DNA from: Escherichia phage DK-13 | Reading direction: 5' to 3' (one strand) | Sequence record: MT611523.1 | Length of the DNA stretch: 64,000 bases | Part shown: positions 1-64,000 of the stretch, piece after piece | How the letters are laid out: each line of letters starts with the position of its first letter | How positions within the stretch are numbered: position 1 is the first letter of the stretch | Notes under the pieces: model-generated | The model's database searches: none | Seen by the model: the letters and a program-made list of their open reading frames with translations, nothing else | What the model was told of the DNA's origin: nothing | Made by a program: the position numbers and the translations under genes

Positions 1-260
1 TGTCAGGAATACCATCAGCGAAAAAATAAACCAATTGGTGCATTGTATTGCACGAAAATAATTTGGACTTGACCGCAATAAGTTCTTTCCAATGGTTTAA
101 TTCTTTGTTAAGAAGCTTATGAGCAAACGTAATTCTATCATCACTATCAACAAGAAAATAACCCAGGTATTGAATGTCGTCGCTCCAAAACACCCGGTAT
201 GCCTGTGCATTTGGATTTTTACAGCGAAGTTTTTTGATAACTAAATTTCTGTTAATCATT

Positions 261-554
261 TTATTCACCTGTAACCCATTGAACAATTTTGCTATTGTCA
301 AATGAAGCATCGCAATACAGAACATAGTTATACTGCATAACGTCACCAGAAGTCAATTTGTCAGATACTTCTTTAACCATATCAGGGCGGTCACGTTTAG
401 TTATGTTCATAATATCAGCATAAATCTGATGTTCAACATCAGTCTGGTCGGCAGTCATAGACCACTCACAAAGGTCTTTATCAAGTCCAGCAGTAACTGG
501 AGCTGTACCACATGATGCTACGGTAAGAATTGCCGCGATTAATAACTTTTTCAT
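261..554 (-). CDS. sp: Periplasmic lipoprotein, Spackle (Sp/61.3)-like superinfection exclusion protein
   Basis: 97 aa; N-terminal signal peptide with lipobox-like LTVASCG; size and position in the 61.x block downstream of gene 41 match T4 sp; preceded by an early promoter cassette. Confidence 0.45.
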   Translation of the reverse strand: MKKLLIAAILTVASCGTAPVTAGLDKDLCEWSMTADQTDVEHQIYADIMNITKRDRPDMVKEVSDKLTSGDVMQYNYVLYCDASFDNSKIVQWVTGE

Positions 555-555
555 T

Positions 556-615
556 TCAATCTCCTCAGTAGTTGATAGGGATAATATACAGCATTATCCC
601 TTTGTTGTACACTAT
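556..615 (-). promoter_or_regulatory. PeSL-like early promoter cassette (family A)
   Basis: Minus strand reads GTGTAC, then inverted repeat GGGATAAT/ATTATCCC enclosing a -10-like TATATT, then conserved leader ATCAACTACTGAGGAG before the ATG at 554. Confidence 0.5.
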
Positions 616-851
616 TTTAATGCATCTTCCAGATAAATTTTGCGGAATTTGCGTTTTGTCTGACGAATCTGACGCTTGGTAGGTTTCACAGGAAATTCGA
701 AGAACTCTACGTATTCTTGTTCATAATCATTGTGGCCGACTGAAAGAACTAGTTCCCAGCTGCTTACGGTGCGTTGGATAAACATATTATGCTTACCAAA
801 AGATTTATTCCAAAAAGAACTAGGGGTAGGTTTCATTAATGCGATATTCAT
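612..851 (-). CDS. Hypothetical protein (61.4-position small ORF)
   Basis: 79 aa ORF in tight array between sp-like and dmd-like genes; no recognisable motif. Confidence 0.45.
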   Translation of the reverse strand: MNIALMKPTPSSFWNKSFGKHNMFIQRTVSSWELVLSVGHNDYEQEYVEFFEFPVKPTKRQIRQTKRKFRKIYLEDALK

Positions 852-1055
852 TTAAATTTCCTCAATGCGGGCATCATATTCAAAAACTTTATTGTCATTA
901 ACAAAGGCTTTAACCAGCGCATTATTCACTTCTGCATACTGCACTGTAACCCATTCAATCATATTTTTGTCACTAACATCCAGCGCGGTTTCTTTGGTAA
1001 ACATATTACCGTTTTCAAACCAACCAATAAATACTACGTTCTCTAATTTATACAT
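852..1055 (-). CDS. dmd: Dmd-like protein (antitoxin against RnlA/LsoA-type RNase toxins)
   Basis: 67 aa; VVFIGWF...MFTKE...QYAEVNNALVKAF resembles T4 Dmd (61.5) as recalled from memory; located in the 61.x block near gene 41. Confidence 0.4.
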   Translation of the reverse strand: MYKLENVVFIGWFENGNMFTKETALDVSDKNMIEWVTVQYAEVNNALVKAFVNDNKVFEYDARIEEI

Positions 1056-1373
1056 TTAGATTTCCTCGCAGAAGGCCCAGGCAGCGTGATAAACTGTTGC
1101 GCCTTTAGTATCATTTAAACAAACCACGTCAACCGGTGCAATCACACGATAAAGACGGGGTTCTCCTCCATATGAGCGAGCTGCTCTTCCTGCATAGATA
1201 CGTGCCAAACCAATATCTTCAGTAAAAAACACACGCCCTAAATTTTTCTTACGCCCAACTTCTGACAGAACACCAGTTGCATCAGGAGGGCAAAGCATAT
1301 TTTGGATTCCAGCATTAGAGCTTGACCCATGATAATAAACTTTGTATTCTGCCTTGCAATCAATGGTTTTCAT
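1056..1373 (-). CDS. Hypothetical protein with YHGS motif
   Basis: 105 aa ORF immediately downstream of gene 41; contains VYYHGSSS, reminiscent of H-G-S NAD-binding motifs but too short to call. Confidence 0.45.
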   Translation of the reverse strand: MKTIDCKAEYKVYYHGSSSNAGIQNMLCPPDATGVLSEVGRKKNLGRVFFTEDIGLARIYAGRAARSYGGEPRLYRVIAPVDVVCLNDTKGATVYHAAWAFCEEI

Positions 1374-1412
1374 TTTATTCTCCAGTAGTTGATAGGGTCA
1401 TTATAACATAAG
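1374..1412 (-). promoter_or_regulatory. Early promoter / conserved leader (family A, partial)
   Basis: Minus strand TTATAATGACCCTATCAACTACTGGAG directly upstream of the ATG at 1373. Confidence 0.4.
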
Positions 1413-1436
1413 AAAAAGGGGCTGTAAGCCCCTTTT
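1413..1436 (-). terminator. Rho-independent terminator after gene 41
   Basis: Hairpin GGGGC-TGTAA-GCCCC flanked by A-run and T-run, immediately 3' of the gene 41 stop. Confidence 0.6.
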
Positions 1437-1444
1437 AAAATATT

Positions 1445-2884
1445 TTAAAATTTCATTTGAGCAGCAAGGTCGTCCAGGTCGCTCCTGTTGACCCTGGTTT
1501 GTCGATTCATTTCAGCCTGGCGATTCATCTCACCGGTGGCTTCTTTAACTGTAGGGCCTTGTTTAGGAGCCGAATCATCATCAACCTCATACCAGCGCTG
1601 ATTACCTTTCTTAACACCCATCTTGAATTTATTATAGTAGTTCTTATCACCATAACGAGACTTAAGCTGTTTGATTAACTGCAGCCCCATTTGAGCGAAT
1701 TCTTCGGTCTCAACAACACCCAACATAAAGTCAGCTGTATGAGCAATACCAAAGGATTCTGCGATGTCAGCCATATCAATCTCAGCTGCAACGTTCGCGC
1801 CCCTGGTTGTCTGCGCTGCAGTCCACAGGACCACATTTTTCTCGACTGCCAGACCACGAAGTTCTTCTGCAACCATCTTAATCAGACCGTAACTATTTTC
1901 GGTAAACGTTTTCAGTCTTGAGCTTGCACAGATTGCCAGGTAGTCAACAATAATCACATCTGGTACAAACCCTTGCTTCAGCTTGTACTCGTTCAGTAAT
2001 GCACGGAAGGTGTCCGCATGAGCACCGCCAGTTGGATATTGTTTTATCTTCAGAGTCCCAAGAGTCCCGGAAGCACGCCATTTTTCCATCTTAGCTTTAT
2101 ATTCCGCCCATGACACATGACCTTCATCAATATCATCCAGAGATACATCCAGCAAGTTGGCATCAATACGTTTGGCACATACTTCTTCAGCCATTTCCAT
2201 GCTTATATAAAGCACATTATGACCAGTCTGAAGATAGTCAGCGGCTAACGAACAAAGTCCAAGGGATTTGCCGACGTTCGTCCCGGCCAGTAAAACGTTC
2301 TCTGTACCGTACTCAACCCCACCCTTTGTGATTTTATTCAGGATGTTAATACGGAACGGAACCTTCTTCGATTTGTTCAGATAAGTCTGGAATCGAGCTT
2401 CGTAATCGTTTAACCAGTCATGGCCCAGAGCGGAGTCAAAACAGATAGACAATGCATCGCGCATGATGTCGGGGATAGCACCAATATCCGGGATTCGTTT
2501 ATCACGTTTATCTTTAGGAAGTTCGGCATTACTCTGGATTTCGATAATCCTGGATGTGGCATTGAACATCGCAGACTTCTGTACATACTTCTCGGTTTCT
2601 TTAACCAACCAGTCCTGGTCTTCTGGAGTATCGGCCAGGACTCCTAAGAGTTTCTTTGTGCCTTCATATTCGACTTCAGAAAGGTCAGAACTGTCGAGCG
2701 CGATATCAAGTGCAGTCTTAGTTGGTACCGCTTGATATTCTTTTACGTGTTCGTTAATCGTATTAAAAAGGGTCTTTGCAGGACCCTTTTCAAAATATGT
2801 GTTATTCAGATATGGCCAGACTTTAACAAAATATTCCTTGTTAAAGAGTAGCTGGGATAAAATAGTTTCTACCACTTCCACCAC
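1445..2884 (-). CDS. 41: gp41 replicative DNA helicase (DnaB-like primase-helicase)
   Basis: 479 aa; DnaB-family helicase-like sequence; size and synteny with 40 and uvsX as in T4. Confidence 0.93.
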   Translation of the reverse strand: MVEVVETILSQLLFNKEYFVKVWPYLNNTYFEKGPAKTLFNTINEHVKEYQAVPTKTALDIALDSSDLSEVEYEGTKKLLGVLADTPEDQDWLVKETEKYVQKSAMFNATSRIIEIQSNAELPKDKRDKRIPDIGAIPDIMRDALSICFDSALGHDWLNDYEARFQTYLNKSKKVPFRINILNKITKGGVEYGTENVLLAGTNVGKSLGLCSLAADYLQTGHNVLYISMEMAEEVCAKRIDANLLDVSLDDIDEGHVSWAEYKAKMEKWRASGTLGTLKIKQYPTGGAHADTFRALLNEYKLKQGFVPDVIIVDYLAICASSRLKTFTENSYGLIKMVAEELRGLAVEKNVVLWTAAQTTRGANVAAEIDMADIAESFGIAHTADFMLGVVETEEFAQMGLQLIKQLKSRYGDKNYYNKFKMGVKKGNQRWYEVDDDSAPKQGPTVKEATGEMNRQAEMNRQTRVNRSDLDDLAAQMKF

Positions 2885-3213
2885 CTCTTTTTCATTTTAA
2901 TCTTATCAATTTCATCTTGTATTTGCATTGTAACACACTTTTCTACATGCACAGCAAGCTCCGCTTTGCGGTCTTCGGAAGGGGTACCGAAATCAACTGA
3001 AACTTTTCCAGATGGTTCAATTTTAATTCCGGTTACGTACACAATGTGACTGGACCCATCAGGGAGTGATAACAGAATTTCCTGTCGTACAGTTCCCATG
3101 GATTGCCGGATAATCTCCAAACTTTTTTCGTAGTAAGGTACAGAAGGAGCCTTAGCTCCCTCCGCATCTTTCTCGAAATTATCTAAATCAGATAAATCGA
3201 TATCATTCATCAA
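2869..3213 (-). CDS. 40: gp40 head vertex assembly chaperone
   Basis: 114 aa ORF between uvsX and 41 with overlapping stop/start, matching T4 synteny and size. Confidence 0.7.
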   Translation of the reverse strand: MMNDIDLSDLDNFEKDAEGAKAPSVPYYEKSLEIIRQSMGTVRQEILLSLPDGSSHIVYVTGIKIEPSGKVSVDFGTPSEDRKAELAVHVEKCVTMQIQDEIDKIKMKKRWWKW

Positions 3214-4381
3214 GGTCTTCCATCATATCTAAATCGTTTTCGATATCTGCAGCGGACGGTTTTGTCTTACCTTCAGGAGCAGAGTATTTTTCAACCTTGG
3301 AGGCAATAAGCGCATCAACTTCGGCATCAACAACAGCATTGCTATCGATTGCACCCAGTTGGTAATGGCGTTTGATTGCATCACGGAAAGGTTCGTGTTT
3401 AAACAGCGGCCCCCAGAATTCGGTGCAGTTAGTATCTTTTGCGCGCCATGATTTTTCTTCGCGGACCATTTCCCCGGTCTCAACATCAAGATATTCACGG
3501 TTATACCAACCAACTTTTGGTTTAACCACAAATCCGATTTCTATTGCCATATCAAGCAGGCCAGAATACGGGTCAATACCACCATCGAATTTTACATCAA
3601 TGAAGAATTTACTTTTCTCTTTGACCATACGAGATTTTTCGGCGTTCAGAACAAATTGGAAGCCTTCAAGTTCTTTACCAGTTTCTTTAATCTGACGTTT
3701 ACCGATAATGAATACAGTGTCCGCGGAATACATAACACCTGTGCCACCGGTCATAACGGTTTTACTGTACATCTCAATCGTCTCGATTGTATGGTTAACC
3801 GCGACACAAGGAATATCCTTGATACTAAAATAAGGGGTAACAATACGGAACAGAGATTTCAGGGATTTAGCACGAGTCATATCGCCAACGACTTTTTCGT
3901 TCATCGCATCTTCTGTTTCTTTTTTCGACGCCATGTTACCGATTGAGTCAATAAAGATAATGACTTTTTCACCACGCTCAATTGCTTCAAGCTGGTTAAC
4001 CATATCAACTTTCAATTGTTCAACCGACTGGATTGGTGTATGGATAACACGCTCCGGGTCTACTTTCATTGCACGAAGATATGCTTCTGTGATACCAAAT
4101 TCTGAATCATAGAACAAACAGATTGCGTCGGGGTATTTGTTCATATATGCAGAGACCATCGTTAAACCCATATTGGATTTAAAGTGTTTTGACGGACCAG
4201 CAAAAATAGTCAAACCTGACTGCATACCACCATCTAGTGCACCGCTGATTGCAATGTTCAGCATCGGGATTTTTGTACGAACTACATCTTTATCATTAAA
4301 GAACTTGGACTTGGTAAGAGTCGCAGTCATTTTGGATGTAGAAGCTTTAATCAAACGGGATTTCAAATCTGCAATAGACAT
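3203..4381 (-). CDS. uvsX: UvsX RecA-like recombinase
   Basis: 392 aa, RecA/Rad51-fold sequence; T4 UvsX size and position. Confidence 0.93.
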   Translation of the reverse strand: MSIADLKSRLIKASTSKMTATLTKSKFFNDKDVVRTKIPMLNIAISGALDGGMQSGLTIFAGPSKHFKSNMGLTMVSAYMNKYPDAICLFYDSEFGITEAYLRAMKVDPERVIHTPIQSVEQLKVDMVNQLEAIERGEKVIIFIDSIGNMASKKETEDAMNEKVVGDMTRAKSLKSLFRIVTPYFSIKDIPCVAVNHTIETIEMYSKTVMTGGTGVMYSADTVFIIGKRQIKETGKELEGFQFVLNAEKSRMVKEKSKFFIDVKFDGGIDPYSGLLDMAIEIGFVVKPKVGWYNREYLDVETGEMVREEKSWRAKDTNCTEFWGPLFKHEPFRDAIKRHYQLGAIDSNAVVDAEVDALIASKVEKYSAPEGKTKPSAADIENDLDMMEDLDE

Positions 4382-4460
4382 TCATTTTTTCCATAGGCAC
4401 CATTATATTTTTCTCACAGGTTTAAGATAGGATAATTATATCACTGTATTTTCAGAGCAA

Positions 4461-4589
4461 TTAACGATTGAATCCACGATTAATTGCACGTTCAACAATC
4501 TTCCGGGTCTGACGTTTGTCCCACCAGTACATAAAACCAATACCAAATGCAGACAACAGCCATAGGCTAATCAATAACATACCAATCAT
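4461..4589 (-). CDS. Small hydrophobic membrane peptide (42 aa)
   Basis: Hand-translated ORF MIGMLLISLWLLSAFGIGFMYWWDKRQTRKIVERAINRGFNR, below the 60 aa track cut-off, fills the gap between uvsX and the lipoprotein gene. Confidence 0.3.
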   Translation of the reverse strand: MIGMLLISLWLLSAFGIGFMYWWDKRQTRKIVERAINRGFNR

Positions 4590-4610
4590 AATATTCTTCT
4601 CGCAGTTTGT

Positions 4611-5114
4611 TTAGTTAATACCTTGGCGTGCTTTCTCTTTAGCTACACATTTATTAATATAGCTCAGACGGTTTTGAGCAGAACGCTGATACATATCGCG
4701 GTACTCATTAGCTTTTGGAGAACCCGTCTCTGCTGCCTGATAAGCTTCTGCGCGCATGATGTTTATCTGCATATTGATGTATGACATGCAGACCTGTGAA
4801 ATCTGGTTAACAGTATCCAGGTCATTTTGTCGCTTGGTTTCTGCTTCCAGCTTGGCAATGATTTCGTCATGCTTCGCAGCTTGCTCGCGTTTGTACTCAA
4901 TTTCTTGTTGAGCATATTTCGCGCAGTTGTTTCCACATTGATTGTTGTCGCGTTTGTAGATAAGTCCAGTACCACCTTTGAAATCAAAGGAACCATTATG
5001 CACCTGACGGTCTGCAGCAATTCGCGCTTTACCAATCTCGTTGGCATTAACAACATCACCCTGGTAAGCACAACCAGATAGCAGCATAACAGCTGCGATA
5101 GCTAACTTTTTCAT
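4611..5114 (-). CDS. Lipoprotein with coiled-coil region (occupies the T4 beta-gt/42 position)
   Basis: 167 aa; signal peptide MKKLAIAAVMLLSGC with lipobox; sits where T4 carries beta-gt and gene 42. Confidence 0.6.
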   Translation of the reverse strand: MKKLAIAAVMLLSGCAYQGDVVNANEIGKARIAADRQVHNGSFDFKGGTGLIYKRDNNQCGNNCAKYAQQEIEYKREQAAKHDEIIAKLEAETKRQNDLDTVNQISQVCMSYINMQINIMRAEAYQAAETGSPKANEYRDMYQRSAQNRLSYINKCVAKEKARQGIN

Positions 5115-5122
5115 TTTGCTTC

Positions 5123-5266
5123 CTAATTAAAACATTCATAGCGGGCTTGGAGCCCCAAAAATACCCAACCCAAAATTAAAGTTGGAATCATATGTGGAGT
5201 CATTATTGCCCAGTAGATTGACATACTAAAAAATGCAATCAGTACAATAATTGTAATTATCTTCAT
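5123..5266 (-). CDS. Small membrane protein (47 aa, imm.1-like position)
   Basis: Hand-translated MKIITIIVLIAFFSMSIYWAIMTPHMIPTLILGWVFLGLQARYECFN; its ATG overlaps the imm stop as ATGA. Confidence 0.35.
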   Translation of the reverse strand: MKIITIIVLIAFFSMSIYWAIMTPHMIPTLILGWVFLGLQARYECFN

Positions 5267-5505
5267 TTTGATTCCTTGATGATAATTACTTGTGCGTTTG
5301 ATTTACGTTCAGCAACGAGTGCCCAGATAAATGCAATAAACCATCCGACCATTGTCCAACCTAACAGAAGGTTAACAAAGAAGATTCCGCAATTACTTTT
5401 GGTACCACGCAGCAGCGCGATAATCCACGGCAGAAAATATGCCAGTGCAGCCAGGAAGAAAGAACCAGCCCCAAGAACAACAGTACCCGCAATTAATGTT
5501 TCCAT
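5263..5505 (-). CDS. imm: Imm superinfection immunity membrane protein
   Basis: 80 aa, two TM segments, YFLPWIIALLRG...NLLLGWTMVGWFIAFIWAL resembles the superinfection immunity family; directly upstream of gene 43 as in T4. Confidence 0.7.
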   Translation of the reverse strand: METLIAGTVVLGAGSFFLAALAYFLPWIIALLRGTKSNCGIFFVNLLLGWTMVGWFIAFIWALVAERKSNAQVIIIKESK

Positions 5506-5574
5506 TTTAATATCCTTAAGTTATTCATCAGTTGATGAGGTAATCATACGGCAATCCATTGCCGTTGTAAACAC

Positions 5575-8289
5575 TTAAAAGTCAAACATGTCAAAAAGAG
5601 TTGCTTTCTTTTCGTAATCAACCTTTGCAGCTTCAGAGAAACCTGTTAATGGCTTAACAAAAGTCTTCTGGAACAGTGTGTTGTAGTCCATCCACTGCAG
5701 AACCTGGTCACGGATTTCAATCGGGAGTTCAATCCCAGATGGCCATGCAATCACGGTTTCACCAAACGGGTTGCCGACTTTAAGAGGAAGTACATACACC
5801 TTTTCCCCTTCCATGATTTGCGGAACAGTCTTCAGACCTTTAGTTGCACGCATATAAGCAAGCACACCTTTGATATGAGCCGGGCACTTAAATCCAGGGA
5901 AACCACCTTCATTATATTTCTGGATGTTGTTAACCGATGATACACCTGCGATGGTCATGTAGTTAAGCTCATTAAATTCCTTATTGAATTCCTTGAAGTA
6001 TGTCTGCAGAGATTCTTCACCTTCTTGCAGCATGCGGCGGATACATTCTTTCAGAGCTTTCTGACATGCCTTTGGAGTACTCGACTTTTGAGTTTCCAGA
6101 CCCATAATTTTCAGTTTCGGAACAGCATAACGTGTGCCTTCCATATCGTACACGTTCAGCGCATAACGCTTCTTCGCCGTCCAGAATCCACCCACACCTT
6201 TAGAACCCAGCGGAGGACATGCAATCGCCTCACGGTCCATAAACATAAGGTGCTGTTTGTTGTTCATGTATTCAGCCAGCTCACGGAAAGCTTTATCGAT
6301 TGCCGGTTCCAGACGGTCTTTCGCAAACTTGTCCATGAAGTCAACCAGGTGGTTTGTATCACGGAATTTAGATTCGCCACCAACCTTTTTAATCAGGTTA
6401 TCACACTGGATATAAATGGAGTCAGTATCGCCATAGAACACATAAGTTTCGCCGCTTGTCCCACAAACACTATCGAAGTATTCGTTAACTTTACGCTCAA
6501 TCCACTGCAATGCAAGTTGTCCGAAAGATGTAATCGCGGTTGCATTTCGCAGGTCAAAGTAACGGAACCAGATATTGCCCAGAGCGCCATAACAGCTGTT
6601 GATAAGCAGCTTACGGTTAATCTGTGCGGTCATGCCTGCAACTTCTTCCATCTGCGCTTTATACAACATACCATTTAGGACTGTTTGATTCAGACCATGC
6701 AAGGTTGTTTTCATATTGTCATCAAAGTCATGACGATAATCAACTTCAGGTTCGGTTGTACCAGTTCCTGGATTGCGCAGAGCTTCCTTAATCAGTTCAC
6801 CATTACGTTGAGCCGCAAGCATATAGCCTTTGTGCTCTTTACGCTGATTAAACACCTTGGTGACTTCTGTCGGAATAATACCCGCAACATCTTTAAAATA
6901 CATCATACCATTTGGAGCACAACTAAATGTATCAGATGGACGGTCAGCAGTTCCGGCGATGTATTCATGCATTTGCGCAGGAGCAAATGAACCGGCAATC
7001 GTTTCTGGACTGATGTTAATCTGTCGGATAATGCTCGGATACAGAGATGTTAAGTCACAGCTCATTACATATTTGTACGCGTTCGGAATAGGTTCCTTAA
7101 CAAATGCACCAGGGAACGATTGACGAACATGCGATTTGGTTTCCGGAATGACTTTGTTTTGAGTCTTCAGGCTGTTAAAGATAATCGCATCCCAAGTTTT
7201 GATTGGGCTGAATACAGACTGAATCTGCATTTTTGCGTAATAACCCATTGACTGACTCAGGTTAATAAACTGCCGCTTACGGTCAATCTGCACAACACGA
7301 TAAACGTCGATGATGTTATAAGAAATATACCGCTGGTGATTTGATTCGCGCAGTTTAGAAATCGGGCCATCATACGGGAGTTTACCAACACCCAGTTCAG
7401 ATTCCGCAACATAATCCAACGAATAAGACGGTTGGTTTGTGAAGCTGAACTTTTTATACAGGTCCAGATAATCCAGAACAGAGATACCCAGAATCTGAAT
7501 GATTTCTTGTTCTTCACCAAAGCCATTGTTAATGACCTTAACTTTTGTACGACGATGTGGGCTCAGACGTTTTGCCGTAGCTTCACCAAATACATTTTTA
7601 AGGCGGTTGTAGATATATGGAATATCAAATTTCTCGATGTTCCAACCAGTTAACATAACCGGAGTTTTCTCGTTCCAGAATACCAAATACTGCTGGAGCA
7701 TTTCTTCTTCTGAATCGAAAGCCATATAAACAATTTTTTCCAGGATTTCTTCAGGGACTTCATCACCGCCGTCTTCCTGCAGCTTAGCAGCAATATCAAT
7801 AGACCATTGCTCCACAGTGGCGTATGGTGAGCCCAAAAGGTCAAAGACATAGAATTTATCGTCTACCGAATCATAGTGCGTCAGGGCATCAATAGGGTGA
7901 CGTGCTTCAGACGGTTCAGGGAACCCATCAGGAGATGTCACCTCGATATCGAAGTTAGCAACACGGATTTTACTTGAATCATATTTGATTTCGTGTGGGT
8001 AACGGTCGGACAAGTATGCGAGTTTAAAGTCATCCATACCCATAGCTTCGAGACCCATGTCATTCATTCGCTTCATCCACTGGGATGCATCACGCATGGA
8101 ATCGAATTCTTTTTTCACACAACCTTTATTATAGATGTCTGTATACTTTGCAGCCTGGCCTTCCCGGGCGTGCATAAACAAGCATGGGGCATAAGGGATT
8201 TCACGAACACGTTCATGACCATTCTTGTCAATATATCGTTCGAGTAGGTTGTCACCGATTTGTTCGATAGTTAAATAAAATTCTTGCAT
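5575..8289 (-). CDS. 43: gp43 DNA polymerase (family B)
   Basis: 904 aa; family-B polymerase-like sequence; T4 gp43 size and position; uninterrupted ORF. Confidence 0.96.
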   Translation of the reverse strand: MQEFYLTIEQIGDNLLERYIDKNGHERVREIPYAPCLFMHAREGQAAKYTDIYNKGCVKKEFDSMRDASQWMKRMNDMGLEAMGMDDFKLAYLSDRYPHEIKYDSSKIRVANFDIEVTSPDGFPEPSEARHPIDALTHYDSVDDKFYVFDLLGSPYATVEQWSIDIAAKLQEDGGDEVPEEILEKIVYMAFDSEEEMLQQYLVFWNEKTPVMLTGWNIEKFDIPYIYNRLKNVFGEATAKRLSPHRRTKVKVINNGFGEEQEIIQILGISVLDYLDLYKKFSFTNQPSYSLDYVAESELGVGKLPYDGPISKLRESNHQRYISYNIIDVYRVVQIDRKRQFINLSQSMGYYAKMQIQSVFSPIKTWDAIIFNSLKTQNKVIPETKSHVRQSFPGAFVKEPIPNAYKYVMSCDLTSLYPSIIRQINISPETIAGSFAPAQMHEYIAGTADRPSDTFSCAPNGMMYFKDVAGIIPTEVTKVFNQRKEHKGYMLAAQRNGELIKEALRNPGTGTTEPEVDYRHDFDDNMKTTLHGLNQTVLNGMLYKAQMEEVAGMTAQINRKLLINSCYGALGNIWFRYFDLRNATAITSFGQLALQWIERKVNEYFDSVCGTSGETYVFYGDTDSIYIQCDNLIKKVGGESKFRDTNHLVDFMDKFAKDRLEPAIDKAFRELAEYMNNKQHLMFMDREAIACPPLGSKGVGGFWTAKKRYALNVYDMEGTRYAVPKLKIMGLETQKSSTPKACQKALKECIRRMLQEGEESLQTYFKEFNKEFNELNYMTIAGVSSVNNIQKYNEGGFPGFKCPAHIKGVLAYMRATKGLKTVPQIMEGEKVYVLPLKVGNPFGETVIAWPSGIELPIEIRDQVLQWMDYNTLFQKTFVKPLTGFSEAAKVDYEKKATLFDMFDF

Positions 8290-8350
8290 TTGATTTCCTT
8301 TATAGTCGAGTGATTGACTTTTGTTTTATGACTTGACGCTATTATACTAC

Positions 8351-8372
8351 AAAAGGGACCGAAGTCCCTTTG
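8351..8372 (-). terminator. Hairpin terminator upstream of gene 43
   Basis: GGGAC-CGAA-GTCCC stem-loop flanked by A-run and T-run between the 75 aa ORF and gene 43. Confidence 0.5.
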
Positions 8373-8374
8373 CT

Positions 8375-8602
8375 TTAAATTTCTATTATACGACGTTCGA
8401 TAGTCGGATTACCATTTTCATCTTTAGTTCTAACCATAGCCTGGAAGACTCTCTGTCCAGGATGCAATAATTTATTGAGTTCCTTTTGAAATTCTATTTG
8501 AAGTTCTTCGGAAAGGTCAAAAATGGTTTGAGTTGGGGAAAGTCCATATATTTCTTTAAGGCGTTCACATGTTTCAATTTCATGCTTCATATCAATTACC
8601 AA
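8375..8602 (-). CDS. Hypothetical protein
   Basis: 75 aa ORF between regA and gene 43, overlapping the regA stop. Confidence 0.45.
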   Translation of the reverse strand: MVIDMKHEIETCERLKEIYGLSPTQTIFDLSEELQIEFQKELNKLLHPGQRVFQAMVRTKDENGNPTIERRIIEI

Positions 8603-8960
8603 TTGTATATTTGGCTACGAGCTTCCAGTCATCTTTTTGTTTGAATGAGATAACACGGAAGTTATTTGTTACTGCGAACAATTCATTATGCTCTTCTTCT
8701 TTGATAGCGATTAAGCCCCAGTCTTCGAGCAATTGGGCGATGGAATCACGGCGCTGATAGTCTTCGCCGTCAATATCCACCTGACGACCATCCATGCGCA
8801 GCATTTCTTTGAAGTGAACAATATAATAACGACCTTGCTTCTGGAGGATGTGGCAGCTCTGGTACAGCACACGGTCTTTATTATTTGCGATGCCCATACG
8901 GGTCAGAGTTTCTTTAACTTTCAGGAAGTCTTCAGGTTGCTTTAATGTAATTTCAATCAT
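8592..8960 (-). CDS. regA: RegA translational repressor of early genes
   Basis: 122 aa, near-colinear with T4 RegA (MIEITLK.PEDFLKVKETLTRMGIANNKD...). Confidence 0.93.
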   Translation of the reverse strand: MIEITLKQPEDFLKVKETLTRMGIANNKDRVLYQSCHILQKQGRYYIVHFKEMLRMDGRQVDIDGEDYQRRDSIAQLLEDWGLIAIKEEEHNELFAVTNNFRVISFKQKDDWKLVAKYTIGN

Positions 8961-8961
8961 T

Positions 8962-9540
8962 TTACCATTCCAATATTTGTTTTTTAATTTCTTTTTGTTC
9001 TTTCACATTACTGGTAACGGTCTTTAAGAATTCATCCGTCACCAGACCTTTTGTCTTTTTCAAAACATCTTTAAGACTACCTTTGACTTTCAATGTTTCC
9101 ATATACATCAAAGCATCATCTGCATTAATTGTATAATATTTCATTAAAAGCTTTAACACAAGCTGGACGCTGACTACATCCGGCTCAGCCTTCGCCCATT
9201 TACCATAACGCTTGCCTTGCGGAACCGCATGCAGCAAATAATTATAATGCTGTTGGTCTGTTAACCCGGAACCAATTAAGTTCATCACGTTCACCTGCAT
9301 GATGCAATCGACATGTTGGCTCAATGCGTTTTCTAACCAGAATTTATTGTAGTTTTCCGATTGAATCAGGTTCCGTGGTTTTTTACTAACGGTTATGTCA
9401 TTAAGAATCGCGAACAATTCATTTTCTGCTTTCTCTTTGTATGAATCGGACAATTCCTGAATTTTGTTAAAGTCGCGTGATTTCCACGCAACCTCATGTT
9501 CGTTTAATTGAACGTCATCATCAAAGAGACTTACAGCCAT
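8962..9540 (-). CDS. 62: gp62 clamp loader small subunit
   Basis: 192 aa ORF between regA and 44, overlapping the 44 stop; T4 synteny and size. Confidence 0.85.
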   Translation of the reverse strand: MAVSLFDDDVQLNEHEVAWKSRDFNKIQELSDSYKEKAENELFAILNDITVSKKPRNLIQSENYNKFWLENALSQHVDCIMQVNVMNLIGSGLTDQQHYNYLLHAVPQGKRYGKWAKAEPDVVSVQLVLKLLMKYYTINADDALMYMETLKVKGSLKDVLKKTKGLVTDEFLKTVTSNVKEQKEIKKQILEW

Positions 9541-10490
9541 TTCATTTCCCCAGCCAGTTGAGCAAACAGATAAGTCAAGTGAACTTCGGTATTGGCTGCA
9601 ATGCCATGATACTGATTATTCTCACCCACAATCTCATACATACGGATGATGCTTGCACCAGTCAGTTTGCCATACATTTCATCAGCCAGCTTTGCAATGA
9701 AGCTTGAATAATCATTTGCATGCTTAGGAGCCAGCCCACGGAGAACTTTAAAGTTACGGTCCTTAAGGGCATCAATCACATCATCAATTGGTGTGCGATT
9801 GTTTGTCACGATGCTCAGAATACCGGAATCGATAACACCTTTTGCAGAGTAACGGTCAAGCTCATTAATTGTCTTACGCAGGTCCGGGAAGTTATGCTTA
9901 ACCAGAGCAGCAACAACTTTCAGGTCTTCGATTTCAACGCCTTCGTTTTTACATATCGCGACTGCACGATGAATCATCTCTTTCATCATAGTAGTCTGGT
10001 CAGCTGGAGTTGCTTCACCAAACTTAATTACGCGGCAACGAGACTGCAACGGAGTGATGATACCATCGATATTGTTCGCGGTCATAATGATTGAACAGTT
10101 GCTCGAATAAGCTTCCATAAAGCTACGAAGGTGTCGTTGTGATTCAGCCAGACCCGCACGGTCAAACTCATCGATAACGATTACCTTACGGCGTCCTTCG
10201 ATTGATTTAGATGATGCAAAGCGAGTCAATTCATTACGCACAAAGTCAATTCGACAATCGGAGCCGTTAACAAACAGCATATCAGAATTCGTATCCGCAC
10301 ACATAGCTTTTGCAACTGTTGTCTTACCAGTACCAGGGGAACTACTGACCAGAATCAAGTTAGGAATCAAACCTTTTTTAACAATCGCCTCTAATGTTTC
10401 TTTATCATGAGCCGGAAGAATACACTCTGATAATGTACCTGGACGGTATTTTTGTTCCCACATGAATTCTTTGTCATTAACCGTTAACAT
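9531..10490 (-). CDS. 44: gp44 clamp loader ATPase (AAA+)
   Basis: 319 aa; Walker A SSSPGTGKTT; same length as T4 gp44. Confidence 0.95.
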   Translation of the reverse strand: MLTVNDKEFMWEQKYRPGTLSECILPAHDKETLEAIVKKGLIPNLILVSSSPGTGKTTVAKAMCADTNSDMLFVNGSDCRIDFVRNELTRFASSKSIEGRRKVIVIDEFDRAGLAESQRHLRSFMEAYSSNCSIIMTANNIDGIITPLQSRCRVIKFGEATPADQTTMMKEMIHRAVAICKNEGVEIEDLKVVAALVKHNFPDLRKTINELDRYSAKGVIDSGILSIVTNNRTPIDDVIDALKDRNFKVLRGLAPKHANDYSSFIAKLADEMYGKLTGASIIRMYEIVGENNQYHGIAANTEVHLTYLFAQLAGEMKWL

Positions 10491-10526
10491 ATATTTTCCT
10501 CATATTAGTTTCTACTTTGTACTCCA

Positions 10527-10542
10527 TGGGGCCGAAGCCCCA
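10527..10542 (-). promoter_or_regulatory. GC hairpin in 45-44 intergenic region
   Basis: TGGGGC-CGAA-GCCCCA stem-loop; on the minus strand it lacks a U-run, so it may be an RNA stability or translational element rather than a terminator. Confidence 0.35.
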
Positions 10543-10546
10543 TTTA

Positions 10547-11242
10547 TTAATCTTGGAATTCGTGGCTAGAACCTTGTTCCATTGCAATCACATAGCTTGC
10601 TTGTGTACCTTCAAACTTCGTAGCAAATTTATCGTCTTTCGCCCAAAGCATAACACGGTAATCAGCCGGAATCATTTTCATGTTCAGTTTGTTAATGATA
10701 AATTTAAACGCTGCATCACCTTCGTAATCGCCACACACCAGGGAATACAATGGACGCGCTAACTCTTTATCTTCGAGCTGATTATAACCATGGATAACAA
10801 TCTTACCGTCTTTGTTGGTGATTGCAAAAGTATCCAGTGACAAACCACCAGCCACACGCAGAAGTTGCTGCAGGTCACTACCTTTCAGGTCGAAGATAAC
10901 CTTAGCTACCGGGAAAGGAATCTTCTTAGCAGGGAACACGATAGTGCTCGGGTCAGCCGCTGGCCAGTGAATCGTTGAACGTTGGTCTTTGATAATGATA
11001 TTCGATGCATCTTCAGCCAGAGATACTTCGGCTTGGTCAGTTACCAGGCCCAGGATACTTAAGAAGCCGTTCAGGTCATAAATTGCAGCTTCAAAGTCGA
11101 TTGTATCATTGATTTCAGATTCACCATATGACGCTCCAGTCACAGAACGAGTCAGGATGGTATTACCTGGCTTAAGCATAATGCCAGAGTAAATGGAAGT
11201 GAAGTTTTTCAGAACTGCGATAGTGTCTTTAGAGAATTTCAT
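10547..11242 (-). CDS. 45: gp45 sliding clamp
   Basis: 231 aa; strong similarity to T4 gp45 (MKFSKDT...IYSGIMLKPG...NFIINKLNMKM). Confidence 0.95.
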   Translation of the reverse strand: MKFSKDTIAVLKNFTSIYSGIMLKPGNTILTRSVTGASYGESEINDTIDFEAAIYDLNGFLSILGLVTDQAEVSLAEDASNIIIKDQRSTIHWPAADPSTIVFPAKKIPFPVAKVIFDLKGSDLQQLLRVAGGLSLDTFAITNKDGKIVIHGYNQLEDKELARPLYSLVCGDYEGDAAFKFIINKLNMKMIPADYRVMLWAKDDKFATKFEGTQASYVIAMEQGSSHEFQD

Positions 11243-11272
11243 TTAATTACCTTTTATTCAAATCAAAATTAA

Positions 11273-11704
11273 TTAAGCAACAACTGCCATTTGTTTGCGG
11301 ATAGCTTCCGGAAGAGATTCAATATACTCTGGAAGTTGCGCAGCAATAATAGAACCAGCTTGGACCAGGTGGTCGTCGAAGTCAACACAGTAATCATCTT
11401 CGAGACGTTCGGAACCGTCACGGTCGATAACCAGTTTAGCACCAGCAGCCAGTGAATCGTTGTAGTGATTACGCATCAGTTCAATCCACTTATCAGATAC
11501 ATCAGTATCAATCACACCGTACAGCATGAATTTAATTTCTTGCGGCAGAGACTGCAGACGGGCAGCAGATGCTTCATCACATGCCAGGACCCAGGATTTG
11601 CGGATGCGGTTTTGGTTGTGTGGGTTGGCGTCGGTGCGGATGGTTTTAACTTGGATATCTTTAGCAGTTACGTTGTTCATAATATTCTCTCTATTCATTA
11701 TCAA
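11273..11704 (-). CDS. rpbA: RpbA RNA polymerase-binding protein
   Basis: 143 aa ORF immediately downstream of gene 45 as in T4; start codon uncertain. Confidence 0.6.
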   Translation of the reverse strand: MIMNRENIMNNVTAKDIQVKTIRTDANPHNQNRIRKSWVLACDEASAARLQSLPQEIKFMLYGVIDTDVSDKWIELMRNHYNDSLAAGAKLVIDRDGSERLEDDYCVDFDDHLVQAGSIIAAQLPEYIESLPEAIRKQMAVVA

Positions 11705-11896
11705 TTAATCAAAGTATTCATATGCAAACCAGGCATTGTGTCTGTTCGCGATTATTTTAACATATTCTTCACCGAAAGCGTTTTGTAAGTCACGTTCAGT
11801 AACAAGGTGTTCATCTTTCGAAAAGGTATTAACTAACACATATCGTTTAATTTCAGGGACAGCCAGTAAATGCTGCCCGGTTAAAAAATTGCTCAT
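11705..11896 (-). CDS. 45.2-like small protein
   Basis: ORF in the 45.2 position; internal start MSNFLT chosen to avoid overlap with the plus-strand HNH gene. Confidence 0.4.
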   Translation of the reverse strand: MSNFLTGQHLLAVPEIKRYVLVNTFSKDEHLVTERDLQNAFGEEYVKIIANRHNAWFAYEYFD

Positions 11897-11936
11897 AAAT
11901 AATATTATCCGTTGCAGTATCAAACAAGGGTCTGAT

Positions 11937-12653
11937 ATGAATTATAACATCATTTACCAAAAGCTTATTAGCAGAGCATTGAATCGCAAATTAACCACAT
12001 ACTCTGAAAGTCATCACATTATACCCCGTTGCATGGGTGGGGCAGACGACGCTTCAAATCTTGTTGATTTAACTCCCGAGGAACATTTCGTTTGTCATCA
12101 ACTGTTGGTCAAAATGCATCCAAATAATGCTTCTTTGGTCTATGCCGCGCGCATGATGACAGTTTCCTCACCAAACGCCGACAGAAGCAAAAACAAATTA
12201 TTTGGATGGCTTCGTCGTAAAAACTTGGAAGCTCAACAAAATAAAATTTTCTCCGATGAAACCAGAAAGAAAATGTCAGAATCCGCCAAATTAAAACCGA
12301 GAGTTGAATGTCCACACTGTGGAAAAACCGGTCTCGTTGGCAATATGAATCGTTGGCATTTTGATAACTGTTCCAAAGGTCCAAACAAGGTTGTTCATAC
12401 TATTCCAGAAAAACAAAAGCAAAAAATTTCAGTAGGATTAAAACAAGCTAAACATGAAATTTTAACTTGTGAATTTTGTGGTCTTGAAGGTAAAAAGTGT
12501 GTTATATCCACTCACCAACAATTCTGCAAATCCAATCCAAACCGGAAGAAAAAGGTGGACCCCAAAATTCAGTGTCCACATTGTAATGTAGTCGGTACGC
12601 CAGCCAATATGAAACGTTGGCATTTTGATAACTGCAAAATGAAGCCTCAATAA
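11937..12653 (+). CDS. Free-standing HNH homing endonuclease with three C-terminal zinc-finger repeats
   Basis: HNH motif SHHIIPRCMGG...SNLV.LTPEEHFVCH; repeats CPHCGKTGLVGNMNRWHFDNC, CEFCGLEGKKC, CPHCNVVGTPANMKRWHFDNC; opposite strand to flanking 45.2 and 46; AAGGG RBS before ATG 11937. Confidence 0.85.
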   Translation: MNYNIIYQKLISRALNRKLTTYSESHHIIPRCMGGADDASNLVDLTPEEHFVCHQLLVKMHPNNASLVYAARMMTVSSPNADRSKNKLFGWLRRKNLEAQQNKIFSDETRKKMSESAKLKPRVECPHCGKTGLVGNMNRWHFDNCSKGPNKVVHTIPEKQKQKISVGLKQAKHEILTCEFCGLEGKKCVISTHQQFCKSNPNRKKKVDPKIQCPHCNVVGTPANMKRWHFDNCKMKPQ

Positions 12654-12658
12654 GAGGC

Positions 12659-14341
12659 TCATTCCAGAACAGTAAATCGACCGACTTTTTTCATTTGAAG
12701 ATGCTGTCCATATGCTTCTGGGTCGTGTTCACGATGGCTAATGATAAACACGTTTTGACCTTCCAATTTATTAATAATTGCCTGGATAGCTTTGATGCCT
12801 TCGGCGTCAGTGGCTGAATCCATGACCTCATCCAGAATCAACGTACTAATTTGCACACCAGATACTTTCGCAGCAATATCACGCCATGTAAACAGCAATG
12901 CGATATCGATACGAGCTTTTTCACCCTGGCTAAATGATGCATAGCTGAAGTCTTCACGTCCACGAGATTTAATCGTTTCGTTGAACTCTTCATCTAACGT
13001 AAAACTATAATCAGCTTCCATAACTTTAAGATAAGCGTTTATCTGCTTATTAAAGATAGGAATATATTTCTTAATAATCGCGCCCTTAATACCAGAATCT
13101 TTCAACATATCCGTTAAGATACCACGTTGATATTTTTCCATCACAAGGTCGGATTTTTGTTTGACTATTTTATCAAGCTGGTCTTGAAGCATTTTAATGT
13201 CTGCTGCATGGTCAATAAATTCCGACTTAGCTTGCTCGATTAATGCTTTAACCTTTTTAGCTTTTTCGACAGTCTGGACTAAGGTTTGTTTCTTAGTTTG
13301 AATGTCTTGAGCTATTGTACGCTGGTTTTGTCTTGCCTTGGTATACGCATCAAATTGCTCTTGAACAGCATTCTGGCGAGCTTTATGCTTATCAGCTGAT
13401 GCATTACATTCTTCAATCTTTGACTCAATCCTGGCGACAATGGGGTCTCCTGGATGCAACTGACTGGCACAAGTCTGACAACAACCACCTTTCTCGTACA
13501 GACCAACAACCTTTCGGTAATCGTCTATCTTCGACTTAATCAGGAATGATTCCTGCTTTAACTTCGTGAGTTCATGCTCAGGGTCTTCTCCCAAGATTAT
13601 CTCGGTCAGTCTTGTTGTTGCTTCTTCGATAGTCGTCTTGATTCCACGTGCTTCTGTGGCAAGTTCATCATACATCGTTTGCAGCCGCAACAGATTATCA
13701 CCTGATAATTTTCTTTGACGGTCTTCGTTGTCCTGATAGATTTTAATCTGTTGAACAATACCATCATGCTGCACATCCATCACCTGGATTTGACTATTGA
13801 CTTCACGGATAAGAGATTTGTTCAGCTTATCCATATCGGCCAGTACAGAAACCTCTAAAAGGTCTTCGACGAGTTTTCTTCTTGCAGGAGTGGATAGGCC
13901 CATAAAAGGGGTATATCCAGCTGTGCCGAGTACGACAATCTGTTTGAAGCTTGCGTAGGACATTCCAATGAGCTGTTCAAATTCCGCTTGGAAGTCTTTA
14001 CTGCTGGCAGATTCATCAAGACGTTTACCGCCACAAGAGATTTCAAAAACATTGGGTTTTTGCCCGCGTTTGATATAGTATTCTTTTCCATCATATTCCA
14101 TCCACAATTCAACGAGCATATCTTTTTTGTTGCTCGAGTTAATCAACTGGCCTTTCTTTACATCACGGAAAGGCTTACCGAACATAGCAAAGGTAACCGC
14201 TTCAAGGAACGTAGATTTACCCGCACCATTCTTGCCGGTGACCAGAGTTTTTTGGACTTTATCCAGTTCAACAGTAATCGGTTGAGCACCAACCGACATA
14301 ATATTTTTATAGATAACTTTCTTAAGCTTAAAAGTCTTCAC
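12659..14341 (-). CDS. 46: gp46 recombination nuclease subunit (Rad50/SbcC-like)
   Basis: 560 aa; Walker A GKNGAGKST; coiled-coil middle; same size as T4 gp46. Confidence 0.95.
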   Translation of the reverse strand: MKTFKLKKVIYKNIMSVGAQPITVELDKVQKTLVTGKNGAGKSTFLEAVTFAMFGKPFRDVKKGQLINSSNKKDMLVELWMEYDGKEYYIKRGQKPNVFEISCGGKRLDESASSKDFQAEFEQLIGMSYASFKQIVVLGTAGYTPFMGLSTPARRKLVEDLLEVSVLADMDKLNKSLIREVNSQIQVMDVQHDGIVQQIKIYQDNEDRQRKLSGDNLLRLQTMYDELATEARGIKTTIEEATTRLTEIILGEDPEHELTKLKQESFLIKSKIDDYRKVVGLYEKGGCCQTCASQLHPGDPIVARIESKIEECNASADKHKARQNAVQEQFDAYTKARQNQRTIAQDIQTKKQTLVQTVEKAKKVKALIEQAKSEFIDHAADIKMLQDQLDKIVKQKSDLVMEKYQRGILTDMLKDSGIKGAIIKKYIPIFNKQINAYLKVMEADYSFTLDEEFNETIKSRGREDFSYASFSQGEKARIDIALLFTWRDIAAKVSGVQISTLILDEVMDSATDAEGIKAIQAIINKLEGQNVFIISHREHDPEAYGQHLQMKKVGRFTVLE

Positions 14342-14556
14342 AAAAGATTCCTTTTAATGTATCTTTTAGACCATTCTATCATATCATCATAATCTAAAAA
14401 GCATTCATCAAATTCAGCCATGTAAACCACTCCCTGCGCCGTTTTTGATGTGATATAAATTATTCCGACATATCTAGAATCTTCTTCGGTATAATCAATA
14501 TTTGCTACAAATTCATCATCAAGATTAAATTCAAAAGTCTTCATCATAATAAGCAT
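14338..14556 (-). CDS. Hypothetical protein (46.x)
   Basis: 72 aa ORF between 47 and 46 with overlapping stop/start. Confidence 0.45.
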   Translation of the reverse strand: MLIMMKTFEFNLDDEFVANIDYTEEDSRYVGIIYITSKTAQGVVYMAEFDECFLDYDDMIEWSKRYIKRNLL

Positions 14557-14794
14557 CCTTGATGCATGATTCAGCCATATGAATTAATGTCTCTGGAGTA
14601 TCATCTTCCATTACATTAAAGCTAAATTCCACGGCCCAATCGGTGACTACATAGACTTTGATAAGTTGACCAGTTTCCCGGTCAGTGATAGCTTCAAACC
14701 AATACTTAATAGTATTCGGTTGATTATCGTCGTCAACCACAGCACATTCGCGGATATGTTCAAGACCCGCTTCATTAAAATCATAAAGTCTCAC
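14531..14794 (-). CDS. Hypothetical protein (46.x)
   Basis: 87 aa acidic ORF between 47 and 46. Confidence 0.45.
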   Translation of the reverse strand: MRLYDFNEAGLEHIRECAVVDDDNQPNTIKYWFEAITDRETGQLIKVYVVTDWAVEFSFNVMEDDTPETLIHMAESCIKDAYYDEDF

Positions 14795-15810
14795 GGTTGC
14801 ACCTCAAGGTATAATTTGTTGGCCAATGCTTTGAGAGCTTTTGATTCTTTCTCATTGGCGTCAGGTAATGCATCGATATATTCTGCCATCATATCTGTTA
14901 AGCGTTTTATGTCTAACTCTTCATCAGAGTCTGATGTGTCAACACTGTTATCAACCTTATTGACAACACGCAATTCATGCACACGCTTTTCTAATTCAGA
15001 TTCGAACTTGGTCAGGTCTTTATCGACTTTTTCTACAATAACACGGACTGATAAGTCTTTGAAGTCGTCGTAGTTAATAGTTTCGTTTGGATAGAAAATC
15101 TTCCGATGCCAGGTGGTTTCATTCGGAATAAATTTCATCTCTTCGGTTTCGGTATCAAATTCCCAGAACCCGCGCGGGTCGTTCTCGTCACCTGCTGTTA
15201 ATGTCCATGGTGTCCCGATGTACTTAACGTTTGCAGCTTCTGAAATTGTGTGGAAGTGACCAGACCAAACTTGCTTGTACTTCTTAAGGAAATCAGGCTC
15301 AAGTCCGTGGGATTTCAATCCTTTATAGAAATAAAACCCGGTTAATTCCCAGTGACCGATGCAATATTCAGCCCCAGAAGTTTTGATATGTTGGTGAATG
15401 TCAGTTGCGTTCTCGTCACACATCCATGGAATCATATCAATCTGACAACCGTCAAAATCAACAGTCGTTGGCTTATCGTAGATTTTAACATGGTCATACT
15501 TATTCAGGAGTTCAGTGATAGCATTAGGATGAATCTTATTCTTCAGATTCATGTCATGGTTCCCGACTATCGTGTGCATAGTAATTCCTGCTTCACGAAG
15601 GAGTTCCATAATCTCACGGCTGAATTCCATCGTCTTATGCGTTACGGCCTTACGGACGTCAAAAATATCACCATATTGAATCCAGACTTTAATCCCATTC
15701 GCTTTGGAATATGCAATCGCCTGTAAAATACCATCGCGTTGAATGTTTTGAGCCCATGGGTCGTCAGCTTTGACACCTAAGTGCCAATCACCTAAATTTA
15801 AAATTTTCAT
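14791..15810 (-). CDS. 47: gp47 recombination nuclease subunit (Mre11/SbcD-like)
   Basis: Calcineurin-like phosphoesterase motifs (GDWHLG, GNHD); start taken at MKILNLGDWHLG, giving 339 aa as in T4. Confidence 0.93.
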   Translation of the reverse strand: MKILNLGDWHLGVKADDPWAQNIQRDGILQAIAYSKANGIKVWIQYGDIFDVRKAVTHKTMEFSREIMELLREAGITMHTIVGNHDMNLKNKIHPNAITELLNKYDHVKIYDKPTTVDFDGCQIDMIPWMCDENATDIHQHIKTSGAEYCIGHWELTGFYFYKGLKSHGLEPDFLKKYKQVWSGHFHTISEAANVKYIGTPWTLTAGDENDPRGFWEFDTETEEMKFIPNETTWHRKIFYPNETINYDDFKDLSVRVIVEKVDKDLTKFESELEKRVHELRVVNKVDNSVDTSDSDEELDIKRLTDMMAEYIDALPDANEKESKALKALANKLYLEVQP

Positions 15811-15993
15811 AAGCCAAGCGCCGTTATCGCAGTGCAAAATAAAATTATTGAAATGAACCCGTCAGGAGTGGAAAAGAATCCTATCCAACAAGCTCTTGTG
15901 AATGTGTAGAATGCCATGAATAGCACGACATATCCTAAAAATAATTCCATATACTCTCCTCAGTTGGTTCATTTTATCATCCCGAATATAAAG

Positions 15994-16018
15994 CAAAAAA
16001 GGAAGCACTAGGCTTCCT
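15994..16018 (-). terminator. Rho-independent terminator
   Basis: AGGAAGC-ACTAG-GCTTCCT hairpin followed on the minus strand by TTTTTT, at the stop of the small ORF 16008-16181. Confidence 0.5.
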
Positions 16019-16181
16019 TTCCAATTAATACACCATACAGAGGTTCATGAGAAGACCTGAACTTGATAGGCTTATAGGTAATAGTACCTTCATTTTCTGC
16101 TTTAATACGAGCAGCTTCAAATTGAAGAATCATCTCGTTTTTGTCAGATTTAATCTTATCAAAATCCGTCGAATTCGTCAT
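16008..16181 (-). CDS. Small hypothetical protein (57 aa)
   Basis: Hand-translated ORF MTNSTDFDKIKSDKNEMILQFEAARIKAENEG... with AAGAGG RBS, in the region where T4 carries alpha-gt. Confidence 0.35.
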   Translation of the reverse strand: MTNSTDFDKIKSDKNEMILQFEAARIKAENEGTITYKPIKFRSSHEPLYGVLIGKEA

Positions 16182-16239
16182 TCATATGACCTCTTAAAAA
16201 TCTGGATGTTCGTCGTTCATTAGCCACCTGTCCATGTTA

Positions 16240-16440
16240 TCATCGTTGCCACCATTTCTTAAGTTGATGAGAATCGACCCAAACCTTGGCTACAGGCTCA
16301 ATCTGAAAAATACCATCAGAATATTGGCCCATCATTTTGTATTCGGTTTCGGTTTGCTTGATACAGATATTACCGTATGAGCGAAGTCTGAAAGCGGCTC
16401 CAACAAGAAGCCGTTTAAAAGGTTTATTTACTAATGCCAT
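16240..16440 (-). CDS. Hypothetical protein
   Basis: 66 aa ORF in minus-strand array between 47 and 55. Confidence 0.4.
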   Translation of the reverse strand: MALVNKPFKRLLVGAAFRLRSYGNICIKQTETEYKMMGQYSDGIFQIEPVAKVWVDSHQLKKWWQR

Positions 16441-16735
16441 TTACGATTTCCCAAATTTGTTTGCGAGTAGAATCCCACATCAACTTAATCAGGTCTTCCG
16501 TAACTGGTTGGCGGTAAATTCCACGCAGTTTAACAAGAGCATATTTGTATGCTTCAAAATTGTTTTCCAGCACTGCCCCTTGAGCATGCTTATTCAGTCG
16601 TGCAATTTCACGAGCATTCTTTTTCAGAATCTTCGCTGCTTGACTGGTTGCTTCGAGTGCGTTCGCTTCTTCGAGACGTTCCTGTGCTTCTTCAATCTGC
16701 TTATCGGTCAGTTGAGAAATATCTGGAGCTTGCAT
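16424..16735 (-). CDS. Hypothetical protein
   Basis: 103 aa ORF in minus-strand array between 47 and 55. Confidence 0.45.
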   Translation of the reverse strand: MQAPDISQLTDKQIEEAQERLEEANALEATSQAAKILKKNAREIARLNKHAQGAVLENNFEAYKYALVKLRGIYRQPVTEDLIKLMWDSTRKQIWEIVNGISK

Positions 16736-16736
16736 A

Positions 16737-17006
16737 TTAATCCTTGGGAGTTAACTCAATTGTAAAATATAGATTAGCATTATCCACATGATAACGGTAA
16801 TCAACGTTATTGTCCGGAGAAGTAAATTCCAGATTCCGGACGTTTAAAGGGTCGATATCAATTGGAAGACCTTTTATGTCTCGCAGATAAAGTTTAATGA
16901 AATATGGGAGAGCCGTAAAGTCTTCCTCGATTTTATCTAAAAAATCGGTAATATCAAATTGATGTTCCATATAAAAAATCCAAATCACCCTCTTTATCTT
17001 TGGCAC
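16737..17006 (-). CDS. Hypothetical protein
   Basis: 89 aa ORF just downstream of gene 55; start uncertain, overlaps the 3' end of 55. Confidence 0.4.
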
Positions 17007-17511
17007 TCTTATCAGACCCTGGCGCTTTAACTAAGGAGGATTCGTACTGTGTCATTTTGTCATAGATGTCCTGGATAAATGTTTCATCAGCCAGAGCCAC
17101 CATATCGTCATCACGTGAATCATATACGTTATGGACGAAGTAGCTATATTTCTTTGCCATTTCTTTACGTTCTTTTTTGATACGCTGAACGAAAGCATTG
17201 AAGCAAGCCATTGTTATGTAAGCATGTGGATTATCGTATTTTGTTTCGTCGAAGTTGTGAAGACCTTTTATTGCGGCCTCAATACCGTCAGCAATCATTT
17301 CTTGCTTCCAGGATTGGGTATATCCGGAGAAGTTGAAACGTTTGCTAAGACCTTCGGCTATAAGCATAATCGCCAGACCAATAACATCGTTCTGGCGAAT
17401 AATTTTGTTCGGGTCGGTGTTCGCATTCAGCTTCTGTTTCCACTCCGAAATAGCTTTCAAAAGCTCTTTATTATTTACATAGTTATTCTTGGTTAATTTA
17501 ATTTCGTTCAT
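16954..17511 (-). CDS. 55: gp55 late-transcription sigma factor
   Basis: 185 aa; near-colinear with T4 gp55 (NYVNNKELL...[40 protein letters not shown]). Confidence 0.95.
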
Positions 17512-17559
17512 ATCGCCTCACTTAGTATATGAATATTATATCATCCTTTATACAAAGCA

Positions 17560-17826
17560 TTAGCGAAGTAAACAGTAAGCCTGAAAGACCTTCTCCATAA
17601 TTGCCTTAAATTCATGGATGTCAATATAAGGGATAACCTCGGCATCACTAATGAATTCCATCAAACGGTCATGCTCGTTGCGGTATTGTCCTTCATTCAA
17701 CATGCCGATATGGGACTCCCAAGAGCCATACCCTTCTACGTGTGGGAAGAATGTTATTTTCATGAATTCATCCACCCAAAACGTTCCCAGGTCCTGGATG
17801 GATATCATTGTATGATTGATGTGCAT
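17560..17826 (-). CDS. Hypothetical protein (55.x)
   Basis: 88 aa ORF in tight minus-strand array. Confidence 0.45.
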   Translation of the reverse strand: MHINHTMISIQDLGTFWVDEFMKITFFPHVEGYGSWESHIGMLNEGQYRNEHDRLMEFISDAEVIPYIDIHEFKAIMEKVFQAYCLLR

Positions 17827-18092
17827 CAGTACACCAATTGGGCAGCTTCTAAAACATCATCAAGCTTATCAAACTGGTCAATATAATCAATCCCACCAAC
17901 TTCATCTTTAGCATACAACCAATATTGGTGAAATTCATATTCAATAATAAAGTGGTCACCTTCAATCTGGAGAACGCCAGCATTATTAAATTGAACTGCA
18001 TAACCCGTAAAGCGAACATCATTCAGGAGTTCTTCTTTCATAGTAATCATTTCCAAGTTTTTATCGTAATTAGAGAGTTTTATTTTAATCAT
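17826..18092 (-). CDS. Hypothetical protein (55.x)
   Basis: 88 aa ORF in tight minus-strand array. Confidence 0.45.
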   Translation of the reverse strand: MIKIKLSNYDKNLEMITMKEELLNDVRFTGYAVQFNNAGVLQIEGDHFIIEYEFHQYWLYAKDEVGGIDYIDQFDKLDDVLEAAQLVY

Positions 18093-18348
18093 TTAAGTAG
18101 TCCAGGAATTCGTCTAATGTCATGCCTTCCGCCCAAGCTTCCCAAGCATCGATTTTAGTGTACTTGGTTTTAGTACACATAGGATAGATTTTGAATTCAT
18201 ATCCCATTGAAATGAAATAATTTAAAGTCCTTTGTAAATAGTAACCTTGACTAATTTTATGAGCTCGGCGAATTCCATTAGCATACGTATGTTTGTATGA
18301 TACTATTACCGCAACACCTTCAGGTAATTCAATAGCAGGACACATCAT
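18085..18348 (-). CDS. Hypothetical protein (55.x)
   Basis: 87 aa ORF in tight minus-strand array. Confidence 0.45.
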   Translation of the reverse strand: MMCPAIELPEGVAVIVSYKHTYANGIRRAHKISQGYYLQRTLNYFISMGYEFKIYPMCTKTKYTKIDAWEAWAEGMTLDEFLDYLND

Positions 18349-18671
18349 TTCGCACCCTTAACAATTTTCAGGTCAACAAAACCTTTCTTACGTTGGGAAT
18401 TCATACGCTTGATGGCTTTGTCAGAAACTTCTTTGTTTTCACGTGGAAGCGGCAGACCAAACGCTACTACATCAAATTCATTCAGGATATACTGAACAAG
18501 ACTTTCACGAATACGCGCTTTACCCATTGTCTGACCTTCTGCAATAATCAACTTCTGTACATCGCCTTCCCACTGGTCCAGAATCTCAGGGGTAACGAAA
18601 CCAGATTTCATCAGAGTGTTAACTTTAGCAAATGCGAAATTAGCGATGATGTTAGTGATAGATGCAGTCAT
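18345..18671 (-). CDS. Hypothetical protein (55.x)
   Basis: 108 aa ORF in tight minus-strand array. Confidence 0.45.
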   Translation of the reverse strand: MTASITNIIANFAFAKVNTLMKSGFVTPEILDQWEGDVQKLIIAEGQTMGKARIRESLVQYILNEFDVVAFGLPLPRENKEVSDKAIKRMNSQRKKGFVDLKIVKGAK

Positions 18672-18743
18672 GATATATTCCTCAGTCTCATTAAATTAAA
18701 ATTTTATTATCCTGGGGCCATTATACCATGACCCCGTTGGTTT

Positions 18744-18941
18744 TTACTGCGCTTTAGCGCCTTTCCAACCTTCATACATCATCGCGGCGGAAATTAATAT
18801 TGCTCCTGCACATTTTGAATAATAGAGATTCCAAAACCAGTTTAGAAAAACTTCATCATCAATACCTTGAGCTATCATATTTTCAAAGAACTGACGACGA
18901 GATTCAGCAATTCGCTGTGATAATTTAGATTGTGGATTCAT
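18744..18941 (-). CDS. Small membrane-anchored protein
   Basis: Internal start MNPQSKL with GAGG RBS chosen to resolve overlap with the upstream ORF; hydrophobic C-terminus. Confidence 0.4.
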   Translation of the reverse strand: MNPQSKLSQRIAESRRQFFENMIAQGIDDEVFLNWFWNLYYSKCAGAILISAAMMYEGWKGAKAQ

Positions 18942-18948
18942 ATTTTCC

Positions 18949-19242
18949 TCAGCTGTAACGATAACACTCGTTTGATTTACGTTTTGCAACACGATGAGAA
19001 GTATTATAATCCAAATCATCCTCAACGTATACATCTTTTTTCAACTGACGAACTTCTTTACGCAGTTGACGATTCATCTCATTCTTGACTTCTGAATCAA
19101 CGCCACGCATACGCTTCCATTTGTCTGAACGGAAGATATTTTCTTCAACTTGTTCTTGACTTACACCATCAGGCGCCTGACGACGCCCTGAATAATAAAA
19201 ATCTTTTACAGACAATTCTTTGCGACGAATAGTTTTACCCAT
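18949..19242 (-). CDS. Hypothetical basic protein
   Basis: 97 aa Lys/Arg-rich ORF. Confidence 0.45.
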   Translation of the reverse strand: MGKTIRRKELSVKDFYYSGRRQAPDGVSQEQVEENIFRSDKWKRMRGVDSEVKNEMNRQLRKEVRQLKKDVYVEDDLDYNTSHRVAKRKSNECYRYS

Positions 19243-19244
19243 AG

Positions 19245-19499
19245 TTACCTCAGCAGTTTGTATCCAATAAGATTTTTAATGTACTGGATATCTTTGACAT
19301 CCAAATCCAACTTAAGGTCTTTCAGACGGTCACCCAGGGTCAAAAAGGTTACATGTTTCCAATTCTTCACTGGGCAACAATAAGTCTTAGGACCATTTGC
19401 AATTTCAATATTCTTATCAGTGACGGTGAGAAAAATCAGGCGCTCATCATCCAGATTAAGGGTAATGATATTTTTCATTGAGTGTAATTTCAGGCTCAT
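19245..19499 (-). CDS. Hypothetical protein
   Basis: 84 aa ORF. Confidence 0.45.
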   Translation of the reverse strand: MSLKLHSMKNIITLNLDDERLIFLTVTDKNIEIANGPKTYCCPVKNWKHVTFLTLGDRLKDLKLDLDVKDIQYIKNLIGYKLLR

Positions 19500-19675
19500 A
19501 ATTTAATTTCCTTAGCTACTGAACAAAATACACCACGGTCACAAATCATTTTAATATTAAGGTCAATTATGGTATACCACACATCCAGGCTAGATATTTC
19601 AGTTACTAGAACAGCTTTGCCGTTGATTGAATAATACTGGTTGACTTTAATTTCTTTATCTTGGATAGTCATTAT

Positions 19676-19745
19676 GTTTTCCTCATCAGTAGTTGATGGG
19701 ATAATGATACATCATTCAAAGGGGCTTGTACACCCCTTTTTTAAT
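19676..19745 (-). promoter_or_regulatory. PeSL-like early promoter cassette (family A) with stem-loop
   Basis: Hairpin AGGGG-CTTGTACA-CCCCT containing a -35-like TGTACA, short inverted repeat AATGAT/ATCATT, conserved leader ATCAACTACTGA..GAGG. Confidence 0.5.
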
Positions 19746-20058
19746 CTTCAATTAAGTCCTGGTCATACCCCAGGGATATCAGTTTTGTTTTAAAGGCAGG
19801 AATATTGGTCATTTTTTCATCATTGACAAAAATCACCGGGTAACGAATGTTAAGGGTAGGATATCCAGCACGCTTAGCCAGAGACACGATTAAAGGCCTG
19901 TCATAAGCGATTTCAGAGCCTTGTTTGTTAAGGACTGAATAGAATGTATAAGGAAGGTTTAAGGAGCCCAGAAGGCTCCTGACGTGCATACAACCAGGGC
20001 ATCGACCGACTTCTTCGGGGATACCATAGATTTCAATCTTAGTCGAGTTTTGGCCCAC
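19741..20058 (-). CDS. nrdH: NrdH-like glutaredoxin/thioredoxin-fold redoxin
   Basis: 105 aa; CPGC redox motif; adjacent to nrdG/nrdD as in T4. Confidence 0.6.
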   Translation of the reverse strand: MGQNSTKIEIYGIPEEVGRCPGCMHVRSLLGSLNLPYTFYSVLNKQGSEIAYDRPLIVSLAKRAGYPTLNIRYPVIFVNDEKMTNIPAFKTKLISLGYDQDLIED

Positions 20059-20338
20059 AGGAAATCACTCCTTGGTAGTTCCAGGTTTTAATAACTTCTT
20101 CATCGCTGGCAGTTGCGTACGGGACATAAACCTGTACAAGAAAACCCGTGTCATCGAAAGAGAAATAAACCGTCGGTTTGATTCCGTGAATCTCTGATAG
20201 AGCATAGATGTCTTTAAGGTCTTCTTCCTTATCGACAAAGAATTCCGGGTTCAGGTCGCAGTCATGGAAGTACCATTCATCGCCGAACTTGTCCCATGCG
20301 GTCCAATTAATAGTTACATATTCTTCAAAACGTTTCAT
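20039..20338 (-). CDS. Hypothetical protein
   Basis: 99 aa ORF between nrdG and nrdH. Confidence 0.45.
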   Translation of the reverse strand: MKRFEEYVTINWTAWDKFGDEWYFHDCDLNPEFFVDKEEDLKDIYALSEIHGIKPTVYFSFDDTGFLVQVYVPYATASDEEVIKTWNYQGVISCGPKLD

Positions 20339-20574
20339 TCTTTCACCTTCATCATTTTAGCAATAACACTATGGACAGCCTGGATTCGTTTGTCGAACTC
20401 AGACCCTTCAAGACCCTTTTCAGTACTCAGGGCACCAATCATCACAAACAGCAATCCAAATGGGATAACCAGGATTAAAAGGCACACAATAAACAGAACA
20501 AATGTAATATTGGCCAGAATATCTGCTGCAGCATTACGAAATTTATACATATTTACCCTTAATTGATTAACCAA
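20335..20574 (-). CDS. Small membrane protein
   Basis: 79 aa with a long hydrophobic segment. Confidence 0.45.
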   Translation of the reverse strand: MVNQLRVNMYKFRNAAADILANITFVLFIVCLLILVIPFGLLFVMIGALSTEKGLEGSEFDKRIQAVHSVIAKMMKVKE

Positions 20575-20664
20575 GCATTGATAAGCACTAAACTATACTG
20601 CGAATAAAATTCTGGACCAAAATGAAAAATCATATCATTTATAGTATCCATAATATAATTAAAT

Positions 20665-21135
20665 TTAATCATGTTTCCACACCCCATTGGTATTTGACCA
20701 AAGTCGCTGATTATCTGACCCTCGCCACAGTTTTTTGGTCGGAAGATTTTTCTCATACTTCCCATCAATAATAACATCAACATATTTAAGCATTTCTAGT
20801 TGTTTAATATCTTCAAACTTATATCCTGTCCACAGCCAAATGTTTTTATTGGGATAAAGATTTTTAATAGTTTGAACCACAGAGTGAATAACATCTCGGT
20901 TATCAGGATAGAGAGGGTCTCCTCCAGTTATAGTTAATCCTTCTATATAATCATTATTCAAACATTCAATTAATTGTTCTAGTGTTTCACCAGTGAATGG
21001 AACACCATTTCTAGCATTCCATGTTGATTTATTATAACACCCTTCGCATTTATGCAAACAACCTGTAACGAAAAGAACGACCCTACATCCAGGGCCATTC
21101 ACAAAATCGCAAGGATAAAATCTATCATAATTCAT
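20665..21135 (-). CDS. nrdG: NrdG anaerobic ribonucleotide reductase activating protein (radical SAM)
   Basis: 156 aa; Cys cluster CLHKCEGC; same size as T4 NrdG; overlaps the nrdD stop. Confidence 0.9.
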   Translation of the reverse strand: MNYDRFYPCDFVNGPGCRVVLFVTGCLHKCEGCYNKSTWNARNGVPFTGETLEQLIECLNNDYIEGLTITGGDPLYPDNRDVIHSVVQTIKNLYPNKNIWLWTGYKFEDIKQLEMLKYVDVIIDGKYEKNLPTKKLWRGSDNQRLWSNTNGVWKHD

Positions 21136-22949
21136 TGGTGTTTAACCCTATGCATGATTTCTTTATTTTTGCCGAGATTAAATCCGCGTTCGTTCGGATT
21201 TCCCAAATAGCCGCATGTTCTTCTTATTGTGTTCATCTTTTTAGGGTCAGTTTCTCCACAAATAGAACAAACAAATCCGTTTTCAGTAGGAGTCATTTCA
21301 TGGGTACTTCCACATGTAAAACATTTATCCACTGGCATATTAACACCAAAATAATCTAAATGCTGTGCAGCATAATCCCATACAGCCTCAAGACCTTTTA
21401 GGTTATTTTTCATATCAGGAAGTTCAACATAAGAAATGTGACCGCCTGTCGCAATGAAATGATATGGGGCTTCACGAGAAATCTTTTCAAACGGGGTAAT
21501 ATTTTTTTCTACTGAAACATGGAAACTGTTAGTGTACCAGCCTTTATCGGTAACATCTTTTACACTTCCATATTTTTCGGTATCAAGTTTACAGAAGCGA
21601 TAGCACAGGTTTTCAGCAGGAGTAGAATACAAACTAAAAGCAAATCCGGTTCTTTCAGTCCACTGCTTAAGACGAGCATTCATTTTAGTCAAAATTTCTT
21701 GCCCAATATCACGACCGGCAAGAATATTCAATTCGTGAATACCGATGTATCCTAGGGACACTGAACTTCTACCGTTTTTAAATAACTCAATTATATCATC
21801 ATCAGGTTTAAGACGAACCCCGAATGCACCTTCTTGGTAAAGAATAGGAGCAACAGTCGCTTTAACTCCTTTTAAGGAACTAATTCTACACATCAAAGCT
21901 TCAAAACATAAATCCATTCGCTCATTGAACAATTCAGTAAATTTCTGTTCATTGAACTGTGTTCCAATATAAGAATCTAACGCAATACGAGGAAGATTCA
22001 GTGTTACAACACCAAGATTATTACGTCCATCAAGAATTTCATTACCAGTCGAATCTTTCCATACGCCCAAGAAACTACGGCAACCCATTGGAGAAACAGG
22101 AATAGATGAACCGGTGATAGCTTTATTGTTCTTAGCCGAAATGATGTCAGGATACATTCTTTTGCTTGCACACTCTAGAGCAAGCTGCTTAATATCATAG
22201 TTCGGGTCGTCTTTATAAAGATTAACACCTTCTTCAACAAACATAACAAGCTTAGGGAAAATAGGAGTTATCCCATCGCGACCGAGACCTTTAATACGAT
22301 TTTTCAGAATTGCTTTCTGAATCATTCGTTCGGTCCAGTCAGTTCCGGTACCAAATGTAATTGTTACAAAAGGCGTTTGTCCGTTTGAACTAAAGAGAGT
22401 ATTTACTTCATATTCATAAGCTTGGAATGCATCATATACGTCTTTTTCTGTTTTAGATTGAGCATAATTCAACGCATCAGTGATTTGCCATTTTTCCGCG
22501 TCCTCAATATGTTTCGCATAGGTACGTTTAACATAAGGAGAAAGTACTTTATCTACATTCGCAAAAGTCGTTCCGCCATATTGATGGGAAGCAACCTGCG
22601 CAGTAATTTGTGCCATAATTGCAGTAGCAACACTGATTGATTTAGGAGTTTCAATCTGTGCATTACCGAGCTTAAACCCGTTCTCAAGCATTCCTTTTAA
22701 ATCTACTAAACAGCAATTAGTAAATGGAAGAGCAGGGGAATAATCAATATCATGGAAATGAATAATTCCGCTTTCATGTGCTTTCATAATAAAAGACGCG
22801 ACCATATTTTTGGCAATGTGTTTAGATACAATACCAGCCATAAGGTCACGTTGAGTTGGAAAAACACGAGAATCTTTATTAGCATTCTCGTTTAAAAGGT
22901 CTTTATTAGTTTTATGAATCAATCCTTCAATTTCGTTTTCAATTGTCAT
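21132..22949 (-). CDS. nrdD: NrdD anaerobic ribonucleoside-triphosphate reductase
   Basis: 605 aa; C-terminal glycyl-radical motif RTCGYLG and Zn-ribbon cysteines; single uninterrupted ORF. Confidence 0.95.
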   Translation of the reverse strand: MTIENEIEGLIHKTNKDLLNENANKDSRVFPTQRDLMAGIVSKHIAKNMVASFIMKAHESGIIHFHDIDYSPALPFTNCCLVDLKGMLENGFKLGNAQIETPKSISVATAIMAQITAQVASHQYGGTTFANVDKVLSPYVKRTYAKHIEDAEKWQITDALNYAQSKTEKDVYDAFQAYEYEVNTLFSSNGQTPFVTITFGTGTDWTERMIQKAILKNRIKGLGRDGITPIFPKLVMFVEEGVNLYKDDPNYDIKQLALECASKRMYPDIISAKNNKAITGSSIPVSPMGCRSFLGVWKDSTGNEILDGRNNLGVVTLNLPRIALDSYIGTQFNEQKFTELFNERMDLCFEALMCRISSLKGVKATVAPILYQEGAFGVRLKPDDDIIELFKNGRSSVSLGYIGIHELNILAGRDIGQEILTKMNARLKQWTERTGFAFSLYSTPAENLCYRFCKLDTEKYGSVKDVTDKGWYTNSFHVSVEKNITPFEKISREAPYHFIATGGHISYVELPDMKNNLKGLEAVWDYAAQHLDYFGVNMPVDKCFTCGSTHEMTPTENGFVCSICGETDPKKMNTIRRTCGYLGNPNERGFNLGKNKEIMHRVKHQ

Positions 22950-23419
22950 TTTAAACTCTTTCTAAGCTGCTTCTTAAATGAAGCCATTAATTGTGTTTTT
23001 GTGTCAGATTCATTATAAGTCATACCGTTCAAAAGCATTTCCCGAATCATTTCTTCTTTCCCCAGACGACCGAACTCTTTGGCTTTGTCTGTTACAAAAT
23101 TGGGGTGAATATTGTTTTCGGTATAATCAGATTTCAGATAGACAAGCAAACTCTCCAACCATTCCAGGTAGTCAACATTGCGACCTTTCAGACCCGAACG
23201 GCTGAACTTATGCTTCATTTGCCCTTCTGTTCCATTGCACAGATTGCATAGTAACCCGCGAACCTTACCAGCTTTTGGCCCGTTCAATTCGTGGTCATGG
23301 TCAAGATGGTTGGCCTGAACATCGGAGTCCAAATCACGGTGGCAAATTGGACACTTACCAGCTTGTGCATCATAAAGTTTTTGTTTTTCTTCTTTGTATA
23401 ATTTGCCAGTCAACAACAT
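22946..23419 (-). CDS. 49: gp49 endonuclease VII (Holliday junction resolvase)
   Basis: 157 aa; CPICHRDLD...HLDHDHELNG...LLCNLCN zinc/HNH-like motifs typical of T4 EndoVII; same length. Confidence 0.9.
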   Translation of the reverse strand: MLLTGKLYKEEKQKLYDAQAGKCPICHRDLDSDVQANHLDHDHELNGPKAGKVRGLLCNLCNGTEGQMKHKFSRSGLKGRNVDYLEWLESLLVYLKSDYTENNIHPNFVTDKAKEFGRLGKEEMIREMLLNGMTYNESDTKTQLMASFKKQLRKSLK

Positions 23420-23454
23420 AATAAACCCTTACCATTATTAGATAAGGGTATTTA

Positions 23455-23640
23455 TTATTTTTCAAATGTGCTATAGAACGAACGATGCAACCGTTTAAAT
23501 TGACGAATCATCTTTTTGGTAGGACGAGTATACAATCCCACACAGGTGGCCATAAACTGGTCAGTAGGACTTCCTTTAATAAGAAGTTTCCAGACCTTGT
23601 CACCGTTTAACTTTTCGGTATAGACTAATTTAGTTTTCAT
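23455..23640 (-). CDS. Hypothetical protein
   Basis: 61 aa basic ORF. Confidence 0.4.
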   Translation of the reverse strand: MKTKLVYTEKLNGDKVWKLLIKGSPTDQFMATCVGLYTRPTKKMIRQFKRLHRSFYSTFEK

Positions 23641-23939
23641 ACAGCCTCAAATTCATTATCATCGTTAGTCCAAAAACACCAGAATGCAGATTTGGTGCCT
23701 TCATACATTTCTTTGGTGTATTCATATACCTTACCATTGAACTCAATAGCAGTCACACCAATGATTTCAGGATTGCCCCAGGGAGAAATCTCCACCTTCA
23801 AGATTTTAACTTTTGCACCTTCACAGAGCTTACCAGATTCAAAACCGCGATTTCCGTTTAATTCAGGCCAGTCAACATAATGGTCAACGGTTTCTTCAGT
23901 AATACGAACAGTTTTACCTTCAAATTCAAATAAATTCAT
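23637..23939 (-). CDS. Hypothetical protein
   Basis: 100 aa ORF. Confidence 0.45.
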   Translation of the reverse strand: MNLFEFEGKTVRITEETVDHYVDWPELNGNRGFESGKLCEGAKVKILKVEISPWGNPEIIGVTAIEFNGKVYEYTKEMYEGTKSAFWCFWTNDDNEFEAV

Positions 23940-24112
23940 CAGAATGCCTCATCAGAAAAGCGGAGTTGAGCTTCAAGCCAATGAATGTAGTCAGCTGCAG
24001 CAAAAATTAAAGCAGATTCTTCATCGGGTAACTTATGAGAATCTGACAATTCGTAAAGTGAATGCTCAATCAGACGGCCTTTGTGACGGCCAACTTCAAT
24101 TTTGGTACTCAT
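23939..24112 (-). CDS. Small hypothetical protein (57 aa)
   Basis: Hand-translated ORF MSTKIEVGRHKGRLIEHSLYELSDSHKLPDEES...; stop overlaps the start of the downstream gene. Confidence 0.3.
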   Translation of the reverse strand: MSTKIEVGRHKGRLIEHSLYELSDSHKLPDEESALIFAAADYIHWLEAQLRFSDEAF

Positions 24113-24228
24113 ATCCAAACTCCATATCGATTAACTCATTGTTTGAAGGTTCATTATAATCTATTTCGGAATCGTTGTAAACAGGTTCCTCTGGCTCGAC
24201 AGTTTCAAATCTACATACAAACCAAGGT

Positions 24229-24999
24229 TTATTCATTATTCTTTTTCCTAGCATCAGAAGCAGCTTTTCTTCTAGTTCTAGTCCTTTCTAAATCAGCAGC
24301 AATCAAATTAGCTATATTAGTAACCGGATTACCAAATTCATCATAAGTAATATATTTCCAAGCATATCCAAATGTATGATTTCTCTCATTAAGCAGGCAC
24401 CTTTTAATAGCGCTGCCTGCTTTATAAATTGAAAGAAATTTAGCTGCATCTGGTAAATAATCAAAAGTTTCTACCAATTCACCTGAACTTAAATCAAATG
24501 CACCAAAAAGCTCAATAGTGTATTTACTCCTATCAAGACTGGCTTTAGCTTCATGCTTTAAGTGGTTTATTTCTTTTAGAATTTTAAGGTCTAATTGTCC
24601 TGGTATTTTATCTATCTGTACACCCATTCTAGATAAAGCATACCCCATTTTATAGTTTCCTGATTTGGCCAACCAATAGTGAGCCATAATATGGCTTTCT
24701 ATACTTAGATTTACAAGATTCCATTTAGACGTTTTAAATTCAGGAAATAAGGATTTAGGTAATATATGGTGAGACTCGGTTTTACCTTTTATTAAAGGCC
24801 CGGAAGACTCTATTAAAGAGAAATAGTTTTCAGCAAATTGCCAATAAGGCAATTTGCTTTTAAGAAGTTCTTTAATTTCGTCTAAGGTTTTAGTAGGCTT
24901 AACGGTCACTCCAATAGCTTGATACTTCAAAATCAGGCTCGCCGTCGTCCCAGTACCAGGGACCCACCGGATGCCAATCGCCATGCTTATCTTCTTCAT
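24229..24999 (-). CDS. Free-standing HNH homing endonuclease with C-terminal DNA-binding module
   Basis: HNH motif ESHHILPKSLF...WNLVNLSIESHIMAHYWL; C-terminal region resembles homing-endonuclease DNA-binding modules; inserted between 49 and nrdC; start uncertain. Confidence 0.7.
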   Translation of the reverse strand: MKKISMAIGIRWVPGTGTTASLILKYQAIGVTVKPTKTLDEIKELLKSKLPYWQFAENYFSLIESSGPLIKGKTESHHILPKSLFPEFKTSKWNLVNLSIESHIMAHYWLAKSGNYKMGYALSRMGVQIDKIPGQLDLKILKEINHLKHEAKASLDRSKYTIELFGAFDLSSGELVETFDYLPDAAKFLSIYKAGSAIKRCLLNERNHTFGYAWKYITYDEFGNPVTNIANLIAADLERTRTRRKAASDARKKNNE

Positions 25000-25207
25000 A
25001 TTCTATAGATTCAAGCCCAACGTATTGCCATTGGACTTCATAAGCAGTGCCCCCGATTACAACAGTGTTCTCACCATACGGGTTAGCCACAGCAAAGTCA
25101 ATACCTTCTTCCTTTGCCAGGGCTACCATGTATTCATAGAGTTTATATTCCAGGTCGTCTTCGTTGCCGTCACCCAGATAAATTGTTTGTCCGTCTAATT
25201 CACTCAT
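24899..25207 (-). CDS. Hypothetical acidic protein
   Basis: 102 aa, Asp/Glu/Trp-rich; 3' end overlaps the HNH ORF. Confidence 0.4.
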   Translation of the reverse strand: MSELDGQTIYLGDGNEDDLEYKLYEYMVALAKEEGIDFAVANPYGENTVVIGGTAYEVQWQYVGLESIEYEEDKHGDWHPVGPWYWDDGEPDFEVSSYWSDR

Positions 25208-25393
25208 AATTCCACCATAAATTCGTCAATCATTTAAAGTTCCAGAATGAAGCACCGACCAGAAATAAAGGCCAACAAATCATAGACGTCAGCCACCAAC
25301 AAAAATCACCTGCACCGAAATCATCTAATTTAGCTAGGGTCTTAGCATAACCAATACCGATGATAAGATACAAAATACCCAACAATAATTCAA

Positions 25394-25657
25394 TCATTTA
25401 AAATATTCTCGCAGTTGGTCAAAGCCACCAATATGACTTCCATCAGGGGCAAATACTTGCGGCATGGTCAAACCAATTTGGGATTCGCGACCAAGCGCAA
25501 CCAGGAGTTGAGCAATCTTCTCATCATCAAACACACCTTTTTCCGGCATAACATTGATGAACTCGTAAGGTTGTTTTTTAACGTCAAGTAAACGTTTTGC
25601 ATTGTCGCAGAAAACGCAACGATGAATGTTTGAATCGTAACCATATACTTTAAACAT
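25394..25657 (-). CDS. nrdC: NrdC thioredoxin
   Basis: 87 aa; near-colinear with T4 thioredoxin ([22 protein letters not shown]...[26 protein letters not shown]). Confidence 0.92.
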
Positions 25658-25895
25658 CTTGAATTCCTAATACTTGTTTGAATACTTCAGAGCGGTCGAG
25701 CTCTGTTCCGGTTTCTTTAAGATGTGCATTTCTGATATCATGCACTTCAGTAAGGATATTATTATACGAACGAGTTAAAGCAGATTTCAATACCGAATAA
25801 CTATCCGGAAATTTACCATGTTCTTTATAATAGGCCAGAGTTAATTCACGGACCACCCTTTCAGCGGTCTCAACATATTCTTTACGCTTTGCCAT
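25650..25895 (-). CDS. Hypothetical protein (nrdC.x)
   Basis: 81 aa ORF. Confidence 0.45.
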
Positions 25896-26208
25896 TATCT
25901 ACAATCTCATTATAAGCGGTATGGGCTGCTATTACAATACGCTCTTCTGGCGGTAAGTTTGTATTTGGCTGGTTCAATAAAGCCGAATTGGCGCAGATTT
26001 TAAAAACAGTAATGTCATAATCAATTGAAGCTTGAATATTACGATGGATGGAATCTATACTAACTGTTGTACCGCAATCTTCAACGTATTGGAGACATAT
26101 TCGGGTCGTTAATTCCTGAAGTTCTTTAAACAAGCCTTTCATCTCATCAGTCTCAATGATATTTTGACTTTTAAATGGGTTTAAATTATTCATTTTCTTC
26201 TCGCTCAA
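25882..26208 (-). CDS. Hypothetical protein (nrdC.x)
   Basis: 108 aa ORF. Confidence 0.45.
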
Positions 26209-26524
26209 ATCGGTGTTTACAATGTCTGCATTTATAACGAAGATTACTAGTCTGCCAATGGACTAACTGGACCTGCTCAGTTCCACATTCTGGACAGTTT
26301 GGAATACGCTTAGAAGCACGTTCACGGCGTCGAACCATAGTCATTACCATATCCCAATCAGTAACCTGACTATAATCGTCACAGCCATGAATCTTTCCCA
26401 ACTGCACAAGGTCAGCACCCTCAGCGTTTTCAATAAATTTTAAAAGACCTTTATTAACCCCCGCAGCGGGGGTCCATTCTGGAAATGCAGTTTCTGCAAT
26501 ATCTTCAGCTAAACGTTGTTTCAT
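26186..26524 (-). CDS. Zinc-ribbon protein
   Basis: 112 aa; C-terminal CPECG...CRHCKH four-Cys ribbon. Confidence 0.45.
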   Translation of the reverse strand: MKQRLAEDIAETAFPEWTPAAGVNKGLLKFIENAEGADLVQLGKIHGCDDYSQVTDWDMVMTMVRRRERASKRIPNCPECGTEQVQLVHWQTSNLRYKCRHCKHRFEREENE

Positions 26525-27510
26525 TTCAGCAGCTCCAGAGCCTGTTCCAGTTTATCCAGACGATTAGTTGATTCTTCCCAAAGTCGCTTGGCTTTGGTAT
26601 AGTCTTCAGTTGCCTTTTTATTAACAGCAAGAGCTTTATTATACGCCATTTCCAGAGCAACAATTTCAGGCGCTTTTTGTTCCACTGGCTCATTATTCAG
26701 ATTATCAATCAGGTCTTCAAGGGTGGTTTCTTGTGGTGCATTCATAATTTCCTCACTTTTCTTTTTATAAATTTCTGCAACAGTTGGTTGTTTTGCACAT
26801 TTAACTTCATGCAATGTCGTCACAATTTTCCAACCTTTCCAACCATGAGTACTGGTGATAGGGTCTACTTTAATTTTTTCAACAGTACGCATATAGTTAA
26901 GGGCACACTGCAGCTGATGAGTAAGAACGCATGCAACGTCAAGATACTTTTTGACATTTTCTGGAGTAGCCACTGGTGTAAAGAACTCATACTTAACTGT
27001 AATAATTACCTGGTTTTCACCAGACTCTTTAACATTTATCATGTGCCCAGCCAGATGGGAGATAGTGCGATAATCGCCACCCATCAATTTTGTCGCTGAT
27101 TTGATGATAGACATTTTGTTATCTCTGAATTCACGAGCCCAACAATTTGCGAATTCAGAAGCAGTATAGCCTTGTTTATCAAGATAGTATTTTTCAACAT
27201 CGCCAAACCAATGATATCCAATTGTACCTTTACCACGTCTGGATTCAACACCAAACTTGTTAAGAATGTCTTTATTAACCAGGTATGCCAGGACTCGGGA
27301 ACTTTTAAAAGTTTTCTTGATATCATCGTTACCAGCACGACTCGCAATAGTTGCAATGTCTTTCTTGAAGCGGCCAGATGCAACAATCGTCGAGTCAATC
27401 TGATTTAACCAATAATTGATAATTAAAAGGATAGCCGATTCGCCTATCAATGGTTTTACTTTTGTGTCGATAGTTGCGTTAAAGGCCTGGATATATTCGT
27501 TACGTGTCAT
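26521..27510 (-). CDS. Hypothetical protein with C-terminal coiled coil
   Basis: 329 aa; heptad-rich C-terminus ending LDKLEQALELLK. Confidence 0.5.
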   Translation of the reverse strand: MTRNEYIQAFNATIDTKVKPLIGESAILLIINYWLNQIDSTIVASGRFKKDIATIASRAGNDDIKKTFKSSRVLAYLVNKDILNKFGVESRRGKGTIGYHWFGDVEKYYLDKQGYTASEFANCWAREFRDNKMSIIKSATKLMGGDYRTISHLAGHMINVKESGENQVIITVKYEFFTPVATPENVKKYLDVACVLTHQLQCALNYMRTVEKIKVDPITSTHGWKGWKIVTTLHEVKCAKQPTVAEIYKKKSEEIMNAPQETTLEDLIDNLNNEPVEQKAPEIVALEMAYNKALAVNKKATEDYTKAKRLWEESTNRLDKLEQALELLK

Positions 27511-27568
27511 AGTGTTCTCCTCATAAAGTAGGAATTCATTATACTCCCTCCATCCTTGGAAGTAAACA

Positions 27569-28468
27569 TTATTTTAATGCTTTGATTGCAGCTTGCAATT
27601 TATTGCGTTGTTTTTCCATGTTCTTGATGCGATTCAGAACATCCTGGATACCCTTTTTCTCATCTTCAATCAGACCATTTAAACGGTTGACTGATTCCTG
27701 GATAGCATCAGCATGATGTTTCTCAATAGGCTTCATTGACGGGTTAAAGCTAGCCGATTGGTCTTTCCATTGGTACATATTTTTAACGCCCAGCGGTGAA
27801 ATAGGCTGTGTTTTATATTGTCCTGCAAATGCTGGACCATATTCTGCAGTAGGGATACGTTCTGCCATTTCTGGTTCCTTTTTCTCTTGATAAGGAGCAT
27901 AAGACAAAAGATATTCCTTTGTCAGTTTAATATCGATAGTTACGGTTTTAAGGAATTTTTCCGTTTGGTGGATATAATTGGTATCTTCATCAAACGTGTA
28001 CGATTCAACAGCATGGCGCATATAAAGCAGCGCAATACCCATAACCTCTTTAAAGTTATGACAAAGAGCAACATCGCCCTTGGTGGTTGGTTTGAACTTA
28101 ATCTGTACACCATCATTCTTGATATTGATAATCAAGTTGTCAGAGTTAAAATTATAGTTCTTGATGTTAACCGGAGCTTTACGAATACGAAATCCGCCGG
28201 CCAGAATTTCCTTGATACTCTTACGAACCGTGGCACCAAACAAAAACGCTGGGCGGCGGCAGTAATCATTCAGAGAGTTAATTCTTACAATACGTTGACC
28301 ATACCCCTGGGTAGCAGAACCTGATTTGATTTTGCCAAAGTTAACCAAAGAATTCATTGCGATAAGACGAGTCACACGACCGTCATGTGGTTCATAACTA
28401 CTAGCATATTCAGCGCGAGTTTTAATTTTCATATCATAGTCCAAATAATTTTTCATAGAATTTAGCAA
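27569..28468 (-). CDS. Hypothetical protein with C-terminal coiled coil
   Basis: 299 aa; C-terminus ending KLQAAIKALK. Confidence 0.5.
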   Translation of the reverse strand: MLNSMKNYLDYDMKIKTRAEYASSYEPHDGRVTRLIAMNSLVNFGKIKSGSATQGYGQRIVRINSLNDYCRRPAFLFGATVRKSIKEILAGGFRIRKAPVNIKNYNFNSDNLIINIKNDGVQIKFKPTTKGDVALCHNFKEVMGIALLYMRHAVESYTFDEDTNYIHQTEKFLKTVTIDIKLTKEYLLSYAPYQEKKEPEMAERIPTAEYGPAFAGQYKTQPISPLGVKNMYQWKDQSASFNPSMKPIEKHHADAIQESVNRLNGLIEDEKKGIQDVLNRIKNMEKQRNKLQAAIKALK

Positions 28469-28649
28469 TAGGCCAAAACACCATCATAATTGCCCAAACA
28501 AACCAAAGCAGAGGCCATACTAGTGTAATGAATACTGCGTCATAGCTTGATTCAATTTCGATTGGATTCCAATCACCCGATTTATGAATGATAATGGTCG
28601 TTATGAATCCTAGCACAAAATAAAGGAGAATAAAACCTACTATTTCCAT
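28434..28649 (-). CDS. Small membrane protein
   Basis: 71 aa, two hydrophobic helices. Confidence 0.45.
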   Translation of the reverse strand: MEIVGFILLYFVLGFITTIIIHKSGDWNPIEIESSYDAVFITLVWPLLWFVWAIMMVFWPIAKFYEKLFGL

Positions 28650-28733
28650 ATTAACCTACAATATTTGAGAATATCAGCCACAGAATACCTGTGGCAACGA
28701 TTACATAACCAAGAACAGCAAGCCATTCCATTA

Positions 28734-29579
28734 TTAATCCTTAAGCAATTCAATGACGTTCATCAGTTTCTGACGTTCAGCTTTCGCTGCACTGTTCAAC
28801 CCTGACAGGCGGAAAATTTCATCATCTTGTTGCTGGATGGTGATGTTAAGTTCTTCAATCTGTTTAGTGAAAAGCTCAATTTGCTCTGAATATTTTTCAT
28901 TGCTTCGCACTGGAACAGGTTCCATTTTAGGAGCTTGTTCTGAAGGACTGACTTCAACTTGGTCTTTAATTTGACATAATTTAATACGCTGGACGCCTCC
29001 AGTTTTAACATCATAAAAGGTAAGAACACCATGGCATTCCAGTACAGACAACGCCAAACGAAGATGGAATTTCCAGTTTTCGTATTGACATCCACTAAAA
29101 GAAGAAATACTGTATTCACCTTCATTTTGACCTTTAATAACATTAAATAGTTTATAATCTAAAGAATTATTGGTTTTAAAGGTCATTTGTTTATCTTGAC
29201 CACTTGCAAGACGCGCGCCAAGCGCCAGTAAACGACGTTGGTTCTTCCAAAGGTCTTTGACCACTTCATCAAATGTCATGGTGCTAATCGCACGACCATA
29301 AAGGTCATAGCCTTTGTTATAATTTTTAAGTAGAATTTTAGCATTAGCACGAGACAACATACCTGAACGATGAAGAGATTTCATGACTCGGTCTTCTAAT
29401 GTAAGCAATCCTGTTGTTTTATTAAAGATTTTAGTGAATTCAGCAGAATTAGTACAAACATTGAACTTATCCCACATCATATATAGAACCTTTAAAACCA
29501 CATCTTTAGTACTTGGAATACTGTTAAATTTAACAACTTTTTTAACTTCAGAACGAATTTCATTAATTGCTTGCGACAT
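28734..29579 (-). CDS. Hypothetical protein with C-terminal coiled coil
   Basis: 281 aa; C-terminus ending KLMNVIELLKD. Confidence 0.5.
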   Translation of the reverse strand: MSQAINEIRSEVKKVVKFNSIPSTKDVVLKVLYMMWDKFNVCTNSAEFTKIFNKTTGLLTLEDRVMKSLHRSGMLSRANAKILLKNYNKGYDLYGRAISTMTFDEVVKDLWKNQRRLLALGARLASGQDKQMTFKTNNSLDYKLFNVIKGQNEGEYSISSFSGCQYENWKFHLRLALSVLECHGVLTFYDVKTGGVQRIKLCQIKDQVEVSPSEQAPKMEPVPVRSNEKYSEQIELFTKQIEELNITIQQQDDEIFRLSGLNSAAKAERQKLMNVIELLKD

Positions 29580-29642
29580 AATAATTTCCTCAATAGATTA
29601 ATCAAAGGTCAGAACCATTATACCATCCTTGGTATAAAGCGT

Positions 29643-30167
29643 TTATGCGAGAACCGTCTTTAAACGCTCTTCAAACTTCTGAAGGAGTACCTGGCGCTCT
29701 GCTCTTTGTTTGGTATAGGTTTCAATACGCTCTGAAGTGAGATTGTATTGTTCATTAACTGATTCCCGCATGAATTCAGGAATCTCTTTACATGCTTTGA
29801 TTTCATTGAACTTATCAAGCACCGCTTGTTGTTCAGCAATCAGACCATCATAATATTGGATATCTGATTTGATGTTTTGTACATCAGATTCAGTAGGCAT
29901 ATTTTTCTTCGCTCTTGCCGCTTGATATTCTGCATTAGTCTCTCTTGACCAGAACAAAGAGCGGTTTTTGTTGGTGTTTTTATACACATCAACAATACCA
30001 ACTGAATCAACAGTCGCAATCCAGTTCCAGGCGTTTTTATAAGTCTGACCACCTGATACTGTAATCTCACCCGCACAAGCAACATCATTAAAGAACTTAC
30101 TTTGTGCTTCTGATTTAAAATTACCATTATTGTAATTAATCAGATTAAAGATTGATTTGGCTTCCAT
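29643..30167 (-). CDS. Hypothetical protein
   Basis: 174 aa ORF preceded by a family-B promoter cassette. Confidence 0.5.
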   Translation of the reverse strand: MEAKSIFNLINYNNGNFKSEAQSKFFNDVACAGEITVSGGQTYKNAWNWIATVDSVGIVDVYKNTNKNRSLFWSRETNAEYQAARAKKNMPTESDVQNIKSDIQYYDGLIAEQQAVLDKFNEIKACKEIPEFMRESVNEQYNLTSERIETYTKQRAERQVLLQKFEERLKTVLA

Positions 30168-30235
30168 TTTATTCTCCAGTATTTGGTAACTCAGTATGGG
30201 AACATTATACGTCTATCCCCATACTATGTACACAT
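30168..30235 (-). promoter_or_regulatory. PeSL-like early promoter cassette (family B)
   Basis: Minus strand GTGTACAT...TATAATGTTCCCATACTGAGTTACCAAATACTGGAGAATAAA then ATG. Confidence 0.45.
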
Positions 30236-30538
30236 TTAATTAAAAGTTCTTTCAGTATTTTCACCGCTGAACCAGACGCTCTTAACGGCTTGCTGGGCGC
30301 GATGGAGCTGCTCTGCCATATAAACACCAAGGGCCTCAGCTTTACGTGCCCTGTGAGCTTCTGCGGCGACTATTTGCAACTTATCCATCATGATAAGAGC
30401 TTTACATTTCTCCTTCAGAGCATATCGCTTCTTCTCTTCTGGGGTTTTGACCATTCCTCTTAACTTGTGCATTTTCAACTTAAAATGGTCAGCAGATTTC
30501 AGACATGCCTCAATCATGTCAAGTTCATACTTTTTCAT
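30236..30538 (-). CDS. Hypothetical protein
   Basis: 100 aa basic ORF. Confidence 0.45.
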   Translation of the reverse strand: MKKYELDMIEACLKSADHFKLKMHKLRGMVKTPEEKKRYALKEKCKALIMMDKLQIVAAEAHRARKAEALGVYMAEQLHRAQQAVKSVWFSGENTERTFN

Positions 30539-30544
30539 AATTCC

Positions 30545-30751
30545 TCACTTGCGACGACGTTTTGGTAATGGTTTAGGGAAGAACATTGCTTTACCTGCAG
30601 GGGTCAAAGTCACACGCAAAGCATTACCAATACCAAGGGATGCTTTAACCAGACCTTTGGCTTTTAACTCACCAAATGCTTGACGTTGTTCAGGGTCACG
30701 AGTGTTAACCATCAGACCTTTTTCACCAGCAGCTTTGATTAATTCTAACAT
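30545..30751 (-). CDS. Small basic protein
   Basis: 68 aa, C-terminal KPLPKRRRK tail. Confidence 0.45.
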   Translation of the reverse strand: MLELIKAAGEKGLMVNTRDPEQRQAFGELKAKGLVKASLGIGNALRVTLTPAGKAMFFPKPLPKRRRK

Positions 30752-30830
30752 TTTATTCTCCGTTTGTTTATTTGGTAACTCAGTATGGAATCATTATGCC
30801 TCATGACCATCTGGTTGTACACATATACTA
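30752..30830 (-). promoter_or_regulatory. PeSL-like early promoter cassette (family B)
   Basis: Minus strand GTGTACA-N18-CATAATGATTCCATACTGAGTTACCAAATAAACAAACGGAGAATAAA then ATG; shares the intergenic region with the divergent plus-strand collagen-like gene. Confidence 0.45.
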
Positions 30831-30868
30831 AATAAAAATACTTAATAAAACCATAAAGGAGAAAGTTT

Positions 30869-31615
30869 ATGATTTTATCCGGAAGAACTGTTGATGAACT
30901 CAATGAAAAAGTCCAGGCTGCCTTGGCTGATAATTGGTATTTGTTTGGTTCTACTATGGTGTTGCCGAATACCCCTACAGATAGCAAAGAGCGTTTTTTC
31001 CAAACTATGTCCAGCTCGGAAACTCAGATACCGGGTCCGCCTGGTCCCAAAGGAGAACCGGGTGTACCCGGACCAAAAGGAGACCCAGGTGGGGATGGAA
31101 AATCTTCTTATCAGATATGGCTTGACTTGGGAAATACAGGAACTGTTGATGATTTTTTAACTGATACAGCAGGAAAGAGGGAAAAATCCGAGGTGTTTTG
31201 GAGTGGTATAAACGTTCTATTAACTAATGGTACGACTTCAAACATAATTAGTGTTTTAAAGGGGATTCCACCGACTGCAGGGACTCTATCTCCGTTTTTT
31301 AGAACCACTGATGATAAGTTGTGGCCATATAACCAAGACAGAAGCCTAATGTTTAAACTCAACCTTATTGGTAATTTTGCAGGAGCCTCGCAAGCTCGAA
31401 GTATAACATTAAATTTCGTTGGAACCAACGGAAACACTTATATACAGAATCGTCCGGAAAATGCTACAGATATTTTGTCTTTTACAACGTTCTTTAGCAT
31501 TGATAAAGATGGGGCAATGGCAACCAATGGTACAGCTATAACTGTTATGCCAAATGGCGGCAACTTTACAATAACCTCCGCATTGTTAGTAGCCGAACAA
31601 ACAGTGACTTCATAA
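30869..31615 (+). CDS. Collagen-like repeat fibre protein (Gly-X-Y repeats plus globular C-terminal domain)
   Basis: 248 aa; GPPGPKGEPGVPGPKGDPGGDG followed by SSYQIWLDLGNTGTVDDFL (post-collagen fibre motif); strong RBS AAGGAGAAAGTTT-ATG; only plus-strand gene in a 59 kb minus-strand block. Confidence 0.7.
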   Translation: MILSGRTVDELNEKVQAALADNWYLFGSTMVLPNTPTDSKERFFQTMSSSETQIPGPPGPKGEPGVPGPKGDPGGDGKSSYQIWLDLGNTGTVDDFLTDTAGKREKSEVFWSGINVLLTNGTTSNIISVLKGIPPTAGTLSPFFRTTDDKLWPYNQDRSLMFKLNLIGNFAGASQARSITLNFVGTNGNTYIQNRPENATDILSFTTFFSIDKDGAMATNGTAITVMPNGGNFTITSALLVAEQTVTS

Positions 31616-31640
31616 ACAAAAAAGGGCCATCCGGCCCTTA
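31615..31640 (-). terminator. Hairpin terminator at convergent gene ends
   Basis: AGGGCC-ATCC-GGCCCT stem-loop; U-run follows on the minus strand; lies directly 3' of the plus-strand collagen-like gene stop as well. Confidence 0.55.
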
Positions 31641-31880
31641 GATTGCACTCCAAAAATTATGGAATCTTATAGTATTGATAGCCCAGTTAACAAACCTGCG
31701 AGTTTGTTTGGGAGTTGGTTTGCATATGTACTTATTGTTGATTCGTCTGCCAGTTTCCCGACAGACTGCTTCGAGATACCAGCGCCGACCTTTATTAGGT
31801 CTTCCGTATGATAAGAAGACCTTCATTTCTTCATTAACGATAATAGGAATTGTGGTTGTCAAGGTATACCTCTTCAACAA
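31638..31880 (-). CDS. Hypothetical basic protein
   Basis: 80 aa ORF; overlaps the 3' end of the NTase gene. Confidence 0.4.
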   Translation of the reverse strand: MLKRYTLTTTIPIIVNEEMKVFLSYGRPNKGRRWYLEAVCRETGRRINNKYICKPTPKQTRRFVNWAINTIRFHNFWSAI

Positions 31881-32844
31881 ACTTGTCCCAGAACTTCATG
31901 TCTACCTTATCAGGCATACCATTCTTAGCAGCCTGGATGGCCAGAACTTCAACTAAATCGACAGTATCTTCAAGAAGTTCTTGAACTTCTTTAAATGGTA
32001 ATTCACCAGCTTTAATCAGCTTAATGATAGAGGCTTCACGCAATGGGAATACCAAGTCACCTGTTTGGTAGATTTCCATCAATTGATACCCTGCACGATA
32101 AGCATGGCTCAGTGCTTTCCAATCAATACCTTCGTTAGCTTCTGCTTTACGAGCACGTTCACCATATTCGGCGTCGAGTTTATTCAGAGATTGCTTGAGC
32201 TCGATTAATGACAGAGTAGTTTGGTATTTACGACCGAGGACAGTATAGAACGTTTGAGGACCTGTTTTCTCATGGTTATGAAATACCCATTCGCAGAACT
32301 CGTTTTCAGGGAGTCTGTGTTTGATATCTTCTACCTTAGTACGTCGTTGCTTAGCGGAACCATCTTCTTGATAGTCAACCCATTGTTCAGGAATCTGGTT
32401 AACAATTTCCAATACACCACGCAGTGCAGCCAATCGAGAACCTTTAACACCATATTTGGAAGCTTGCTTACGGACGTACCCCAAATAGGCTTTCATGTTA
32501 GTTGTATAGAACCGTGAACGGTTGTCCTGAATAAACTTCCATACATCTGGTAAATCGGATTTGACTACCAGGTCAGCCGGGGTGTGAATCATATCCAGAG
32601 CAACGGTTTCGCCATCGGCCGCCAGTTTAAAGAAATATTTCAGACTATAAAGTTCATGGTCAACATCATCTTTTGTATTTTTGGTGGCCGTGTTATTCGT
32701 GTTCAGGTTGGTATGGTTCATCGCCGTCCCAAGTAGAATATCACGAGGATGCGGAACAAAGATTTCTTTAAAATCGACATCAGATTCTGGGGTACTTGTT
32801 CCATAAAGGTGGCTACCGAAGTAGCCTTTCATAACTGTTCTCAT
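31834..32844 (-). CDS. Predicted nucleotidyltransferase (Pol-beta superfamily)
   Basis: GSHLYGTSTPESDVDF matches the G[SG]-x9-13-DxD NTase signature with a downstream acidic residue (VALDMIH); start taken at MRTVMKGYFG, overlapping the upstream stop as ATGA. Confidence 0.55.
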   Translation of the reverse strand: MRTVMKGYFGSHLYGTSTPESDVDFKEIFVPHPRDILLGTAMNHTNLNTNNTATKNTKDDVDHELYSLKYFFKLAADGETVALDMIHTPADLVVKSDLPDVWKFIQDNRSRFYTTNMKAYLGYVRKQASKYGVKGSRLAALRGVLEIVNQIPEQWVDYQEDGSAKQRRTKVEDIKHRLPENEFCEWVFHNHEKTGPQTFYTVLGRKYQTTLSLIELKQSLNKLDAEYGERARKAEANEGIDWKALSHAYRAGYQLMEIYQTGDLVFPLREASIIKLIKAGELPFKEVQELLEDTVDLVEVLAIQAAKNGMPDKVDMKFWDKFVEEVYLDNHNSYYR

Positions 32845-33293
32845 TTTTTGTCCTCGAAGTGGATTACAGGACACATCTTAGATTTACGAGCTTTAATGTA
32901 TTGAATAACGATGTTTTCTTTAGTTTCCTTTCCTTCACGTTTGGCTAGAATACGTTGCCATTCCTTTTCTTCTTTACGTAAATCATACCATGCGTGTAAA
33001 TTCATCGCACCTAATGCCAAACCAATGGATAGTGCAATAATAAGAGCTATTGCAACCAACCCTAAAACAAACCCTAGACTCAACAGAACAGGAGTACTTA
33101 ATACAAAGAAATTCTCTAATACACCAACGCCTGCAACAGTTAATCCGAAAAGCGTACCACCTGCAACAACAGCACAAGCAAAACAAGCCCAAACCATTTT
33201 CCAGAAATAAGCACATAGAGAGTGCGGTCGAGAATGACTGTCATAAAAACGGTCATGTAATTTAACGTGCCAAGAGTTTGCATTGATAATCAT
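32841..33293 (-). CDS. Membrane protein
   Basis: 150 aa; two to three hydrophobic helices, basic C-terminus. Confidence 0.5.
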   Translation of the reverse strand: MIINANSWHVKLHDRFYDSHSRPHSLCAYFWKMVWACFACAVVAGGTLFGLTVAGVGVLENFFVLSTPVLLSLGFVLGLVAIALIIALSIGLALGAMNLHAWYDLRKEEKEWQRILAKREGKETKENIVIQYIKARKSKMCPVIHFEDKK

Positions 33294-33303
33294 AATATTT
33301 TCC

Positions 33304-33864
33304 TTAAGAGTTCATAGTTGGGATAACAGAGTTCAGATAAGAGACTAAAACTTTTAGCTCGTCCTTAGTAAATACCACTTCATTAAAACCATCGTGTACT
33401 TGGGTAATACATAGTTGGTCACGACCGCCATGTTGAACAACAGCCAGTTCAGTATTATAATTCAATTCTTCTTCGTCGCCATCAAAGGTTTCACTGGAGC
33501 GAATCAGCGCATCTTGACCTGGTACTTTCCATTCAACTTCTGGCTTGCATTCTTCCTGGAAGAGTTTGAAAATACAATCAAAGAATTTATCAGAATCGCT
33601 AATGCTTAAGCATTCTGTATCGGTTTCAATATTAAACCCATCTTCATTTTTATAAACTTTGACCCATAAATCATAATTGATATCAAACGATGCACTATGA
33701 CGTCCACCAAGATAATCCTGTTTATCTAAAACCTTTAAATCATAAAGCGGTTTAATATCTTGGATAGTCAGTACGATTTTATCGTCTTCTTGACAAAGTT
33801 CAATTGCATTATTAACTACTTCAGCGGTCAGTTCGCCAAACAATTCAGTTGTTTCAATAATCAT
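33304..33864 (-). CDS. Hypothetical acidic protein
   Basis: 186 aa ORF. Confidence 0.5.
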   Translation of the reverse strand: MIIETTELFGELTAEVVNNAIELCQEDDKIVLTIQDIKPLYDLKVLDKQDYLGGRHSASFDINYDLWVKVYKNEDGFNIETDTECLSISDSDKFFDCIFKLFQEECKPEVEWKVPGQDALIRSSETFDGDEEELNYNTELAVVQHGGRDQLCITQVHDGFNEVVFTKDELKVLVSYLNSVIPTMNS

Positions 33865-33874
33865 TTTCTGTTCC

Positions 33875-34165
33875 TCAACGGTTATGTTTTAAAATACTAT
33901 AAAGTGCTTCTACTTGGCTTGCATCCAGGTAAATAACATCATCATCTTGCTCAATGGAAATCCCACCGGTATTTCCTTTAACAAAATTACATTCGCATAC
34001 TTCAACTGGGCGGTATACGTCACCAACTGGATGCTCAGGCTCCAGAACAATCACACCATTTTCAGAATTACCACTTGGGTCATATAACATTACAGTTTCC
34101 TCGCTAACCATGAAAAGAATAAACCAATTAAAACAGGCCCTACAGCCATTGTTAACCAAGCCCAA
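33875..34165 (-). CDS. Hypothetical protein
   Basis: 96 aa ORF. Confidence 0.4.
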   Translation of the reverse strand: MGLVNNGCRACFNWFILFMVSEETVMLYDPSGNSENGVIVLEPEHPVGDVYRPVEVCECNFVKGNTGGISIEQDDDVIYLDASQVEALYSILKHNR

Positions 34166-34181
34166 GGTTCAAGATAGTAAA

Positions 34182-34439
34182 TCATCTCATGCTCCTGTGC
34201 CAGCAATTTCGTGGCTCACGTTTAAAAATTTTGTCGTGCATTGATTGACAACCAACACAATATATCACACCTTTAATCGCTTGTCTCCGCGCTTCAGGAA
34301 TTTTTTCGTCGCAGTCAAAACAGAATTCAGCAGACTCCCTTTCAACTGCAACTTGTGCTCTCGCATGGGTGATAGCGGCTTGGACAACCGCTTCCATCTC
34401 TAACTGTTCAGCACCATCTTTTGCAAATCCAACAGCCAT
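34182..34439 (-). CDS. DksA/TraR-family C4 zinc-finger protein
   Basis: 85 aa; CFDCDEKIPEARRQAIKGVIYCVGCQ matches the TraR/DksA C-terminal zinc finger. Confidence 0.5.
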   Translation of the reverse strand: MAVGFAKDGAEQLEMEAVVQAAITHARAQVAVERESAEFCFDCDEKIPEARRQAIKGVIYCVGCQSMHDKIFKREPRNCWHRSMR

Positions 34440-34621
34440 TATTCTTTCAACTCATTCAGATAAGCAATTAATTCTTCTTTAGAACTATTCAAATCACGCT
34501 TGCACTGCTCTATTCCAGAATATGAATAACCTTCACAATATTCAACAGCCAGGTCATTAGCAGCATTTTCAATATGCCATGCGAGTTTAATAATTTTTTC
34601 AATTTGTTCAGTAGTTAACAT
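34439..34621 (-). CDS. Hypothetical protein
   Basis: 60 aa ORF; start overlaps upstream stop. Confidence 0.4.
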   Translation of the reverse strand: MLTTEQIEKIIKLAWHIENAANDLAVEYCEGYSYSGIEQCKRDLNSSKEELIAYLNELKE

Positions 34622-34625
34622 AATG

Positions 34626-34862
34626 TCACCAGTATTTGTTAATGGTAGAAATTAATTCTTGGACTTGAGTGGTCTTCAGCTTGCACCCACAACCCTTTAA
34701 GGTGTCTTTAAGGAGCCATGGTTCCTTGAGCTCATCCTTTTCCAGGCGGATTCTATATCCGCGGTAATCAGCAAATATGCTTCCGTCATCAAATATCTTA
34801 ATTTCAAGAATATGATTATTGGTTTCATATTCCAATGAAACCATGGTATTTGTAAGTTTCAT
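34626..34862 (-). CDS. Hypothetical protein
   Basis: 78 aa ORF. Confidence 0.4.
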   Translation of the reverse strand: MKLTNTMVSLEYETNNHILEIKIFDDGSIFADYRGYRIRLEKDELKEPWLLKDTLKGCGCKLKTTQVQELISTINKYW

Positions 34863-35065
34863 TATTCCACCACATATGATAATGAGAAAATTGCTGATGA
34901 AAGATGGGTAGCATCTTCTTCACACAGTTCAAATGGAGCTTTCTGTAAGAGTTCAACCACTTCTTCATCAGTGGCACTGTCCATAAAGATTGCATAATTA
35001 TTAAGATAGATAACAACCTCATCACCAGTATTAACTGCATCAATCTTGATATTTTTAATTCTCAT
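34862..35065 (-). CDS. Hypothetical protein
   Basis: 67 aa ORF preceded by a family-A promoter cassette. Confidence 0.45.
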   Translation of the reverse strand: MRIKNIKIDAVNTGDEVVIYLNNYAIFMDSATDEEVVELLQKAPFELCEEDATHLSSAIFSLSYVVE

Positions 35066-35130
35066 TGTGTTCTCCTCAGTAGTTGATGGGATAATAGTAC
35101 ACCCTTTTTATGGTGATGTAAACCCCCTAA
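35066..35130 (-). promoter_or_regulatory. Early promoter cassette (family A)
   Basis: Minus strand GTTTAC-N18-TACTAT then conserved leader TATCCCATCAACTACTGAGGAG then ATG. Confidence 0.5.
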
Positions 35131-35132
35131 AT

Positions 35133-35160
35133 GAAAAAAGGTCCACCCGAAGGCAGACCT
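35133..35160 (-). terminator. Rho-independent terminator
   Basis: GGTC...GACC hairpin followed on the minus strand by TTTTTT, just 3' of the gene ending at 35167. Confidence 0.5.
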
Positions 35161-35166
35161 TTTGAA

Positions 35167-35550
35167 TTACTCTAGTGTTAACAGATACTTAGTCTGAAAG
35201 AAAACTCCAACGATATCGTCCAGAGTCGATTGAATAGCCTTGGGTACAACTTTATAGACTCTTTCCGAGCTTTTAATCATTTCATCTAAAAACAAAATTG
35301 TATCTTTCGGCAAGTCCGAGGCGGACGGTAATGCAGCTTTGTATTGTTTCCCGCTGTAACCTAACCATTGCTCACTGAACTGGTCGAGTGGACCTTGGAT
35401 TTCTGTGAAGTAGAAATCATAAGCTTTATGGCGGGCGTAACTTTTGGTTTCAAGATGGGCGGACTTAAAATAAGCCAAAGAGACTAACAACCACCCAATA
35501 TATGAATCCACCTCAGACCCACGACCCGTTACGAAATCATCAAATTTCAT
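35167..35550 (-). CDS. Hypothetical protein
   Basis: 127 aa ORF. Confidence 0.5.
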   Translation of the reverse strand: MKFDDFVTGRGSEVDSYIGWLLVSLAYFKSAHLETKSYARHKAYDFYFTEIQGPLDQFSEQWLGYSGKQYKAALPSASDLPKDTILFLDEMIKSSERVYKVVPKAIQSTLDDIVGVFFQTKYLLTLE

Positions 35551-35833
35551 CTTCCAATTTTACCTTCATTAATTTAGCGTACTCTCTCGCCGCAGCTTTA
35601 CCATCGCTTTTGCAGGTAATTTCAGTTTCGCATTGGCTTTTGTTGTTCCATTCAGTCTTGATAAACGCCCAGAACTGTTCGGATTGGTGCACGCTTGGTT
35701 CTTTGAATTGCGAATAAATCTTCATCGCACTATCTGCATATTGGGTAAACTTCCCATCTGTTGCAGAGGACAGATTTGGACCTAAACAGCCCAGGATTAT
35801 TAGACTTAATGAAAGTCCTCGAATAAGGTCCAT
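35540..35833 (-). CDS. Secreted/periplasmic protein
   Basis: 97 aa; signal peptide MDLIRGLSLSLIILGCLGPNLSSA. Confidence 0.5.
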   Translation of the reverse strand: MDLIRGLSLSLIILGCLGPNLSSATDGKFTQYADSAMKIYSQFKEPSVHQSEQFWAFIKTEWNNKSQCETEITCKSDGKAAAREYAKLMKVKLEDEI

Positions 35834-35905
35834 AAGGACTCCTATTGTTGGTCATGATTACGCTTTGCAGCCTTAACATAGCGGAATACTAGTTAGTAAC
35901 TGTAT

Positions 35906-36181
35906 TTATAATCTTTTAAAATTAAAGCAGTACTCTGAAAATAAACTTGCAAAATTACGTTCGACCCAGACCCGTTGTTTTGGGCTGGTAATCGTTGACA
36001 AATAGTACGCTTGTTGCAGGCTTATTCCGTTTTTATTCGGGCACTCTTTGTTGAACGAGTGATAGGTACTTGCAACGATTTCGACTTCGCGCTCATACCT
36101 TTCCTGGTCCTGTTGCATAGGAACAAAAACCAAAACCAGGAATATCAAAATAGAGATATACGTCCAAACCTTGTATACCAT
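35906..36181 (-). CDS. Membrane-anchored protein
   Basis: 91 aa; N-terminal hydrophobic helix. Confidence 0.45.
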   Translation of the reverse strand: MVYKVWTYISILIFLVLVFVPMQQDQERYEREVEIVASTYHSFNKECPNKNGISLQQAYYLSTITSPKQRVWVERNFASLFSEYCFNFKRL

Positions 36182-36188
36182 GCGAACC

Positions 36189-36761
36189 TCAGCTTGTTAA
36201 TTCGAGCCAATGTTTTCTGCACAAAGATACGTACGATTCATTCCCACCGACCAATACTTGCTCGCCGTCCTTTACAGCAGCACCGTCGATTACTCGAGCG
36301 GTCATGGTTGCTTTCCGGCCGCAATGACAGACGCCCTTTAATTCAACCAGTTTATCCGAAATAGCCAGAAGTCTGGCCGAACCGGGAAATAATTGACCCC
36401 GAAAATCTGTTCTTAACCCGTAACACATAACGGGAATATTGTAATTATCAACCACTTGAGCTAACTGGTCAATTTGCTCTGGTAACAAAAATTGAGCTTC
36501 ATCGACCAGGACACAATGGATATCCTTTTGAGACTCGGCCCATTTATAGAATTCAAACAGGTTCATGTCGGCCGTTACCAGGTTTGCTTCCTGGCTAATA
36601 CCGATGCGTGATTTAATTTCGCCTTCCGAGTCCCGATTATCAATAACAGGTTTTAGCAAAAGCACACTCATTCCACGCTCTTTATAGGAATAAGCTGCAG
36701 TCAGCAATGAAGCTGTTTTGCCTGCATTCATTGCTGCGTAATGATAAATTAAACTCGCCAT
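36189..36761 (-). CDS. tk: Thymidine kinase
   Basis: 190 aa; P-loop AAMNAGKTASLL and C-terminal Cys zinc ribbon; T4 Tk-like. Confidence 0.9.
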   Translation of the reverse strand: MASLIYHYAAMNAGKTASLLTAAYSYKERGMSVLLLKPVIDNRDSEGEIKSRIGISQEANLVTADMNLFEFYKWAESQKDIHCVLVDEAQFLLPEQIDQLAQVVDNYNIPVMCYGLRTDFRGQLFPGSARLLAISDKLVELKGVCHCGRKATMTARVIDGAAVKDGEQVLVGGNESYVSLCRKHWLELTS

Positions 36762-36770
36762 ATCACCTTC

Positions 36771-36956
36771 TTAAAGCGTATTCACATAAGCTATTAATTC
36801 GTTTTCTTTCGCATCAAATCGATTGGCAAATTCTTCCTGATGTTCGGCATCTATTGGACCGTATTCATCATAAAAGGCGTTTGCTTCTGTATGCTCATCC
36901 AAAAGCTCATGGATAAGCTCAAATAATCTACTTTTCTGACTAATGCTTAAACTCAT
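36771..36956 (-). CDS. Hypothetical protein (tk.x)
   Basis: 61 aa acidic ORF. Confidence 0.4.
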   Translation of the reverse strand: MSLSISQKSRLFELIHELLDEHTEANAFYDEYGPIDAEHQEEFANRFDAKENELIAYVNTL

Positions 36957-37159
36957 TTCGGTTCCCCATATCGCACAAATTTAGGATGTTCGCAATAACC
37001 AGAATGAAAACCTTCACCCTTATGATTAGAACATCCTTTATTAGAACAGTACCACCAGTAATCAAATTCACATTCCATTTCATCGTTGCACAAAGCTGCG
37101 ATTACTGGCCATTCACATTTTTCACATTTGGCCGTTTTAAGAATTCGGGCTTGGCTCAT
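36953..37159 (-). CDS. Cys-rich small protein (tk.x)
   Basis: 68 aa with multiple CxxC-like motifs. Confidence 0.45.
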   Translation of the reverse strand: MSQARILKTAKCEKCEWPVIAALCNDEMECEFDYWWYCSNKGCSNHKGEGFHSGYCEHPKFVRYGEPK

Positions 37160-37332
37160 AATTCAATTCCGTCCATAGCCAAAATTCTTTTTCGTTGGGC
37201 CTTGAGAGCCTCGGCAGCTTGGTCATAATCTTCTTTACTGCCGTGGGGTTGTAAAGCTGCCACCTTTTTAGCTAAATGAATAAGCTTATCTAAGTTTTCA
37301 ACAATACGTTCTTGTTCTTCATTCAGGCTCAT
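37156..37332 (-). CDS. Small hypothetical protein (58 aa)
   Basis: Hand-translated ORF MSLNEEQERIVENLDKLIHLAKKVAALQPHGSKEDYDQAAEALKAQRKRILAMDGIEL; stop overlaps the next start; coordinates approximate. Confidence 0.3.
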   Translation of the reverse strand: MSLNEEQERIVENLDKLIHLAKKVAALQPHGSKEDYDQAAEALKAQRKRILAMDGIEL

Positions 37333-37783
37333 AATCCACCACTATCAAATCAATGTCAGGGGTAAAAATATCAATTAACATAGAGACCTTTTCCCAATCT
37401 CCACCTGCAATACCACATCCAATCCGTGGGATATAAACCACTGGTCGGAATAGTGTTCCTTCACTCAGGACTCGATTTAATTCTACCATACAATTTACTA
37501 AAGCATGATAATCAAGATTTGGTCCTGGTTCATATTGGGTGTAAAGATTAAAGCAAGTTGACGGACCTCGGGAATATTTGAAAACAATAGACATATCGCC
37601 TAGTTTTCCTCTGTAACCATAGTCGGTTGAGGTTTTGTCTATTTCTAAAATCCTTGGATAAGCCTTCGCCAACTGACCAGCTACTCCTGAACCCATTGTA
37701 TGGAAGCAATTGCAACCATGTGCAATGTTTTTACCACTAAGAAAGAGGGCGACGATATCGCCCTTAATATACTGGGTAATCAT
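37319..37783 (-). CDS. Macro-domain-like protein (putative ADP-ribose binding/processing)
   Basis: 154 aa; GDIVAL...NIAHGCNCFHTMGSGVAGQL and IPRIGCGIAGGDWEKV align to the two glycine-rich ADP-ribose-binding loops of macro domains. Confidence 0.5.
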   Translation of the reverse strand: MITQYIKGDIVALFLSGKNIAHGCNCFHTMGSGVAGQLAKAYPRILEIDKTSTDYGYRGKLGDMSIVFKYSRGPSTCFNLYTQYEPGPNLDYHALVNCMVELNRVLSEGTLFRPVVYIPRIGCGIAGGDWEKVSMLIDIFTPDIDLIVVDYEPE

Positions 37784-38139
37784 TTAGAGTTCAACCCTCT
37801 ATTATATGAATCCACTAACCTGTCAACCATACTGGTGCAGGCCGCCTTATATTTTGCACTTGAAAGAATGCAATCCATTTCAAATAATTTCTTTTCATAT
37901 TTGTTGGATAATACATTCTTTTTCAAAAGTGTATGTTCAACATCATTTTGGCCATCTTTATATGCCGCGGTGAGCTTGGCGCTGAACTGGATTACACAAT
38001 CCACATTGCTTGGTGCGCAATAATCTTTAGCCGTCCTCGTTGCATATTCTATGATGCTGTTGTTGTCATCGCTCTGTACTGAAGCTATTCCTCCCATGCT
38101 GAATACTAACCCTATGGCTAAAGTGATAACTCTTACCAT
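37780..38139 (-). CDS. Secreted/periplasmic protein
   Basis: 119 aa; signal peptide MVRVITLAIGLVFSMGGIASV; several Cys. Confidence 0.5.
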   Translation of the reverse strand: MVRVITLAIGLVFSMGGIASVQSDDNNSIIEYATRTAKDYCAPSNVDCVIQFSAKLTAAYKDGQNDVEHTLLKKNVLSNKYEKKLFEMDCILSSAKYKAACTSMVDRLVDSYNRGLNSK

Positions 38140-38141
38140 TT

Positions 38142-38684
38142 TTAATCCACCGTTTTTAATAGGCCTCGTGATTTTAAGTAGTTAGCTTTTTCTAGGACCT
38201 GTGAAGCATACGTATTACCAGCTTTCACATTCCATCCTGCGTTATATGATGATAGTGTTTTCCTTATATCCCCCTTATGAATATTCAACCAGTATGAAAG
38301 CTCAATGTAAGCCCAGCGTGCACTGTTCTCTCTCTTGCTTATCATCTTGATTATTTCTTTATCTGTCATTGTCCACCCAACCTGTTTCACGCGTTCGCGC
38401 ACGGTTGGAAGATAATTTTGGAATATACCATATGCATGATGCTTATCTTTATTTAATCCAGTATTAATCCCAGCAGAACTCTCCTGCCAGGTTAAACCAG
38501 CCATGATATATCCCAAACCATTATGTTGGTGCGGATTTTCTTTGTACTTACCATTTTTCTGGAACTGTTCTCCAAACGCATAAGCATATTGGAGGTTTTC
38601 CATTTGTTCATTACTGAAAGTAGGCTCTACGCTATGGGCAGACATACTAACTGTCAATAGTAAGGTGGCGATTACTTTTTTCAT
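38142..38684 (-). CDS. Secreted lytic-transglycosylase-like protein
   Basis: 180 aa; signal peptide MKKVIATLLLTVSMSAHS; WQESSAGI...AYGIFQ and SSYNAGWN resemble the SLT motifs ES...GLMQ and YN.G. Confidence 0.45.
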   Translation of the reverse strand: MKKVIATLLLTVSMSAHSVEPTFSNEQMENLQYAYAFGEQFQKNGKYKENPHQHNGLGYIMAGLTWQESSAGINTGLNKDKHHAYGIFQNYLPTVRERVKQVGWTMTDKEIIKMISKRENSARWAYIELSYWLNIHKGDIRKTLSSYNAGWNVKAGNTYASQVLEKANYLKSRGLLKTVD

Positions 38685-38694
38685 GAATTCCCCA

Positions 38695-39153
38695 TTAGAT
38701 ATAAATCACTTTTGTGCTAATTTTTCCTTCCAGACGATTAGAGTTAACAAACGCCATACGACAACACATGGTCGGAGACTTCCCAGGAATAGCGGGGTTA
38801 ACTGTCATTCCTAACCACAGGTTCTTGTCCGTGATTTCCAGACGAAGTGGACGGTAGTTCACATTCGGGTCAATTTGTGCTTCAACTTCCGGGAGTGGTT
38901 TCATCTCCAAGAATTCAACGATTTCTTTTACATGTGGTGTGATTTTTCCAAACAAGTCAAAAACATATTGTTCATCAATTTCACGTTGGATTGCACGGTC
39001 CAACAGGTGTGGACTGTACTTAATGAAGAATGCCTCAAGGCCTGCTTCTTTACAAGCCTTGTTGATAGCATTATTAATTTTGAGGAACTCCGTTTCAAAA
39101 ATGCGACGAAGTTTATTGCGGCGAATGTAAACACTTGAATCGATAGTAGTCAT
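38695..39153 (-). CDS. regB: RegB sequence-specific endoribonuclease
   Basis: Start at MTTIDSS gives 152 aa; strongly similar to T4 RegB (IRRNKLRR.FE.EF..INN...YS.HLLDRAIQREIDE.YVF.LF...CRMA..NS.RL.GK). Confidence 0.85.
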   Translation of the reverse strand: MTTIDSSVYIRRNKLRRIFETEFLKINNAINKACKEAGLEAFFIKYSPHLLDRAIQREIDEQYVFDLFGKITPHVKEIVEFLEMKPLPEVEAQIDPNVNYRPLRLEITDKNLWLGMTVNPAIPGKSPTMCCRMAFVNSNRLEGKISTKVIYI

Positions 39154-39209
39154 GATTATCTCCTTTTGTTTGATGGGATAATCATAACTCATTTCAATCT
39201 GCTTGTACA

Positions 39210-39789
<580 letters not shown>

Positions 39790-39793
<4 letters not shown>

Positions 39794-40008
39794 TTTACTT
39801 CCTCATCAGATGCAGTATCATATTCTACCAAACGAAGGCCATCATATCCACCACGAACAGAGATATATGTGCTCGGATAAACAATTTCTTTACCGTTCCA
39901 TTGGCCGCCGTCCCAACATTCCATAAAGTCTTGTTCGCCTTGTCCCTGGAACCAATCAACAAACATCTTCAGAGCTTCATCAGAGCCTTCAATTGTCAAT
40001 TTAGACAT
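39790..40008 (-). CDS. Hypothetical protein
   Basis: 72 aa ORF. Confidence 0.45.
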
Positions 40009-40297
40009 ATTTTTTCCAATCAGAAATCATATGAATCTCTTGGTCATAAGTCAAGAGACTACGAGTAATAATACCCTTACAAGGCCCAGAAATAAATTCC
40101 AGAGTAAAGTAAGGAACCTGTTTCATTAATCGGATGCTTGGCGCATGACATCTAAAACGAGAGCCCTTAAAGGGCCCTGTCATGAATACATATTCTAATG
40201 GATAGAAATAAGCATATTCGAAATTTGTAGTAAGGTCCTCTCTTCGGACCTTACGTGAGAAATAGCAGAACTCAAAAAGTTCTTCATCAGTCATCAT
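40001..40297 (-). CDS. Hypothetical protein
   Basis: 98 aa ORF. Confidence 0.45.
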   Translation of the reverse strand: MMTDEELFEFCYFSRKVRREDLTTNFEYAYFYPLEYVFMTGPFKGSRFRCHAPSIRLMKQVPYFTLEFISGPCKGIITRSLLTYDQEIHMISDWKKYV

Positions 40298-40821
40298 TGC
40301 ATTCCTATCACAAAGAACAGTGGCAGAGGTTTAGAACCTTGGCACATAAATTTATTCATCATTGTCTGATAAGCTTCATAGAACTTATCCATCGCTGGTA
40401 GGCGAATAGGCTCTTCAATAATAATCAATAATCGGGTAACAGACAGTCCACGATATTTGTGAAAATGATCTTCATCTAAAAATGAACGAACAGTATCATA
40501 TACAACAAAACCAGGTCGTTCAACATTAAGATGTGGCTGTGCTTTAGAAACCCGCTTTATTATATCACAGATTTCTCGTGAGCGATGCGAAGAACTCGAC
40601 ATAACAATTACATCATTACCCTTAGAAACCCAATCCGCAGCAAATTGTGCAATGGCACTTGTTTTACCTGTTTGCCTTCCGCCGTCAAGTCTAAGAGTAC
40701 CAAACTCTTGCATTCTTGAAGCGGGTTCATACCAGGTGTATTGGTCTGAATCTAAGCGTTCAATGGCGCGTTCAGCGAAGGCGTGCATTAAGGTTAGATA
40801 AATGGGAGTTAAAAATTTCAT
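40294..40821 (-). CDS. P-loop NTPase-like protein
   Basis: 175 aa; Walker A-like GGRQTGKTS. Confidence 0.5.
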   Translation of the reverse strand: MKFLTPIYLTLMHAFAERAIERLDSDQYTWYEPASRMQEFGTLRLDGGRQTGKTSAIAQFAADWVSKGNDVIVMSSSSHRSREICDIIKRVSKAQPHLNVERPGFVVYDTVRSFLDEDHFHKYRGLSVTRLLIIIEEPIRLPAMDKFYEAYQTMMNKFMCQGSKPLPLFFVIGMQ

Positions 40822-40981
40822 AGTTGCCTCTTAGTTGTGGGGCCGTTCCTTGGCACATAATTCATCCGTGTATCCGTATGTAAACCCTTTACCGCACTTG
40901 GGCTCGACCTTATTACAGGTAGGGAAAGGTCCATCACTCAGAGGACGCAACGTTCATGAGGAGAGGGTCGGCTTGCCTTTA

Positions 40982-41290
40982 TTAGAAAGAACCAGAGCCT
41001 TTAATTGTGTTCTGGCGACCTTTATTTTCTAATTCAGAATGGTCGATTTCGTATGCTTGTGCTACACCAAAGGCCTTTTTAACTTTAGCTAAAGAACCTT
41101 TAGATGTAACAATATTAAAAGTATTACCTTTGGTAAAATCAACCAAATCAACCAAATCAACTTGTACACCCTGTTTACCGAGGCTTGCGACAATAGCATC
41201 AACATATTGTTGGTCTAAAGTACCTTGGACTCCAATTTGGAATGCTTTAGGGGCTTTGGCTTCTGTGATAAATTCTTGATAAGTTTTCAT
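40982..41290 (-). CDS. Internal protein (capsid-targeted, IP family)
   Basis: N-terminus MKTYQEFITEA matches the T4 internal-protein capsid targeting sequence; start taken at that Met. Confidence 0.6.
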   Translation of the reverse strand: MKTYQEFITEAKAPKAFQIGVQGTLDQQYVDAIVASLGKQGVQVDLVDLVDFTKGNTFNIVTSKGSLAKVKKAFGVAQAYEIDHSELENKGRQNTIKGSGSF

Positions 41291-41338
41291 TTTATATTCC
41301 ATTGTTTGGCTGATAAAATCATTATACAACCTTTTTAG

Positions 41339-41755
41339 TTAAGCGTACACAGCTTTCCCATAGTATTTGTACCAAGCAGGCTTTTGAGAAATTTTCTCAT
41401 TCAGTCTGGCTTGACTGATTTCAATTGACCAGATTGATGGTTGATAATCATTCTTCCATTCATCAGGAATATCAGTTAAATCTTGGGTAGAAATATCTTT
41501 TATGTTAAACCCTCGCTTTAAACATTCCGCAATAAGTTCTTGATGCCGGTTTTTAAGGAACAAAAGCTTATCATAAAAGAAGGTGACATGACCAGTCCCT
41601 AAAAGGAAAGATGATGGGATTTTAAAGTCAGAAACCTTTTTACCATTTTGCACATGCTTACGAACAGCACCAAACACGCGAGGAAGCTCACGATATTCAG
41701 CCATAAGGTGTTGGTCAGCAAGTTCAGATACCAGGGTCAAATTAATGCGAGTCAT
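41339..41755 (-). CDS. denV: DenV endonuclease V (pyrimidine dimer DNA glycosylase)
   Basis: 138 aa; near-identical to T4 endo V over most of its length ([35 protein letters not shown]...). Confidence 0.95.
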
Positions 41756-41812
41756 GTTTGTTCTCCGTAGTTGATAGGGTCATTATAACCCTATCGTTTG
41801 GAGATGTACATC
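41756..41812 (-). promoter_or_regulatory. PeSL-like early promoter cassette (family A) with stem-loop
   Basis: Inverted repeat GATAGGGT/ACCCTATC enclosing TATAAT, then leader CAACTACGGAG before the denV ATG. Confidence 0.5.
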
Positions 41813-42080
41813 ATTTCTTAGAGTATTGACCCATAAGTTTAGCGATATCACCCAATTTCTGATTAAACAAATAATCCACTTCTTTGCCAGATTTATCTAC
41901 AATTTGCCACTGGCCATTTCCTTTGTTACCAAAGGTCCAATCACCAACTTTAAATGAAGTTCCATTAACTTTTTTAATAGAAGTAAACTCAAAGCCTTCT
42001 TTCTTAGCTAAAAATGCCATGCGGCTTTCATCTGATTCATTTAATACAGATTCAGCCAAAAATTCTTGATACGTTTTCAT
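41811..42080 (-). CDS. Internal protein (capsid-targeted, ipII/ipIII position)
   Basis: 89 aa; N-terminus MKTYQEFLAES; located between e and denV as ipII/ipIII in T4. Confidence 0.65.
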   Translation of the reverse strand: MKTYQEFLAESVLNESDESRMAFLAKKEGFEFTSIKKVNGTSFKVGDWTFGNKGNGQWQIVDKSGKEVDYLFNQKLGDIAKLMGQYSKK

Positions 42081-42088
42081 ATTTTACC

Positions 42089-42580
42089 TTATTTGTATGC
42101 GTCAAAAGTTCCGGTGCGGAAAGTTTCAATAACTCGTTTAGCCCGGTTCGGAGTCTGGACTTTATACCATCTTGAGTCTGCCAGTTCCTTGGCAGCCGCT
42201 TCCCATGATTTAGCCTTCAGCAATCGCATACCCTTAGGAAAACCAGCAACACCAGCAACACCCATCTGGAATACCATATTAATGAGTGCACAACGACGAA
42301 CTTCATCAAGTACATCATAAACAGGTTTTAAGACAGGATGCCTCAAGATTCCGGCTTTAGCTTTTTCGACCGAACGGTTAAACAATGTTTCAGCTTCGTG
42401 CTGGGTTATGCGACCATTACAGACGCGACCCATGAGCTTATCGAGCTCAGCACGAGCAACATCTTTTGATGGGTTCTTAGTTATCAGTTGCCCAATACCA
42501 ATGGTCCAAAAACCTTCGGTATCTTTATACAAATCTAACTTACAACCTTCATCTATGCGTAACATTTCGAATATATTCAT
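42089..42580 (-). CDS. e: Lysozyme (endolysin, gene e)
   Basis: 163 aa; strongly similar to T4 lysozyme ([12 protein letters not shown]...YKDTEG..TIGIG...[17 protein letters not shown]). Confidence 0.96.
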
Positions 42581-42583
42581 AAT

Positions 42584-42601
42584 ACCCCCTTATATAGGGG
42601 T
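42584..42601 (-). promoter_or_regulatory. Translation-initiation hairpin upstream of gene e
   Basis: CCCC...GGGG stem-loop sequestering the AAGGGGG RBS immediately upstream of the e ATG, comparable to the known T4 e regulatory hairpin. Confidence 0.45.
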
Positions 42602-42606
42602 ATTTA

Positions 42607-43068
42607 TTATCCGAAAATTTGAGTCATTACCTTGTACATCGATTTGCCCATCACATACTGCCATTGACTCGGTTTAATCAGAGCAAATGCATCGAACTCT
42701 GGAACCGAACTACCATCCGGGAAGGTATGATAGGCAGAGCATTTACTATGTCTGAACTGCTCATGCTCGACCGGAACCGTGTACAGAAACAGGTGAAGAT
42801 TTTTGTTATCTGAATAACGGAATTCACCCAGGTCCTTTAAGAATGCTGGGTCATATTGGGTAAACCCGGTTTCTTCTTCGGTTTCACGGATAGCAGCTTC
42901 AATCGGGGATTCACCAGCTTCAACATGACCCTTAGGGATGTCCCATTTGTGTGCAGGCATACCTGGTTTACGAGAACCAGTCACACGACCCATGAATAAC
43001 TCTTTATCTTCAGTCATGAAAATAATACCAGCAGATAATTCTTTCACCTTGTTTTTCTTACTCATCAT
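42607..43068 (-). CDS. nudE: NudE Nudix hydrolase
   Basis: Nudix box GHVEAGESPIEAAIRETEEETGF; start at MMSKKNK gives about 153 aa; adjacent to e as T4 e.1. Confidence 0.8.
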   Translation of the reverse strand: MMSKKNKVKELSAGIIFMTEDKELFMGRVTGSRKPGMPAHKWDIPKGHVEAGESPIEAAIRETEEETGFTQYDPAFLKDLGEFRYSDNKNLHLFLYTVPVEHEQFRHSKCSAYHTFPDGSSVPEFDAFALIKPSQWQYVMGKSMYKVMTQIFG

Positions 43069-43294
43069 CGCGTTCCCAAGATTTTTTAAAGATTTCAGCC
43101 ATAATAATTTCGATGCGTGTTTCTGTTGAAGGCGATTCACTATCAGAAGTTTGAACTCTGTATTCAGAAATCGGGCAGAACAAGTCCAGGTCAATTTCTA
43201 AATCATCTTTGATTTCAATTTCGGGTGTACCTGTATCATAGGAATACAGATAAGAATCACATGACTCAGATTTAATATAAATTGCAATACTCAT
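43058..43294 (-). CDS. Hypothetical acidic protein
   Basis: 78 aa ORF. Confidence 0.45.
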   Translation of the reverse strand: MSIAIYIKSESCDSYLYSYDTGTPEIEIKDDLEIDLDLFCPISEYRVQTSDSESPSTETRIEIIMAEIFKKSWERDDE

Positions 43295-43875
43295 TTACGG
43301 CATTCCTCAATAAAAGAATTTAATGTATTTTTCTTAGCGATATCGTCGTATACCTTTTTAACTTTAGAAATACGAAAAGGTACTTCAATAGCCATAGTCC
43401 ATAAAAATGATGCAATAAGACCTAAGATAGCGGCAGAAATCGCTGAAGCGAATACACAAATAGGCAGGTCGTTATCTGTTGTCAGGAAAAACCCTAGGAG
43501 TGGGAAAAATAATATCCCCATCCAAACATAGAACCTAGAACTCACTAATTTGTCATATTCATCACTCCAGGTACGAAATCCATATTTCTTACTATAAGAA
43601 ATTAATGGGTCGGGTGTCTGTTCTTTGAGTGGTTCCGGTTGATACCCATTAACAATATATCCCATTTTATATTCCTTAATTAAAAGCTCTTTCACATGAC
43701 GATTACATCGCGACCAATCAACGTTTTCAACCTTGATTCCTTCATCACCATCATCAAGGTCCGCCCAATATCTTTTGGTAATCATAAATTCGTCTCTTGA
43801 GACAATAATTCCGGCATTTTCTGGGCGACGGATGAAGTTTACATCAACACCCATACAACCAGGTTCATACAGCAT
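43291..43875 (-). CDS. Membrane protein
   Basis: 194 aa; two TM helices; C-terminus ...NSFIEECRK. Confidence 0.5.
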   Translation of the reverse strand: MLYEPGCMGVDVNFIRRPENAGIIVSRDEFMITKRYWADLDDGDEGIKVENVDWSRCNRHVKELLIKEYKMGYIVNGYQPEPLKEQTPDPLISYSKKYGFRTWSDEYDKLVSSRFYVWMGILFFPLLGFFLTTDNDLPICVFASAISAAILGLIASFLWTMAIEVPFRISKVKKVYDDIAKKNTLNSFIEECRK

Positions 43876-44561
43876 TACCAGCCCTCCATAGGGAATTCCA
43901 GATAAACTTGAGCATTAACGCGGATTTCGTTTGTAATCTTTTTAACACGGTCAGTGTTACGAGATACACGACCAAACCAACGCCAACCGTTACTTACTGC
44001 GCGAGAACCTGTATGCCATGTCTGCCAATCAAACTGGAGCAACGTGCGGTCAGGAGCATCCCACTTGGTTAATTCATTGGACTCAATTTTTTCCAGAACT
44101 TCTTTATGCCACTGGCGATAGATAAGTTCGCCTTCAGGAATCTGACTAAATTGCGCAGTTCCGGTTGCAAAATAAGTAGGACACACATCAGCGTTAACAA
44201 GACCAAGAATATGTTCAGAATGGTAACGAGGATTATCATAATCAGGTTGCCCTGCGGTAATAAAGTGTTGACCAACCGGAATATCCGGGCGTGGTACATC
44301 ATCATGGTGATAACCTGGGATAGCGGGGTACCAACCAGGCATCAGCATATGAACCCGAGAATCAAATACAACCTGGTCGGTGTTCCAATCATCCGGCAGA
44401 CTCATGATAAAGCTACGAGTAATAGGGCCACCATTGTCAAAAGCGAAAGCCAATGAGCTGTTAAAGAACATAGTTTCGTTTTTGATTTTATCATTAGAAA
44501 TTTTACCAGCGAAACTGCCTACTGCATGAGCTTGAGAATTAAAAGTTTTTGGACCGTTCAT
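43875..44561 (-). CDS. Hypothetical protein
   Basis: 228 aa Trp/Pro-rich ORF. Confidence 0.5.
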   Translation of the reverse strand: MNGPKTFNSQAHAVGSFAGKISNDKIKNETMFFNSSLAFAFDNGGPITRSFIMSLPDDWNTDQVVFDSRVHMLMPGWYPAIPGYHHDDVPRPDIPVGQHFITAGQPDYDNPRYHSEHILGLVNADVCPTYFATGTAQFSQIPEGELIYRQWHKEVLEKIESNELTKWDAPDRTLLQFDWQTWHTGSRAVSNGWRWFGRVSRNTDRVKKITNEIRVNAQVYLEFPMEGW

Positions 44562-44620
44562 AATATTTTCCTCATTGATTGTGGGACCATTGTGTCATAG
44601 CCCCACTTGGATGTACACAA

Positions 44621-45580
44621 TTATTTTTCGAAAGGGCGAATTAAATGCTGGTTAGCTTTGAAACGTTTAACATAGTCTTCGTGACCCAGGGTGTTATACA
44701 TATTAACCACTTCCTGGTAATGTTCCCAGGCATACTCACGGAACCATCCAGAAGTAATGGAGGTGCAGACTTTTTCCAGCGCAATATGGAAGCTCACGGA
44801 TGGAGAGATATTGAACTCATTGGGAACCTGCGAACGCTCCAGAGCAAGTACACATGCTTCTTCATAAACCCCTGCCAGTTTAATAATCTCAGGGAGTGCT
44901 TCAAATTTTTCACGCGAGGTCATAACTTCTGAATCATCTTTCATATAGAACTTATATGCAGGCTTATCAGCAAGCGCCACGGCCTCGTGGATGGAGTCAT
45001 GGTCAAGGGTATAGATTGTATCATTAAAGAAAGTTTTCTTGCCCACGTCTAGTTTAGGGTGACTATATGACAATGTTTCTGCCTGGCGCTGCAGCATGAT
45101 TTTATGCAGTTCGTCATTAAGAACAACACCCTTATTGCGAAGGTAATTAATATGACTCATAGTCTTCAGGAAGAATGGATTGTTCTTCAGGTAACGATGA
45201 GACAATTTAATTGCCAGACAAATATCAGGAGTCGCCCAATAGAAACCTGTAAGACGGTCTTTCTTAATATGATTTTCAGCGTATTTCAAGAGACGATAAC
45301 TTGAGGTAAAATCTTCCTCTTGCAACTCATCAGTCAGCTCACGAACGCTTGTCAGCGCGCGGACAATGTACGCTTCAAAATAGGTTTCTTTACCATTGTG
45401 CATACATTTAAAAGCTTGGACATCAGGGTTATCCACAGGAACATGAGCACCGAACATACGTGCTTTAAAGTGGTTCCAGGAGCCCTGGTCAGCGATAAAG
45501 TCCCAATCAGAGTTTTCAATTTTCTGACTTTCAATCAGACCAGAGTTATGTAATGCACGAGAACCAATAACTAACATCAT
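44621..45580 (-). CDS. Hypothetical protein
   Basis: 319 aa ORF preceded by a family-A promoter cassette. Confidence 0.5.
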   Translation of the reverse strand: MMLVIGSRALHNSGLIESQKIENSDWDFIADQGSWNHFKARMFGAHVPVDNPDVQAFKCMHNGKETYFEAYIVRALTSVRELTDELQEEDFTSSYRLLKYAENHIKKDRLTGFYWATPDICLAIKLSHRYLKNNPFFLKTMSHINYLRNKGVVLNDELHKIMLQRQAETLSYSHPKLDVGKKTFFNDTIYTLDHDSIHEAVALADKPAYKFYMKDDSEVMTSREKFEALPEIIKLAGVYEEACVLALERSQVPNEFNISPSVSFHIALEKVCTSITSGWFREYAWEHYQEVVNMYNTLGHEDYVKRFKANQHLIRPFEK

Positions 45581-45655
45581 AATATTTTCCTCATTAGTTG
45601 ACGAGATAATGATACTACGTTTCTTTAGACTTGTATACTAAATCTTGTACATAAT
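45581..45655 (-). promoter_or_regulatory. Early promoter cassette (family A variant)
   Basis: Minus strand TGTACA...GTAGTATCATTATCTCGTCAACTAATGAGGAAAAT then ATG. Confidence 0.4.
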
Positions 45656-45681
45656 TTTCTTATCACATCCTTGTGATTAAA

Positions 45682-45909
45682 TTATTTTCCTAACGAAATA
45701 CGAGTAGGTTTTTTGCCAAAATATTCTTCATAAGAACCATCTAAACGACCCGCTTTAGACCGACAGTATGAATCGTACTTTTTGTAATAAGTCATCTCAG
45801 TATTATAACGCGGGTGTCTATCAGCCATAATAATACTTAATGGCCAACCTTTGGCATAATCGCGAAGACCATTTATTTTACTAATGTATCTTTTCTTTAA
45901 TTTTAGCAT
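45682..45909 (-). CDS. Hypothetical basic protein
   Basis: 75 aa ORF. Confidence 0.45.
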   Translation of the reverse strand: MLKLKKRYISKINGLRDYAKGWPLSIIMADRHPRYNTEMTYYKKYDSYCRSKAGRLDGSYEEYFGKKPTRISLGK

Positions 45910-46127
45910 GAGCTCGGGTACCAGATTTTACCGTCGGCGCGGGCAACGAAGGTACGACCAGCTTCTTCGCCGTAACAAGAGCTATTCAGCCAATCTTCAA
46001 GACGAACTTCACCGTCATAATCATCTAGCTCAACACCAAAATCCTGAGCAGAAGCCATATCTTTTACTTTCTTATACAGGGCAGCCAGTTCAAGAGCAGC
46101 TTTTTCTAATTCGTTAATATCAGTCAT
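45903..46127 (-). CDS. Small protein, WVSSSxEC-tail family (divergent member)
   Basis: 74 aa, ends GKIWYPSSC; last of four tandem paralogs. Confidence 0.5.
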   Translation of the reverse strand: MTDINELEKAALELAALYKKVKDMASAQDFGVELDDYDGEVRLEDWLNSSCYGEEAGRTFVARADGKIWYPSSC

Positions 46128-46136
46128 TTTTATTCC

Positions 46137-46349
46137 TTAGCATTCGTAAGAGGAGGACACCCAAGAGGTACCACTAATTGTAATACAACCATTATAAAGC
46201 GTAATATGTCGTTCTAGGTCACGAACACCATCAATGTAGATATCAGCTTCTTCGCGTTCTTCTTTACAAATCTGGATAACGTTTTCAATAGCTGCCGCGG
46301 CAGTACGGATTGCACAATCTAATTCACGAGACATATAATTCCTTAACAT
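46137..46349 (-). CDS. Small protein, WVSSSxEC-tail family
   Basis: 70 aa, ends GTSWVSSSYEC. Confidence 0.5.
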   Translation of the reverse strand: MLRNYMSRELDCAIRTAAAAIENVIQICKEEREEADIYIDGVRDLERHITLYNGCITISGTSWVSSSYEC

Positions 46350-46624
46350 TCAGAAGAGGAGGACACCCAACCGCCATTTTCCAGGTCAGTTGTATAGTCA
46401 TGAGTGTTAACAATAGCCCATTCAGGATGGCCATATTCTTCCCAATGGGCAAGGTCAGCTTTCAAGGCACCAAGAGAATAATAGTCACCGCCCATACCGC
46501 GAGCAGGGTATATATTAAAATGAGTCTCATATTTGTTTGCAATTTCCTCGGCACGCCGAATAGCTTTATGGATGTCATTTACTGCGTTAGCCAGTTCTTT
46601 ATTTTTACGGTAATCATTCACCAT
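46343..46624 (-). CDS. Small protein, WVSSSxEC-tail family
   Basis: 93 aa, ends ENGGWVSSSSEC. Confidence 0.5.
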   Translation of the reverse strand: MVNDYRKNKELANAVNDIHKAIRRAEEIANKYETHFNIYPARGMGGDYYSLGALKADLAHWEEYGHPEWAIVNTHDYTTDLENGGWVSSSSEC

Positions 46625-46633
46625 AACGTTTCC

Positions 46634-46924
46634 TTAGCACATTGCCGAAGAGGAGACCCAAGCACCAACTGTAACGACACCGTTTTCAACTTCACCGCCG
46701 TTGTTTTCAATTTCATCTTTAAACCACTGGGAGCATTCATAACCGACAGGATAATATGTACGGCCTGAACCATAATCACCGGTACCGAATTGGATACCAT
46801 ATTCATCTGCGATTTCTTCGCAGTGTTTTTCAATTTCAGAGGTCTTATTTAGAAGAGAATAGATGGCTTTTTCTGCAGATTTCTCATCATAATACTTGGG
46901 GATAGCAATTTCAATTTTATTCAT
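46634..46924 (-). CDS. Small protein, WVSSSxEC-tail family
   Basis: 96 aa, ends VGAWVSSSAMC; shares YY..G and ENGG motifs with 46343-46624. Confidence 0.5.
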   Translation of the reverse strand: MNKIEIAIPKYYDEKSAEKAIYSLLNKTSEIEKHCEEIADEYGIQFGTGDYGSGRTYYPVGYECSQWFKDEIENNGGEVENGVVTVGAWVSSSAMC

Positions 46925-47274
46925 GATTTACATTCCTTAATAAAGGTTTCAAGGTCATTACGTTTTGTTTTGTCTAGGAACTTATTATACTCAGCCATTG
47001 CCGAAGCATATCTCTTACGGCTAGGAGCATTCACTGCATTTGTGTGACAGATATCATAAACAACCGGGATAAAATAAGCCACAACAGCCGGAGCAATTAT
47101 CATAAAGAAGCCCATCTCAATAGGCATGACTCCCTCGATTGCAGCCATAACCGTGGTCATTACCAGACCAACCAAACCACCGAGCATACCGGTGACAATT
47201 CCCAATAATAAATTGCCGCCAATATCATATTCAGCCAATTGATAAACATGTGATGCAAGACTAGGCCGTTCCAT
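46921..47274 (-). CDS. Membrane protein
   Basis: Start at MERPSLAS (AAGGAGG RBS); two TM helices; C-terminus ETFIKECKS. Confidence 0.5.
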   Translation of the reverse strand: MERPSLASHVYQLAEYDIGGNLLLGIVTGMLGGLVGLVMTTVMAAIEGVMPIEMGFFMIIAPAVVAYFIPVVYDICHTNAVNAPSRKRYASAMAEYNKFLDKTKRNDLETFIKECKS

Positions 47275-47620
47275 TACGAACCTCCTTAATAAATTCTTCG
47301 GCACATTTAATTTTGTGCTCTTCTTGTAGGGAAACACATTTTTGTTCCCACGCTTTAACTCGCCCACGATAACCTTTATTCATATGATTTTGATGCCACA
47401 CGTTTATCAATATCATGCTCAGGACTGTAATAAAAGGTGCTGCAATTATTAGTGACCAGGCGACTCCAACACTGATAATATCCATATCCCCACAAACCAC
47501 CATCATTATAACCCCAACAATGCACATGGACAAAGCTCCAAATGGAGGCATAAGGTCTTTATCAATCTTGTCTGCGTATACAAATTTTTCTGGTTTACTT
47601 GGCAGATATAACGTTCGCAT
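47261..47620 (-). CDS. Membrane protein
   Basis: Start at MRTLYLPSK; two TM helices; C-terminus EEFIKEVRNGTA. Confidence 0.45.
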   Translation of the reverse strand: MRTLYLPSKPEKFVYADKIDKDLMPPFGALSMCIVGVIMMVVCGDMDIISVGVAWSLIIAAPFITVLSMILINVWHQNHMNKGYRGRVKAWEQKCVSLQEEHKIKCAEEFIKEVRNGTA

Positions 47621-48167
47621 TTTGAACCCCTTTAGCATATTCACGACATTCAGCAATAAAACGATTAAGCTTACGTTTCCGTTTACGACCCTCTAATGTA
47701 TACTCAGCCGCCAAATCAAGAAGCTCATCTTTATCATAATTTTTAATATCAGTATAAGTTGGGCGGCGGTCAACCATTCCAAAGTGGTCACCATTTTCCA
47801 ACATCAAATAACACACCAAATGGTCATCATCGTCCGCATTAATAAGCTGCTTATAATCACTTGGTTCATTTAACGCATACACAGAATAACTCAGCCCAGC
47901 GAATTCCACTCGTTGAATACCCAGATTTACGTCAATAATTTCCAAGGCATCTGCAAAAGAAAGGTCTTCAGCTAAAGCAAAAATAAAAGGCAATTTGGTA
48001 GTATCGCCGCGACTTGTTGTTCTTCTTAAGAAATCATTGGAATAGCCCAAGTCGCGGCGGATTCTATAAAGAACTGTGTTAGTTTCAGTGGCAAGACCAC
48101 TACCGCCAAACCATTCCACATTTGATAAAAGATTATCATATAAAGTCATAATTTTCTCCTCTCCCAA
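47595..48167 (-). CDS. Hypothetical protein
   Basis: 190 aa; C-terminus contains NRFIAECREYAKG. Confidence 0.5.
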   Translation of the reverse strand: MGEEKIMTLYDNLLSNVEWFGGSGLATETNTVLYRIRRDLGYSNDFLRRTTSRGDTTKLPFIFALAEDLSFADALEIIDVNLGIQRVEFAGLSYSVYALNEPSDYKQLINADDDDHLVCYLMLENGDHFGMVDRRPTYTDIKNYDKDELLDLAAEYTLEGRKRKRKLNRFIAECREYAKGVQNANVISAK

Positions 48168-48191
48168 TTAGGGGGCTTTGCCCCCTTTATC

Positions 48192-48785
48192 TTACTTAAG
48201 TGAATTAATGTATTCTTCAATGTCAGCGGACGTGGTATCCACACCAACCTGTGGGCCTTTGAAGGTTTCAACACGCATCAGAGTGTCTTCAATATCAATC
48301 TTAGTCAATGCAGCGATTTCAACAACATCATCTGCAGTCGCAATACCCAGGGCAGATACCTTACGGGTTTCGCGGATGTATTCCAGTTTAACAGCTAGTT
48401 CCTGACGAGAATCATCCAACTCTTTAACTTTCAATTTAATTTCATTACGCATTTCAACATAATCATCTGCCTTCTTACGAAGTTGTTTAGCAGTACGACG
48501 ATACAGGAGACCCAGTTTAGCATGGACCTGGACATCCGCACCATCAGCAATCAGTTTGCGGATTTCACGCTCTTTTGAAGCGGCGAGTTGGTCTTTTTCA
48601 TTCGCTAACTCACGGATGCGTTTTTCTTCATTAACCGACTTAACGTGGGCGGTCTGGAGCTCAGTAATCTTGTCAATCAGGGTAGACGCTGCTTGAGTAT
48701 ATTGGTCTTCAATAGACAGATTTTTTGTCATTGCAGTACCCAGTTTGGAGCGGATGAATTCAACAAGTTTCTTTAAAGTATTCAT
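48192..48785 (-). CDS. Coiled-coil protein (possibly PspA/IM30-like)
   Basis: 197 aa, almost entirely heptad-rich, charged; resemblance to PspA is tentative. Confidence 0.45.
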
Positions 48786-48862
48786 GGTATTTCCTTCAGT
48801 TGGTTAATATTTTATTATCCAATGTTTTATTGTGTAACTCAGTATGGAATCATTATGCCTTA
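48786..48862 (-). promoter_or_regulatory. PeSL-like early promoter cassette (family B) with stem-loop
   Basis: Hairpin GGGGG-TATACAAG-CCCCC, then CATAATGATTCCATACTGAGTTACAC leader. Confidence 0.45.
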
Positions 48863-48892
48863 AAGCAGGGGGCTTGTATACCCCCTTTTGAA

Positions 48893-49336
48893 TTAAATTT
48901 CAAATTCTTTGCGGAAGTTGGAAGCATAAGACTGAACTGATGCTTTGTTGAATCCAAACTCACGCACAATCATATCAATAACAGCTCTGCGAGCAGCACC
49001 ATTAGACATATTAACAGTTTTGAACATATCATAGCATAAATCTTTGTTGCTCATACCGGAGCGTTTAGGTGCCTTACGTTCAGCTTTTGGTTCAGTCTTA
49101 GGAGTAGGTTTAACTTCTGGTTTAACCTGTCCATCATTCAGACCTTTAAAAATTTTACCTGCCAGAGTTGCCAGTTTAGCAGCTTCGCCACGAGTGATAC
49201 CAAATACTGCCGGGTTAAATGAAATACCTTCAGCTGTCAGACGTTTGAAGAACATACGTGCGGCGGATTGTGCTTCAGCTTCAGAAGAGTTGTTTAATGC
49301 CAGTTTAATGTACTTAACCAGTTTTGAAGTTTTCAT
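48893..49336 (-). CDS. Hypothetical protein with conserved C-terminal domain (paralog A)
   Basis: 147 aa; C-terminal NGAARRAVIDMIVREFGFNKASVQSYASNFRKEF shared with 49789-50214. Confidence 0.5.
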   Translation of the reverse strand: MKTSKLVKYIKLALNNSSEAEAQSAARMFFKRLTAEGISFNPAVFGITRGEAAKLATLAGKIFKGLNDGQVKPEVKPTPKTEPKAERKAPKRSGMSNKDLCYDMFKTVNMSNGAARRAVIDMIVREFGFNKASVQSYASNFRKEFEI

Positions 49337-49409
49337 TTTATTATCCCGTTTGTTTATTTGGTAACTCAGTATGGAATCATTATGTCTTAGTTAAATTCCA
49401 AAGTACACA
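49337..49409 (-). promoter_or_regulatory. PeSL-like early promoter cassette (family B)
   Basis: Minus strand ...CATAATGATTCCATACTGAGTTACCAAATAAACAAACGGGATAATAAA then ATG. Confidence 0.45.
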
Positions 49410-49706
49410 TTAATTTTCAGAAGTTGGGAAATAAACTTCAAAGTCATACATGTTTACTACCGCAGACGCGATTGCCTGGTACTGCATACCTAAGAAAGTT
49501 TTCTTATTCTTGCGCCACAAGTTAACCATTTCTGTTTTGATGCATGCCAGGGAATAGTTGGATGCAGGATACTGTTTGATGATTGCAACAACTTCTTCAG
49601 AAGCAGTTTCACACAATTCATTCAGTTGAGCTTCAATTTTAGCAGAAATGATTGCTTTGTTTTCTTCTTGAGCTTGGGTAGCGTGCCATGCAGGTGCGTT
49701 AAACAT
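49410..49706 (-). CDS. Hypothetical protein
   Basis: 98 aa ORF. Confidence 0.45.
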   Translation of the reverse strand: MFNAPAWHATQAQEENKAIISAKIEAQLNELCETASEEVVAIIKQYPASNYSLACIKTEMVNLWRKNKKTFLGMQYQAIASAVVNMYDFEVYFPTSEN

Positions 49707-49788
49707 TTTATTCTCCAGTGTTTTATTTGGTAACTCAGTATGGGATAATTATACACTATCCCACCTGGAAGTAAAACACTTTTCTCAA
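49707..49788 (-). promoter_or_regulatory. PeSL-like early promoter cassette (family B)
   Basis: Minus strand ...TATAATTATCCCATACTGAGTTACCAAATAAAACACTGGAGAATAAA then ATG. Confidence 0.45.
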
Positions 49789-50214
49789 TTATTTTTGAGC
49801 TTTGCGGAAGTTGGAAGCATAAGACTGAACAACAGTCTTTTTGATATCATGGGTGTTAACCAGAACATCAATCAGGGCGCGGCGAGCTGCACCATCTGCC
49901 ATATCAATTTCTGCAAATGCCTGGAAGCAAATGTCGCGGGCGTTACCAGATTTAGACTGGATTTTTTCTTCTTTAACTTCTTCAATTGGGAATTCAATCA
50001 TTTCAGCTTGGATTAATTCAATGATAGATTCTTTTGACTGTTTGGTGTTTACCTTCAGTTCAGAATTAAGGGACTTGGCGATGGCAACAATCTGGGTTGA
50101 AGTCAGATGAATAAGTGCATCTTCACGAATGCAGATTTCACATACTTCGTCAGCAACCATTTTGTTGGTGATGCGGGTAACAGAGAATGCAGAGGTCAGG
50201 GTCAGAAAGTTCAT
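49789..50214 (-). CDS. Hypothetical protein with conserved C-terminal domain (paralog B)
   Basis: Start at MNFLTLTS; C-terminal DGAARRALIDVLVNTHDIKKTVVQSYASNFRKAQK. Confidence 0.5.
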   Translation of the reverse strand: MNFLTLTSAFSVTRITNKMVADEVCEICIREDALIHLTSTQIVAIAKSLNSELKVNTKQSKESIIELIQAEMIEFPIEEVKEEKIQSKSGNARDICFQAFAEIDMADGAARRALIDVLVNTHDIKKTVVQSYASNFRKAQK

Positions 50215-50295
50215 TTTATTTCTCCAAAGTTTTGTTTGATTCAGTGTGTAACTCAGTATGGAATCATTATGCATCCAGTCAATTCGGATGTACAC
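50215..50295 (-). promoter_or_regulatory. PeSL-like early promoter cassette (family B)
   Basis: Minus strand GTGTAC-N18-CATAATGATTCCATACTGAGTTACAC... Confidence 0.45.
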
Positions 50296-50331
50296 TACTT
50301 TTTGAAGAAAATTTCAAATTTATTCGGGGTA

Positions 50332-50354
50332 TAAAAAAGCCCGCATTGCGGGCT
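50332..50354 (-). terminator. Rho-independent terminator
   Basis: AGCCCGC-ATT-GCGGGCT hairpin followed on the minus strand by TTTTTT. Confidence 0.6.
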
Positions 50355-50355
50355 G

Positions 50356-50910
50356 TTAGTTCTTATAAAAGCGGAACGGATTTATATGAAAGGCGAGCAT
50401 AGCCTTAGGGATTGGTCGGGACAGAAGACTCTTGAGCTTCCAGCCACAATAAACGCGCAGATAAAAGGTGATTCCACCGACCTTGAGATAAGGAACAGAA
50501 GCAAAAACACCCCAGGCATTATCCGTCCACATAAAGAGCCATCCGTGATGAGCTTTATCCGGGGAGCCGGATTCAACATCAGGATTACCTTTATAATGGA
50601 ATTCTGAATTGCAATCACGACCGAGCTTGTGGTAAGCAAAATTGTATGCTTTGTTTCGCCAGAGCCAAGCCACTCGTTGGAAGTAAACACCTAACGGCCA
50701 TTTTCGGATTTTTGACCAACGCTCGATATGACCCCGGTCGCCATCAATCGGATTATCATAAGTCATCATCCAATCAAACCCGAACGGAAGTTTACCAGTC
50801 TTTTTATTATGGAACGGAACTACAAATGGAGCCAGGATAACGGCCAGAATCATGGAGATAAAATCCAGTGGAACTAACAGAATCCAACTCAAATATTTTA
50901 ACAGTTTCAT
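50356..50910 (-). CDS. Membrane-anchored protein (possible late gene)
   Basis: Start at MKLLKYLSW; N-terminal TM helix; Trp-rich; preceded by a TATAAATC late-promoter-like motif. Confidence 0.5.
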   Translation of the reverse strand: MKLLKYLSWILLVPLDFISMILAVILAPFVVPFHNKKTGKLPFGFDWMMTYDNPIDGDRGHIERWSKIRKWPLGVYFQRVAWLWRNKAYNFAYHKLGRDCNSEFHYKGNPDVESGSPDKAHHGWLFMWTDNAWGVFASVPYLKVGGITFYLRVYCGWKLKSLLSRPIPKAMLAFHINPFRFYKN

Positions 50911-50938
50911 ACGTTTCTCTTTAGTTGATTTATAAAAA

Positions 50939-50962
50939 AGCCCCAACCTTTCGGAAGGGGCT
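50939..50962 (-). terminator. Rho-independent terminator
   Basis: GC-rich hairpin GCCCC...GGGGC followed on the minus strand by a T-run, downstream of the gene ending at 51000. Confidence 0.55.
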
Positions 50963-50999
50963 ATACCTTGTCGGGGTTCCACCTGCAAGGCAAGTGTTC

Positions 51000-51383
51000 T
51001 TATCCGCGAGCGAATGCCATTGCAGCGCGTTCGTTGGCACGGTCAGTGATGTTCAAGAATTTATCACGAGCGATTTCGATTGGAGCACCAACCCAGTCAG
51101 CAGCACCATTACCTGGAGACTGTTTAGGGCGAACCATATAAGTTGAAACTTTGGAACCGGCTAGTTTGGCACCTGGTGCCGCGGCATTTTTAACGTCTTT
51201 AGCTTTGATGCCAAACCCAGTTACGATACCCCAAGAAACACCATTAACGGGTTTCTTGAACATAACACGGTCACCAATTGAAACACCGGCTTTTTCTGGA
51301 GCCACTAAAGAAAATTTGCCAGCTTCAGTCAGTACGGATTCGGTGATGGTATTGCGATTTAAAAATTCTGCATATGTAAGCAT
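51000..51383 (-). CDS. Internal-protein-like late protein (degenerate capsid targeting sequence)
   Basis: 127 aa; N-terminus MLTYAEFLN resembles the IP targeting sequence; exact late-promoter consensus 31 nt upstream; Ala/Gly-rich, locally GC-rich. Confidence 0.5.
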   Translation of the reverse strand: MLTYAEFLNRNTITESVLTEAGKFSLVAPEKAGVSIGDRVMFKKPVNGVSWGIVTGFGIKAKDVKNAAAPGAKLAGSKVSTYMVRPKQSPGNGAADWVGAPIEIARDKFLNITDRANERAAMAFARG

Positions 51384-51414
51384 TTTGTTTTTCCATTATT
51401 AGGGTTGTTGTTAA

Positions 51415-51422
51415 TATTTATA
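51415..51422 (-). promoter_or_regulatory. Late promoter (TATAAATA)
   Basis: Exact T4 late-promoter octamer TATAAATA on the minus strand, about 31 nt upstream of the ATG at 51383. Confidence 0.5.
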
Positions 51423-51620
51423 TTCCATAGTACCGGATGCACCATCCGCTCGGATTTCTCATACTACCGGGCGCACCGCCCGCTCTGGAAAAACTCCGTA
51501 AAAGGGTGCGCCGTTTCTGCTGTGATATAAGGGGACATCAACAAATCGTAAAGATTTATTAATGTCAGTCCTTAAACAGGGAACATCAGTCCGACGACTT
51601 ACCGGTAGCGACCCGGTTTC
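51423..51620 (-). ncRNA. Putative structured small RNA region (tandem hairpin repeats)
   Basis: GC-rich non-coding stretch next to the tRNAs; two about 34 nt direct repeats each forming a hairpin (CGGATG-CAC-CATCCG and CGGGCG-CAC-CGCCCG) with compensatory AT to GC changes; no convincing ORF. Confidence 0.3.
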
Positions 51621-51860
51621 TCATTCAATTGTAATAGCTAATTTGACTTTAACAACCTTATAATTGGAATCAAGGTCATTGAATTCCATAAAATTTGTTG
51701 CTAGTCTGCGAGTCGGGAAACTTAGATATTTATTATGTTCAGGTGGAGCAGTTAATGCAAACCATGGGACTTGTTTATCATTTTCGTCAAACTCATCAAA
51801 GCTATAAACCAGCTCGTTGCTGGTTATATCCATAACTGCATATGATTCACTAATAACCAT
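51621..51860 (-). CDS. Hypothetical protein
   Basis: Start at MVISESY to avoid overlap with tRNA-Arg; acidic. Confidence 0.4.
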   Translation of the reverse strand: MVISESYAVMDITSNELVYSFDEFDENDKQVPWFALTAPPEHNKYLSFPTRRLATNFMEFNDLDSNYKVVKVKLAITIE

Positions 51861-51875
51861 AATATCCTCAGTAAT

Positions 51876-51952
51876 TGGTCGGGGTGGTGGGATTCTAACC
51901 CACAACCTACGGTTTAGAAGACCGTTGCTCTATACAATTGAGCTACACCCCG
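51876..51952 (-). tRNA. tRNA-Arg (anticodon TCT)
   Basis: Hand-folded cloverleaf: acceptor CGGGGTG/CACCCCG, D stem GCTC/GAGC, anticodon stem ACGGT/ACCGT with loop CTTCTAA, T stem GTGGG/CCCAC, encoded CCA. Confidence 0.85.
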
Positions 51953-52028
51953 GGTGGCCCCATCCGGACTTGAACCGGAAACCTGCCAGTTATGAGCCGG
52001 ATGCTCTAACCAATTGAGCTACAGGGCC
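51953..52028 (-). tRNA. tRNA-Ile2-like (anticodon CAT; AUA-decoding after lysidine modification, or Met)
   Basis: Hand-folded cloverleaf: acceptor GGCCCTG/TGGGGCC, anticodon loop CTCATAA, T arm TCCGG-TTCAAGT-CCGGA; overall resembles E. coli tRNA-Ile2; abuts tRNA-Arg. Confidence 0.8.
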
Positions 52029-52033
52029 TAAAA

Positions 52034-52309
52034 TTAAATTACAAATCCAGCGGGAGCATTATCATCTTTAACCATATGCTGAATTGTATGATAAGTCATT
52101 TCTTCTGGTGCAACCAGATAAGCCGCCGTATTAACCAACGGGATTAATTTGACTTTATTGAATGTTGAACAACCAATTGACATAAAGGTTTCGCCTGTTG
52201 GATGCTGAATTTCTCCAAATTGACACTCGTACGAGATAGAGCAACGTTTGGTAGTGGTTGTCTTTGTTTTAGGGTCATAAAAAGCTAATTTTAATACTAA
52301 CATAAACAC
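52034..52309 (-). CDS. Hypothetical protein
   Basis: 91 aa ORF immediately upstream of the tRNAs. Confidence 0.4.
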   Translation of the reverse strand: MFMLVLKLAFYDPKTKTTTTKRCSISYECQFGEIQHPTGETFMSIGCSTFNKVKLIPLVNTAAYLVAPEEMTYHTIQHMVKDDNAPAGFVI

Positions 52310-52424
52310 CTCAAGTAAAATTAAGTAAAGTAAGTTTGATTAATAGCACATGCTATTATGAAAGATTCTTTGAGGGAAGAACCTTTGGTAATAGAGGGTA
52401 CTTATTAATAATAACGTGTTTTTG

Positions 52425-52907
52425 TTAAAGCATATCAAGCCCTTTAACAGATGGGATTCGGATTTCTTCTTCGATTATATATAGCTTAACATAAGAAATT
52501 ACACGCATGAAATCGCCATCATATTCGCAAGCCATACCAAGGAGCTCAGTAAGGGCTTCATTCAGGTAGTATGCTTCTTCATCATCATTCAGCAAGGCTT
52601 CCAAATCTGCAATACCAAGAACTTTATCCAAAAATTCATAAGTCAACTGGCCAGATTTTACGCCAGATGCAATGTGGGCGATAACCAAGTGTTTAACCAC
52701 ATCCCATTCTGAATTACCACATTTATTGCGGTTGTTACAATGCGAACCATGGAAAAGTTCCAGGATATATTTGTACTGTTGGATTTCTTGTTCTTCTACG
52801 CCAAATACCGTTTGGGTTTTATAGTTGTCACCATCATTTTCCCAGGTTTCAATTTCAATCACATAACCTTTAGGGATGGTCTGTCCAAATTTGATATTCA
52901 TTCGCAT
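52425..52907 (-). CDS. Hypothetical protein
   Basis: 160 aa ORF. Confidence 0.5.
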   Translation of the reverse strand: MRMNIKFGQTIPKGYVIEIETWENDGDNYKTQTVFGVEEQEIQQYKYILELFHGSHCNNRNKCGNSEWDVVKHLVIAHIASGVKSGQLTYEFLDKVLGIADLEALLNDDEEAYYLNEALTELLGMACEYDGDFMRVISYVKLYIIEEEIRIPSVKGLDML

Positions 52908-53287
52908 GTTCCTGCATCAACAATAGTATGTGTATTGGCATTGACAATCTGCCACCAGTCAAAACGGTTGGAACCATAACAAGGCTTCTTCTCGTTTTCT
53001 TTAATTATATCACGCAGTTCATCTTCAGTTGCAGCCTTCGCGATAAGGTCATCATAACCGCCACGAGGATAATAGCTATCACCAGCAAAGAGCAAAAAGT
53101 TTGTTTTGATATTCTTGAATTCTTCAAGAGTAATAACTGTTCCACCAGGTTGAACAATATCTACATAACTATATCCTAATTTCTGTGCTTCATTTACCGC
53201 TTCGAGCAGGGTGTCGTGTGCCCACCCAATTTGGCAATCTGGTTTTTCAGATGGATTTGCCTGATAATCCGCATACACTTTATACAT
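52898..53287 (-). CDS. Hypothetical protein
   Basis: Start at MYKVYADY to avoid overlap with the upstream ORF. Confidence 0.45.
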   Translation of the reverse strand: MYKVYADYQANPSEKPDCQIGWAHDTLLEAVNEAQKLGYSYVDIVQPGGTVITLEEFKNIKTNFLLFAGDSYYPRGGYDDLIAKAATEDELRDIIKENEKKPCYGSNRFDWWQIVNANTHTIVDAGTCE

Positions 53288-53288
53288 T

Positions 53289-53546
53289 TTACTCACCTTT
53301 AGAGATTTTATCCATAACGAAAGAGATTGAACCAATTAAAAATGCAACTACTAAAGAGATTATATTCTCAGAAGTTGAAAGCATATTCAACATAAAGCCA
53401 GCAAACATGCTAAAACCAAAAGCGGTAACAGCAACAAGGGCAGTAACATTTCTAATTAATTCGCAACGTTTCATTTTATTCTCCTCACTTTTTGATAGGT
53501 CTAGGTTATGATATACTAGACCAGTAACTGTTTTATTCAGCACCAA
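53289..53546 (-). CDS. Small membrane protein
   Basis: 85 aa, two hydrophobic helices. Confidence 0.45.
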   Translation of the reverse strand: MVLNKTVTGLVYHNLDLSKSEENKMKRCELIRNVTALVAVTAFGFSMFAGFMLNMLSTSENIISLVVAFLIGSISFVMDKISKGE

Positions 53547-53754
53547 CGGCTTTCAAAAGTTTTTTAAGGTTGACAATACCACGGGCAGAGAAAGTAACCT
53601 TACCACCTGTTTCAGATACAGAACCTGTAAGTTTTGCCAATTTATCATTTGGTAACTTTTTAAAATCCTTCAGTGTACCATCAAAAGTTTTAGATTGAAT
53701 CGGCAATTCGTCATGCATTTTAGCTTCGTTAATAAATTCTTGATACGTTTTCAT
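53533..53754 (-). CDS. Internal protein (capsid-targeted), array member 5
   Basis: 73 aa; N-terminus MKTYQEFINEA; own family-A promoter cassette upstream. Confidence 0.6.
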   Translation of the reverse strand: MKTYQEFINEAKMHDELPIQSKTFDGTLKDFKKLPNDKLAKLTGSVSETGGKVTFSARGIVNLKKLLKAVGAE

Positions 53755-53811
53755 TTTTTGACCCTCAGTAGTTGATGGGATAATTATACGCTATCCCATT
53801 TAAAAGTACAC
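53755..53811 (-). promoter_or_regulatory. PeSL-like early promoter cassette (family A) with stem-loop
   Basis: Minus strand GTGTAC-N17-TATAAT inside inverted repeat GGGATA/TATCCC, then leader ATCAACTACTGAGGG. Confidence 0.5.
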
Positions 53812-54066
53812 TTATTTTTTAGGGATACGATAGTAACGCATCTCAACATCTTTCTGCTTGTACCACTTTTTGATAAGGTCTTCAGAACCGCTAATAGTAA
53901 CGATGTCATAACGACCATCATGCGATACTTCAGCACTTAACTGCATGAAATTGTCCAGTGAACGACGGAATTCCTCATTGGAAAAACTGCCACGCGGCGA
54001 ACCAACATAAGCAAACTCAACTTTTGCATTTGCAGATTCAGTAATAAATTCTTGATAAGTTTTCAT
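53812..54066 (-). CDS. Internal protein (capsid-targeted), array member 4
   Basis: Start at MKTYQEFITES; own family-A promoter cassette upstream. Confidence 0.6.
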   Translation of the reverse strand: MKTYQEFITESANAKVEFAYVGSPRGSFSNEEFRRSLDNFMQLSAEVSHDGRYDIVTISGSEDLIKKWYKQKDVEMRYYRIPKK

Positions 54067-54122
54067 GTAGTCTCCAGTAGTTGATGAGATAATCATACTA
54101 CAGTTATCCCATCGCGTATACT
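54067..54122 (-). promoter_or_regulatory. PeSL-like early promoter cassette (family A)
   Basis: Minus strand ...GGGATAACTGTAGTATGATTATCTCATCAACTACTGGAG then ATG. Confidence 0.45.
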
Positions 54123-54365
54123 TTATTTTAAGTCTTCCAGACGTTTTTTCATCTTGGTGCCGTTCTTAGCAATTTCACCCGCGTCTGAACAAAGAGCAAG
54201 GAGAGCTTTAACTTTACCCTGGTCGCCTTTAAAAGATGATGCATCTACAGAATCGGCAAGTTCTTTGATACGTGCAAACAGGCGCTCTGCTTCAGCAAGG
54301 GCTTGACCAAGTTTAACTTCCATGCCATGGGAAGATTCTGTTATAAATGTTTGATAAGTTTTCAT
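54123..54365 (-). CDS. Internal protein (capsid-targeted), array member 3
   Basis: 80 aa; N-terminus MKTYQTFITES. Confidence 0.6.
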   Translation of the reverse strand: MKTYQTFITESSHGMEVKLGQALAEAERLFARIKELADSVDASSFKGDQGKVKALLALCSDAGEIAKNGTKMKKRLEDLK

Positions 54366-54373
54366 TTGAAGCC

Positions 54374-54646
54374 TTATTTAAGATAAATTGCATATTTTTT
54401 ATAACCAGCTGTCTCATGACGGAGACCCTTGTCATTGGCAAAACGCTCAATGTTATTAATTTGGTTCTGGTCAAGTTCTGAAATGTCAAACGCGAAAAAG
54501 TTGCGTTTGTTACCAATTGTTATATGGTCAGTCAAGTCAATGCTATACAGGTGATTGATATTGTCAATCATAGATTTGACTGCTTTACTAATTTTTACTT
54601 CTTCATTCAGTTGTGACTCGTTGAAAAATTCATTGAAAGTTTTCAT
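54374..54646 (-). CDS. Internal protein (capsid-targeted), array member 2
   Basis: 90 aa; N-terminus MKTFNEFFNES. Confidence 0.55.
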   Translation of the reverse strand: MKTFNEFFNESQLNEEVKISKAVKSMIDNINHLYSIDLTDHITIGNKRNFFAFDISELDQNQINNIERFANDKGLRHETAGYKKYAIYLK

Positions 54647-54654
54647 AAGAAACC

Positions 54655-54987
54655 TTATTTATAAAGTTTTGCCAGTTCTTTACGTCCACGAGCAGACATA
54701 ATAAATTGTTCATCGCCAATTTTAAAATATGCCATACCACCGTCAACAGCGATACCAATTTCTTTAGTACCTTCTTTGCCTTTCCACTTGCCACCAGATT
54801 TCAGGACAGCTTCAACTGCAGCTTTGGAATATTTGGACGTTTGAAAACGTTCATTACCAATCTGAAAGAAAACACCATCTGCATTTTTGGTTAAACCAAA
54901 TTTCAGAGAGCCTTCACTATCATCAATTGATTTAGTCTCATTGATGGCGGATTCAGCTAAAAACTCGTTGTAAGTCTTGATGTTCAT
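54655..54987 (-). CDS. Internal protein (capsid-targeted), array member 1 (ipI position)
   Basis: 110 aa; N-terminus MNIKTYNEFLAES; immediately downstream of acb1/57B, where T4 carries ipI. Confidence 0.55.
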   Translation of the reverse strand: MNIKTYNEFLAESAINETKSIDDSEGSLKFGLTKNADGVFFQIGNERFQTSKYSKAAVEAVLKSGGKWKGKEGTKEIGIAVDGGMAYFKIGDEQFIMSARGRKELAKLYK

Positions 54988-54999
54988 TTTAACTCCGTT

Positions 55000-55027
55000 T
55001 GTTCGTTAGTGTAGGTGCATAATACTG
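55000..55027 (-). promoter_or_regulatory. Perfect 11-bp-stem hairpin between acb1 and the IP array
   Basis: GTGTAGGTGCA-GTATTAT-GCACCTACAC on the minus strand; no U-run after it, so probably an RNA processing or stability element rather than a terminator. Confidence 0.4.
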
Positions 55028-55047
55028 CACCTACACTCATTTGTATA

Positions 55048-55738
<691 letters not shown>

Positions 55739-55739
<1 letters not shown>

Positions 55740-56416
55740 TATATTACCTTATTAATTTTATCAAAAAGTTCTTCGAGTGTGCCATCGTTTTTAATAACAA
55801 TGTCACTAGCTAGTGGTGGAAGTCCAGCTTCCGTAATGTGTGTATCAGTAGAATGATTTGCTTCATCGCGTTCTACAAAGATTATTGTAGCACCCATCGC
55901 CCGAAGCGAATCAAGTTCGTTCTTTTGACGAACATCTGGGACAACGTAATATTTATATCCAGAATAGAGGTTGTCAAGATAATCGCACGCAAAAGTTTTA
56001 ATCCAAAACATGCTGTCGAACTCTGTACAAACGATGTCAGTTCCAAGGGTCTGCATGAAACGTCTAACTGTCCAGGGCTCAACATTATTTAGTGTGTGAA
56101 ATTCAATGATTTTACGAACCATATCTGGATTCGGAAGGTCAAGATTGTATTGTTGTTTCAACCATTCAAGAGCATCAACCAGAAGAATATAAGCTTCGGT
56201 GTTGTTCATTATCAAGGTTTTTTCACGGTCATAACCTTGTCCATCAAAATTTTCCAGGGTCAAATTGTGTGGCAGGTCTTGACGAATCCACGCTTTATAA
56301 AGCGCTTCTTTAATCGGACCTGCAAGCTGCCACTTTGTTCCGTTTTGACTAATAACATAATCAGCAGTCGTATCTTTACCACTGCGTTTTTTACCCACAA
56401 TCGCAATTAATTTCAT
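55739..56416 (-). CDS. 1: gp1 deoxynucleoside monophosphate kinase
   Basis: 225 aa; P-loop GKKRSGKDT; T4 gene 1 position between 57A and 3. Confidence 0.88.
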
Positions 56417-57012
56417 ACGTTTCTCATAGATGGATGCATTGACTTAGACCTGATTTCCTGTTGCATTGCTGCATTACTATCAATCTGTGGTCTACCTTCT
56501 ATTATTATACCATCAATTTCTACAGCAAAAGACTTAAAATTAAAAGTTGCTGTTGCAATGATAGCCGGGTCAGAATCTTCTTTATACGAATACTGAATCT
56601 CTGACAGGTCGGACGGCCATGCTCCATAGTAATGGATTGACATGACAATTTTGTCCTTGTTGTTATCTAAGATATGAAGCGTGACCGCTTCGGGGCGACC
56701 CTTCGGATGCCATGCTTTTGATTCGTGTGTGATGTAGTTGTTGAGCGAGAGCATCCATTTATAGATATCAAGCCATGCTCTTAAGTCTTTGTCACACAGA
56801 AAGTTAACAATCAGCGGGTCGAATTCTATTGTACTACCAGGAAGACTGGAGCGATTTATGCCTTGTGTTCCGCCAGGAACATCCGTCACAGGAATGTGAA
56901 CTCCTGGGAGGGTAACGTCTTGAACGTTGAGTTTAAAGGTCTGTGTGAGGTTTGAATCGCTCACCTCTAATATAAAGTTAGTCGTGTTAGTTTGATTATA
57001 TAAACCTGACAT
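56413..57012 (-). CDS. 3: gp3 tail tube terminator / sheath stabiliser
   Basis: Start at MSGLYNQ; position between 1 and 2 as in T4. Confidence 0.6.
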   Translation of the reverse strand: MSGLYNQTNTTNFILEVSDSNLTQTFKLNVQDVTLPGVHIPVTDVPGGTQGINRSSLPGSTIEFDPLIVNFLCDKDLRAWLDIYKWMLSLNNYITHESKAWHPKGRPEAVTLHILDNNKDKIVMSIHYYGAWPSDLSEIQYSYKEDSDPAIIATATFNFKSFAVEIDGIIIEGRPQIDSNAAMQQEIRSKSMHPSMRNV

Positions 57013-57097
57013 AGTGCACCTTGTTTGCTTTAAAACAATCAGTGTTATAATGGTTCTAGACCTTTTGTCCTTACCAATAACACTGACCGATAATAGA

Positions 57098-57931
57098 TTA
57101 TGAATTTCTCCATACTTTCTGGGAAGAGAATCTTTTGCCTTTCGACATAAATTGTTGCAACGGAAGCATAACAACGTTTGCCCAGTCGCTGGGCTTGATT
57201 TCAGTGATAGTACCTTTTATATTGCCAGGTATATATGCTTTAATCATCTGGTCAGCCCCTTTAAATCCCTTCACCTTTGACCAATCAATCTTCAGATGAG
57301 TCTTGTTCGTAATCGTAGGAGTATTAGCATATTGCTTAAGAAGTTCCTCAAGGAACTCTTGACGTGCCTTCGGTGGAATATAGTGCAAGTTCAAACCATA
57401 CATCAAATTGTGCTTACCTAGCCCAAGATAAATGATTAACGGATATTTGTCCCAGTACGGAAGAGTATCCTTATGCTTTGCATCATAGATATAAGCATAA
57501 ATCTTACCCGGTTGAGGTTTAGCCGTTACGTGGCCGCGAACTGATTTCTTAATTGTCTCTGCGAACCATCTGGCGGATTTGGTGTTGCTTGCAGCGCCTT
57601 CGTTAGCAATCTTATCTCTTATGCTCTTTCTAAAGCTATTCACCATTATCAGCTGACGTTCAGCCTTCGTAAGTTTACCGGCAGGTTTCTTTTTGAGCTT
57701 GGATACTTTATAAGCAGTCTGAATTCTCGAATGATATCTTGACATGCTTTTGGTAAAGGTCGAATAGTTGATTCCTTTCTCTTCAGCAAACTTCTTCGAG
57801 GTCATTCCCTTTTCTTTTGCTGTATAAAATTCAACCCCTATTTCAACCCATTGTTGTTCTGATTTACTGGGTTTCGGACCTGGTTTATCTGCAGATTCAT
57901 TGATAAATGTAAAAATACTCATCCTTTCCAT
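57098..57931 (-). CDS. 2: gp2 DNA end-protector protein
   Basis: 277 aa (T4 gp2 is 274 aa); basic; position between 3 and 4. Confidence 0.7.
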
Positions 57932-58647
57932 CCTTCTATAAAATTAATCAAATCATTTTTTAAATAGTATGGTAAGGTTTCTGTATAGCCATCGACCATA
58001 ATATCTTTATTCAAATAACCTCTGTCTTTTATATATAAAACAGATATTGCGGATTCTAACATTTTGGCTTGTGCACCCAGTTCAAATTCTCGATAATATA
58101 ATTTGGAACTAATGCATTTGGAAAAATGATTTTGCTGCCACAATCTAAAATCATGATTGGAAGTTATACCATACTTTAAAGCAGTTCCGCCTGGATATTC
58201 TATTTTATTAACATAAACAATAGCAGGTTTCTTTGCGTTAAATCCTTTGTGACAACAGTTTGGACATCCTTTGTTTTTTGTTGTAAAGTTGTTTAGATTT
58301 GTAATCCAACTGGTTGAACATGTAGAACACTTTATATAGGCTTTTGATTTTGTAAAAGTTGAATATGTGGTATCCCATTTATCAAAACTATACAATGGAT
58401 TCACGGAATTTATTCTTGTGATTGCATCTAATTCAGATATTAATTTGCTTTCACCATAAGAACGTTTTAAATTACAATTAGAACACCAACTTTTTGTTTT
58501 TAACTTATGCTTTAAAACAGTTGCTTTGTATTTGCATGTTTCTTCACATATAAAGCACTTTACAAATATCAAAGTTTTTGATTTATTAAAATCGCCTTGT
58601 CCCACTATCTCGCCATTTGTGATGTTAAAATCTGAACAATCGTACAT
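57919..58647 (-). CDS. Zinc-finger protein with GIY-YIG/T5orf172-like nuclease module (putative mobile endonuclease)
   Basis: 242 aa; two Cys clusters; [24 protein letters not shown]...R resembles the GIY-(10-11)-YIG pattern; markedly AT-rich coding DNA; inserted between genes 2 and 4. Confidence 0.5.
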
Positions 58648-59099
58648 TATAAACCCTTATATCCCATTTTTCTAAGCGCATCTTCAGTAATCAATCTAAA
58701 CTGGATGCCCATTTTATCGGCTACGGCCTGCGCTGCTTTCCACTTATCCTTGTTAACGGCCCAAGTGTACATTTCGTTCATAAACCTCTTCTTACTTGCG
58801 GCGGTCGTATTGACTGGTTTTGCCGGCGGCCTTGTTTCCTTTTTGGGTTTGACCTCAAAGAAAAACTGTTGTCCATTTGAGAATTTCACCCACATATCCA
58901 TGTAATATCTGCGTTTTTTACCATCCGCATTACTGAAATATGGAATAATTACGGTCTCAGAGCCCCATTGTATCACATCTGGATGATTATCTAACCAATT
59001 AAATACAAATTTTTCCCAATTTGACCTGTATGTGATTTTCTTCCAGTCTCCTTTGTACTTGGCAACGTTTTTTGGCTGCCACTTCCCGGAGTATGCCAT
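58647..59099 (-). CDS. 4: gp4 head completion protein
   Basis: 150 aa (same as T4 gp4); divergent from gene 53 with late promoter upstream. Confidence 0.7.
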   Translation of the reverse strand: MAYSGKWQPKNVAKYKGDWKKITYRSNWEKFVFNWLDNHPDVIQWGSETVIIPYFSNADGKKRRYYMDMWVKFSNGQQFFFEVKPKKETRPPAKPVNTTAASKKRFMNEMYTWAVNKDKWKAAQAVADKMGIQFRLITEDALRKMGYKGL

Positions 59100-59127
59100 A
59101 TAGCCTCCTAATAAATATTGATATACT

Positions 59128-59139
59128 TATTTATAAATG
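59128..59139. promoter_or_regulatory. Overlapping divergent late promoters for genes 4 and 53
   Basis: Minus-strand exact TATAAATA (59128-59135) upstream of gene 4; plus-strand TATAAATG (59132-59139) upstream of gene 53 RBS GGAGG. Confidence 0.5.
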
Positions 59140-59147
59140 GAGGCTTT

Positions 59148-59750
59148 ATGCTTTTTTCATTTTTTAACCCAATTGATTATGATGCTAAAACAATCAGAAA
59201 AAACTCGGCATCATTAACGAAAGAAGACGTCTTAAGCATCCCAATGACTGACATCTTCAGAAACTATCGTGCCTATTTTGATAAGGTTGCGGTTAATTAT
59301 ACACCGAAAACATATTACATCGCTGGAGCTCCAAGACCTGAAGAACTTGCATATCAGCTCTATGGTAATACTCAACTCTATTGGGTTCTCCTTATGCTTA
59401 ATGATATCTATGACCCGTATTATGGTTGGATATGTTCACAAGAATCATCGTATCAGGCATCAATTCAACGCTATTCGAATATAGGTGGTAATCAGGTTCT
59501 TTATCATGTAAATGAAGATGGTGAAAAATTCTGGAATCTTGTTTCTTATCCTGATAATCCGTACACCTGGTATGATAAAGGTGATAAGAATAAATTGTAC
59601 CCACAATATGAAGGTCCATTAGCTGCAGTAGATATCTATGAAGATGCTATTCGTAAAAATGAATATAAACGAGAAATAAAGATAATCGACCCTAATGATA
59701 TCGAATCATTTATTTCGGCATTAATCCGTGAGATGGAGAAGTCATTATGA
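59148..59750 (+). CDS. 53: gp53 baseplate wedge protein
   Basis: Start at MLFSFFNPIDYD; strongly similar to T4 gp53 (IPMTDIFRNY...TYYI.G.PRPEELA...LYWVLLM.ND.YDPYYGW). Confidence 0.9.
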   Translation: MLFSFFNPIDYDAKTIRKNSASLTKEDVLSIPMTDIFRNYRAYFDKVAVNYTPKTYYIAGAPRPEELAYQLYGNTQLYWVLLMLNDIYDPYYGWICSQESSYQASIQRYSNIGGNQVLYHVNEDGEKFWNLVSYPDNPYTWYDKGDKNKLYPQYEGPLAAVDIYEDAIRKNEYKREIKIIDPNDIESFISALIREMEKSL

Positions 59751-61489
59751 TTAATATGTCAGATAATGTAAGTTGGTTCGTCGGTGTTGTCGAAGACCGA
59801 ATGGACCCACTTCAACAAGGTCGAGTCCGTGTCCGTGTATGGGGTATGCATCCATATGAGAAATCGCAAGGACCTGTAAAAGGTATCAGAACTGAAGACC
59901 TGCCATGGATGTCTGTACTGATGCCAACATCATCTGCATCAGTTTCTGGTATTCAAACTGCAATGACCGGTATGGTGCCAGGGACTCAGGTATATGGTCA
60001 CTTTTTAGACAAGTGGAAACTCAACGGACTTGTTATTGGTACGTATGGTTCAACCTCAAGACAAAAAGCAAATCCCAACGAAGGCTTCTCTGACCCCACA
60101 GGACAATATCCACTTTATGTAGGTAATGATGCTGCTGCGCTCAACCGAGGCGGTGAGGTCGGTTACGATGCAACTTCGAACGTAATTCAGGATGCAAACA
60201 CCGATGTAGGTATTAACCCTGATGGCCTTGATTTGAGTCAAGTTAAGCCAGATGATAATCCTAATTTCACAATTGAAAATATGCTTCACCGTGATGAAGG
60301 TCTTCGTTTGAAAGTATATTGGGACACCGAAGGTTATCCTACTATAGGTATAGGACACTTAATTGCACCACAACCTATTAGAGATATGAATCAGATAAAC
60401 AAAATATTATCTAATCAAATAGGCCGTGAAGTTAAAGGTAACCCTGGTGCAATATCAATGGACGAGGCTTCTAAGTTATTCCAGGAAGACCTTAAAAAAG
60501 TTCAAAACGATATAGGCCGGCATAGTGTTGTAGGCCCGGTTTACAATAAAGAAAACCGTTCGAGACAAATGGCTCTTGAAAACATGGCTTTCCAAATGGG
60601 ATTGGGTGGATTGGCTAAATTCCGTGGAATGCTTAGCGCAATGTTAGTAGGTGATTATAAAAAAGCATTTGAGGAAGCTCGTAATTCAGTATGGTTTAAC
60701 CAAACTAAAGGCCGTGCATCAAGGGTGTCAATGATTATCCTCACAGGTAACATGGAATCATATGGTATTATGGCCCCTAAAGAAAGGTCATTTAAAGGGC
60801 GTTCATATAGGATGATTCAAACCTTTGTAGCCCCTGCAAATTCTGACCCAGCCGACCCGTGGACTCCAGAAGATACGAGGATTCTGTTTAAAGAGCCAGA
60901 ATCCAGTTACAAGGGCGAATATCCTTATGTGCAGACAATGCAAACTGAAGGCGGTCATATTCAGGAATTCGATAATACCCCTGGACAAGAACGTTATCGA
61001 CTGATTCACCCGACCGGTTCCTACGAGGAAGTTGCACCAGATGGTCGTAAGACTTCGAAGACGGTAGCTGATGGTTATTATATGACCCAGGGTGATTCGA
61101 GTACTTATGTTGGTGGTAATAATAAAGTCAACGTTGGTGGTGATGAAACCTATTACAATATGGCTAATGTTCGACGTCAGACCGATGGAAACGAAAGCAT
61201 TCATATTCGTGGGAATGAAACCAAAACCATTGAAGGTGACGGTACAATTATTGTCAAAGGTAATGTAAGTATTCTGGTCGAAGGTAATGCTGAAATAACT
61301 GTTAAAGGTGACGCAAAAACTCTTGTCGAAGGTAACCATGATTATACGGTAAATGGTAATGTCAAATGGTCCGTTAATGGAAACGTTGATATGACCGTGG
61401 CTGGCAATTGGTCCGAAACAATGTCAACAATGAGTTCTATTGCATCTGGTCAATATACTATTGATGGTTCGAGGATTGACATTGGCTAA
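59747..61489 (+). CDS. 5: gp5 baseplate hub and tail lysozyme (cell-puncturing device)
   Basis: 580 aa; central lysozyme domain (GLRLKVYWDTEGYPTIGIGHLI) and C-terminal VxGxxxxx beta-helix repeats. Confidence 0.95.
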   Translation: MINMSDNVSWFVGVVEDRMDPLQQGRVRVRVWGMHPYEKSQGPVKGIRTEDLPWMSVLMPTSSASVSGIQTAMTGMVPGTQVYGHFLDKWKLNGLVIGTYGSTSRQKANPNEGFSDPTGQYPLYVGNDAAALNRGGEVGYDATSNVIQDANTDVGINPDGLDLSQVKPDDNPNFTIENMLHRDEGLRLKVYWDTEGYPTIGIGHLIAPQPIRDMNQINKILSNQIGREVKGNPGAISMDEASKLFQEDLKKVQNDIGRHSVVGPVYNKENRSRQMALENMAFQMGLGGLAKFRGMLSAMLVGDYKKAFEEARNSVWFNQTKGRASRVSMIILTGNMESYGIMAPKERSFKGRSYRMIQTFVAPANSDPADPWTPEDTRILFKEPESSYKGEYPYVQTMQTEGGHIQEFDNTPGQERYRLIHPTGSYEEVAPDGRKTSKTVADGYYMTQGDSSTYVGGNNKVNVGGDETYYNMANVRRQTDGNESIHIRGNETKTIEGDGTIIVKGNVSILVEGNAEITVKGDAKTLVEGNHDYTVNGNVKWSVNGNVDMTVAGNWSETMSTMSSIASGQYTIDGSRIDIG

Positions 61490-61499
61490 TATACTTCCA

Positions 61500-62021
61500 A
61501 TGAGCACTGACCTAGGAGACTCCATGGAAGGAGACTCAATCGATGTTACGTTTACGGCTCAATTAGAAACAAACGAAACATTAGTCGAAATAAATATAAC
61601 TGAATATGAGGCCACCCCTGGCGTTAATGTTGAGGAGAATCATCTTTATGGTGTTTATGAATCCGTGTTCGGATTCGCAGATGATGCACTTAAATATCGG
61701 CTTAATGATGAATTCAAAACTGCCGGTTCATGGGAAGACCTTCCTACCGATAAGAGTACTCAATTGTATCTCTGGAGGGCCCCAGCGAGCCTCCAGAAGG
61801 TCTTTTCATACACGGTAACCCTAACCTATGACTTTCAAGAAGAGAGCTCTGGTGGAGACACAGGGAGCTCTGGTGGCAGTAATAGCCGTGCAGGTAATGA
61901 GACCGACCCACCTCCTGCTCCAGTAAGAAAAACAATGACAAAAGTTTACACAAAAACTATCGTTGGTAACTGGTCAAGATGGGCAGATAAATTGCGTTCA
62001 TACGTATACGCGAGGGATTAA
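61500..62021 (+). CDS. gp5.1-like protein
   Basis: Start at MSTDLGDS just after the gp5 stop; position between 5 and 5.4. Confidence 0.55.
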
Positions 62022-62314
62022 TGGCTGGATTAAGTTTTAATCAATGTGTTACAGCAGGTCACGAAGCATGGCCACCGACTGTAATTAATGCAACTCAAGG
62101 TAAAGTATTCACCGGCGGAATTCCGGTGTTAGTTGCCGGAGACCCTATTACCGAGCATACCGAAATTAAAAAACCATATGAAACTCACGGTGGAGTAACA
62201 CAACCGCGCACATCAAAAGTATTTGTTACCGGTAAGAAAGCTGTTCAAATGGCAGACCCGATTTCATGTGGTGATACTGTGGCTCAAGCCTCATCAAAAG
62301 TCTTTATAAAATAG
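62021..62314 (+). CDS. 5.4: gp5.4 PAAR-repeat tail spike tip
   Basis: 97 aa (same as T4 gp5.4); immediately upstream of gene 6. Confidence 0.8.
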
Positions 62315-62322
62315 GAAATAAA

Positions 62323-64000
62323 ATGGCTACTCCTACGAATTACCAATTAACAAGAACCGTTAACGCTATCCCAAAAGTATTTGTGGGAGCTACGTTTGAA
62401 GAAATTAAAAAGAACATCATCGACTGGTTATCAAGCCAGGATGAATTTAAGGATTATGATTTCGTCGGTTCGCGAATGAATATCCTGATTGATATGCTTG
62501 CATACAATACATTGTATATGCAACAGTTTGCTAACACGGCAGTTTACGAATCATTTATCGGAACTGCAAATCTAAGGTCTTCGGTTGTTCAGGCTGCACA
62601 GGATAATGGTTATCTTCCATCTTCACGTTCGGCCGCAAAGACTTCGGTTATGTTGACATGTTCTCATGCTCTGCAACCATCGAATATTGAAATCCCACGA
62701 GGAACTAAATTCCTGGCATATGCTCGTGATACATCAGCTGACCCTTATGTTTTTGTTACCACGGAAAACGTTATCGCGGTTAAAGACATTAACAACCAAT
62801 ACCTTCCGATTGTATCTCTAGCCCAGGGCCGTATTATTCGTACAGAACTTTTATATGACCCGAAACAACCTATTCTTATTCGCGACCCGGATATCGACCG
62901 CAAAGAAGTTAAGTTATATGTGAACGGTGTTGAGTGGGTTGACTGGACGAACAAATCAATGGTCCATGCTGGTTCGACTTCCACCATATTTTATATGCGT
63001 GAAACAATCGATGGCTATACTGAATTTTTCTTCGGTGAAGGTGAATCCACCAAATCTGTAGCCGGCGGCGTTATGGAAGCCAACTATATTGGCGGTCTCA
63101 AACCTGTGCAAGATTCGACAATTGTTATTGAATATCTTCGTACCTCAGGGGCAGATGCAAACGGTGCAATTGATTTCAGTTATGCTGATACTTTGTCCTA
63201 TATAACAGTGGATAAAATTACTGAAAACTACAACGACGACCCTGATTATGTCGGTGCTGATGGTGGTGGTGACCCGGAAGATATCGAACGAATCCGTGAA
63301 CTGGCTGTTGTTAAACGTGAAGCACAGATGCGTGCTGTCACCGGGACGGATTATGATACCTTCGTATCCGAAAGATTTGGCTCAATCGTGCAAGCCGTAC
63401 AGACGTTTACAGACGCAAATAAACCTGGGTATGCGTTTATATCAGTTAAGCCTAAATCGGGCTTGTATCTCACCGCAGTGCAGCGTGAGGACATCCAGAA
63501 CTACCTTAGCGAGTTCAACGTATCAACAATTACACCCTCGGTAATTTCTCCGGATTATTTGTTCCTTAAACATAATATCAAAGTATCTTATGCGCTGAAC
63601 AAATTACAAGAATCTGAACAATGGTTGCAAGCACAAATCATTAATCAGATTGACCGTTATTATATCGATGAAGTTGAAATCTTTAACAGAAGTTTTGCTA
63701 AGTCAAAAATGCTTACGTATGTGGATAATACTGACCATAGTATTCTTGGTTCATCTGCAACCATTTCGATGGTGCGTGAAGTCCTGAACTTCTTTAAGAC
63801 TCCAGAATCCGGCATTAAATACTATAACCAGTATGGCAACCGTTCAGTCGAATCAAGTGAATTTGAATTTGTTCCGACCACAGGTGAAGCCTATAACGTT
63901 CGCATTGTTGCAACTGATAAAGATTCTCGTGGTGATGGTAAAATGGTAATTGGTCCATTCCGTCCAGGCGATGTTATTGAAAATGTAAACATCCAGCCTT
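62323..64000 (+). CDS. 6: gp6 baseplate wedge protein (partial, runs off window end)
   Basis: ATG at 62323 with AGGAAA RBS; translation MATPTNYQLTRTVNAIPKVFVGATFEEIKKNIIDWL... matches the T4 gp6 N-terminus; absent from the ORF track because no stop occurs in the window. Confidence 0.85.
   Translation, partial: MATPTNYQLTRTVNAIPKVFVGATFEEIKKNIIDWLSSQDEFKDYDFVGSRMNILIDMLAYNTLYMQQFANTAVYESFIGTANLRSSVVQAAQDNGYLPSSRSAAKTSVMLTCSHALQPSNIEIPRGTKFLAYARDTSADPYVFVTTENVIAVKDINNQYLPIVSLAQGRIIRTELLYDPKQPILIRDPDIDRKEVKLYVNGVEWVDWTNKSMVHAGSTSTIFYMRETIDGYTEFFFGEGESTKSVAGGVMEANYIGGLKPVQDSTIVIEYLRTSGADANGAIDFSYADTLSYITVDKITENYNDDPDYVGADGGGDPEDIERIRELAVVKREAQMRAVTGTDYDTFVSERFGSIVQAVQTFTDANKPGYAFISVKPKSGLYLTAVQREDIQNYLSEFNVSTITPSVISPDYLFLKHNIKVSYALNKLQESEQWLQAQIINQIDRYYIDEVEIFNRSFAKSKMLTYVDNTDHSILGSSATISMVREVLNFFKTPESGIKYYNQYGNRSVESSEFEFVPTTGEAYNVRIVATDKDSRGDGKMVIGPFRPGDVIENVNIQP

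Follow-up and report, generated by a model that had tools for sequence, protein, structure and literature searches.

Between a late gene and a pair of tRNA genes, Escherichia phage DK-13 (MT611523.1) carries an interval (51423–51620 of the window, the whole 64,000-nt stretch of DNA analyzed here) that raises a simple question: what does it encode, and is its structure maintained by selection? A sequence-only reading had described it as a structured non-coding region with two hairpin-forming repeats and had suggested that it may be a counterpart of the stable small RNAs of phage T4 or a different riboregulator. The evidence collected here indicates that the interval is very probably a junction, comprised of the gene for rnaD and the first ~80 nt of a late-gene cassette whose hairpins are selected as RNA. 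The window comes from a Gaprivervirus, a T4-like coliphage with nearest relatives VR20, MN01, P8, and TH55 (98% identity). By the corrected annotation, this stretch contains rnaD, then a conserved leader and a late gene of internal-protein-like type (Table 1). Public records leave the stretch blank or fill it with spurious plus-strand ORFs.

Every gene near the interval is carried on the minus strand. The unit opens with two tRNA genes, both identified by ARAGORN and Rfam, and continues with a 79-amino-acid ORF (ORF79) that belongs to a family of unknown function (phrog_33509) and is an annotated CDS in MN01 and VR20. ORF79 separates tRNA-Arg from the interval, which does not, as first described, lie directly beside the tRNAs. 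Because the same ORF stands between the tRNAs and rnaD, co-processing with the tRNAs would also be less direct than had been imagined. The description of the interval as GC-rich and lacking a convincing ORF is accurate: the GC content is 0.49–0.52 over positions 51400–51549 vs. 0.32–0.42 in neighboring 100-nt windows, and no ORF longer than 41 amino acids is present in 51384–51620. A predicted sigma-70-like promoter ends 3 nt before the 5′ end of rnaD. A consensus scan of the minus strand from 52028 to 51384 listed no intrinsic terminator, but it can overlook imperfect stems, as it did with the homology-inferred terminator at 50934–50961.

Table 1. Features of the tRNA, rnaD, and late-gene cassette locus, in sense order (window coordinates).
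Feature	Coordinates	Strand	Remarks
tRNA-Met	52028–51953	−	First in sense order
tRNA-Arg	51952–51876	−	Second in sense order
ORF79 (79 aa)	51621–51860	−	Between tRNA-Arg and rnaD; stop codon overlaps rnaD 5′ end
Sigma-70-like promoter (predicted)	51655–51628	−	TTGTTA-16-TACAAT
rnaD ortholog (T4 species 2 stable RNA)	51505–51624	−	Alignment to T4 and annotated relatives
Non-coding stretch (237 nt)	51620–51384	−	Between ORF79 and 127-aa ORF
GGAG followed by U-run	51494–51497	−	Candidate RegB site; invariant in 15 genomes; 11 nt upstream of hairpin A
Candidate 5′ arm, GUUUUUCCA	51486–51494	−	Perfect complement of 51387–51395
Tandem duplication, two 26-nt units	51426–51451, 51460–51485	−	Repeat search; 81% identity, 34-nt period
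Hairpin A, CGGGCG-GUG-CGCCCG	51468–51482	−	−11.4 kcal/mol
Hairpin B, CGGAUG-GUG-CAUCCG	51434–51448	−	−7.9 kcal/mol
Late promoter, T4-type, TATAAATA	51415–51422	−	Invariant in 15 genomes
Shine-Dalgarno region and candidate 3′ arm, UGGAAAAAC	51387–51395	−	GGA 8 nt before AUG
Late ORF (127 aa)	51000–51383	−	Internal-protein-type N-terminus MLTYAEFLNRNTITE; cassette cargo
rnaC remnant, ACACUUGCCUUGCAGGUGGAACCCC	50973–50997	−	Last ~25 nt; compared with T4, RZ, and TH57
Intrinsic terminator	50934–50961	−	GCCCC..GGGGC and U-run; homologous to terminator after T4 rnaC

The right-hand ~60% of the interval (51505–51620) is rnaD. Pairwise alignment with the T4 tRNA-Arg/rnaD/rnaC region follows the gene continuously from AUGAGAAACCGGG to GGCGCACC, with identical 5′ and 3′ ends. 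Conservation is concentrated in the first ~45 nt and the last ~25 nt (ending in GGCGCACC), which flank a variable central hairpin. The intergenic region retrieved 734 phage records through matches over 51505–51625, and 590 covered at least 80% of the rnaD stretch; in RB68, RB3, and RB59 the matched stretch is annotated as rnaD or species II RNA. Rfam (release 15) has no family for rnaD. As in T4, rnaD lies on the tRNA strand, within the tRNA cluster and downstream of tRNA-Arg, but the window differs in having the additional ORF79 between tRNA-Arg and rnaD. Hence, this part of the interval is an already known element, for which accumulation as a stable RNA is predicted from homology. The proposed kinship with the T4 stable RNAs therefore holds for 51505–51624 and is not supported for the hairpins, which lie outside rnaD and have no homology to rnaC or rnaD. 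Neither rnaC nor rnaD has yet been assigned a role (PMC3014915, PMC9697503, PMC12685909).

The origin of the hairpins becomes apparent when the region downstream of rnaD is compared among relatives. The order rnaD, rnaC, terminator is found in T4 as well as in the Gapriverviruses RZ and TH57. Homology of the window to these genomes stops just after GGCGCACC and resumes at ACACUUGCC, the final ~25 nt of rnaC, directly past the stop codon of a 127-amino-acid ORF. A cassette of ~505 nt replaces nucleotides ~1–113 of rnaC and brings the hairpins, a T4-type late promoter (TATAAATA), a ribosome-binding site, and the ORF. The terminator that follows the rnaC remnant is, by its homology, predicted to end the tRNA/stable-RNA unit. 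The downstream junction recurs in JS98, which is without a cassette and has lost rnaC except for its 3′ hairpin and the terminator. The hairpins and the 127-amino-acid ORF co-occur in 15 of 15 GenBank phage records and neither was found elsewhere; the hairpins are absent from the other ~720 phages carrying rnaD. These alignments show that the cassette has, to all appearances, replaced most of rnaC in one Gaprivervirus lineage (15 genomes). The retention of rnaD where rnaC is largely replaced (the window) or deleted (JS98) bears on the roles of both stable RNAs.

The cargo of the cassette is a real gene because 38 of its 39 variable sites fall at codon position 3 among the 15 phage records that carry it at 99% identity or higher. 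Its N-terminus (MLTYAEFLNRNTITE) resembles that of the T4 internal protein IPI (MKTFKEFTSTTTPVSTITE) and those of the window's own internal-protein array. The protein forms one 90% cluster and has three remote relatives, and the distant homologs P0003 and P0004 begin alike. The label "IP-like" that it was first given is therefore reasonable. At the P0003 locus, the IP-like gene also lies downstream of tRNA genes, and a terminator made of a hairpin and a U-run precedes a late-like promoter. No hairpins similar to those in the window were found upstream of P0003 and P0004, the two loci read among the three remote relatives. In the window, the late promoter follows hairpin B by 11 nt and precedes the ATG by 31 nt, with an inferred late start at ~51408. 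Because the hairpins precede this promoter, they are absent from the late mRNA and can be present only in transcripts started upstream.

Both hairpins begin beyond rnaD, the first of them 22 nt past its 3′ end, and lie in the two units of a tandem repeat with plus-strand cores TACCGGATGCACCATCCGCTC (51431–51451) and TACCGGGCGCACCGCCCGCTC (51465–51485). Read on the plus strand, each core contains a 6-bp stem and a 3-nt loop, CGGATG-CAC-CATCCG (51434–51448) and CGGGCG-CAC-CGCCCG (51468–51482). Thus, the two direct repeats, their hairpins, and the compensatory stem differences are present where they had been reported. The shared CAC loop is correct for the plus strand; in the transcript the loop is GUG, since every gene in the vicinity is read from the minus strand. 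A degenerate 21-mer search allowing up to 3 mismatches found just these two sites in 64 kb, with 0.00 expected. The only four differences between the 21-nt cores are two Watson-Crick-compensated stem pairs, and the probability that four random substitutions land as two compensated pairs is 2.8e-4. The two hairpins very probably arose through a 34-nt tandem duplication. Reading them as intrinsic terminators was rejected: no sensible U-tract follows either hairpin on either strand (the sense-strand tails are GUAGUAUGAG and GUACUAUGGA) and the terminator scan called neither one.

Selection on the block was assessed in the 15 genomes, which are closely related and are the only comparative data for it. 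Hairpin A has the stem CGGGCG/CGCCCG in 6 of 15 genomes and CGGACG/CGUCCG, with both sides changed, in the other 9, so that pair 4 is either G-C or A-U. Hairpin B is CGGAUG/CAUCCG in 13 genomes and CGGGUG/CAUCCG in two (TH40 and TH44), where pair 4 is G.U in place of A-U. On the plus strand this variant would be an A.C mismatch, so that the sense strand alone tolerates the wobble. Taken together, the 15 genomes show one pair changed on both sides in a compensatory manner and two G.U changes whose pairing requires the minus strand, and one pair position shows the full path from G-C through G.U to A-U. All helix cells pair in the 11 distinct sequences, a score reached by 1 of 500 shuffles in this small sample, uncorrected for relatedness. 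The claim that the RNA structure is under selection, which had been based on the two repeats, is thus extended by covariation within hairpins A and B at 15 orthologous loci.

Sequence as well as structure is conserved. Substitutions affect 5 of 70 columns in the hairpin block vs. 38 of 128 third codon positions of the adjacent ORF (Fisher P = 1.4e-4). Three of the five are stem changes and the other two, both in TH44, are in the spacer between the hairpins. The GUG loop, a GAG 5′ flank, and a GGUA 3′ flank are common to both copies in all 15 genomes, and only stem pairs 4 and 5 vary between and within copies. The polymorphisms of the block are unlinked to those of the ORF, which makes recent shared ancestry of the block alone an unlikely cause of its low diversity. 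From these patterns of substitution, we conclude that the hairpin block is under purifying selection and that its stems form in a nucleic acid of the minus strand, of which the sense RNA is the simplest candidate. Stems of 6 bp are, we infer, too short for cruciform extrusion.

The same data weigh on two explanations that do not involve an RNA. Binding of a dimeric DNA-binding protein to the two 6-3-6 inverted repeats could control the late promoter, and the conserved palindromes are indeed centered ~33 and ~67 bp upstream of the late start (~51408), 34 bp apart. However, in three of the four states observed, each change at stem position 4 or 5 is matched by its complement in the opposite arm, and the fourth, G.T, breaks the symmetry of the DNA while keeping the pairing in RNA. 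This is a signature of base pairing rather than of half-site recognition. To our knowledge, T4-type late promoters do not use site-specific DNA-binding regulators. Double-stranded DNA operators are therefore very unlikely, and the symmetric complementary changes argue in the same way against the protein-binding DNA sites that had been named as the alternative to an RNA structure. The palindromes could also have no present function and be relics of the illegitimate recombination that brought in the cassette, kept perfect by hairpin-templated correction during replication rather than by selection. T4 is known to mutate by templated correction of quasipalindromes, the palindromes sit at the insertion junction, and the GC content of the cassette is above that of its surroundings, suggesting a foreign origin. 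Yet the block is ~4 times less variable than adjacent synonymous sites, unpaired loops and spacer included, its G.U intermediates are strand-specific, and the lack of linkage to the ORF polymorphisms makes shared recent ancestry an unlikely cause. We consider a functionless relic quite unlikely.

If the block works as RNA, it could be an element recognized by another molecule. One such possibility is a tandem RNA operator for a phage or host protein, or a new stable RNA of ~80 nt in the place of rnaC, the latter as first suggested. Conservation of both sequence and structure is what a protein- or RNA-recognized element would be expected to show, and the position of the block is that of a known stable RNA, in a region where rnaC and rnaD are themselves of unknown role. 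The searches nonetheless give this possibility little to build on. An Rfam 15 covariance search of 50800–52400 passed only the two tRNAs, with no match in 51384–51624 even at E ≤ 10, and alignment of the hairpin block to T4 rnaC was no better than chance. No further copies of the hairpin motif were found in the 64-kb window, and none matched in 5,426 E. coli genomes. The single true match in IMG/VR was VR20 itself, the 8 others being chance matches in GC-rich coding DNA, and a hairpin locus in the right context was absent among the metagenome matches listed. A blastn search of the leader against phage GenBank returned the 15 cassette carriers only. The hairpin block thus fits no family described to date. 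The absence of homology to rnaC and of any other copy in the window or the searched collections (for metagenomes, among the matches listed), the lack of a candidate binding protein, an unremarkable z-score for the leader fold (−1.4), and the tie to one ORFan cassette in 15 genomes only all count against a recognition element or new stable RNA, which we regard as rather doubtful. A trans-acting riboregulator is likewise unsupported.

Other identities were also considered and set aside. A decayed tRNA was rejected after ARAGORN and Rfam found nothing in the leader, and a small peptide was rejected after the 14-codon ORF starting at 51462 on the minus strand was seen to lose its ATG in TH44. A middle or sigma-70 promoter inside the repeats was discarded as well: each unit has a TAnnnT hexamer, but no usable −35 element or MotA box could be recognized by eye. 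No hairpins were found upstream of the other late promoters in the window; hence, they are not a general feature of late promoters.

The position of the hairpins within the cassette suggests a role in the expression of its late gene. As a tentative explanation, which we rank first with rivals close behind, the leader may be a cis-acting element that uncouples the late gene from transcription begun upstream. Read-through RNA from the tRNA/ORF79/rnaD unit would carry the hairpins, and both would fold first. The folded hairpins could then bring GUUUUUCCA, just 5′ of hairpin A, beside UGGAAAAAC and cover the GGA of the Shine-Dalgarno sequence. Closing of this three-helix fold would damp translation before late times, and the hairpins might in addition supply a structured 3′ boundary for the stable-RNA precursor. 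Transcripts starting at TATAAATA, inside the fold, would not have the 5′ arm and would be freely translated. ORF79, which adjoins the tRNAs without a late promoter, has no such hairpins.

Several features of the leader are consistent with this gating of translation. The 9-nt perfect complement between GUUUUUCCA and UGGAAAAAC is unusual in a shuffle test (P = 0.004), and the late promoter (51422–51415) falls between the two arms (51494–51486 and 51395–51387). The minimum free energy (MFE) fold of the isolated leader contains the long-range helix and the two hairpins. The sole substitution in the long-range helix, a C to U change in UGGAAAAAC of YenP8, keeps a G.U pair. The predicted energies are less favorable. 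Opening the translation start in the window would cost 4.1–5.0 kcal/mol in the long transcript vs. 3.2 kcal/mol in the late one, a difference of only 1–1.8 kcal/mol that ranges from 1.0 to 3.8 kcal/mol across natural variants. By the same metric, the validated T4 gene e control gives ~16 kcal/mol for the early (long) transcript and ~4 kcal/mol for the late transcript, a difference of ~12 kcal/mol. The predicted probability of the long-range helix varies from 0.00 to 0.99 among natural variants and is 0.04 when rnaD is attached. Four genomes have uncompensated 1-nt homopolymer indels in one arm of this helix, and lower temperature did not strengthen the helix that masks the Shine-Dalgarno sequence in the model. 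As modeled, the gating of the late gene is attractive in layout and weak in energy, and the figures lean against a fold able to stop initiation on long transcripts.

The hairpins could instead serve only as a boundary for RNA decay or processing, with no role in translation, by stopping 3′ to 5′ exonucleases or marking a cleavage site. The tRNA/rnaD precursor would in this way keep a protected 3′ end now that its terminator is 500 nt further downstream. Both the barrier and this protective purpose are possible but somewhat doubtful. On this reading, the hairpins would form the stem-loop part of a composite with the promoter at the edge of the cassette. They occupy precisely the gap that separates the stable-RNA unit from the late promoter, and their stems are predicted to be stable (−7.9 to −11.4 kcal/mol). 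P0003, which is also downstream of tRNA genes, has a true terminator in the same place, and composites of a stem-loop and a promoter (PeSL) mark indel boundaries in T4-like genomes (PMC4122927). Furthermore, a GGAG motif with a U-run precedes hairpin A by 11 nt, and RegB of T4 cuts GGAG-type sequences in early transcripts (PMC3014915). However, neither hairpin is followed by the U-tract of an intrinsic terminator, and both travel with the 127-amino-acid ORF rather than with rnaD. JS98, which lost rnaC and has no cassette, manages with the 3′ hairpin of rnaC and the terminator. A barrier would also need stem stability only, whereas sequence conservation extends to the loops, flanks, and spacer. 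Indeed, this conservation is left unexplained by the masking helix and the exonuclease barrier alike.

RNAalifold favors a different fold, in which the 3′ tail of rnaD pairs with the hairpin-B region. Such pairing could operate as a processing switch: the tail (GGCGCACC) would pair either with GGUGCGCC, which spans the loop and 3′ arm of hairpin A, or with the region of hairpin B, the irregular duplex would direct 3′ maturation of rnaD, and the leader would refold into the two hairpins after cleavage. The complement is perfect over 8 nt (shuffle P = 0.014), compared with at most 5 nt in T4 with its intact rnaC, and it tolerates natural variants as G.U pairs (the A′ genomes and TH54). Folds of this type, with three wobble-preserving changes, are preferred both by RNAalifold and in the MFE prediction for the long transcript. 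Against this, the significance is marginal and post hoc, a C to A change in TH44 breaks the extended helix, and a duplex so heavily interrupted would be a poor substrate for RNase III. Nor does the switch account for the perfect stem of hairpin B or for the compensated pairs by which it differs from hairpin A. Both the pairing and the directed maturation with refolding that would follow are distinctly improbable.

A related proposal makes the block a functional RNA partner of rnaD, or a new stable or regulatory RNA in the slot of rnaC. Each hairpin has a GGUGC(GCC) sequence that complements the invariant single-stranded 3′ tail of rnaD and could act as a cis switch or a sponge, either governed by the processing of rnaD or governing it. 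We think it unlikely that the block has either of these identities, and equally so that the complementary sequences work in this manner. Were rnaD to have such a partner, it would be the first hint of a pairing partner for an orphan RNA known for 50 years. As the covariation is strand-specific, the hairpins are a small, clean target for mutagenesis in a group of phages that is easy to grow. The hairpin block is in itself of modest interest, confined as it is to 15 near-identical genomes and with a mechanism that is inferred.

Returning to the gating of translation by the leader, its closest precedents are the T4 genes e, soc, 49, and I-TevI, whose translation starts are occluded on early transcripts (PMC3014915). 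As in those genes, the promoter of the late gene in the window (TATAAATA) is between a 5′ arm and a complementary Shine-Dalgarno sequence, and the late gene may likewise lie inside an earlier transcription unit. In contrast, the helix in the window is long-range (arms 90 nt apart) and AU-rich, encloses two extra hairpins, and covers the Shine-Dalgarno sequence only; its predicted masking is 1–4 kcal/mol vs. ~12 kcal/mol for gene e. The hairpin repeats also differ from the T4 stable RNAs in being homologous to neither rnaC nor rnaD.

The PeSL and PmSL composites (Arbiol 2010; Comeau 2014) resemble the locus in having stem-loops that immediately precede a promoter, in a plastic region and at the edge of an ORFan cassette that is not the same in close relatives. 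They differ from it in that the window promoter is late rather than early or middle, with two hairpins that have GUG loops, and in that the window motif is not dispersed but restricted to one locus per genome. Because only one locus carries the motif, the hairpins cannot be a recombination repeat within the genome. REP palindromes and the hairpins that stabilize mRNA 3′ ends are likewise short, GC-rich, intergenic, tandem palindromes with no U-tract. The 7-mer CCGGATG is presumably common to the hairpin repeats and the E. coli REP consensus. Unlike REP elements, the window repeats are direct rather than alternating, and the flanking GTAG is on the wrong side of the palindrome. By analogy, the hairpin block is nearest in logic to the occlusion of late-gene starts in T4 and to the stem-loop and promoter composites at cassette boundaries, although each parallel is lacking or doubtful in one defining feature. 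If the leader does gate translation, the silencing of late genes on early transcripts described in T4 would gain a further example, differently built and in a newly acquired cassette.

Across the 15 Gapriverviruses carrying the cassette (hairpins A and B, a late promoter and the 127-aa internal-protein-like ORF), rnaD, the gene for the T4 species 2 stable RNA, is near-invariant in the ~45 nt at its 5' end and the ~25 nt at its 3' end (window and loci L005–L008 and L152) and has three unrelated versions of its central hairpin. One of the latter matches the phage T2 version with a single mismatch, which suggests that the central arm of rnaD is swapped as a module between genera.

The 3' tail of rnaD (GGCGCACC) is perfectly complementary (P ~0.014) to GGUGCGCC, which spans the loop and 3' arm of hairpin A, and no such complement to the rnaD tail is present in T4, which has an intact rnaC (the species 1 RNA gene). 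Furthermore, the 8-mer at the 5' end of rnaD (AUGAGAAA) is present again between the two hairpins, each copy being followed by CCG...CCGGUA. Part of the hairpin-bearing leader could thus derive from a local duplication, an 8-mer repeat in 240 nt not being significant alone. The 79-aa ORF between tRNA-Arg and rnaD contains, in its 3'-terminal part, a predicted sigma-70-like promoter that stops 3 nt short of rnaD and could supply this gene with its own start, as well as read-through into the hairpins. Several GenBank records (pEC-M719, YenP8 and UPEC07) annotate plus-strand "hypothetical proteins" over the hairpins and rnaD; these run antisense across a known RNA gene and look spurious.

Coordinates of the features discussed, in the window unless a locus is named
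Feature	Position	Strand	Detail
Plus-strand "hypothetical proteins"	51437-51562 and equivalents in relatives	+	GenBank annotation
Sigma-70-like promoter	51628-51655	-	TTGTTA-16-TACAAT; 9/12 matches
rnaD	51505-51624	-	
AUGAGAAA, rnaD copy	51617-51624	-	
AUGAGAAA, inter-hairpin copy	51455-51462	-	
GGCGCACC	51505-51512	-	
GGUGCGCC	51470-51477	-	
Start of 127-aa ORF	51343-51383	-	first 41 nt
P0003	L146 1100-1500		T4-like contig
JS98 junction	L151 505-600		
PSTCR6 rnaD region	L153 335-610		

Synonymous variation is absent from the first 13 codons of the 127-aa ORF, in contrast to the 30% of third positions that vary further into the gene (P ~0.01). This argues that the low-diversity block extends from the hairpins into the ORF's N-terminus, which resembles a capsid-targeting sequence. 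A remote homolog of this ORF, P0003 (202 aa), lies just 3' of tRNA genes, with a true terminator followed by a late-like promoter on its upstream side, a hint that this internal-protein-like family is recurrently associated with tRNA clusters.

The stable-RNA slot is arranged differently in other phages. JS98 wholly lacks rnaC nt ~1–113, and its rnaD runs straight into ..GAACACUUGCC.. and then the terminator. By this comparison, most of rnaC is evidently dispensable in nature. The JS98 downstream junction coincides in position with that of the window's cassette, marking a putative recurrent breakpoint. In Providencia phage PSTCR6, tRNA-Arg and tRNA-Ile directly flank rnaD and rnaC is missing, which adds an apparent further arrangement of the slot.

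Follow-up and report, generated by a model that had tools for sequence, protein, structure and literature searches.

A five-cassette array beside acb1 at the ipI-side internal-protein locus of a T-even-type Gaprivervirus, probably encoding injected anti-defence proteins

The DNA analysed here, a 64-kb stretch of 64,000 nucleotides that we call the window, is that of a Gaprivervirus and shares 98% identity with phages RZ and vB_YenM_P8. On its minus strand, running from 54987 to 53533, lie five consecutive small open reading frames (ORFs), A to E, for which we recovered both the coordinates and the T4-like leader sequences given in the initial annotation. The array is flanked on one side by 57B/acb1, an adjacency already claimed there and borne out by the Acb1 domain match, and on the other by a homologue of trna.4, which places it in the slot that holds a single ipI in T4. 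The T4 gene order at this position is trna.4 - ipI - 57B - 57A - 1 - 3, and ipI indeed stands alone between 57B and trna.4. The locus comprises the following genes, listed with the internal-protein (IP) genes between their two anchors.

55048..55503, minus strand: 57B/acb1, left anchor of the locus (Pfam Acb1, 1.5e-59; T4 synteny)
54655..54987, minus strand: IP gene A, 110 aa, leader MNIKTYNEFLAE (PHROG 3966, 'unknown function'; annotated as hypothetical)
54374..54646, minus strand: IP gene B (Ip9), 90 aa, leader MKTFNEFFNE (PHROG 7673, 'internal head protein', 1.8e-50 with the body alone)
54123..54365, minus strand: IP gene C (Ip5), 80 aa, leader MKTYQTFITE (PHROG 3499, 'internal head protein', 1.5e-37)
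53812..54066, minus strand: IP gene D (Ip6-like), 84 aa, leader MKTYQEFITE (PHROG 8111, 'internal virion protein', 4.3e-6 with the body alone)
53533..53754, minus strand: IP gene E, 73 aa, leader MKTYQEFINE (PHROG 8765, 6e-14 with the body alone)
53289..53474, minus strand: trna.4 homologue, 61-aa membrane protein, right anchor (67% identical to T4 Trna.4; so annotated in VR26)

The N-termini of all five proteins are close variants of MKTYQEFIAE, the capsid targeting sequence (CTS) type of leader. When all six frames of the 64 kb were scanned for the motif, eight ORFs, A to H, and no others came up, and the strict motif MKT[YF]..F occurs six times in the window against a mean of 0.03 over 200 shuffles. 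Among A to E the mean pairwise identity is 72% in the first 30 nt and 29%, the random level, in the next 120 nt. An aromatic residue (Tyr or Phe) at position 4 and Phe at position 7 are present in all five leaders, with the motif of A shifted by two residues, while position 8 is Ile or Leu in four of the five and Glu 10 is invariant. Experiments on T4 IPIII showed that the first 10 residues are enough for packaging, residues 4 and 7 serving targeting and residues 8 and 10 processing (PMC9026906). The cleavage site of the prohead protease gp21 lies after L/I-x-E (PMC9026906), and the predicted motif at positions 8-10 reads LAE in A, ITE in C and D, and INE in E; B has FNE. Genes 21 and 22, for gp21 and the scaffold protein gp22, are core genes of T4-related phages (PMC9026906) and lie outside the 64-kb window. 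A literature search covering VR7-type, P8-type and other Gaprivervirus phages found no virion proteomics or N-terminal sequencing of A to E.

Behind the leader the bodies part company. Pairwise BLASTP of the leader-less A to E sequences gives no pair at E<0.1, and they match five different PHROG families, which for B, C, D and E (four of the five) are annotated as internal head or virion proteins and for A as of unknown function. The original assertion that the mature bodies are unrelated to one another therefore stands for A to E; for all eight IP-type proteins it does not, as E and F (about 2e-32 for the latter) both belong to PHROG 8765. Only these two stay linked, through that common family. 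We rejected a superfamily link joining A, E and F, since F matches the PHROG of A weakly (1.3e-3) and A against F gives a BLASTP E of 1.7, and likewise an A-E family link, for which hhalign of the family profiles aligns only the 11-residue leader. The homology search of mature bodies that the initial annotation had proposed yielded five PHROG families but no significant PDB sequence match for A to E (none below E 0.02), and the AF2 model of E (pLDDT 79), searched with Foldseek against the PDB, had no match below E 0.3, IPI* included; in Pfam none of the five proteins reached the cut-off. A further candidate, E or F as a remote homologue of IPI*, suggested by the resemblance by eye of GTSFKVGDWTF in F to GTVYLGDGWSA in IPI, was also rejected: BLASTP gives E 0.11 with the leader included, IPI is alone in PHROG 4363, and E lacks the structural match just described.

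The bodies are not new, as each recurs in other T4-like phages. The orthologues of B and C are named ip9 and ip5 in VR26, the latter as similar to RB51 Ip5, and D has 41% identity with VR26 Ip6 (E 2e-15, in an alignment that includes the shared leader). For D, an alternative ORF call of 94 aa has its ATG within a predicted -10 hexamer. Homologues of E fall into 14 clusters at 68-100% identity, one of them a 'putative internal head protein' in phage RZ. The records of RZ and vB_YenM_P8 contain all five array genes, several annotated 'internal head protein', and the same five-gene array is found in at least three phages (four GenBank records). Since the same genes are already annotated in close relatives, the array is an ordinary case of a known locus, the shuffling internal-protein locus of T4-like phages. 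Roughly 600 T4-like genomes match this locus, and its variability is apparent in 28 acb1 loci from IMG/VR, which carry 0-4 CTS genes at the array position; their 62 CTS ORFs form 16 body clusters, D being a member of the largest, with 13 members.

Three further ORFs that had been assigned to the same group are present, together with a T4-type late-promoter box:

41811..42080, minus strand: IP gene F, 89 aa, leader MKTYQEFLAE, lying between denV and gene e at the second IP locus (PHROG 8765, 1.8e-32)
40982..41290, minus strand: IP gene G, 102 aa, leader MKTYQEFITE, downstream of denV (PHROG 2667, 'internal head protein', 1.7e-32)
51000..51383, minus strand: IP-like orphan H, 127 aa, long leader MLTYAEFLNRNTITE/S (ORF; no PHROG or Pfam match)
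51415..51422, minus strand: T4 late-promoter box TATAAATA, 31 nt upstream of H (assigned by position)

Both polymorphic IP loci are thus occupied, A to E on the 57B-to-tRNA side and F and G flanking denV beside gene e. The GenBank record of phage P8, whose function names are unreliable and which we used for gene positions only, has no CDS annotated between lysozyme and endonuclease V, where F lies. H occurs in 15 phage records, all at least 99% identical in amino acids, and forms one cluster among 5.8 billion proteins; an exhaustive HMMER search with it returned two distant relatives with CTS-like N-termini (MYTFKEFLVE... and MKSFKEFMLSE...), and its long leader, with cleavage predicted after ITE-15 or LTE-20, resembles the 19-residue leader of T4 IPI. 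The description of H as late-promoter-driven holds as far as the position of the box goes, but the window contains five such boxes against 5.2 expected by chance, so that the assignment is one of position. An Rfam scan of 50000-53500 detected no structured RNA apart from two tRNAs.

Taken together, we conclude that the array is very probably the ipI-side hypervariable IP locus of a T-even-type Gaprivervirus, holding five cassettes where T4 has one and encoding leader-packaged, injected anti-defence proteins, although packaging, cleavage, injection and the anti-defence role are ascribed to A to E by analogy with T4. On this model the CTS of about 10 residues would bind the gp22 scaffold core, so that the protein is built into the prohead, where gp21 would cut at the leader's end, after the Glu of L/I-x-E. 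What is left, a small and in most cases basic body, would then stay with the packaged DNA, be ejected with it into the cell before any phage gene is expressed, and neutralise a host factor otherwise destructive to incoming DNA, with one specific target per body. Following T4 Ip1-3, the likeliest target would be a nuclease that acts early, whether modification-dependent (type IV, GmrSD-like) or of another kind. The proposal that the bodies are candidate co-injected anti-defence effectors is the view commonly taken in published work (PMC3012670, PMC9026906, PMC12373910); what does not hold is their supposed novelty. The accompanying statement that a single internal protein of T4 has been characterised is no longer current: T4 Ip1 (IPI*), Ip2 and Ip3 are described as injected proteins that inhibit type IV restriction enzymes of the GmrSD family (Bair et al. 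2007, as cited in later papers; Silas et al. 2025, PMC12373910), the 2025 work having shown that Ip2 and Ip3 act on distinct GmrSD enzymes, such that each of the three blocks one GmrSD variant (PMC12373910).

A different role for the packaged proteins, as histone-like cargo that mainly condenses DNA or neutralises its charge, or as head-assembly aids, would fit the basic character of four of the five bodies (pI 8.8-9.8), recalling the T4 IPs, about 1000 molecules of which lie within the DNA with their lysines touching its phosphates (PMC3012670), as well as the head-assembly aberrations of IPIII and triple-IP mutants (PMC9026906). The predicted structure of A points the same way. Its body is a tandem duplication, predicted to form two beta-beta-beta-beta-alpha repeats (four strands and a helix, twice) in one domain, and the model suggests a Whirly/PUR-like fold, which usually binds nucleic acid. 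This assignment comes from a model of moderate confidence (pLDDT 77, from a 12-sequence alignment; the other four AF2 models lie at 53-67) with Foldseek E-values of 4e-3 or weaker, and A differs from the known Whirly/PUR-repeat proteins (MRP1/MRP2, PBF-2 p24, Pur-alpha) in having no sequence similarity to them (8-13% identity); SsgA-like proteins, moreover, have the same fold without nucleic-acid binding. B, on the other hand, is not basic (pI 6.8), and a generic charge role would leave unexplained both why five unrelated folds are kept under strong purifying selection (dN/dS 0.0-0.3 across bodies A to E, with dN 0 at dS 0.28 for C) and why cassettes are present or absent between near-identical phages, while all three T4 IPs have specific GmrSD targets (PMC12373910). 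We regard such a main role as quite unlikely.

It is very unlikely that some array members are instead decaying or redundant, non-working cassettes. The obvious candidates would be B, whose predicted cleavage motif departs from L/I-x-E in having Phe at P3 and whose VR26 orthologue also has Leu at position 7, and A, whose leader is the CTS offset by two residues (MNI-KTYNEF), homologues of A in other phages beginning MKTY. Yet all five genes are intact, each with a ribosome-binding site, B is 80-84% identical across eleven loci, and the dN/dS of A and B is 0.02-0.03 against relatives at dS about 0.2 (0.03 for B).

The sequences between the cassettes show two recurrent arrangements, one with a promoter-like site and hairpin and one with a tight junction:

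55008..55047, minus strand: promoter-like site and hairpin upstream of A, TATACA-N17-TATTAT, with a 12-bp stem (55008-55037) lying across the -10 hexamer (consensus match, putative function)
54083..54121, minus strand: promoter-like site and hairpin upstream of D, GTATAC-N18-TATGAT, with the -10 hexamer enclosed by an imperfect 10-bp stem (sequence, aligned with the T4 ipI upstream region)
53775..53811, minus strand: promoter-like site and hairpin upstream of E, GTGTAC-N17-TATAAT, with an 8-bp stem (53775-53799) and TATAAT in the loop (consensus match)
54647..54654, minus strand: tight A/B junction in AAATAAGGtttcttATG, with stop codon and ribosome-binding site (sequence)

The promoter/hairpin module thus precedes three of the five array genes (A, D and E), and B and C are joined to their neighbours by an 8-nt junction instead. 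Upstream early-type promoter matches to consensus, each with a hairpin, are common to A, D, E, G (GTGTAC-N17-TATAAT) and T4 ipI, and the conserved junction is common to B, C and F, that of A/B being repeated at 54366-54373 (B/C) and 42081-42088 (gene e/F). A late promoter within the array was considered and rejected, as the sole TATAAATA box of the array, at the A/B junction, is just 9 nt away from the ATG of B, too near to convince, and the window total of such boxes is what chance predicts; that the genes are expressed while heads assemble is thus assumed from T4. That the shared N-terminus is a mere translation-initiation or recombination module of cytoplasmic, early and never packaged proteins is very unlikely: the conserved block does extend upstream through the ribosome-binding site and promoter, three genes have early-type promoter matches and the single late box of the array is unconvincingly placed, but synonymous codons differ at conserved leader residues (ACT/ACG, TAT/TAC, GAA/GAG, ATT/ATA/ATC), which argues for selection on the peptide and not only on the DNA, the conserved positions are those known from T4 mutagenesis to serve targeting and processing, the same leader opens T4 IPII and IPIII, both proven to be virion components (PMC9026906), and the distant relatives of H have CTS-like leaders of different sequence. 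In the packaged-effector model, by comparison, variation of the locus would reflect cassette exchange, with the 30 nt that encode the leader, the promoter/hairpin blocks and the AAATAAGG junctions providing short homologies for recombination both between cassettes and between phages.

The DNA chemistry of the lineage bears on what such proteins might be directed against. By tblastn we detected no homologues of T4 gp42, beta-gt or alpha-gt in the 64-kb window, where the syntenic neighbours imm, 47 and 55 were found, and the gaps uvsX-43 and 47-55 contain no homologue of gene 42, beta-gt or alpha-gt; the genes for hmC and its glucosylation, which create the GmrSD substrate in T4, are thus absent from the window. 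A published survey likewise describes Gaprivervirus as without known modified-base enzymes (PMC8056088). Given these absences, and bodies unlike T4 IPI, IPII and IPIII, the targets need not be glucosyl-hmC-specific enzymes, and GmrSD enzymes of that specificity may not be a relevant threat to this phage. It is conceivable, if on balance unlikely, that all eight IP-type proteins are injected effectors against other first-line defences rather than glucosyl-hmC-specific GmrSD inhibitors, with A and H new in kind, a reading prompted by the lack of hmC and glucosylation genes in the window and in that one survey. If so, A would be an injected protein of Whirly/PUR-like fold, perhaps a binder of single-stranded nucleic acid, that could shield the entering DNA or blind a system that senses ssDNA or DNA ends, and H would represent an orphan IP family, driven by a late promoter and with a long leader like that of IPI, confined to about 15 near-identical phage records.

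More generally, IP loci constitute a natural library of proteins delivered before any phage gene expression, each of them a probable inhibitor of host defence acting on entering DNA. Targets are known for only three IPs, all from T4, and a screen of the kind applied to Ip1-3 could reasonably take in A to E together with F, G and H. According to later papers citing the original study, the locus with its leader and variability, and the purpose presumed for it, have been known since 1994, and the genes are already in GenBank and PHROGs; our analysis adds candidates, not a concept.

Compared with T4 Ip1-3, the array would share the delivery device of CTS, prohead core and injection, which we infer for A to E, together with small size and the presence of several non-homologous IPs per phage. 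It differs in its bodies, which have no homology to IPI, IPII or IPIII (themselves in separate PHROGs, 4363, 7857 and 5341), so that only the leaders align. The intergenic blocks resemble the PeSL modules (Arbiol 2010; Comeau 2014, PMC4122927) of the hyperplastic regions of T4-like phages, proposed mediators of cassette exchange (PMC4122927), in setting a putative early-type promoter together with a stem-loop and ribosome-binding site between small variable genes, and their -35 and -10 elements are a reasonable fit to the PST/T4 consensus TTTACW-N17-TAYWAT; in the array, however, the stem straddles the -10 hexamer, whereas the PeSL stem lies upstream of the promoter. The closest counterpart is the pair of polymorphic IP loci of T-even phages (Repoila, Tetart, Bouet and Krisch, EMBO J 1994, as cited in PMC12373910, PMC3012670 and PMC4122927), a study which, again through citing papers, credits relatives of T4 with at least ten IPs besides T4 Ip1-Ip3. 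The array lies in the equal slot, between 57B and the tRNA-side genes, and has the same leader of about 10-11 residues, unrelated bodies and reiterated promoter and translation-signal blocks between cassettes, its promoter/hairpin blocks and junctions matching the repeated blocks that have been ascribed to the IP locus (PMC4122927). VR26 even uses the names of that series, ip5 and ip9, for two array genes, and a third is Ip6-like. From these T-even loci the array does not differ in kind, its five cassettes standing at the high end against the 0-4 of the 28 sampled loci.

A search of the whole DK-13 window in six frames with a loose leader motif shows that the eight leader-bearing ORFs listed in the initial annotation are the complete set, and the five that form a tandem array (A-E) were all recovered with the coordinates, strand and leaders it gave. 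Body families were assigned by PHROG match after removal of the leader, the N-terminal capsid-targeting sequence of about ten residues.

Leader-bearing ORFs of the window and the families of their bodies
A, 54655-54987, minus strand: 110 aa, leader MNIKTYNEFLAE; PHROG 3966, unknown function (3e-26)
B, 54374-54646, minus strand: 90 aa, leader MKTFNEFFNE; PHROG 7673, internal head protein (2e-50)
C, 54123-54365, minus strand: 80 aa, leader MKTYQTFITE; PHROG 3499, internal head protein (2e-37)
D, 53812-54066, minus strand: 84 aa, leader MKTYQEFITE; PHROG 8111, internal virion protein (4e-6)
E, 53533-53754, minus strand: 73 aa, leader MKTYQEFINE; PHROG 8765, internal virion protein (6e-14)
F, 41811-42080: flanks denV, near gene e; PHROG 8765, the family of E (2e-32), with a weak match to that of A (1e-3)
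G, 40982-41290: flanks denV, near gene e; PHROG 2667
H, 51000-51383, minus strand: orphan internal-protein-like gene

The five-gene leader array is confirmed to lie far above chance expectation, the strict motif MKT[YF]..F occurring six times in the window against 0.03 times per shuffle. Nucleotide identity among A-E drops abruptly where the leader ends, from 72% over the first 30 nt to 29% over the following 120 nt. An aromatic residue at position 4, Phe at position 7 and Glu at position 10 are kept in all five, and position 8 is Ile or Leu in four and Phe in B; in A the motif is shifted by two residues, and homologues of A from PEi20, STP4-a and other phages start with MKTY. At conserved leader residues the cassettes use different synonymous codons, which argues for selection on the peptide and against a mere shared initiation region. 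Gene A is a "hypothetical protein" in the annotation of relatives, and VR26 calls it from an upstream start (121 aa) that masks the leader. A 94-aa call for D, ten codons longer (54067-54096, minus strand), is probably an artefact: its ATG lies within the predicted -10 hexamer TATGAT, and the GGAG ribosome-binding site belongs to the ATG at 54066.

Beyond the leader, the bodies are mutually unrelated within the array, as had been proposed: each has its own PHROG, no BLASTP pair of leaderless A-E bodies scored better than E 0.16, and profile-profile comparison of the E and A families aligned 11 leader residues and nothing further. Against T4 IPI, IPII and IPIII, which fall in three other PHROGs, the leaders align and the bodies are unrelated. 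Contrary to the initial annotation, the bodies are not novel: each falls in a cluster with 1-12 other members; B is VR26 Ip9, C is VR26 Ip5, and D is 41% identical to VR26 Ip6. Across 28 acb1 loci in IMG/VR, 62 leader-bearing ORFs formed 16 body clusters, with 0-4 leader genes directly after acb1 per locus; five cassettes are thus the top of the sampled range, yet not unique. Strong purifying selection acts on the bodies wherever divergence permits an estimate, with dN/dS values of 0 (C), 0.02 (A), 0.03 (B) and 0.1-0.3 (D and E); diversity at the locus arises by cassette swapping, not by fast change inside cassettes.

None of A-E shows significant sequence similarity to solved structures. The best of five models of A (pLDDT 77; the other four 53-67) contains two beta-beta-beta-beta-alpha repeats, consistent with an internal repeat in its sequence (E 4e-5), and its fold is predicted to be Whirly/PUR-like. 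The model of E (pLDDT 79), a small beta-alpha-beta-beta-alpha body, had no match in the PDB.

In T4 the gene order is trna.4 - ipI - 57B - 57A - 1 - 3, with ipI alone between trna.4 and 57B, as had been noted. Here the array is flanked by a trna.4 homologue (67% identical to that of T4) and by Acb1/57B (55048-55503; Pfam 1.5e-59), so that A-E fill exactly the ipI slot. At this locus the window shares 98% identity with Yersinia phage vB_YenM_P8 and Escherichia phage vB_EcoM_RZ (species Gaprivervirus arezed) and 95-97% with the VR20, VR25 and VR26 group; a 3.6-kb locus query was covered to at least 80% by 17 GenBank records, and to 100% by P8, RZ and MN01. In P8, three of the five genes are annotated as internal head protein, one as internal virion protein and one as hypothetical, and VR26 carries ip6, ip5, ip9 and one hypothetical protein in the same slot. 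F and G lie at the location of the T4 ipII/ipIII locus. This second locus also appears variable between very close relatives. The annotation of the P8 record (L032 11518-12478), a phage 98% identical to the window at the ipI-side locus, shows no CDS between lysozyme and endonuclease V, the place of F.

Consensus matches point to a putative three-part upstream block common to A, D, E, G and T4 ipI: a GTRTAC/TATACA -35-like element; after 16-18 nt, a TAtnAT -10-like element enclosed by an inverted repeat; and a ribosome-binding site. At B, C and F, a conserved AAATAAGGnnnnnnATG junction links each gene directly to the one before it.

Hairpins at the array
55008-55037: 12 bp
about 54083-54112: 9/10 bp
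53775-53799: 8 bp, TATAAT in the loop
53498-53522: after E

These putative blocks agree with the reiterated transcription/translation blocks ascribed to the IP locus by Comeau et al., as well as with the promoter/stem-loop (PeSL) route of shuffling that these authors proposed (PMC4122927). An exact T4 late-promoter box, TATAAATA, at 54656-54663 (minus strand) coincides with the last codons and stop of A, 9 nt ahead of the B start codon, and is probably fortuitous.

H is the least-known element of the set. It matches no PHROG or Pfam family, is confined to 15 phage records that share at least 99% identity, and accounts for just one cluster in a set of 5.8 billion proteins. An exhaustive HMMER search of 1.8 billion representative proteins returned two distant relatives in addition to a fragment of H. 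The two are 42-47% identical to H in the body and have leader-like starts, MYTFKEFLVESELDLITE and MKSFKEFMLSE; the leader of H, MLTYAEFLNRNTITE/S, resembles the long leader of T4 IPI, MKTFKEFTSTTTPVSTITE/A. This comparative evidence supports H as a further internal protein. The late promoter also proposed for it fares less well: H is preceded at a distance of 31 nt by a TATAAATA box (51415-51422), and the five such boxes in 64 kb are a chance number. G+C around H, which adjoins a DUF7338 gene, reaches 0.50 against 0.35-0.40. The stretch 50350-51400 (0.44-0.50 against about 0.37), holding H and the DUF7338 membrane protein (50356-50910; Pfam 2.9e-63), has the look of an insert of two genes acquired beside the tRNA/stable-RNA region. 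That region contains two tRNA genes, Arg-tct and Met-cat (51876-52028, minus strand; T4 has eight), and a homologue of T4 rnaD, the stable "species 2" RNA (51505-51624, minus strand; 88% identity), after which come about 80 nt of non-coding hairpins rich in G+C (51423-51504). Jointly (203 nt) the latter two have a folding z of -3.2 and match no Rfam family; P8 annotates a probably spurious opposite-strand ORF over them.

In T4, the ten N-terminal residues of IPIII are both required and sufficient for prohead core loading, leader residues 4 and 7 serving targeting and 8 and 10 processing by gp21, whose cleavage site follows L/I-x-E. The DNA-filled head retains about 1000 IP molecules, roughly 300 of each, and these are ejected with the DNA (PMC9026906, PMC3012670). 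Four of the five DK-13 bodies are basic (pI 8.8-9.8). Together with the kept leader residues and selection at the peptide level, the T4 precedent makes it very likely that A-E would be packaged into the prohead, their leaders cleaved and their bodies injected. The view that T4 has one characterised internal protein is outdated: in addition to IPI*, which inhibits the GmrSD enzyme of strain CT596, Ip2 and Ip3 were shown in 2025 each to inhibit another GmrSD variant, without cross-protection (PMC12373910). Our best guess is that each body may disarm one early-acting host nuclease.

The known targets of internal proteins act on glucosyl-hmC DNA. By tblastn, no homologue of T4 gp42, beta-gt or alpha-gt was found in the 64-kb window, where the flanking imm, 47 and 55 were found, and the uvsX-43 and 47-55 intervals lack these modification genes (4381-5575 and 15837-16954). 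The uvsX-43 interval has a lipoprotein-like ORF and imm in place of gene 42 (dCMP hydroxymethylase) and beta-glucosyltransferase, and alpha-glucosyltransferase is missing from the 47-55 interval. A survey likewise lists Gaprivervirus as without known modified-base enzymes, with alc, denB, denA and dCTPase kept (PMC8056088). The defence that A-E would counter therefore need not be one directed at glucosyl-hmC.

Reading the array as capsid-targeted internal proteins agrees with the field's view of the IP locus. It is the classic hyperplastic IP locus that later papers (PMC12373910, PMC4122927, PMC3012670) credit to Repoila et al. 1994, and its genes have been deposited and named. What remains of value is a set of eight candidate injected proteins from a lineage with a DNA chemistry apparently unlike that of T4.

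Follow-up and report, generated by a model that had tools for sequence, protein, structure and literature searches.

Between the genes for the head completion protein (gene 4) and the DNA end protector (gene 2) of Escherichia phage DK-13 there is an open reading frame which is likely to be a free-standing gene for a T5orf172-class homing endonuclease, and for which we propose a mechanism of spread by co-conversion. The frame lies on the minus strand and begins with ATG; its position, 57919..58647, and its length of 242 amino acids are those given in a preliminary description of the locus. Positions are those of the window, the stretch of 64,000 nucleotides (record MT611523.1) that was analyzed. 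The features discussed are as follows.

59128..59135, minus strand: T4-type late promoter consensus TATAAATA, an exact match placed 29 nt upstream of the gene 4 start
58647..59099, minus strand: gene 4, head completion protein with a TnsA-like fold (Pfam Tn7_TnsA-like_N, 80 bits); by its drop in identity, a foreign allele co-inherited with the endonuclease gene
58645..58649, minus strand: TAATG stop/start overlap of gene 4 and the endonuclease gene, with predicted translational coupling
57919..58647, minus strand: likely free-standing homing endonuclease gene, 242 amino acids, two zinc-finger modules and then a GIY-YIG/T5orf172-type nuclease (from the reading frame, phrog_681, homologues and GC content)
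58468..58620, minus strand: zinc-finger module 1, approximately residues 10-60, C31-x2-C34 ... C55-x2-C58, a putative DNA-binding module (from the structure model, cysteine invariance and a DNA repeat)
58246..58398, minus strand: zinc-finger module 2, approximately residues 84-134, C107-x2-C110 ... C128-x2-C131, of the CapR-homology/DUF4379 treble-clef type (from Pfam, orthologues and a profile match)
57922..58245, minus strand: nuclease domain of the GIY-YIG superfamily (T5orf172/MUG113 branch), residues 135-242, with Y145, K158-Y159-G160, R168, E198 and D219-G-Y-T-E223-T
57919..57933, minus strand: relic of the 3′ end of the resident gene 4 (GGATGGAAAGGATGA, reading G W K G stop), now the last codons and stop of the endonuclease frame (from alignment of the junction with the SP18 empty site)
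57098..57922, minus strand: gene 2, DNA end protector, the resident allele by its identity to empty-site relatives; its start ATG (57920-57922) overlaps the endonuclease stop

Stop/start overlaps tie the endonuclease gene into the late operon on both sides. Upstream its ATG and the gene 4 stop have one base in common (TAATG, 58645-58649), and downstream its TGA overlaps the start of gene 2 as ATGA (57919-57922). This gene 2 start, giving MSIFTF, agrees with the annotation of SP18 and PSD2001, and translation probably does not begin at the in-frame ATG at 57931.

Windowed GC confirms the earlier impression that the coding DNA is richer in AT than its neighbors. The GC content of the frame is 0.296 compared with 0.395 for the window, corresponding to z = −3.9 in the distribution over every 729-bp sliding window of the 64 kb. 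No other place is so low, and the frame has the lowest GC content of the 70 gene proxies of the window. It is also the lowest of the 70 at codon position 1 (0.288 compared with 0.491, z = −3.9) and codon position 3 (0.230 compared with 0.362, z = −2.1). While base composition thus deviates, codon preference is ordinary, with no foreign preference detected in the frame by a CAI-like synonymous index (z = 0.18, rank 35 of 70). Taken together, the deficit at positions 1 and 3 and the ordinary index indicate that the AT-richness arises from amino acid composition and GC3, and not from a foreign codon dialect.

Of the 30 phage records that match best, 24 have nothing inserted at the gene 4|2 junction. 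The gene is present in DK-13, vB_EcoM_RZ (RZ) and fPSFA, is absent from SP18, pEC-M719-6WT.2, VR7, TH55 and T4, and is lacking in most Gapriverviruses; the junction is also filled in MHG19 and others. In T4 genes 4 and 2 are contiguous with one base in common, in agreement with what had been claimed, and in SP18 they overlap by ATGA. There is therefore a presence/absence polymorphism at a fixed site among near-identical, collinear phages, which supports the earlier view of an AT-rich insertion that was acquired horizontally. The gene 2 ribosome-binding site and the ATGA overlap both lie within the gene 4 relic. In MHG19 perfect copies of the relic sequence flank the homologous gene as an 18-nt direct repeat, 728 nt apart, while in DK-13 the upstream copy has diverged.

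The same slot is occupied by a Seg-like endonuclease gene in phages PSD2001, P479 and vB_YenM_P8. The PSD2001 gene has an upstream junction identical to that of DK-13 and is accompanied by the same gene 4 allele, and its product matches GIY-YIG, SegE_GIY-YIG and NUMOD3. Neither BLASTP nor hhalign detected similarity between this protein and that of DK-13, and the notion that the two slot occupants are diverged alleles was rejected on these grounds.

The two cysteine clusters noted previously are located at C31/C34/C55/C58 and C107/C110/C128/C131, and all eight residues are invariant in the positional orthologues. In the structure model module 1 forms a beta-beta-beta-alpha unit with pLDDT 86-91. 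It is a tandem duplicate of module 2, as supported by the model and by a 25-nt DNA repeat at 58567-58591 (module 1) and 58333-58357 (module 2), 234 nt or 78 codons apart; self-alignment of the two modules at the protein level is weak (z = 1.8) and not significant alone. Module 2 matches DUF4379 with 20.8 bits, below the Pfam cut-off of 24.5. The CapR model (PF21817) is above cut-off in orthologues P0002, P0003 and P0005 at residues that align with module 2, and module 2 aligns also with the above-threshold CapR-homology domain of the T5 protein T5.141. C128 and C131 are invariant across 29 family members. When a full-length profile was compared with PDB sequences it found mainly zinc ribbons, and matched the solved DUF4379 Zn-ribbon 6sga_Fd (E 0.002). 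Both zinc fingers are expected to bind DNA.

The C-terminal section of the protein contains the motif VYV-(11)-KYGIT-(5)-R, which had been recognized correctly except for a trivial miscount of the last gap as six. Y145, G160, R168 and E198 are invariant among 45 homologues, and Y159-G160 are the Tyr and Gly of 'YIG'. GIY-YIG structures were reached among PDB sequences with a profile of the C-terminal region only, and not with the full-length profile; the former matches the GIY-YIG proteins 1ywl and 1zg2 with all four hallmark residues in register. Confidence in the structure model is good along the whole chain, where pLDDT nowhere drops below 50 over a segment, and the model contains the three-stranded beta-sheet and flanking helices of the GIY-YIG alpha/beta fold. 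A fold search repeatedly recovered GIY-YIG nucleases. A nuclease fold is thus predicted, and the profile searches sustain the suggestion of a GIY-YIG/T5orf172 core.

The DK-13 protein has no match in Pfam to PF10544 (T5orf172), PF13455 (MUG113) or PF01541 (GIY-YIG) even at E ≤ 10, and belongs to the T5orf172/MUG113 branch by homology over the same domain to proteins that are above threshold. Orthologue P0002 (69% identical) scores 19.5 bits with T5orf172, where the cut-off is 20. Positional orthologue P0004 scores 21.7 bits, and P0005 scores 30.6 bits in addition to 31.4 bits with MUG113 (cut-off 22.3); the phmmer E-values of these two to the DK-13 protein are 4e-34 and 1e-29. Among 29 aligned family members 15 match MUG113, eight match T5orf172 and five match GIY-YIG. 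The domain would be expected to cleave DNA.

The protein matches phrog_681, 'endonuclease', with E 2.5e-29. A word-indexed protein search gave only two proteins and exhaustive phmmer was needed, which found 1097 homologues at E ≤ 1e-3 among 1.84e9 representative proteins. Family members and positional orthologues match CapR, DUF4379, T5orf172, MUG113 and GIY-YIG. The five closest homologues (35-100% identity) come from different T4-like phages, and all occupy the gene 4|2 junction. Copies at this junction are found in Yersinia phage MHG19, for which the phage collection holds no close relative, and in three metagenomic T4-like phages (L013, L015 and L025), with identities of 69, 45, 39 and 35%, and all are AT-rich relative to their flanks. 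Scanning IMG/VR with the orthologue alignment gave distant relatives only (24-38% identity), and no further copies at the junction. Divergence of the endonuclease across five lineages tracks that of gp4 and gp2, a parallel that would also fit a gene that had long been inherited vertically instead of homing often.

The gene 4 coding sequence has 62-78% nucleotide identity to that of the empty-site relative pEC-M719-6WT.2, with 96-100% on both sides. The replaced block corresponds exactly to this coding sequence and only gene 4 is diverged; in gene 2 the identity to empty-site relatives stays at 96-100% as far as the junction. Between DK-13 and SP18 the amino acid identity is 77% for gp4 and 98% for gp2. 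Among 50,697 phage records the gene 4 alleles that are >80% identical all adjoin an endonuclease gene, and no phage carrying the DK-13 allele was found to lack one. DNA similarity between MHG19 and RZ comprises the 3′ part of gene 4 and the endonuclease gene, and ends at gene 2. The replacement of gene 4 could be the footprint expected of co-conversion or of a linked resistant allele, and ordinary recombination could give the same pattern. Gene 4 is probably the location of the predicted cleavage site, or the source of immunity to it.

We note separately that ordinary homologous recombination with a diverged phage may equally account for the gene 4 swap.

The sequence TATAAATA upstream of gene 4 has five exact matches in the window where 5.2 are expected. 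As this is the level of chance, the late promoter is called by position only. By analogy with T4 biology it is the likely source of a transcript that runs through gene 4, the endonuclease gene and gene 2. Within the insert neither sigma-70 promoters nor terminators are in excess over shuffled sequences. RNA folding revealed no sequestering structure at 58645..58649 (minimum free energy −7.3 kcal/mol, weaker than shuffles), and no hairpin sequestering the ribosome-binding site in the manner of some T4 endonuclease genes at either the start or the stop junction. The endonuclease gene would be expressed late. Expression from the late operon alone may be late for efficient homing.

In the mechanism that we propose, the late promoter ahead of gene 4 would drive a transcript that includes the endonuclease gene as well as genes 4 and 2, and translation of the endonuclease would be coupled to the gene 4 stop codon. 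The two tandem treble-clef zinc-finger modules (CapR/DUF4379 type) would recognize a specific DNA sequence, and the C-terminal GIY-YIG domain (Y145, Y159-G160, R168, E198) would cut the DNA. During mixed infection the enzyme would cut gene 4 or the gene 4|2 region of a related phage lacking the gene, and recombinational repair from the donor would then bring in the endonuclease gene and, linked to it, the gene 4 allele that resists cleavage. Judged from its sequence the DK-13 protein is probably an active free-standing homing endonuclease, its activity being predicted. We infer that the target lies in gene 4 and that the gene is mobile at the present day. A homing endonuclease had been suggested in the preliminary description, and this is upheld by a free-standing gene that combines zinc fingers with a GIY-YIG/T5orf172-type core.

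Models for a role as weapon or regulator are provided by SegG-type marker exclusion, ICP1 Odn, PLE CapR repression and I-TevI autorepression. It seems unlikely that the DK-13 gene is not a selfish homing gene but encodes such a domesticated endonuclease, serving mainly to exclude co-infecting relatives by cutting their gene 4, with selection not acting on the spread of the gene, or acting as a sequence-specific DNA-binding repressor. There is precedent, in that T5orf172/CapR proteins derived from homing endonucleases have been co-opted as an anti-satellite nuclease (Odn) and a repressor (CapR) (PMC8096241, PMC10448857). Moreover the gene is closely integrated into an essential late operon, and the parallel divergence with its flanking genes in five lineages suggests long retention. 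However, CapR-type regulators have no nuclease domain, and here that domain is complete with invariant catalytic residues, so that a domesticated repressor of the CapR type, a zinc finger without nuclease, does not describe the protein. Absence of the gene from most close relatives argues against an important host function. Nor is there a match to defence-system models, since the best in PADLOC (E 0.18, 10.2 bits) is not a defence-system match. Exclusion by cleavage and homing are the same biochemistry, and differ only in what selection acts on.

The reading frame has its full length and aligns collinearly with orthologues that are 35-69% identical, and it keeps the eight zinc ligands and all the GIY-YIG hallmark residues. 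The protein is 100% identical to those of RZ and fPSFA, the two nucleotide differences being silent, and the model has no poorly predicted segment. All this makes it improbable that the gene is a decaying or inactive remnant carried passively with the gene 4 segment by ordinary homologous recombination, even though homing endonuclease genes commonly degenerate after fixation, the protein falls under all Pfam nuclease thresholds, and the upstream copy of the junction repeat that remains perfect in MHG19 is diverged here. There is very little likelihood that the protein is a non-nuclease zinc-finger accessory factor, for example a structural or assembly factor tied to head completion, with a fortuitous likeness in its motifs. 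Its position among virion-assembly genes and weak Pfam matches to the zinc-binding metallochaperone HypA would suit such a role. But the fold search repeatedly returns GIY-YIG nucleases, homologues have above-threshold T5orf172, MUG113 or GIY-YIG domains, and T4 and most relatives build heads without the gene. In addition homologues occur in unrelated contexts, in T5 between the tail chaperone and tape-measure genes and in jumbo phages, as expected of a mobile gene.

A more elaborate version of the homing endonuclease interpretation is possible but doubtful, in which gene 4 and the endonuclease gene together form a two-gene mobile cassette, a minimal 'HEG island'. The endonuclease would belong to a T-even-specific T5orf172 sub-lineage with a long history of co-evolution with gene 4 alleles. 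Its target would lie in the resident gene 4, away from the insertion point, and whenever the endonuclease gene spread it would bring a resistant gene 4 along. It would have captured the duplicated 3′ end of gene 4 with the gene 2 ribosome-binding site, giving coupled translation in the late operon, and the slot would be swappable between T5orf172 and Seg-like families with the linked gene 4 allele kept. If this were true, the endonuclease would be a driver of head-completion gene replacement in Tevenvirinae.

T5orf172-class homing endonucleases have a standard architecture in which CapR/DUF723/DUF4397-type zinc-finger repeats are followed by a C-terminal T5orf172 domain (Barth et al. 2023, PMC10448857). 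DNA binding by CapR depends on its cysteines, and a conserved Glu is needed by a T5orf172 nuclease (PMC8096241, PMC10448857). The DK-13 protein has this architecture, with two CxxC...CxxC modules and then a T5orf172-type domain, as have gp165 and gp174 of Vibrio phage ICP1 and the T5-like T5orf172 enzymes, in which the modules are often tandem and the nuclease is T5orf172/MUG113 (Barth et al. 2023, PMC10448857; Netter et al. 2021, PMC8096241). The N-terminal position of the zinc fingers, which had been called unusual, is thus standard for the class (PMC10448857; PMC8096241). Like the DK-13 gene, those of the CapR/T5orf172 homing endonucleases are free-standing beside essential structural genes, lie at an allele-exchange boundary, and occupy a slot that is interchangeable with other endonuclease families. 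DK-13 differs from the published class in having a T-even (Gaprivervirus-like) host genome, a protein diverged enough to miss Pfam thresholds, and a sub-lineage dedicated to the gene 4|2 junction. The cysteine pairs are closer together, at 20 and 17 residues where 24-26 have been reported for CapR, and CxxC takes the place of CxC as the second pair. No member of the T5orf172 class was found in T4 itself.

A direct homologue is encoded by the T5 gene T5.141 ('endonuclease', RB49ORF239c-like, phrog_681), with 36% identity over residues 86-227; a T5.141-like protein, P0008, has a phmmer E of 2.5e-20. T5.141 has two zinc modules (CapR E 2e-24) and then the same C-terminal domain with the DGYTET motif. 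It belongs to a different phage family and a different insertion site, between the late structural genes for the tail assembly chaperone and tape measure, and its function too is predicted from sequence.

The T4 genes for SegF, SegG and others, and the Seg-like gene of the 4|2 slot, are likewise free-standing GIY-YIG-superfamily homing genes between conserved T-even genes. With SegF on gene 56 and SegG on gene 32 there is co-conversion or marker exclusion of the adjacent gene. In the Seg proteins the GIY-YIG domain is N-terminal and NUMOD/HTH lies at the C terminus, the opposite order to that in DK-13, and these proteins match classical GIY-YIG/SegE Pfam models rather than the T5orf172/MUG113 branch. 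With its reversed domain order, no NUMOD matches and no similarity to the PSD2001 protein, the DK-13 protein is not a member of the T4 Seg family (SegA-G), and the term seg-like previously applied to it does not hold. PLE CapR, a repressor of a Vibrio cholerae phage satellite, has a homologous zinc-finger module whose four cysteines are needed for DNA binding (PMC8096241); it is a domesticated, nuclease-less repressor, while the DK-13 protein keeps a complete nuclease domain. The SLX1 and UPF0213 (URI-type) GIY-YIG domains share only 16-19% identity and belong to cellular structure-specific or uncharacterized nucleases in which the partner domains are different, SLX1 having a C-terminal RING/PHD finger. 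Neither has a functional relationship to the DK-13 protein beyond the catalytic fold.

The DK-13 gene is an ordinary kind of element, of which it is a very clean example, and it changes nothing fundamental. It provides a clear T-even example of the recently described T5orf172/CapR class of homing endonucleases, a class that is lacking in T4, the reference phage for homing endonuclease biology. The 'hypothetical protein' annotated between genes 4 and 2 of RZ, fPSFA and MHG19 should read 'T5orf172-type homing endonuclease'. The slot presents a natural experiment, with three states (empty, T5orf172-type and Seg-like) among phages with flanks that are >90% identical, and a replaced block that is sharply bounded and equal to one essential gene. 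Distant-site cleavage, co-conversion of gene 4 and endonuclease turnover are thus directly testable in an easy coliphage system.

The window belongs to a T-even, Gaprivervirus-type phage, and over 56900-59400 it shares 98.5% identity with Escherichia phage vB_EcoM_RZ in the DNA comparison with phage records.

Genes around the gene 4-gene 2 junction
58647-59099, minus: gene 4 (head completion)
57919-58647, minus: the 242-aa ORF, between gene 4 and gene 2
57098-57922, minus: gene 2 (DNA end protector)
Minus: gene 3, gene 1, 57A and 57B, after gene 2 in that order
Beyond 59118, plus: genes 53 and 5 (from the ORF list and the annotation of relatives)

The stop of gene 4 and the ATG of the 242-aa ORF have one base in common (TAATG), and the TGA stop of the ORF overlaps the gene 2 ATG as ATGA. 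In the mechanical ORF list gene 2 runs on to an in-frame ATG at 57931; its start is probably the ATG at 57922 (MSIFTF), since this is the start in all annotated relatives. Gene 3 probably starts with the ATG at 57012 (MSGLYNQ; 600 nt, the same as SP18) and not the TTG at 57174. With both starts corrected the apparent overlap of genes 2 and 3 disappears.

The 242-aa ORF is an insertion between genes 4 and 2. In T4 these genes share one base with no gene between, as the preliminary description had held, and in SP18 they overlap by ATGA. Among the 30 best DNA matches in phage records the junction is empty in 24, three carry the 242-aa ORF (RZ twice, and fPSFA), and three have another gene there. 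On alignment with the SP18 empty site, the last codons and stop of the ORF, GGA TGG AAA GGA TGA (G W K G stop), correspond in frame to the 3' end that the resident gene 4 originally had, and this relic retains the gene 2 ribosome-binding site and the ATGA overlap. A homologue with 69% identity fills the same slot in Yersinia phage MHG19, flanked by a perfect 18-nt direct repeat of this relic sequence, AGGATGGAAAGGATAATG, with copies 728 nt apart. Thus the inserted unit has duplicated the coupling signal, which the new gene and gene 2 each use.

The ORF had been described as more AT-rich than its neighbors, and windowed GC analysis bears this out. Its GC content is 0.296, compared with 0.395 across the window as a whole (z = -3.9 among all 729-bp windows), nowhere else in the 64 kb is so low, and it ranks lowest among 70 gene proxies. 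The deficit is seen at codon position 1 (0.288 against 0.491) and position 3 (0.230 against 0.362), each ranking 1 of 70, but position 2 is ordinary among the proxies, as is a CAI-like index within the window. Homologous genes in other phages are also AT-rich, with GC contents of 0.25-0.32 compared with 0.36-0.42 in flanking genes.

Pfam and NCBIfam scans of the protein gave only a DUF4379 treble-clef finger below threshold (20.8 against 24.5 bits), and a PHROG scan gave a strong match to phrog_681, 'endonuclease' (2.5e-29). Exhaustive phmmer searching found 1097 representatives at E ≤ 1e-3, and many of them contain repeated finger stretches (2-9). In a 29-member alignment C128, C131, Y145, K158, G160, R168, G191, E198, G220, E223 and T224 are invariant, and Pfam matched DUF4379 in 25 of the 29 members, CapR in 21, MUG113 in 15, T5orf172 in 8 and GIY-YIG in 5. 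Among positional orthologues, encoded at the same junction, P0005 lies above the curated thresholds for T5orf172 (30.6 bits), MUG113 (31.4 bits) and CapR (47.8 bits), and P0004 above that for T5orf172 (21.7 bits); P0002, 69% identical to the window protein, is narrowly below the T5orf172 cut-off of 20 (19.5 bits).

In a confident AlphaFold model made from the alignment (pLDDT 89.6; 92-98 in the C-terminal domain), the protein folds into two finger modules, each beta-beta-beta-alpha, and a C-terminal alpha/beta domain, with a helical linker. In the DNA the finger modules are a tandem duplication, sharing a 25-nt repeat whose copies lie 234 nt apart. A profile built from 45 sequences of the C-terminal domain finds the GIY-YIG proteins 1ywl (E 0.018) and 1zg2 (E 0.045), with Y145, Y159-G160, R168 and E198 aligned to their GIY, YIG, Arg and Glu positions. 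Together with the orthologue scores for T5orf172 and MUG113, this upholds the proposed GIY-YIG/T5orf172-like nuclease core. The phage T5 protein T5.141 (L001, 95777-96529) has two CapR-homology modules (E 2e-24) and the same C-terminal domain as the window protein, with the invariant Y/KxG/R/E/DGYTET, yet Pfam T5orf172, MUG113 and GIY-YIG all leave it unmatched; part of this nuclease branch is therefore missed by current Pfam models.

CapR, the capsid repressor from the PLE satellite of Vibrio, gives the CapR homology domain its name; it arose from the DNA-binding domain at the N-terminus of the T5orf172 homing endonucleases of ICP1, and needs its four cysteines to bind DNA (PMC8096241). T5orf172 endonuclease genes normally have at least one N-terminal CapR/DUF723/DUF4397 zinc-finger module, and the modules are often intragenic repeats; the genes adjoin essential genes at boundaries of allele exchange, the family at a slot is replaceable by another, and T4 has none (Barth et al. 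2023, PMC10448857). The 242-aa ORF agrees point by point with that description, and N-terminal fingers are therefore expected, being normal for the class and not unusual as had been thought. The label 'seg-like' must also be withdrawn: the true Seg-like gene (GIY-YIG + NUMOD3) in the same slot of PSD2001 is unrelated in sequence. Horizontal acquisition as a homing endonuclease gene is supported by the slot polymorphism, AT-richness and class architecture. With these two corrections the preliminary reading is supported, and we conclude that the ORF is probably a free-standing, active homing endonuclease gene belonging to the T5orf172/CapR class.

The sequence TATAAATA, the late-promoter consensus of T4, occurs 29 nt before the start of gene 4; its count in the window is at chance level, and the position alone is suggestive. 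Within the insert, scans for promoters and terminators gave nothing above background, and no hairpin masking the ribosome-binding site was found. The endonuclease gene would therefore most simply be a passenger on the late gene 4-gene 2 message, and most simply be translated by coupling.

Among Gapriverviruses the short gene 53-4-2-3 stretch (window 56400-59750; L004, L005/L012, L006, L007 and L009 in other phages) is a hot spot for genes encoding endonucleases. In the window the T5orf172-type gene is the only endonuclease insertion there.

Insertions in relatives
Between genes 3 and 2: MobB-like HNH gene (VR7, VR25, fPSFA, P479, TH55)
Between genes 4 and 53: second HNH gene (TH55)
Between genes 4 and 2: Seg-like GIY-YIG + NUMOD3 gene (PSD2001, P479, vB_YenM_P8)
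Between genes 53 and 5: extra 636-bp ORF (PSD2001)

Other features of the window were noted. The product of gene 4 (58647-59099) carries a TnsA-like endonuclease fold at its N-terminus (Pfam PF08722, 80 bits) and is annotated 'head completion nuclease' in one relative. Four small paralogous ORFs form an array at 53533-54646 (minus), starting MKTYQEFI or MKTFNEFF, the capsid-targeting sequence of T4 internal proteins. With indels relative to both pEC-M719-6WT.2 and PSD2001 (unaligned over about 53500-53730/54350), this looks like a hypervariable internal-protein locus. Gene 5, which encodes the baseplate hub/lysozyme, is 90-99% identical to that of pEC-M719-6WT.2 except at 60000-60099 (77%) and 61200-61399 (63-70%), which suggests two small mosaic replacements. 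Adjacent tRNA-Arg(TCT) and tRNA-Met(CAT) genes lie at 51876-52028 (minus), as in the tRNA region of relatives.

The five closest homologues of the endonuclease (100, 69, 45, 39 and 35% identity) are all encoded between gene 4 and gene 2, in phages whose gp4 and gp2 share no more than 60-70% identity with the window's. More distant homologues are located elsewhere, such as T5.141 between tail chaperone and tape-measure genes. Taking the empty-site relative pEC-M719-6WT.2 as reference, in 100-bp bins, identity stays at 96-100% across genes 3 and 2 until the junction, falls to 62-78% over exactly the gene 4 coding sequence, and from 59100 is back at 95-100% across gene 53, as far as about 59800. 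Compared with SP18, gp4 is 77% identical and gp2 98%. Of 50,697 phage records, only six have a gene 4 allele with more than 80% identity to the window's, and each of the six carries an endonuclease gene at this slot. In the phages with the Seg-like gene (PSD2001, P479 and vB_YenM_P8), gene 4 is the same allele as in the window (about 90% nt, 98% aa), and the upstream junction is shared too, including the opening two codons of the ORF inserted there. Between MHG19 and RZ the DNA is alike only in the 3' 300 nt of gene 4 and the endonuclease gene.

This pattern is the footprint expected if the putative enzyme cleaves the region of the resident gene 4, with co-conversion of gene 4 and the endonuclease gene during repair, although ordinary recombination may be its source instead. 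Co-conversion of an adjacent gene with an endonuclease gene occurs in T4 with SegF and gene 56, and with SegG and gene 32. Database entries call the element no more than 'hypothetical protein' or 'endonuclease'. What makes it valuable is chiefly that the system is clean and tractable, offering three states of one slot and a putative one-gene co-conversion block.
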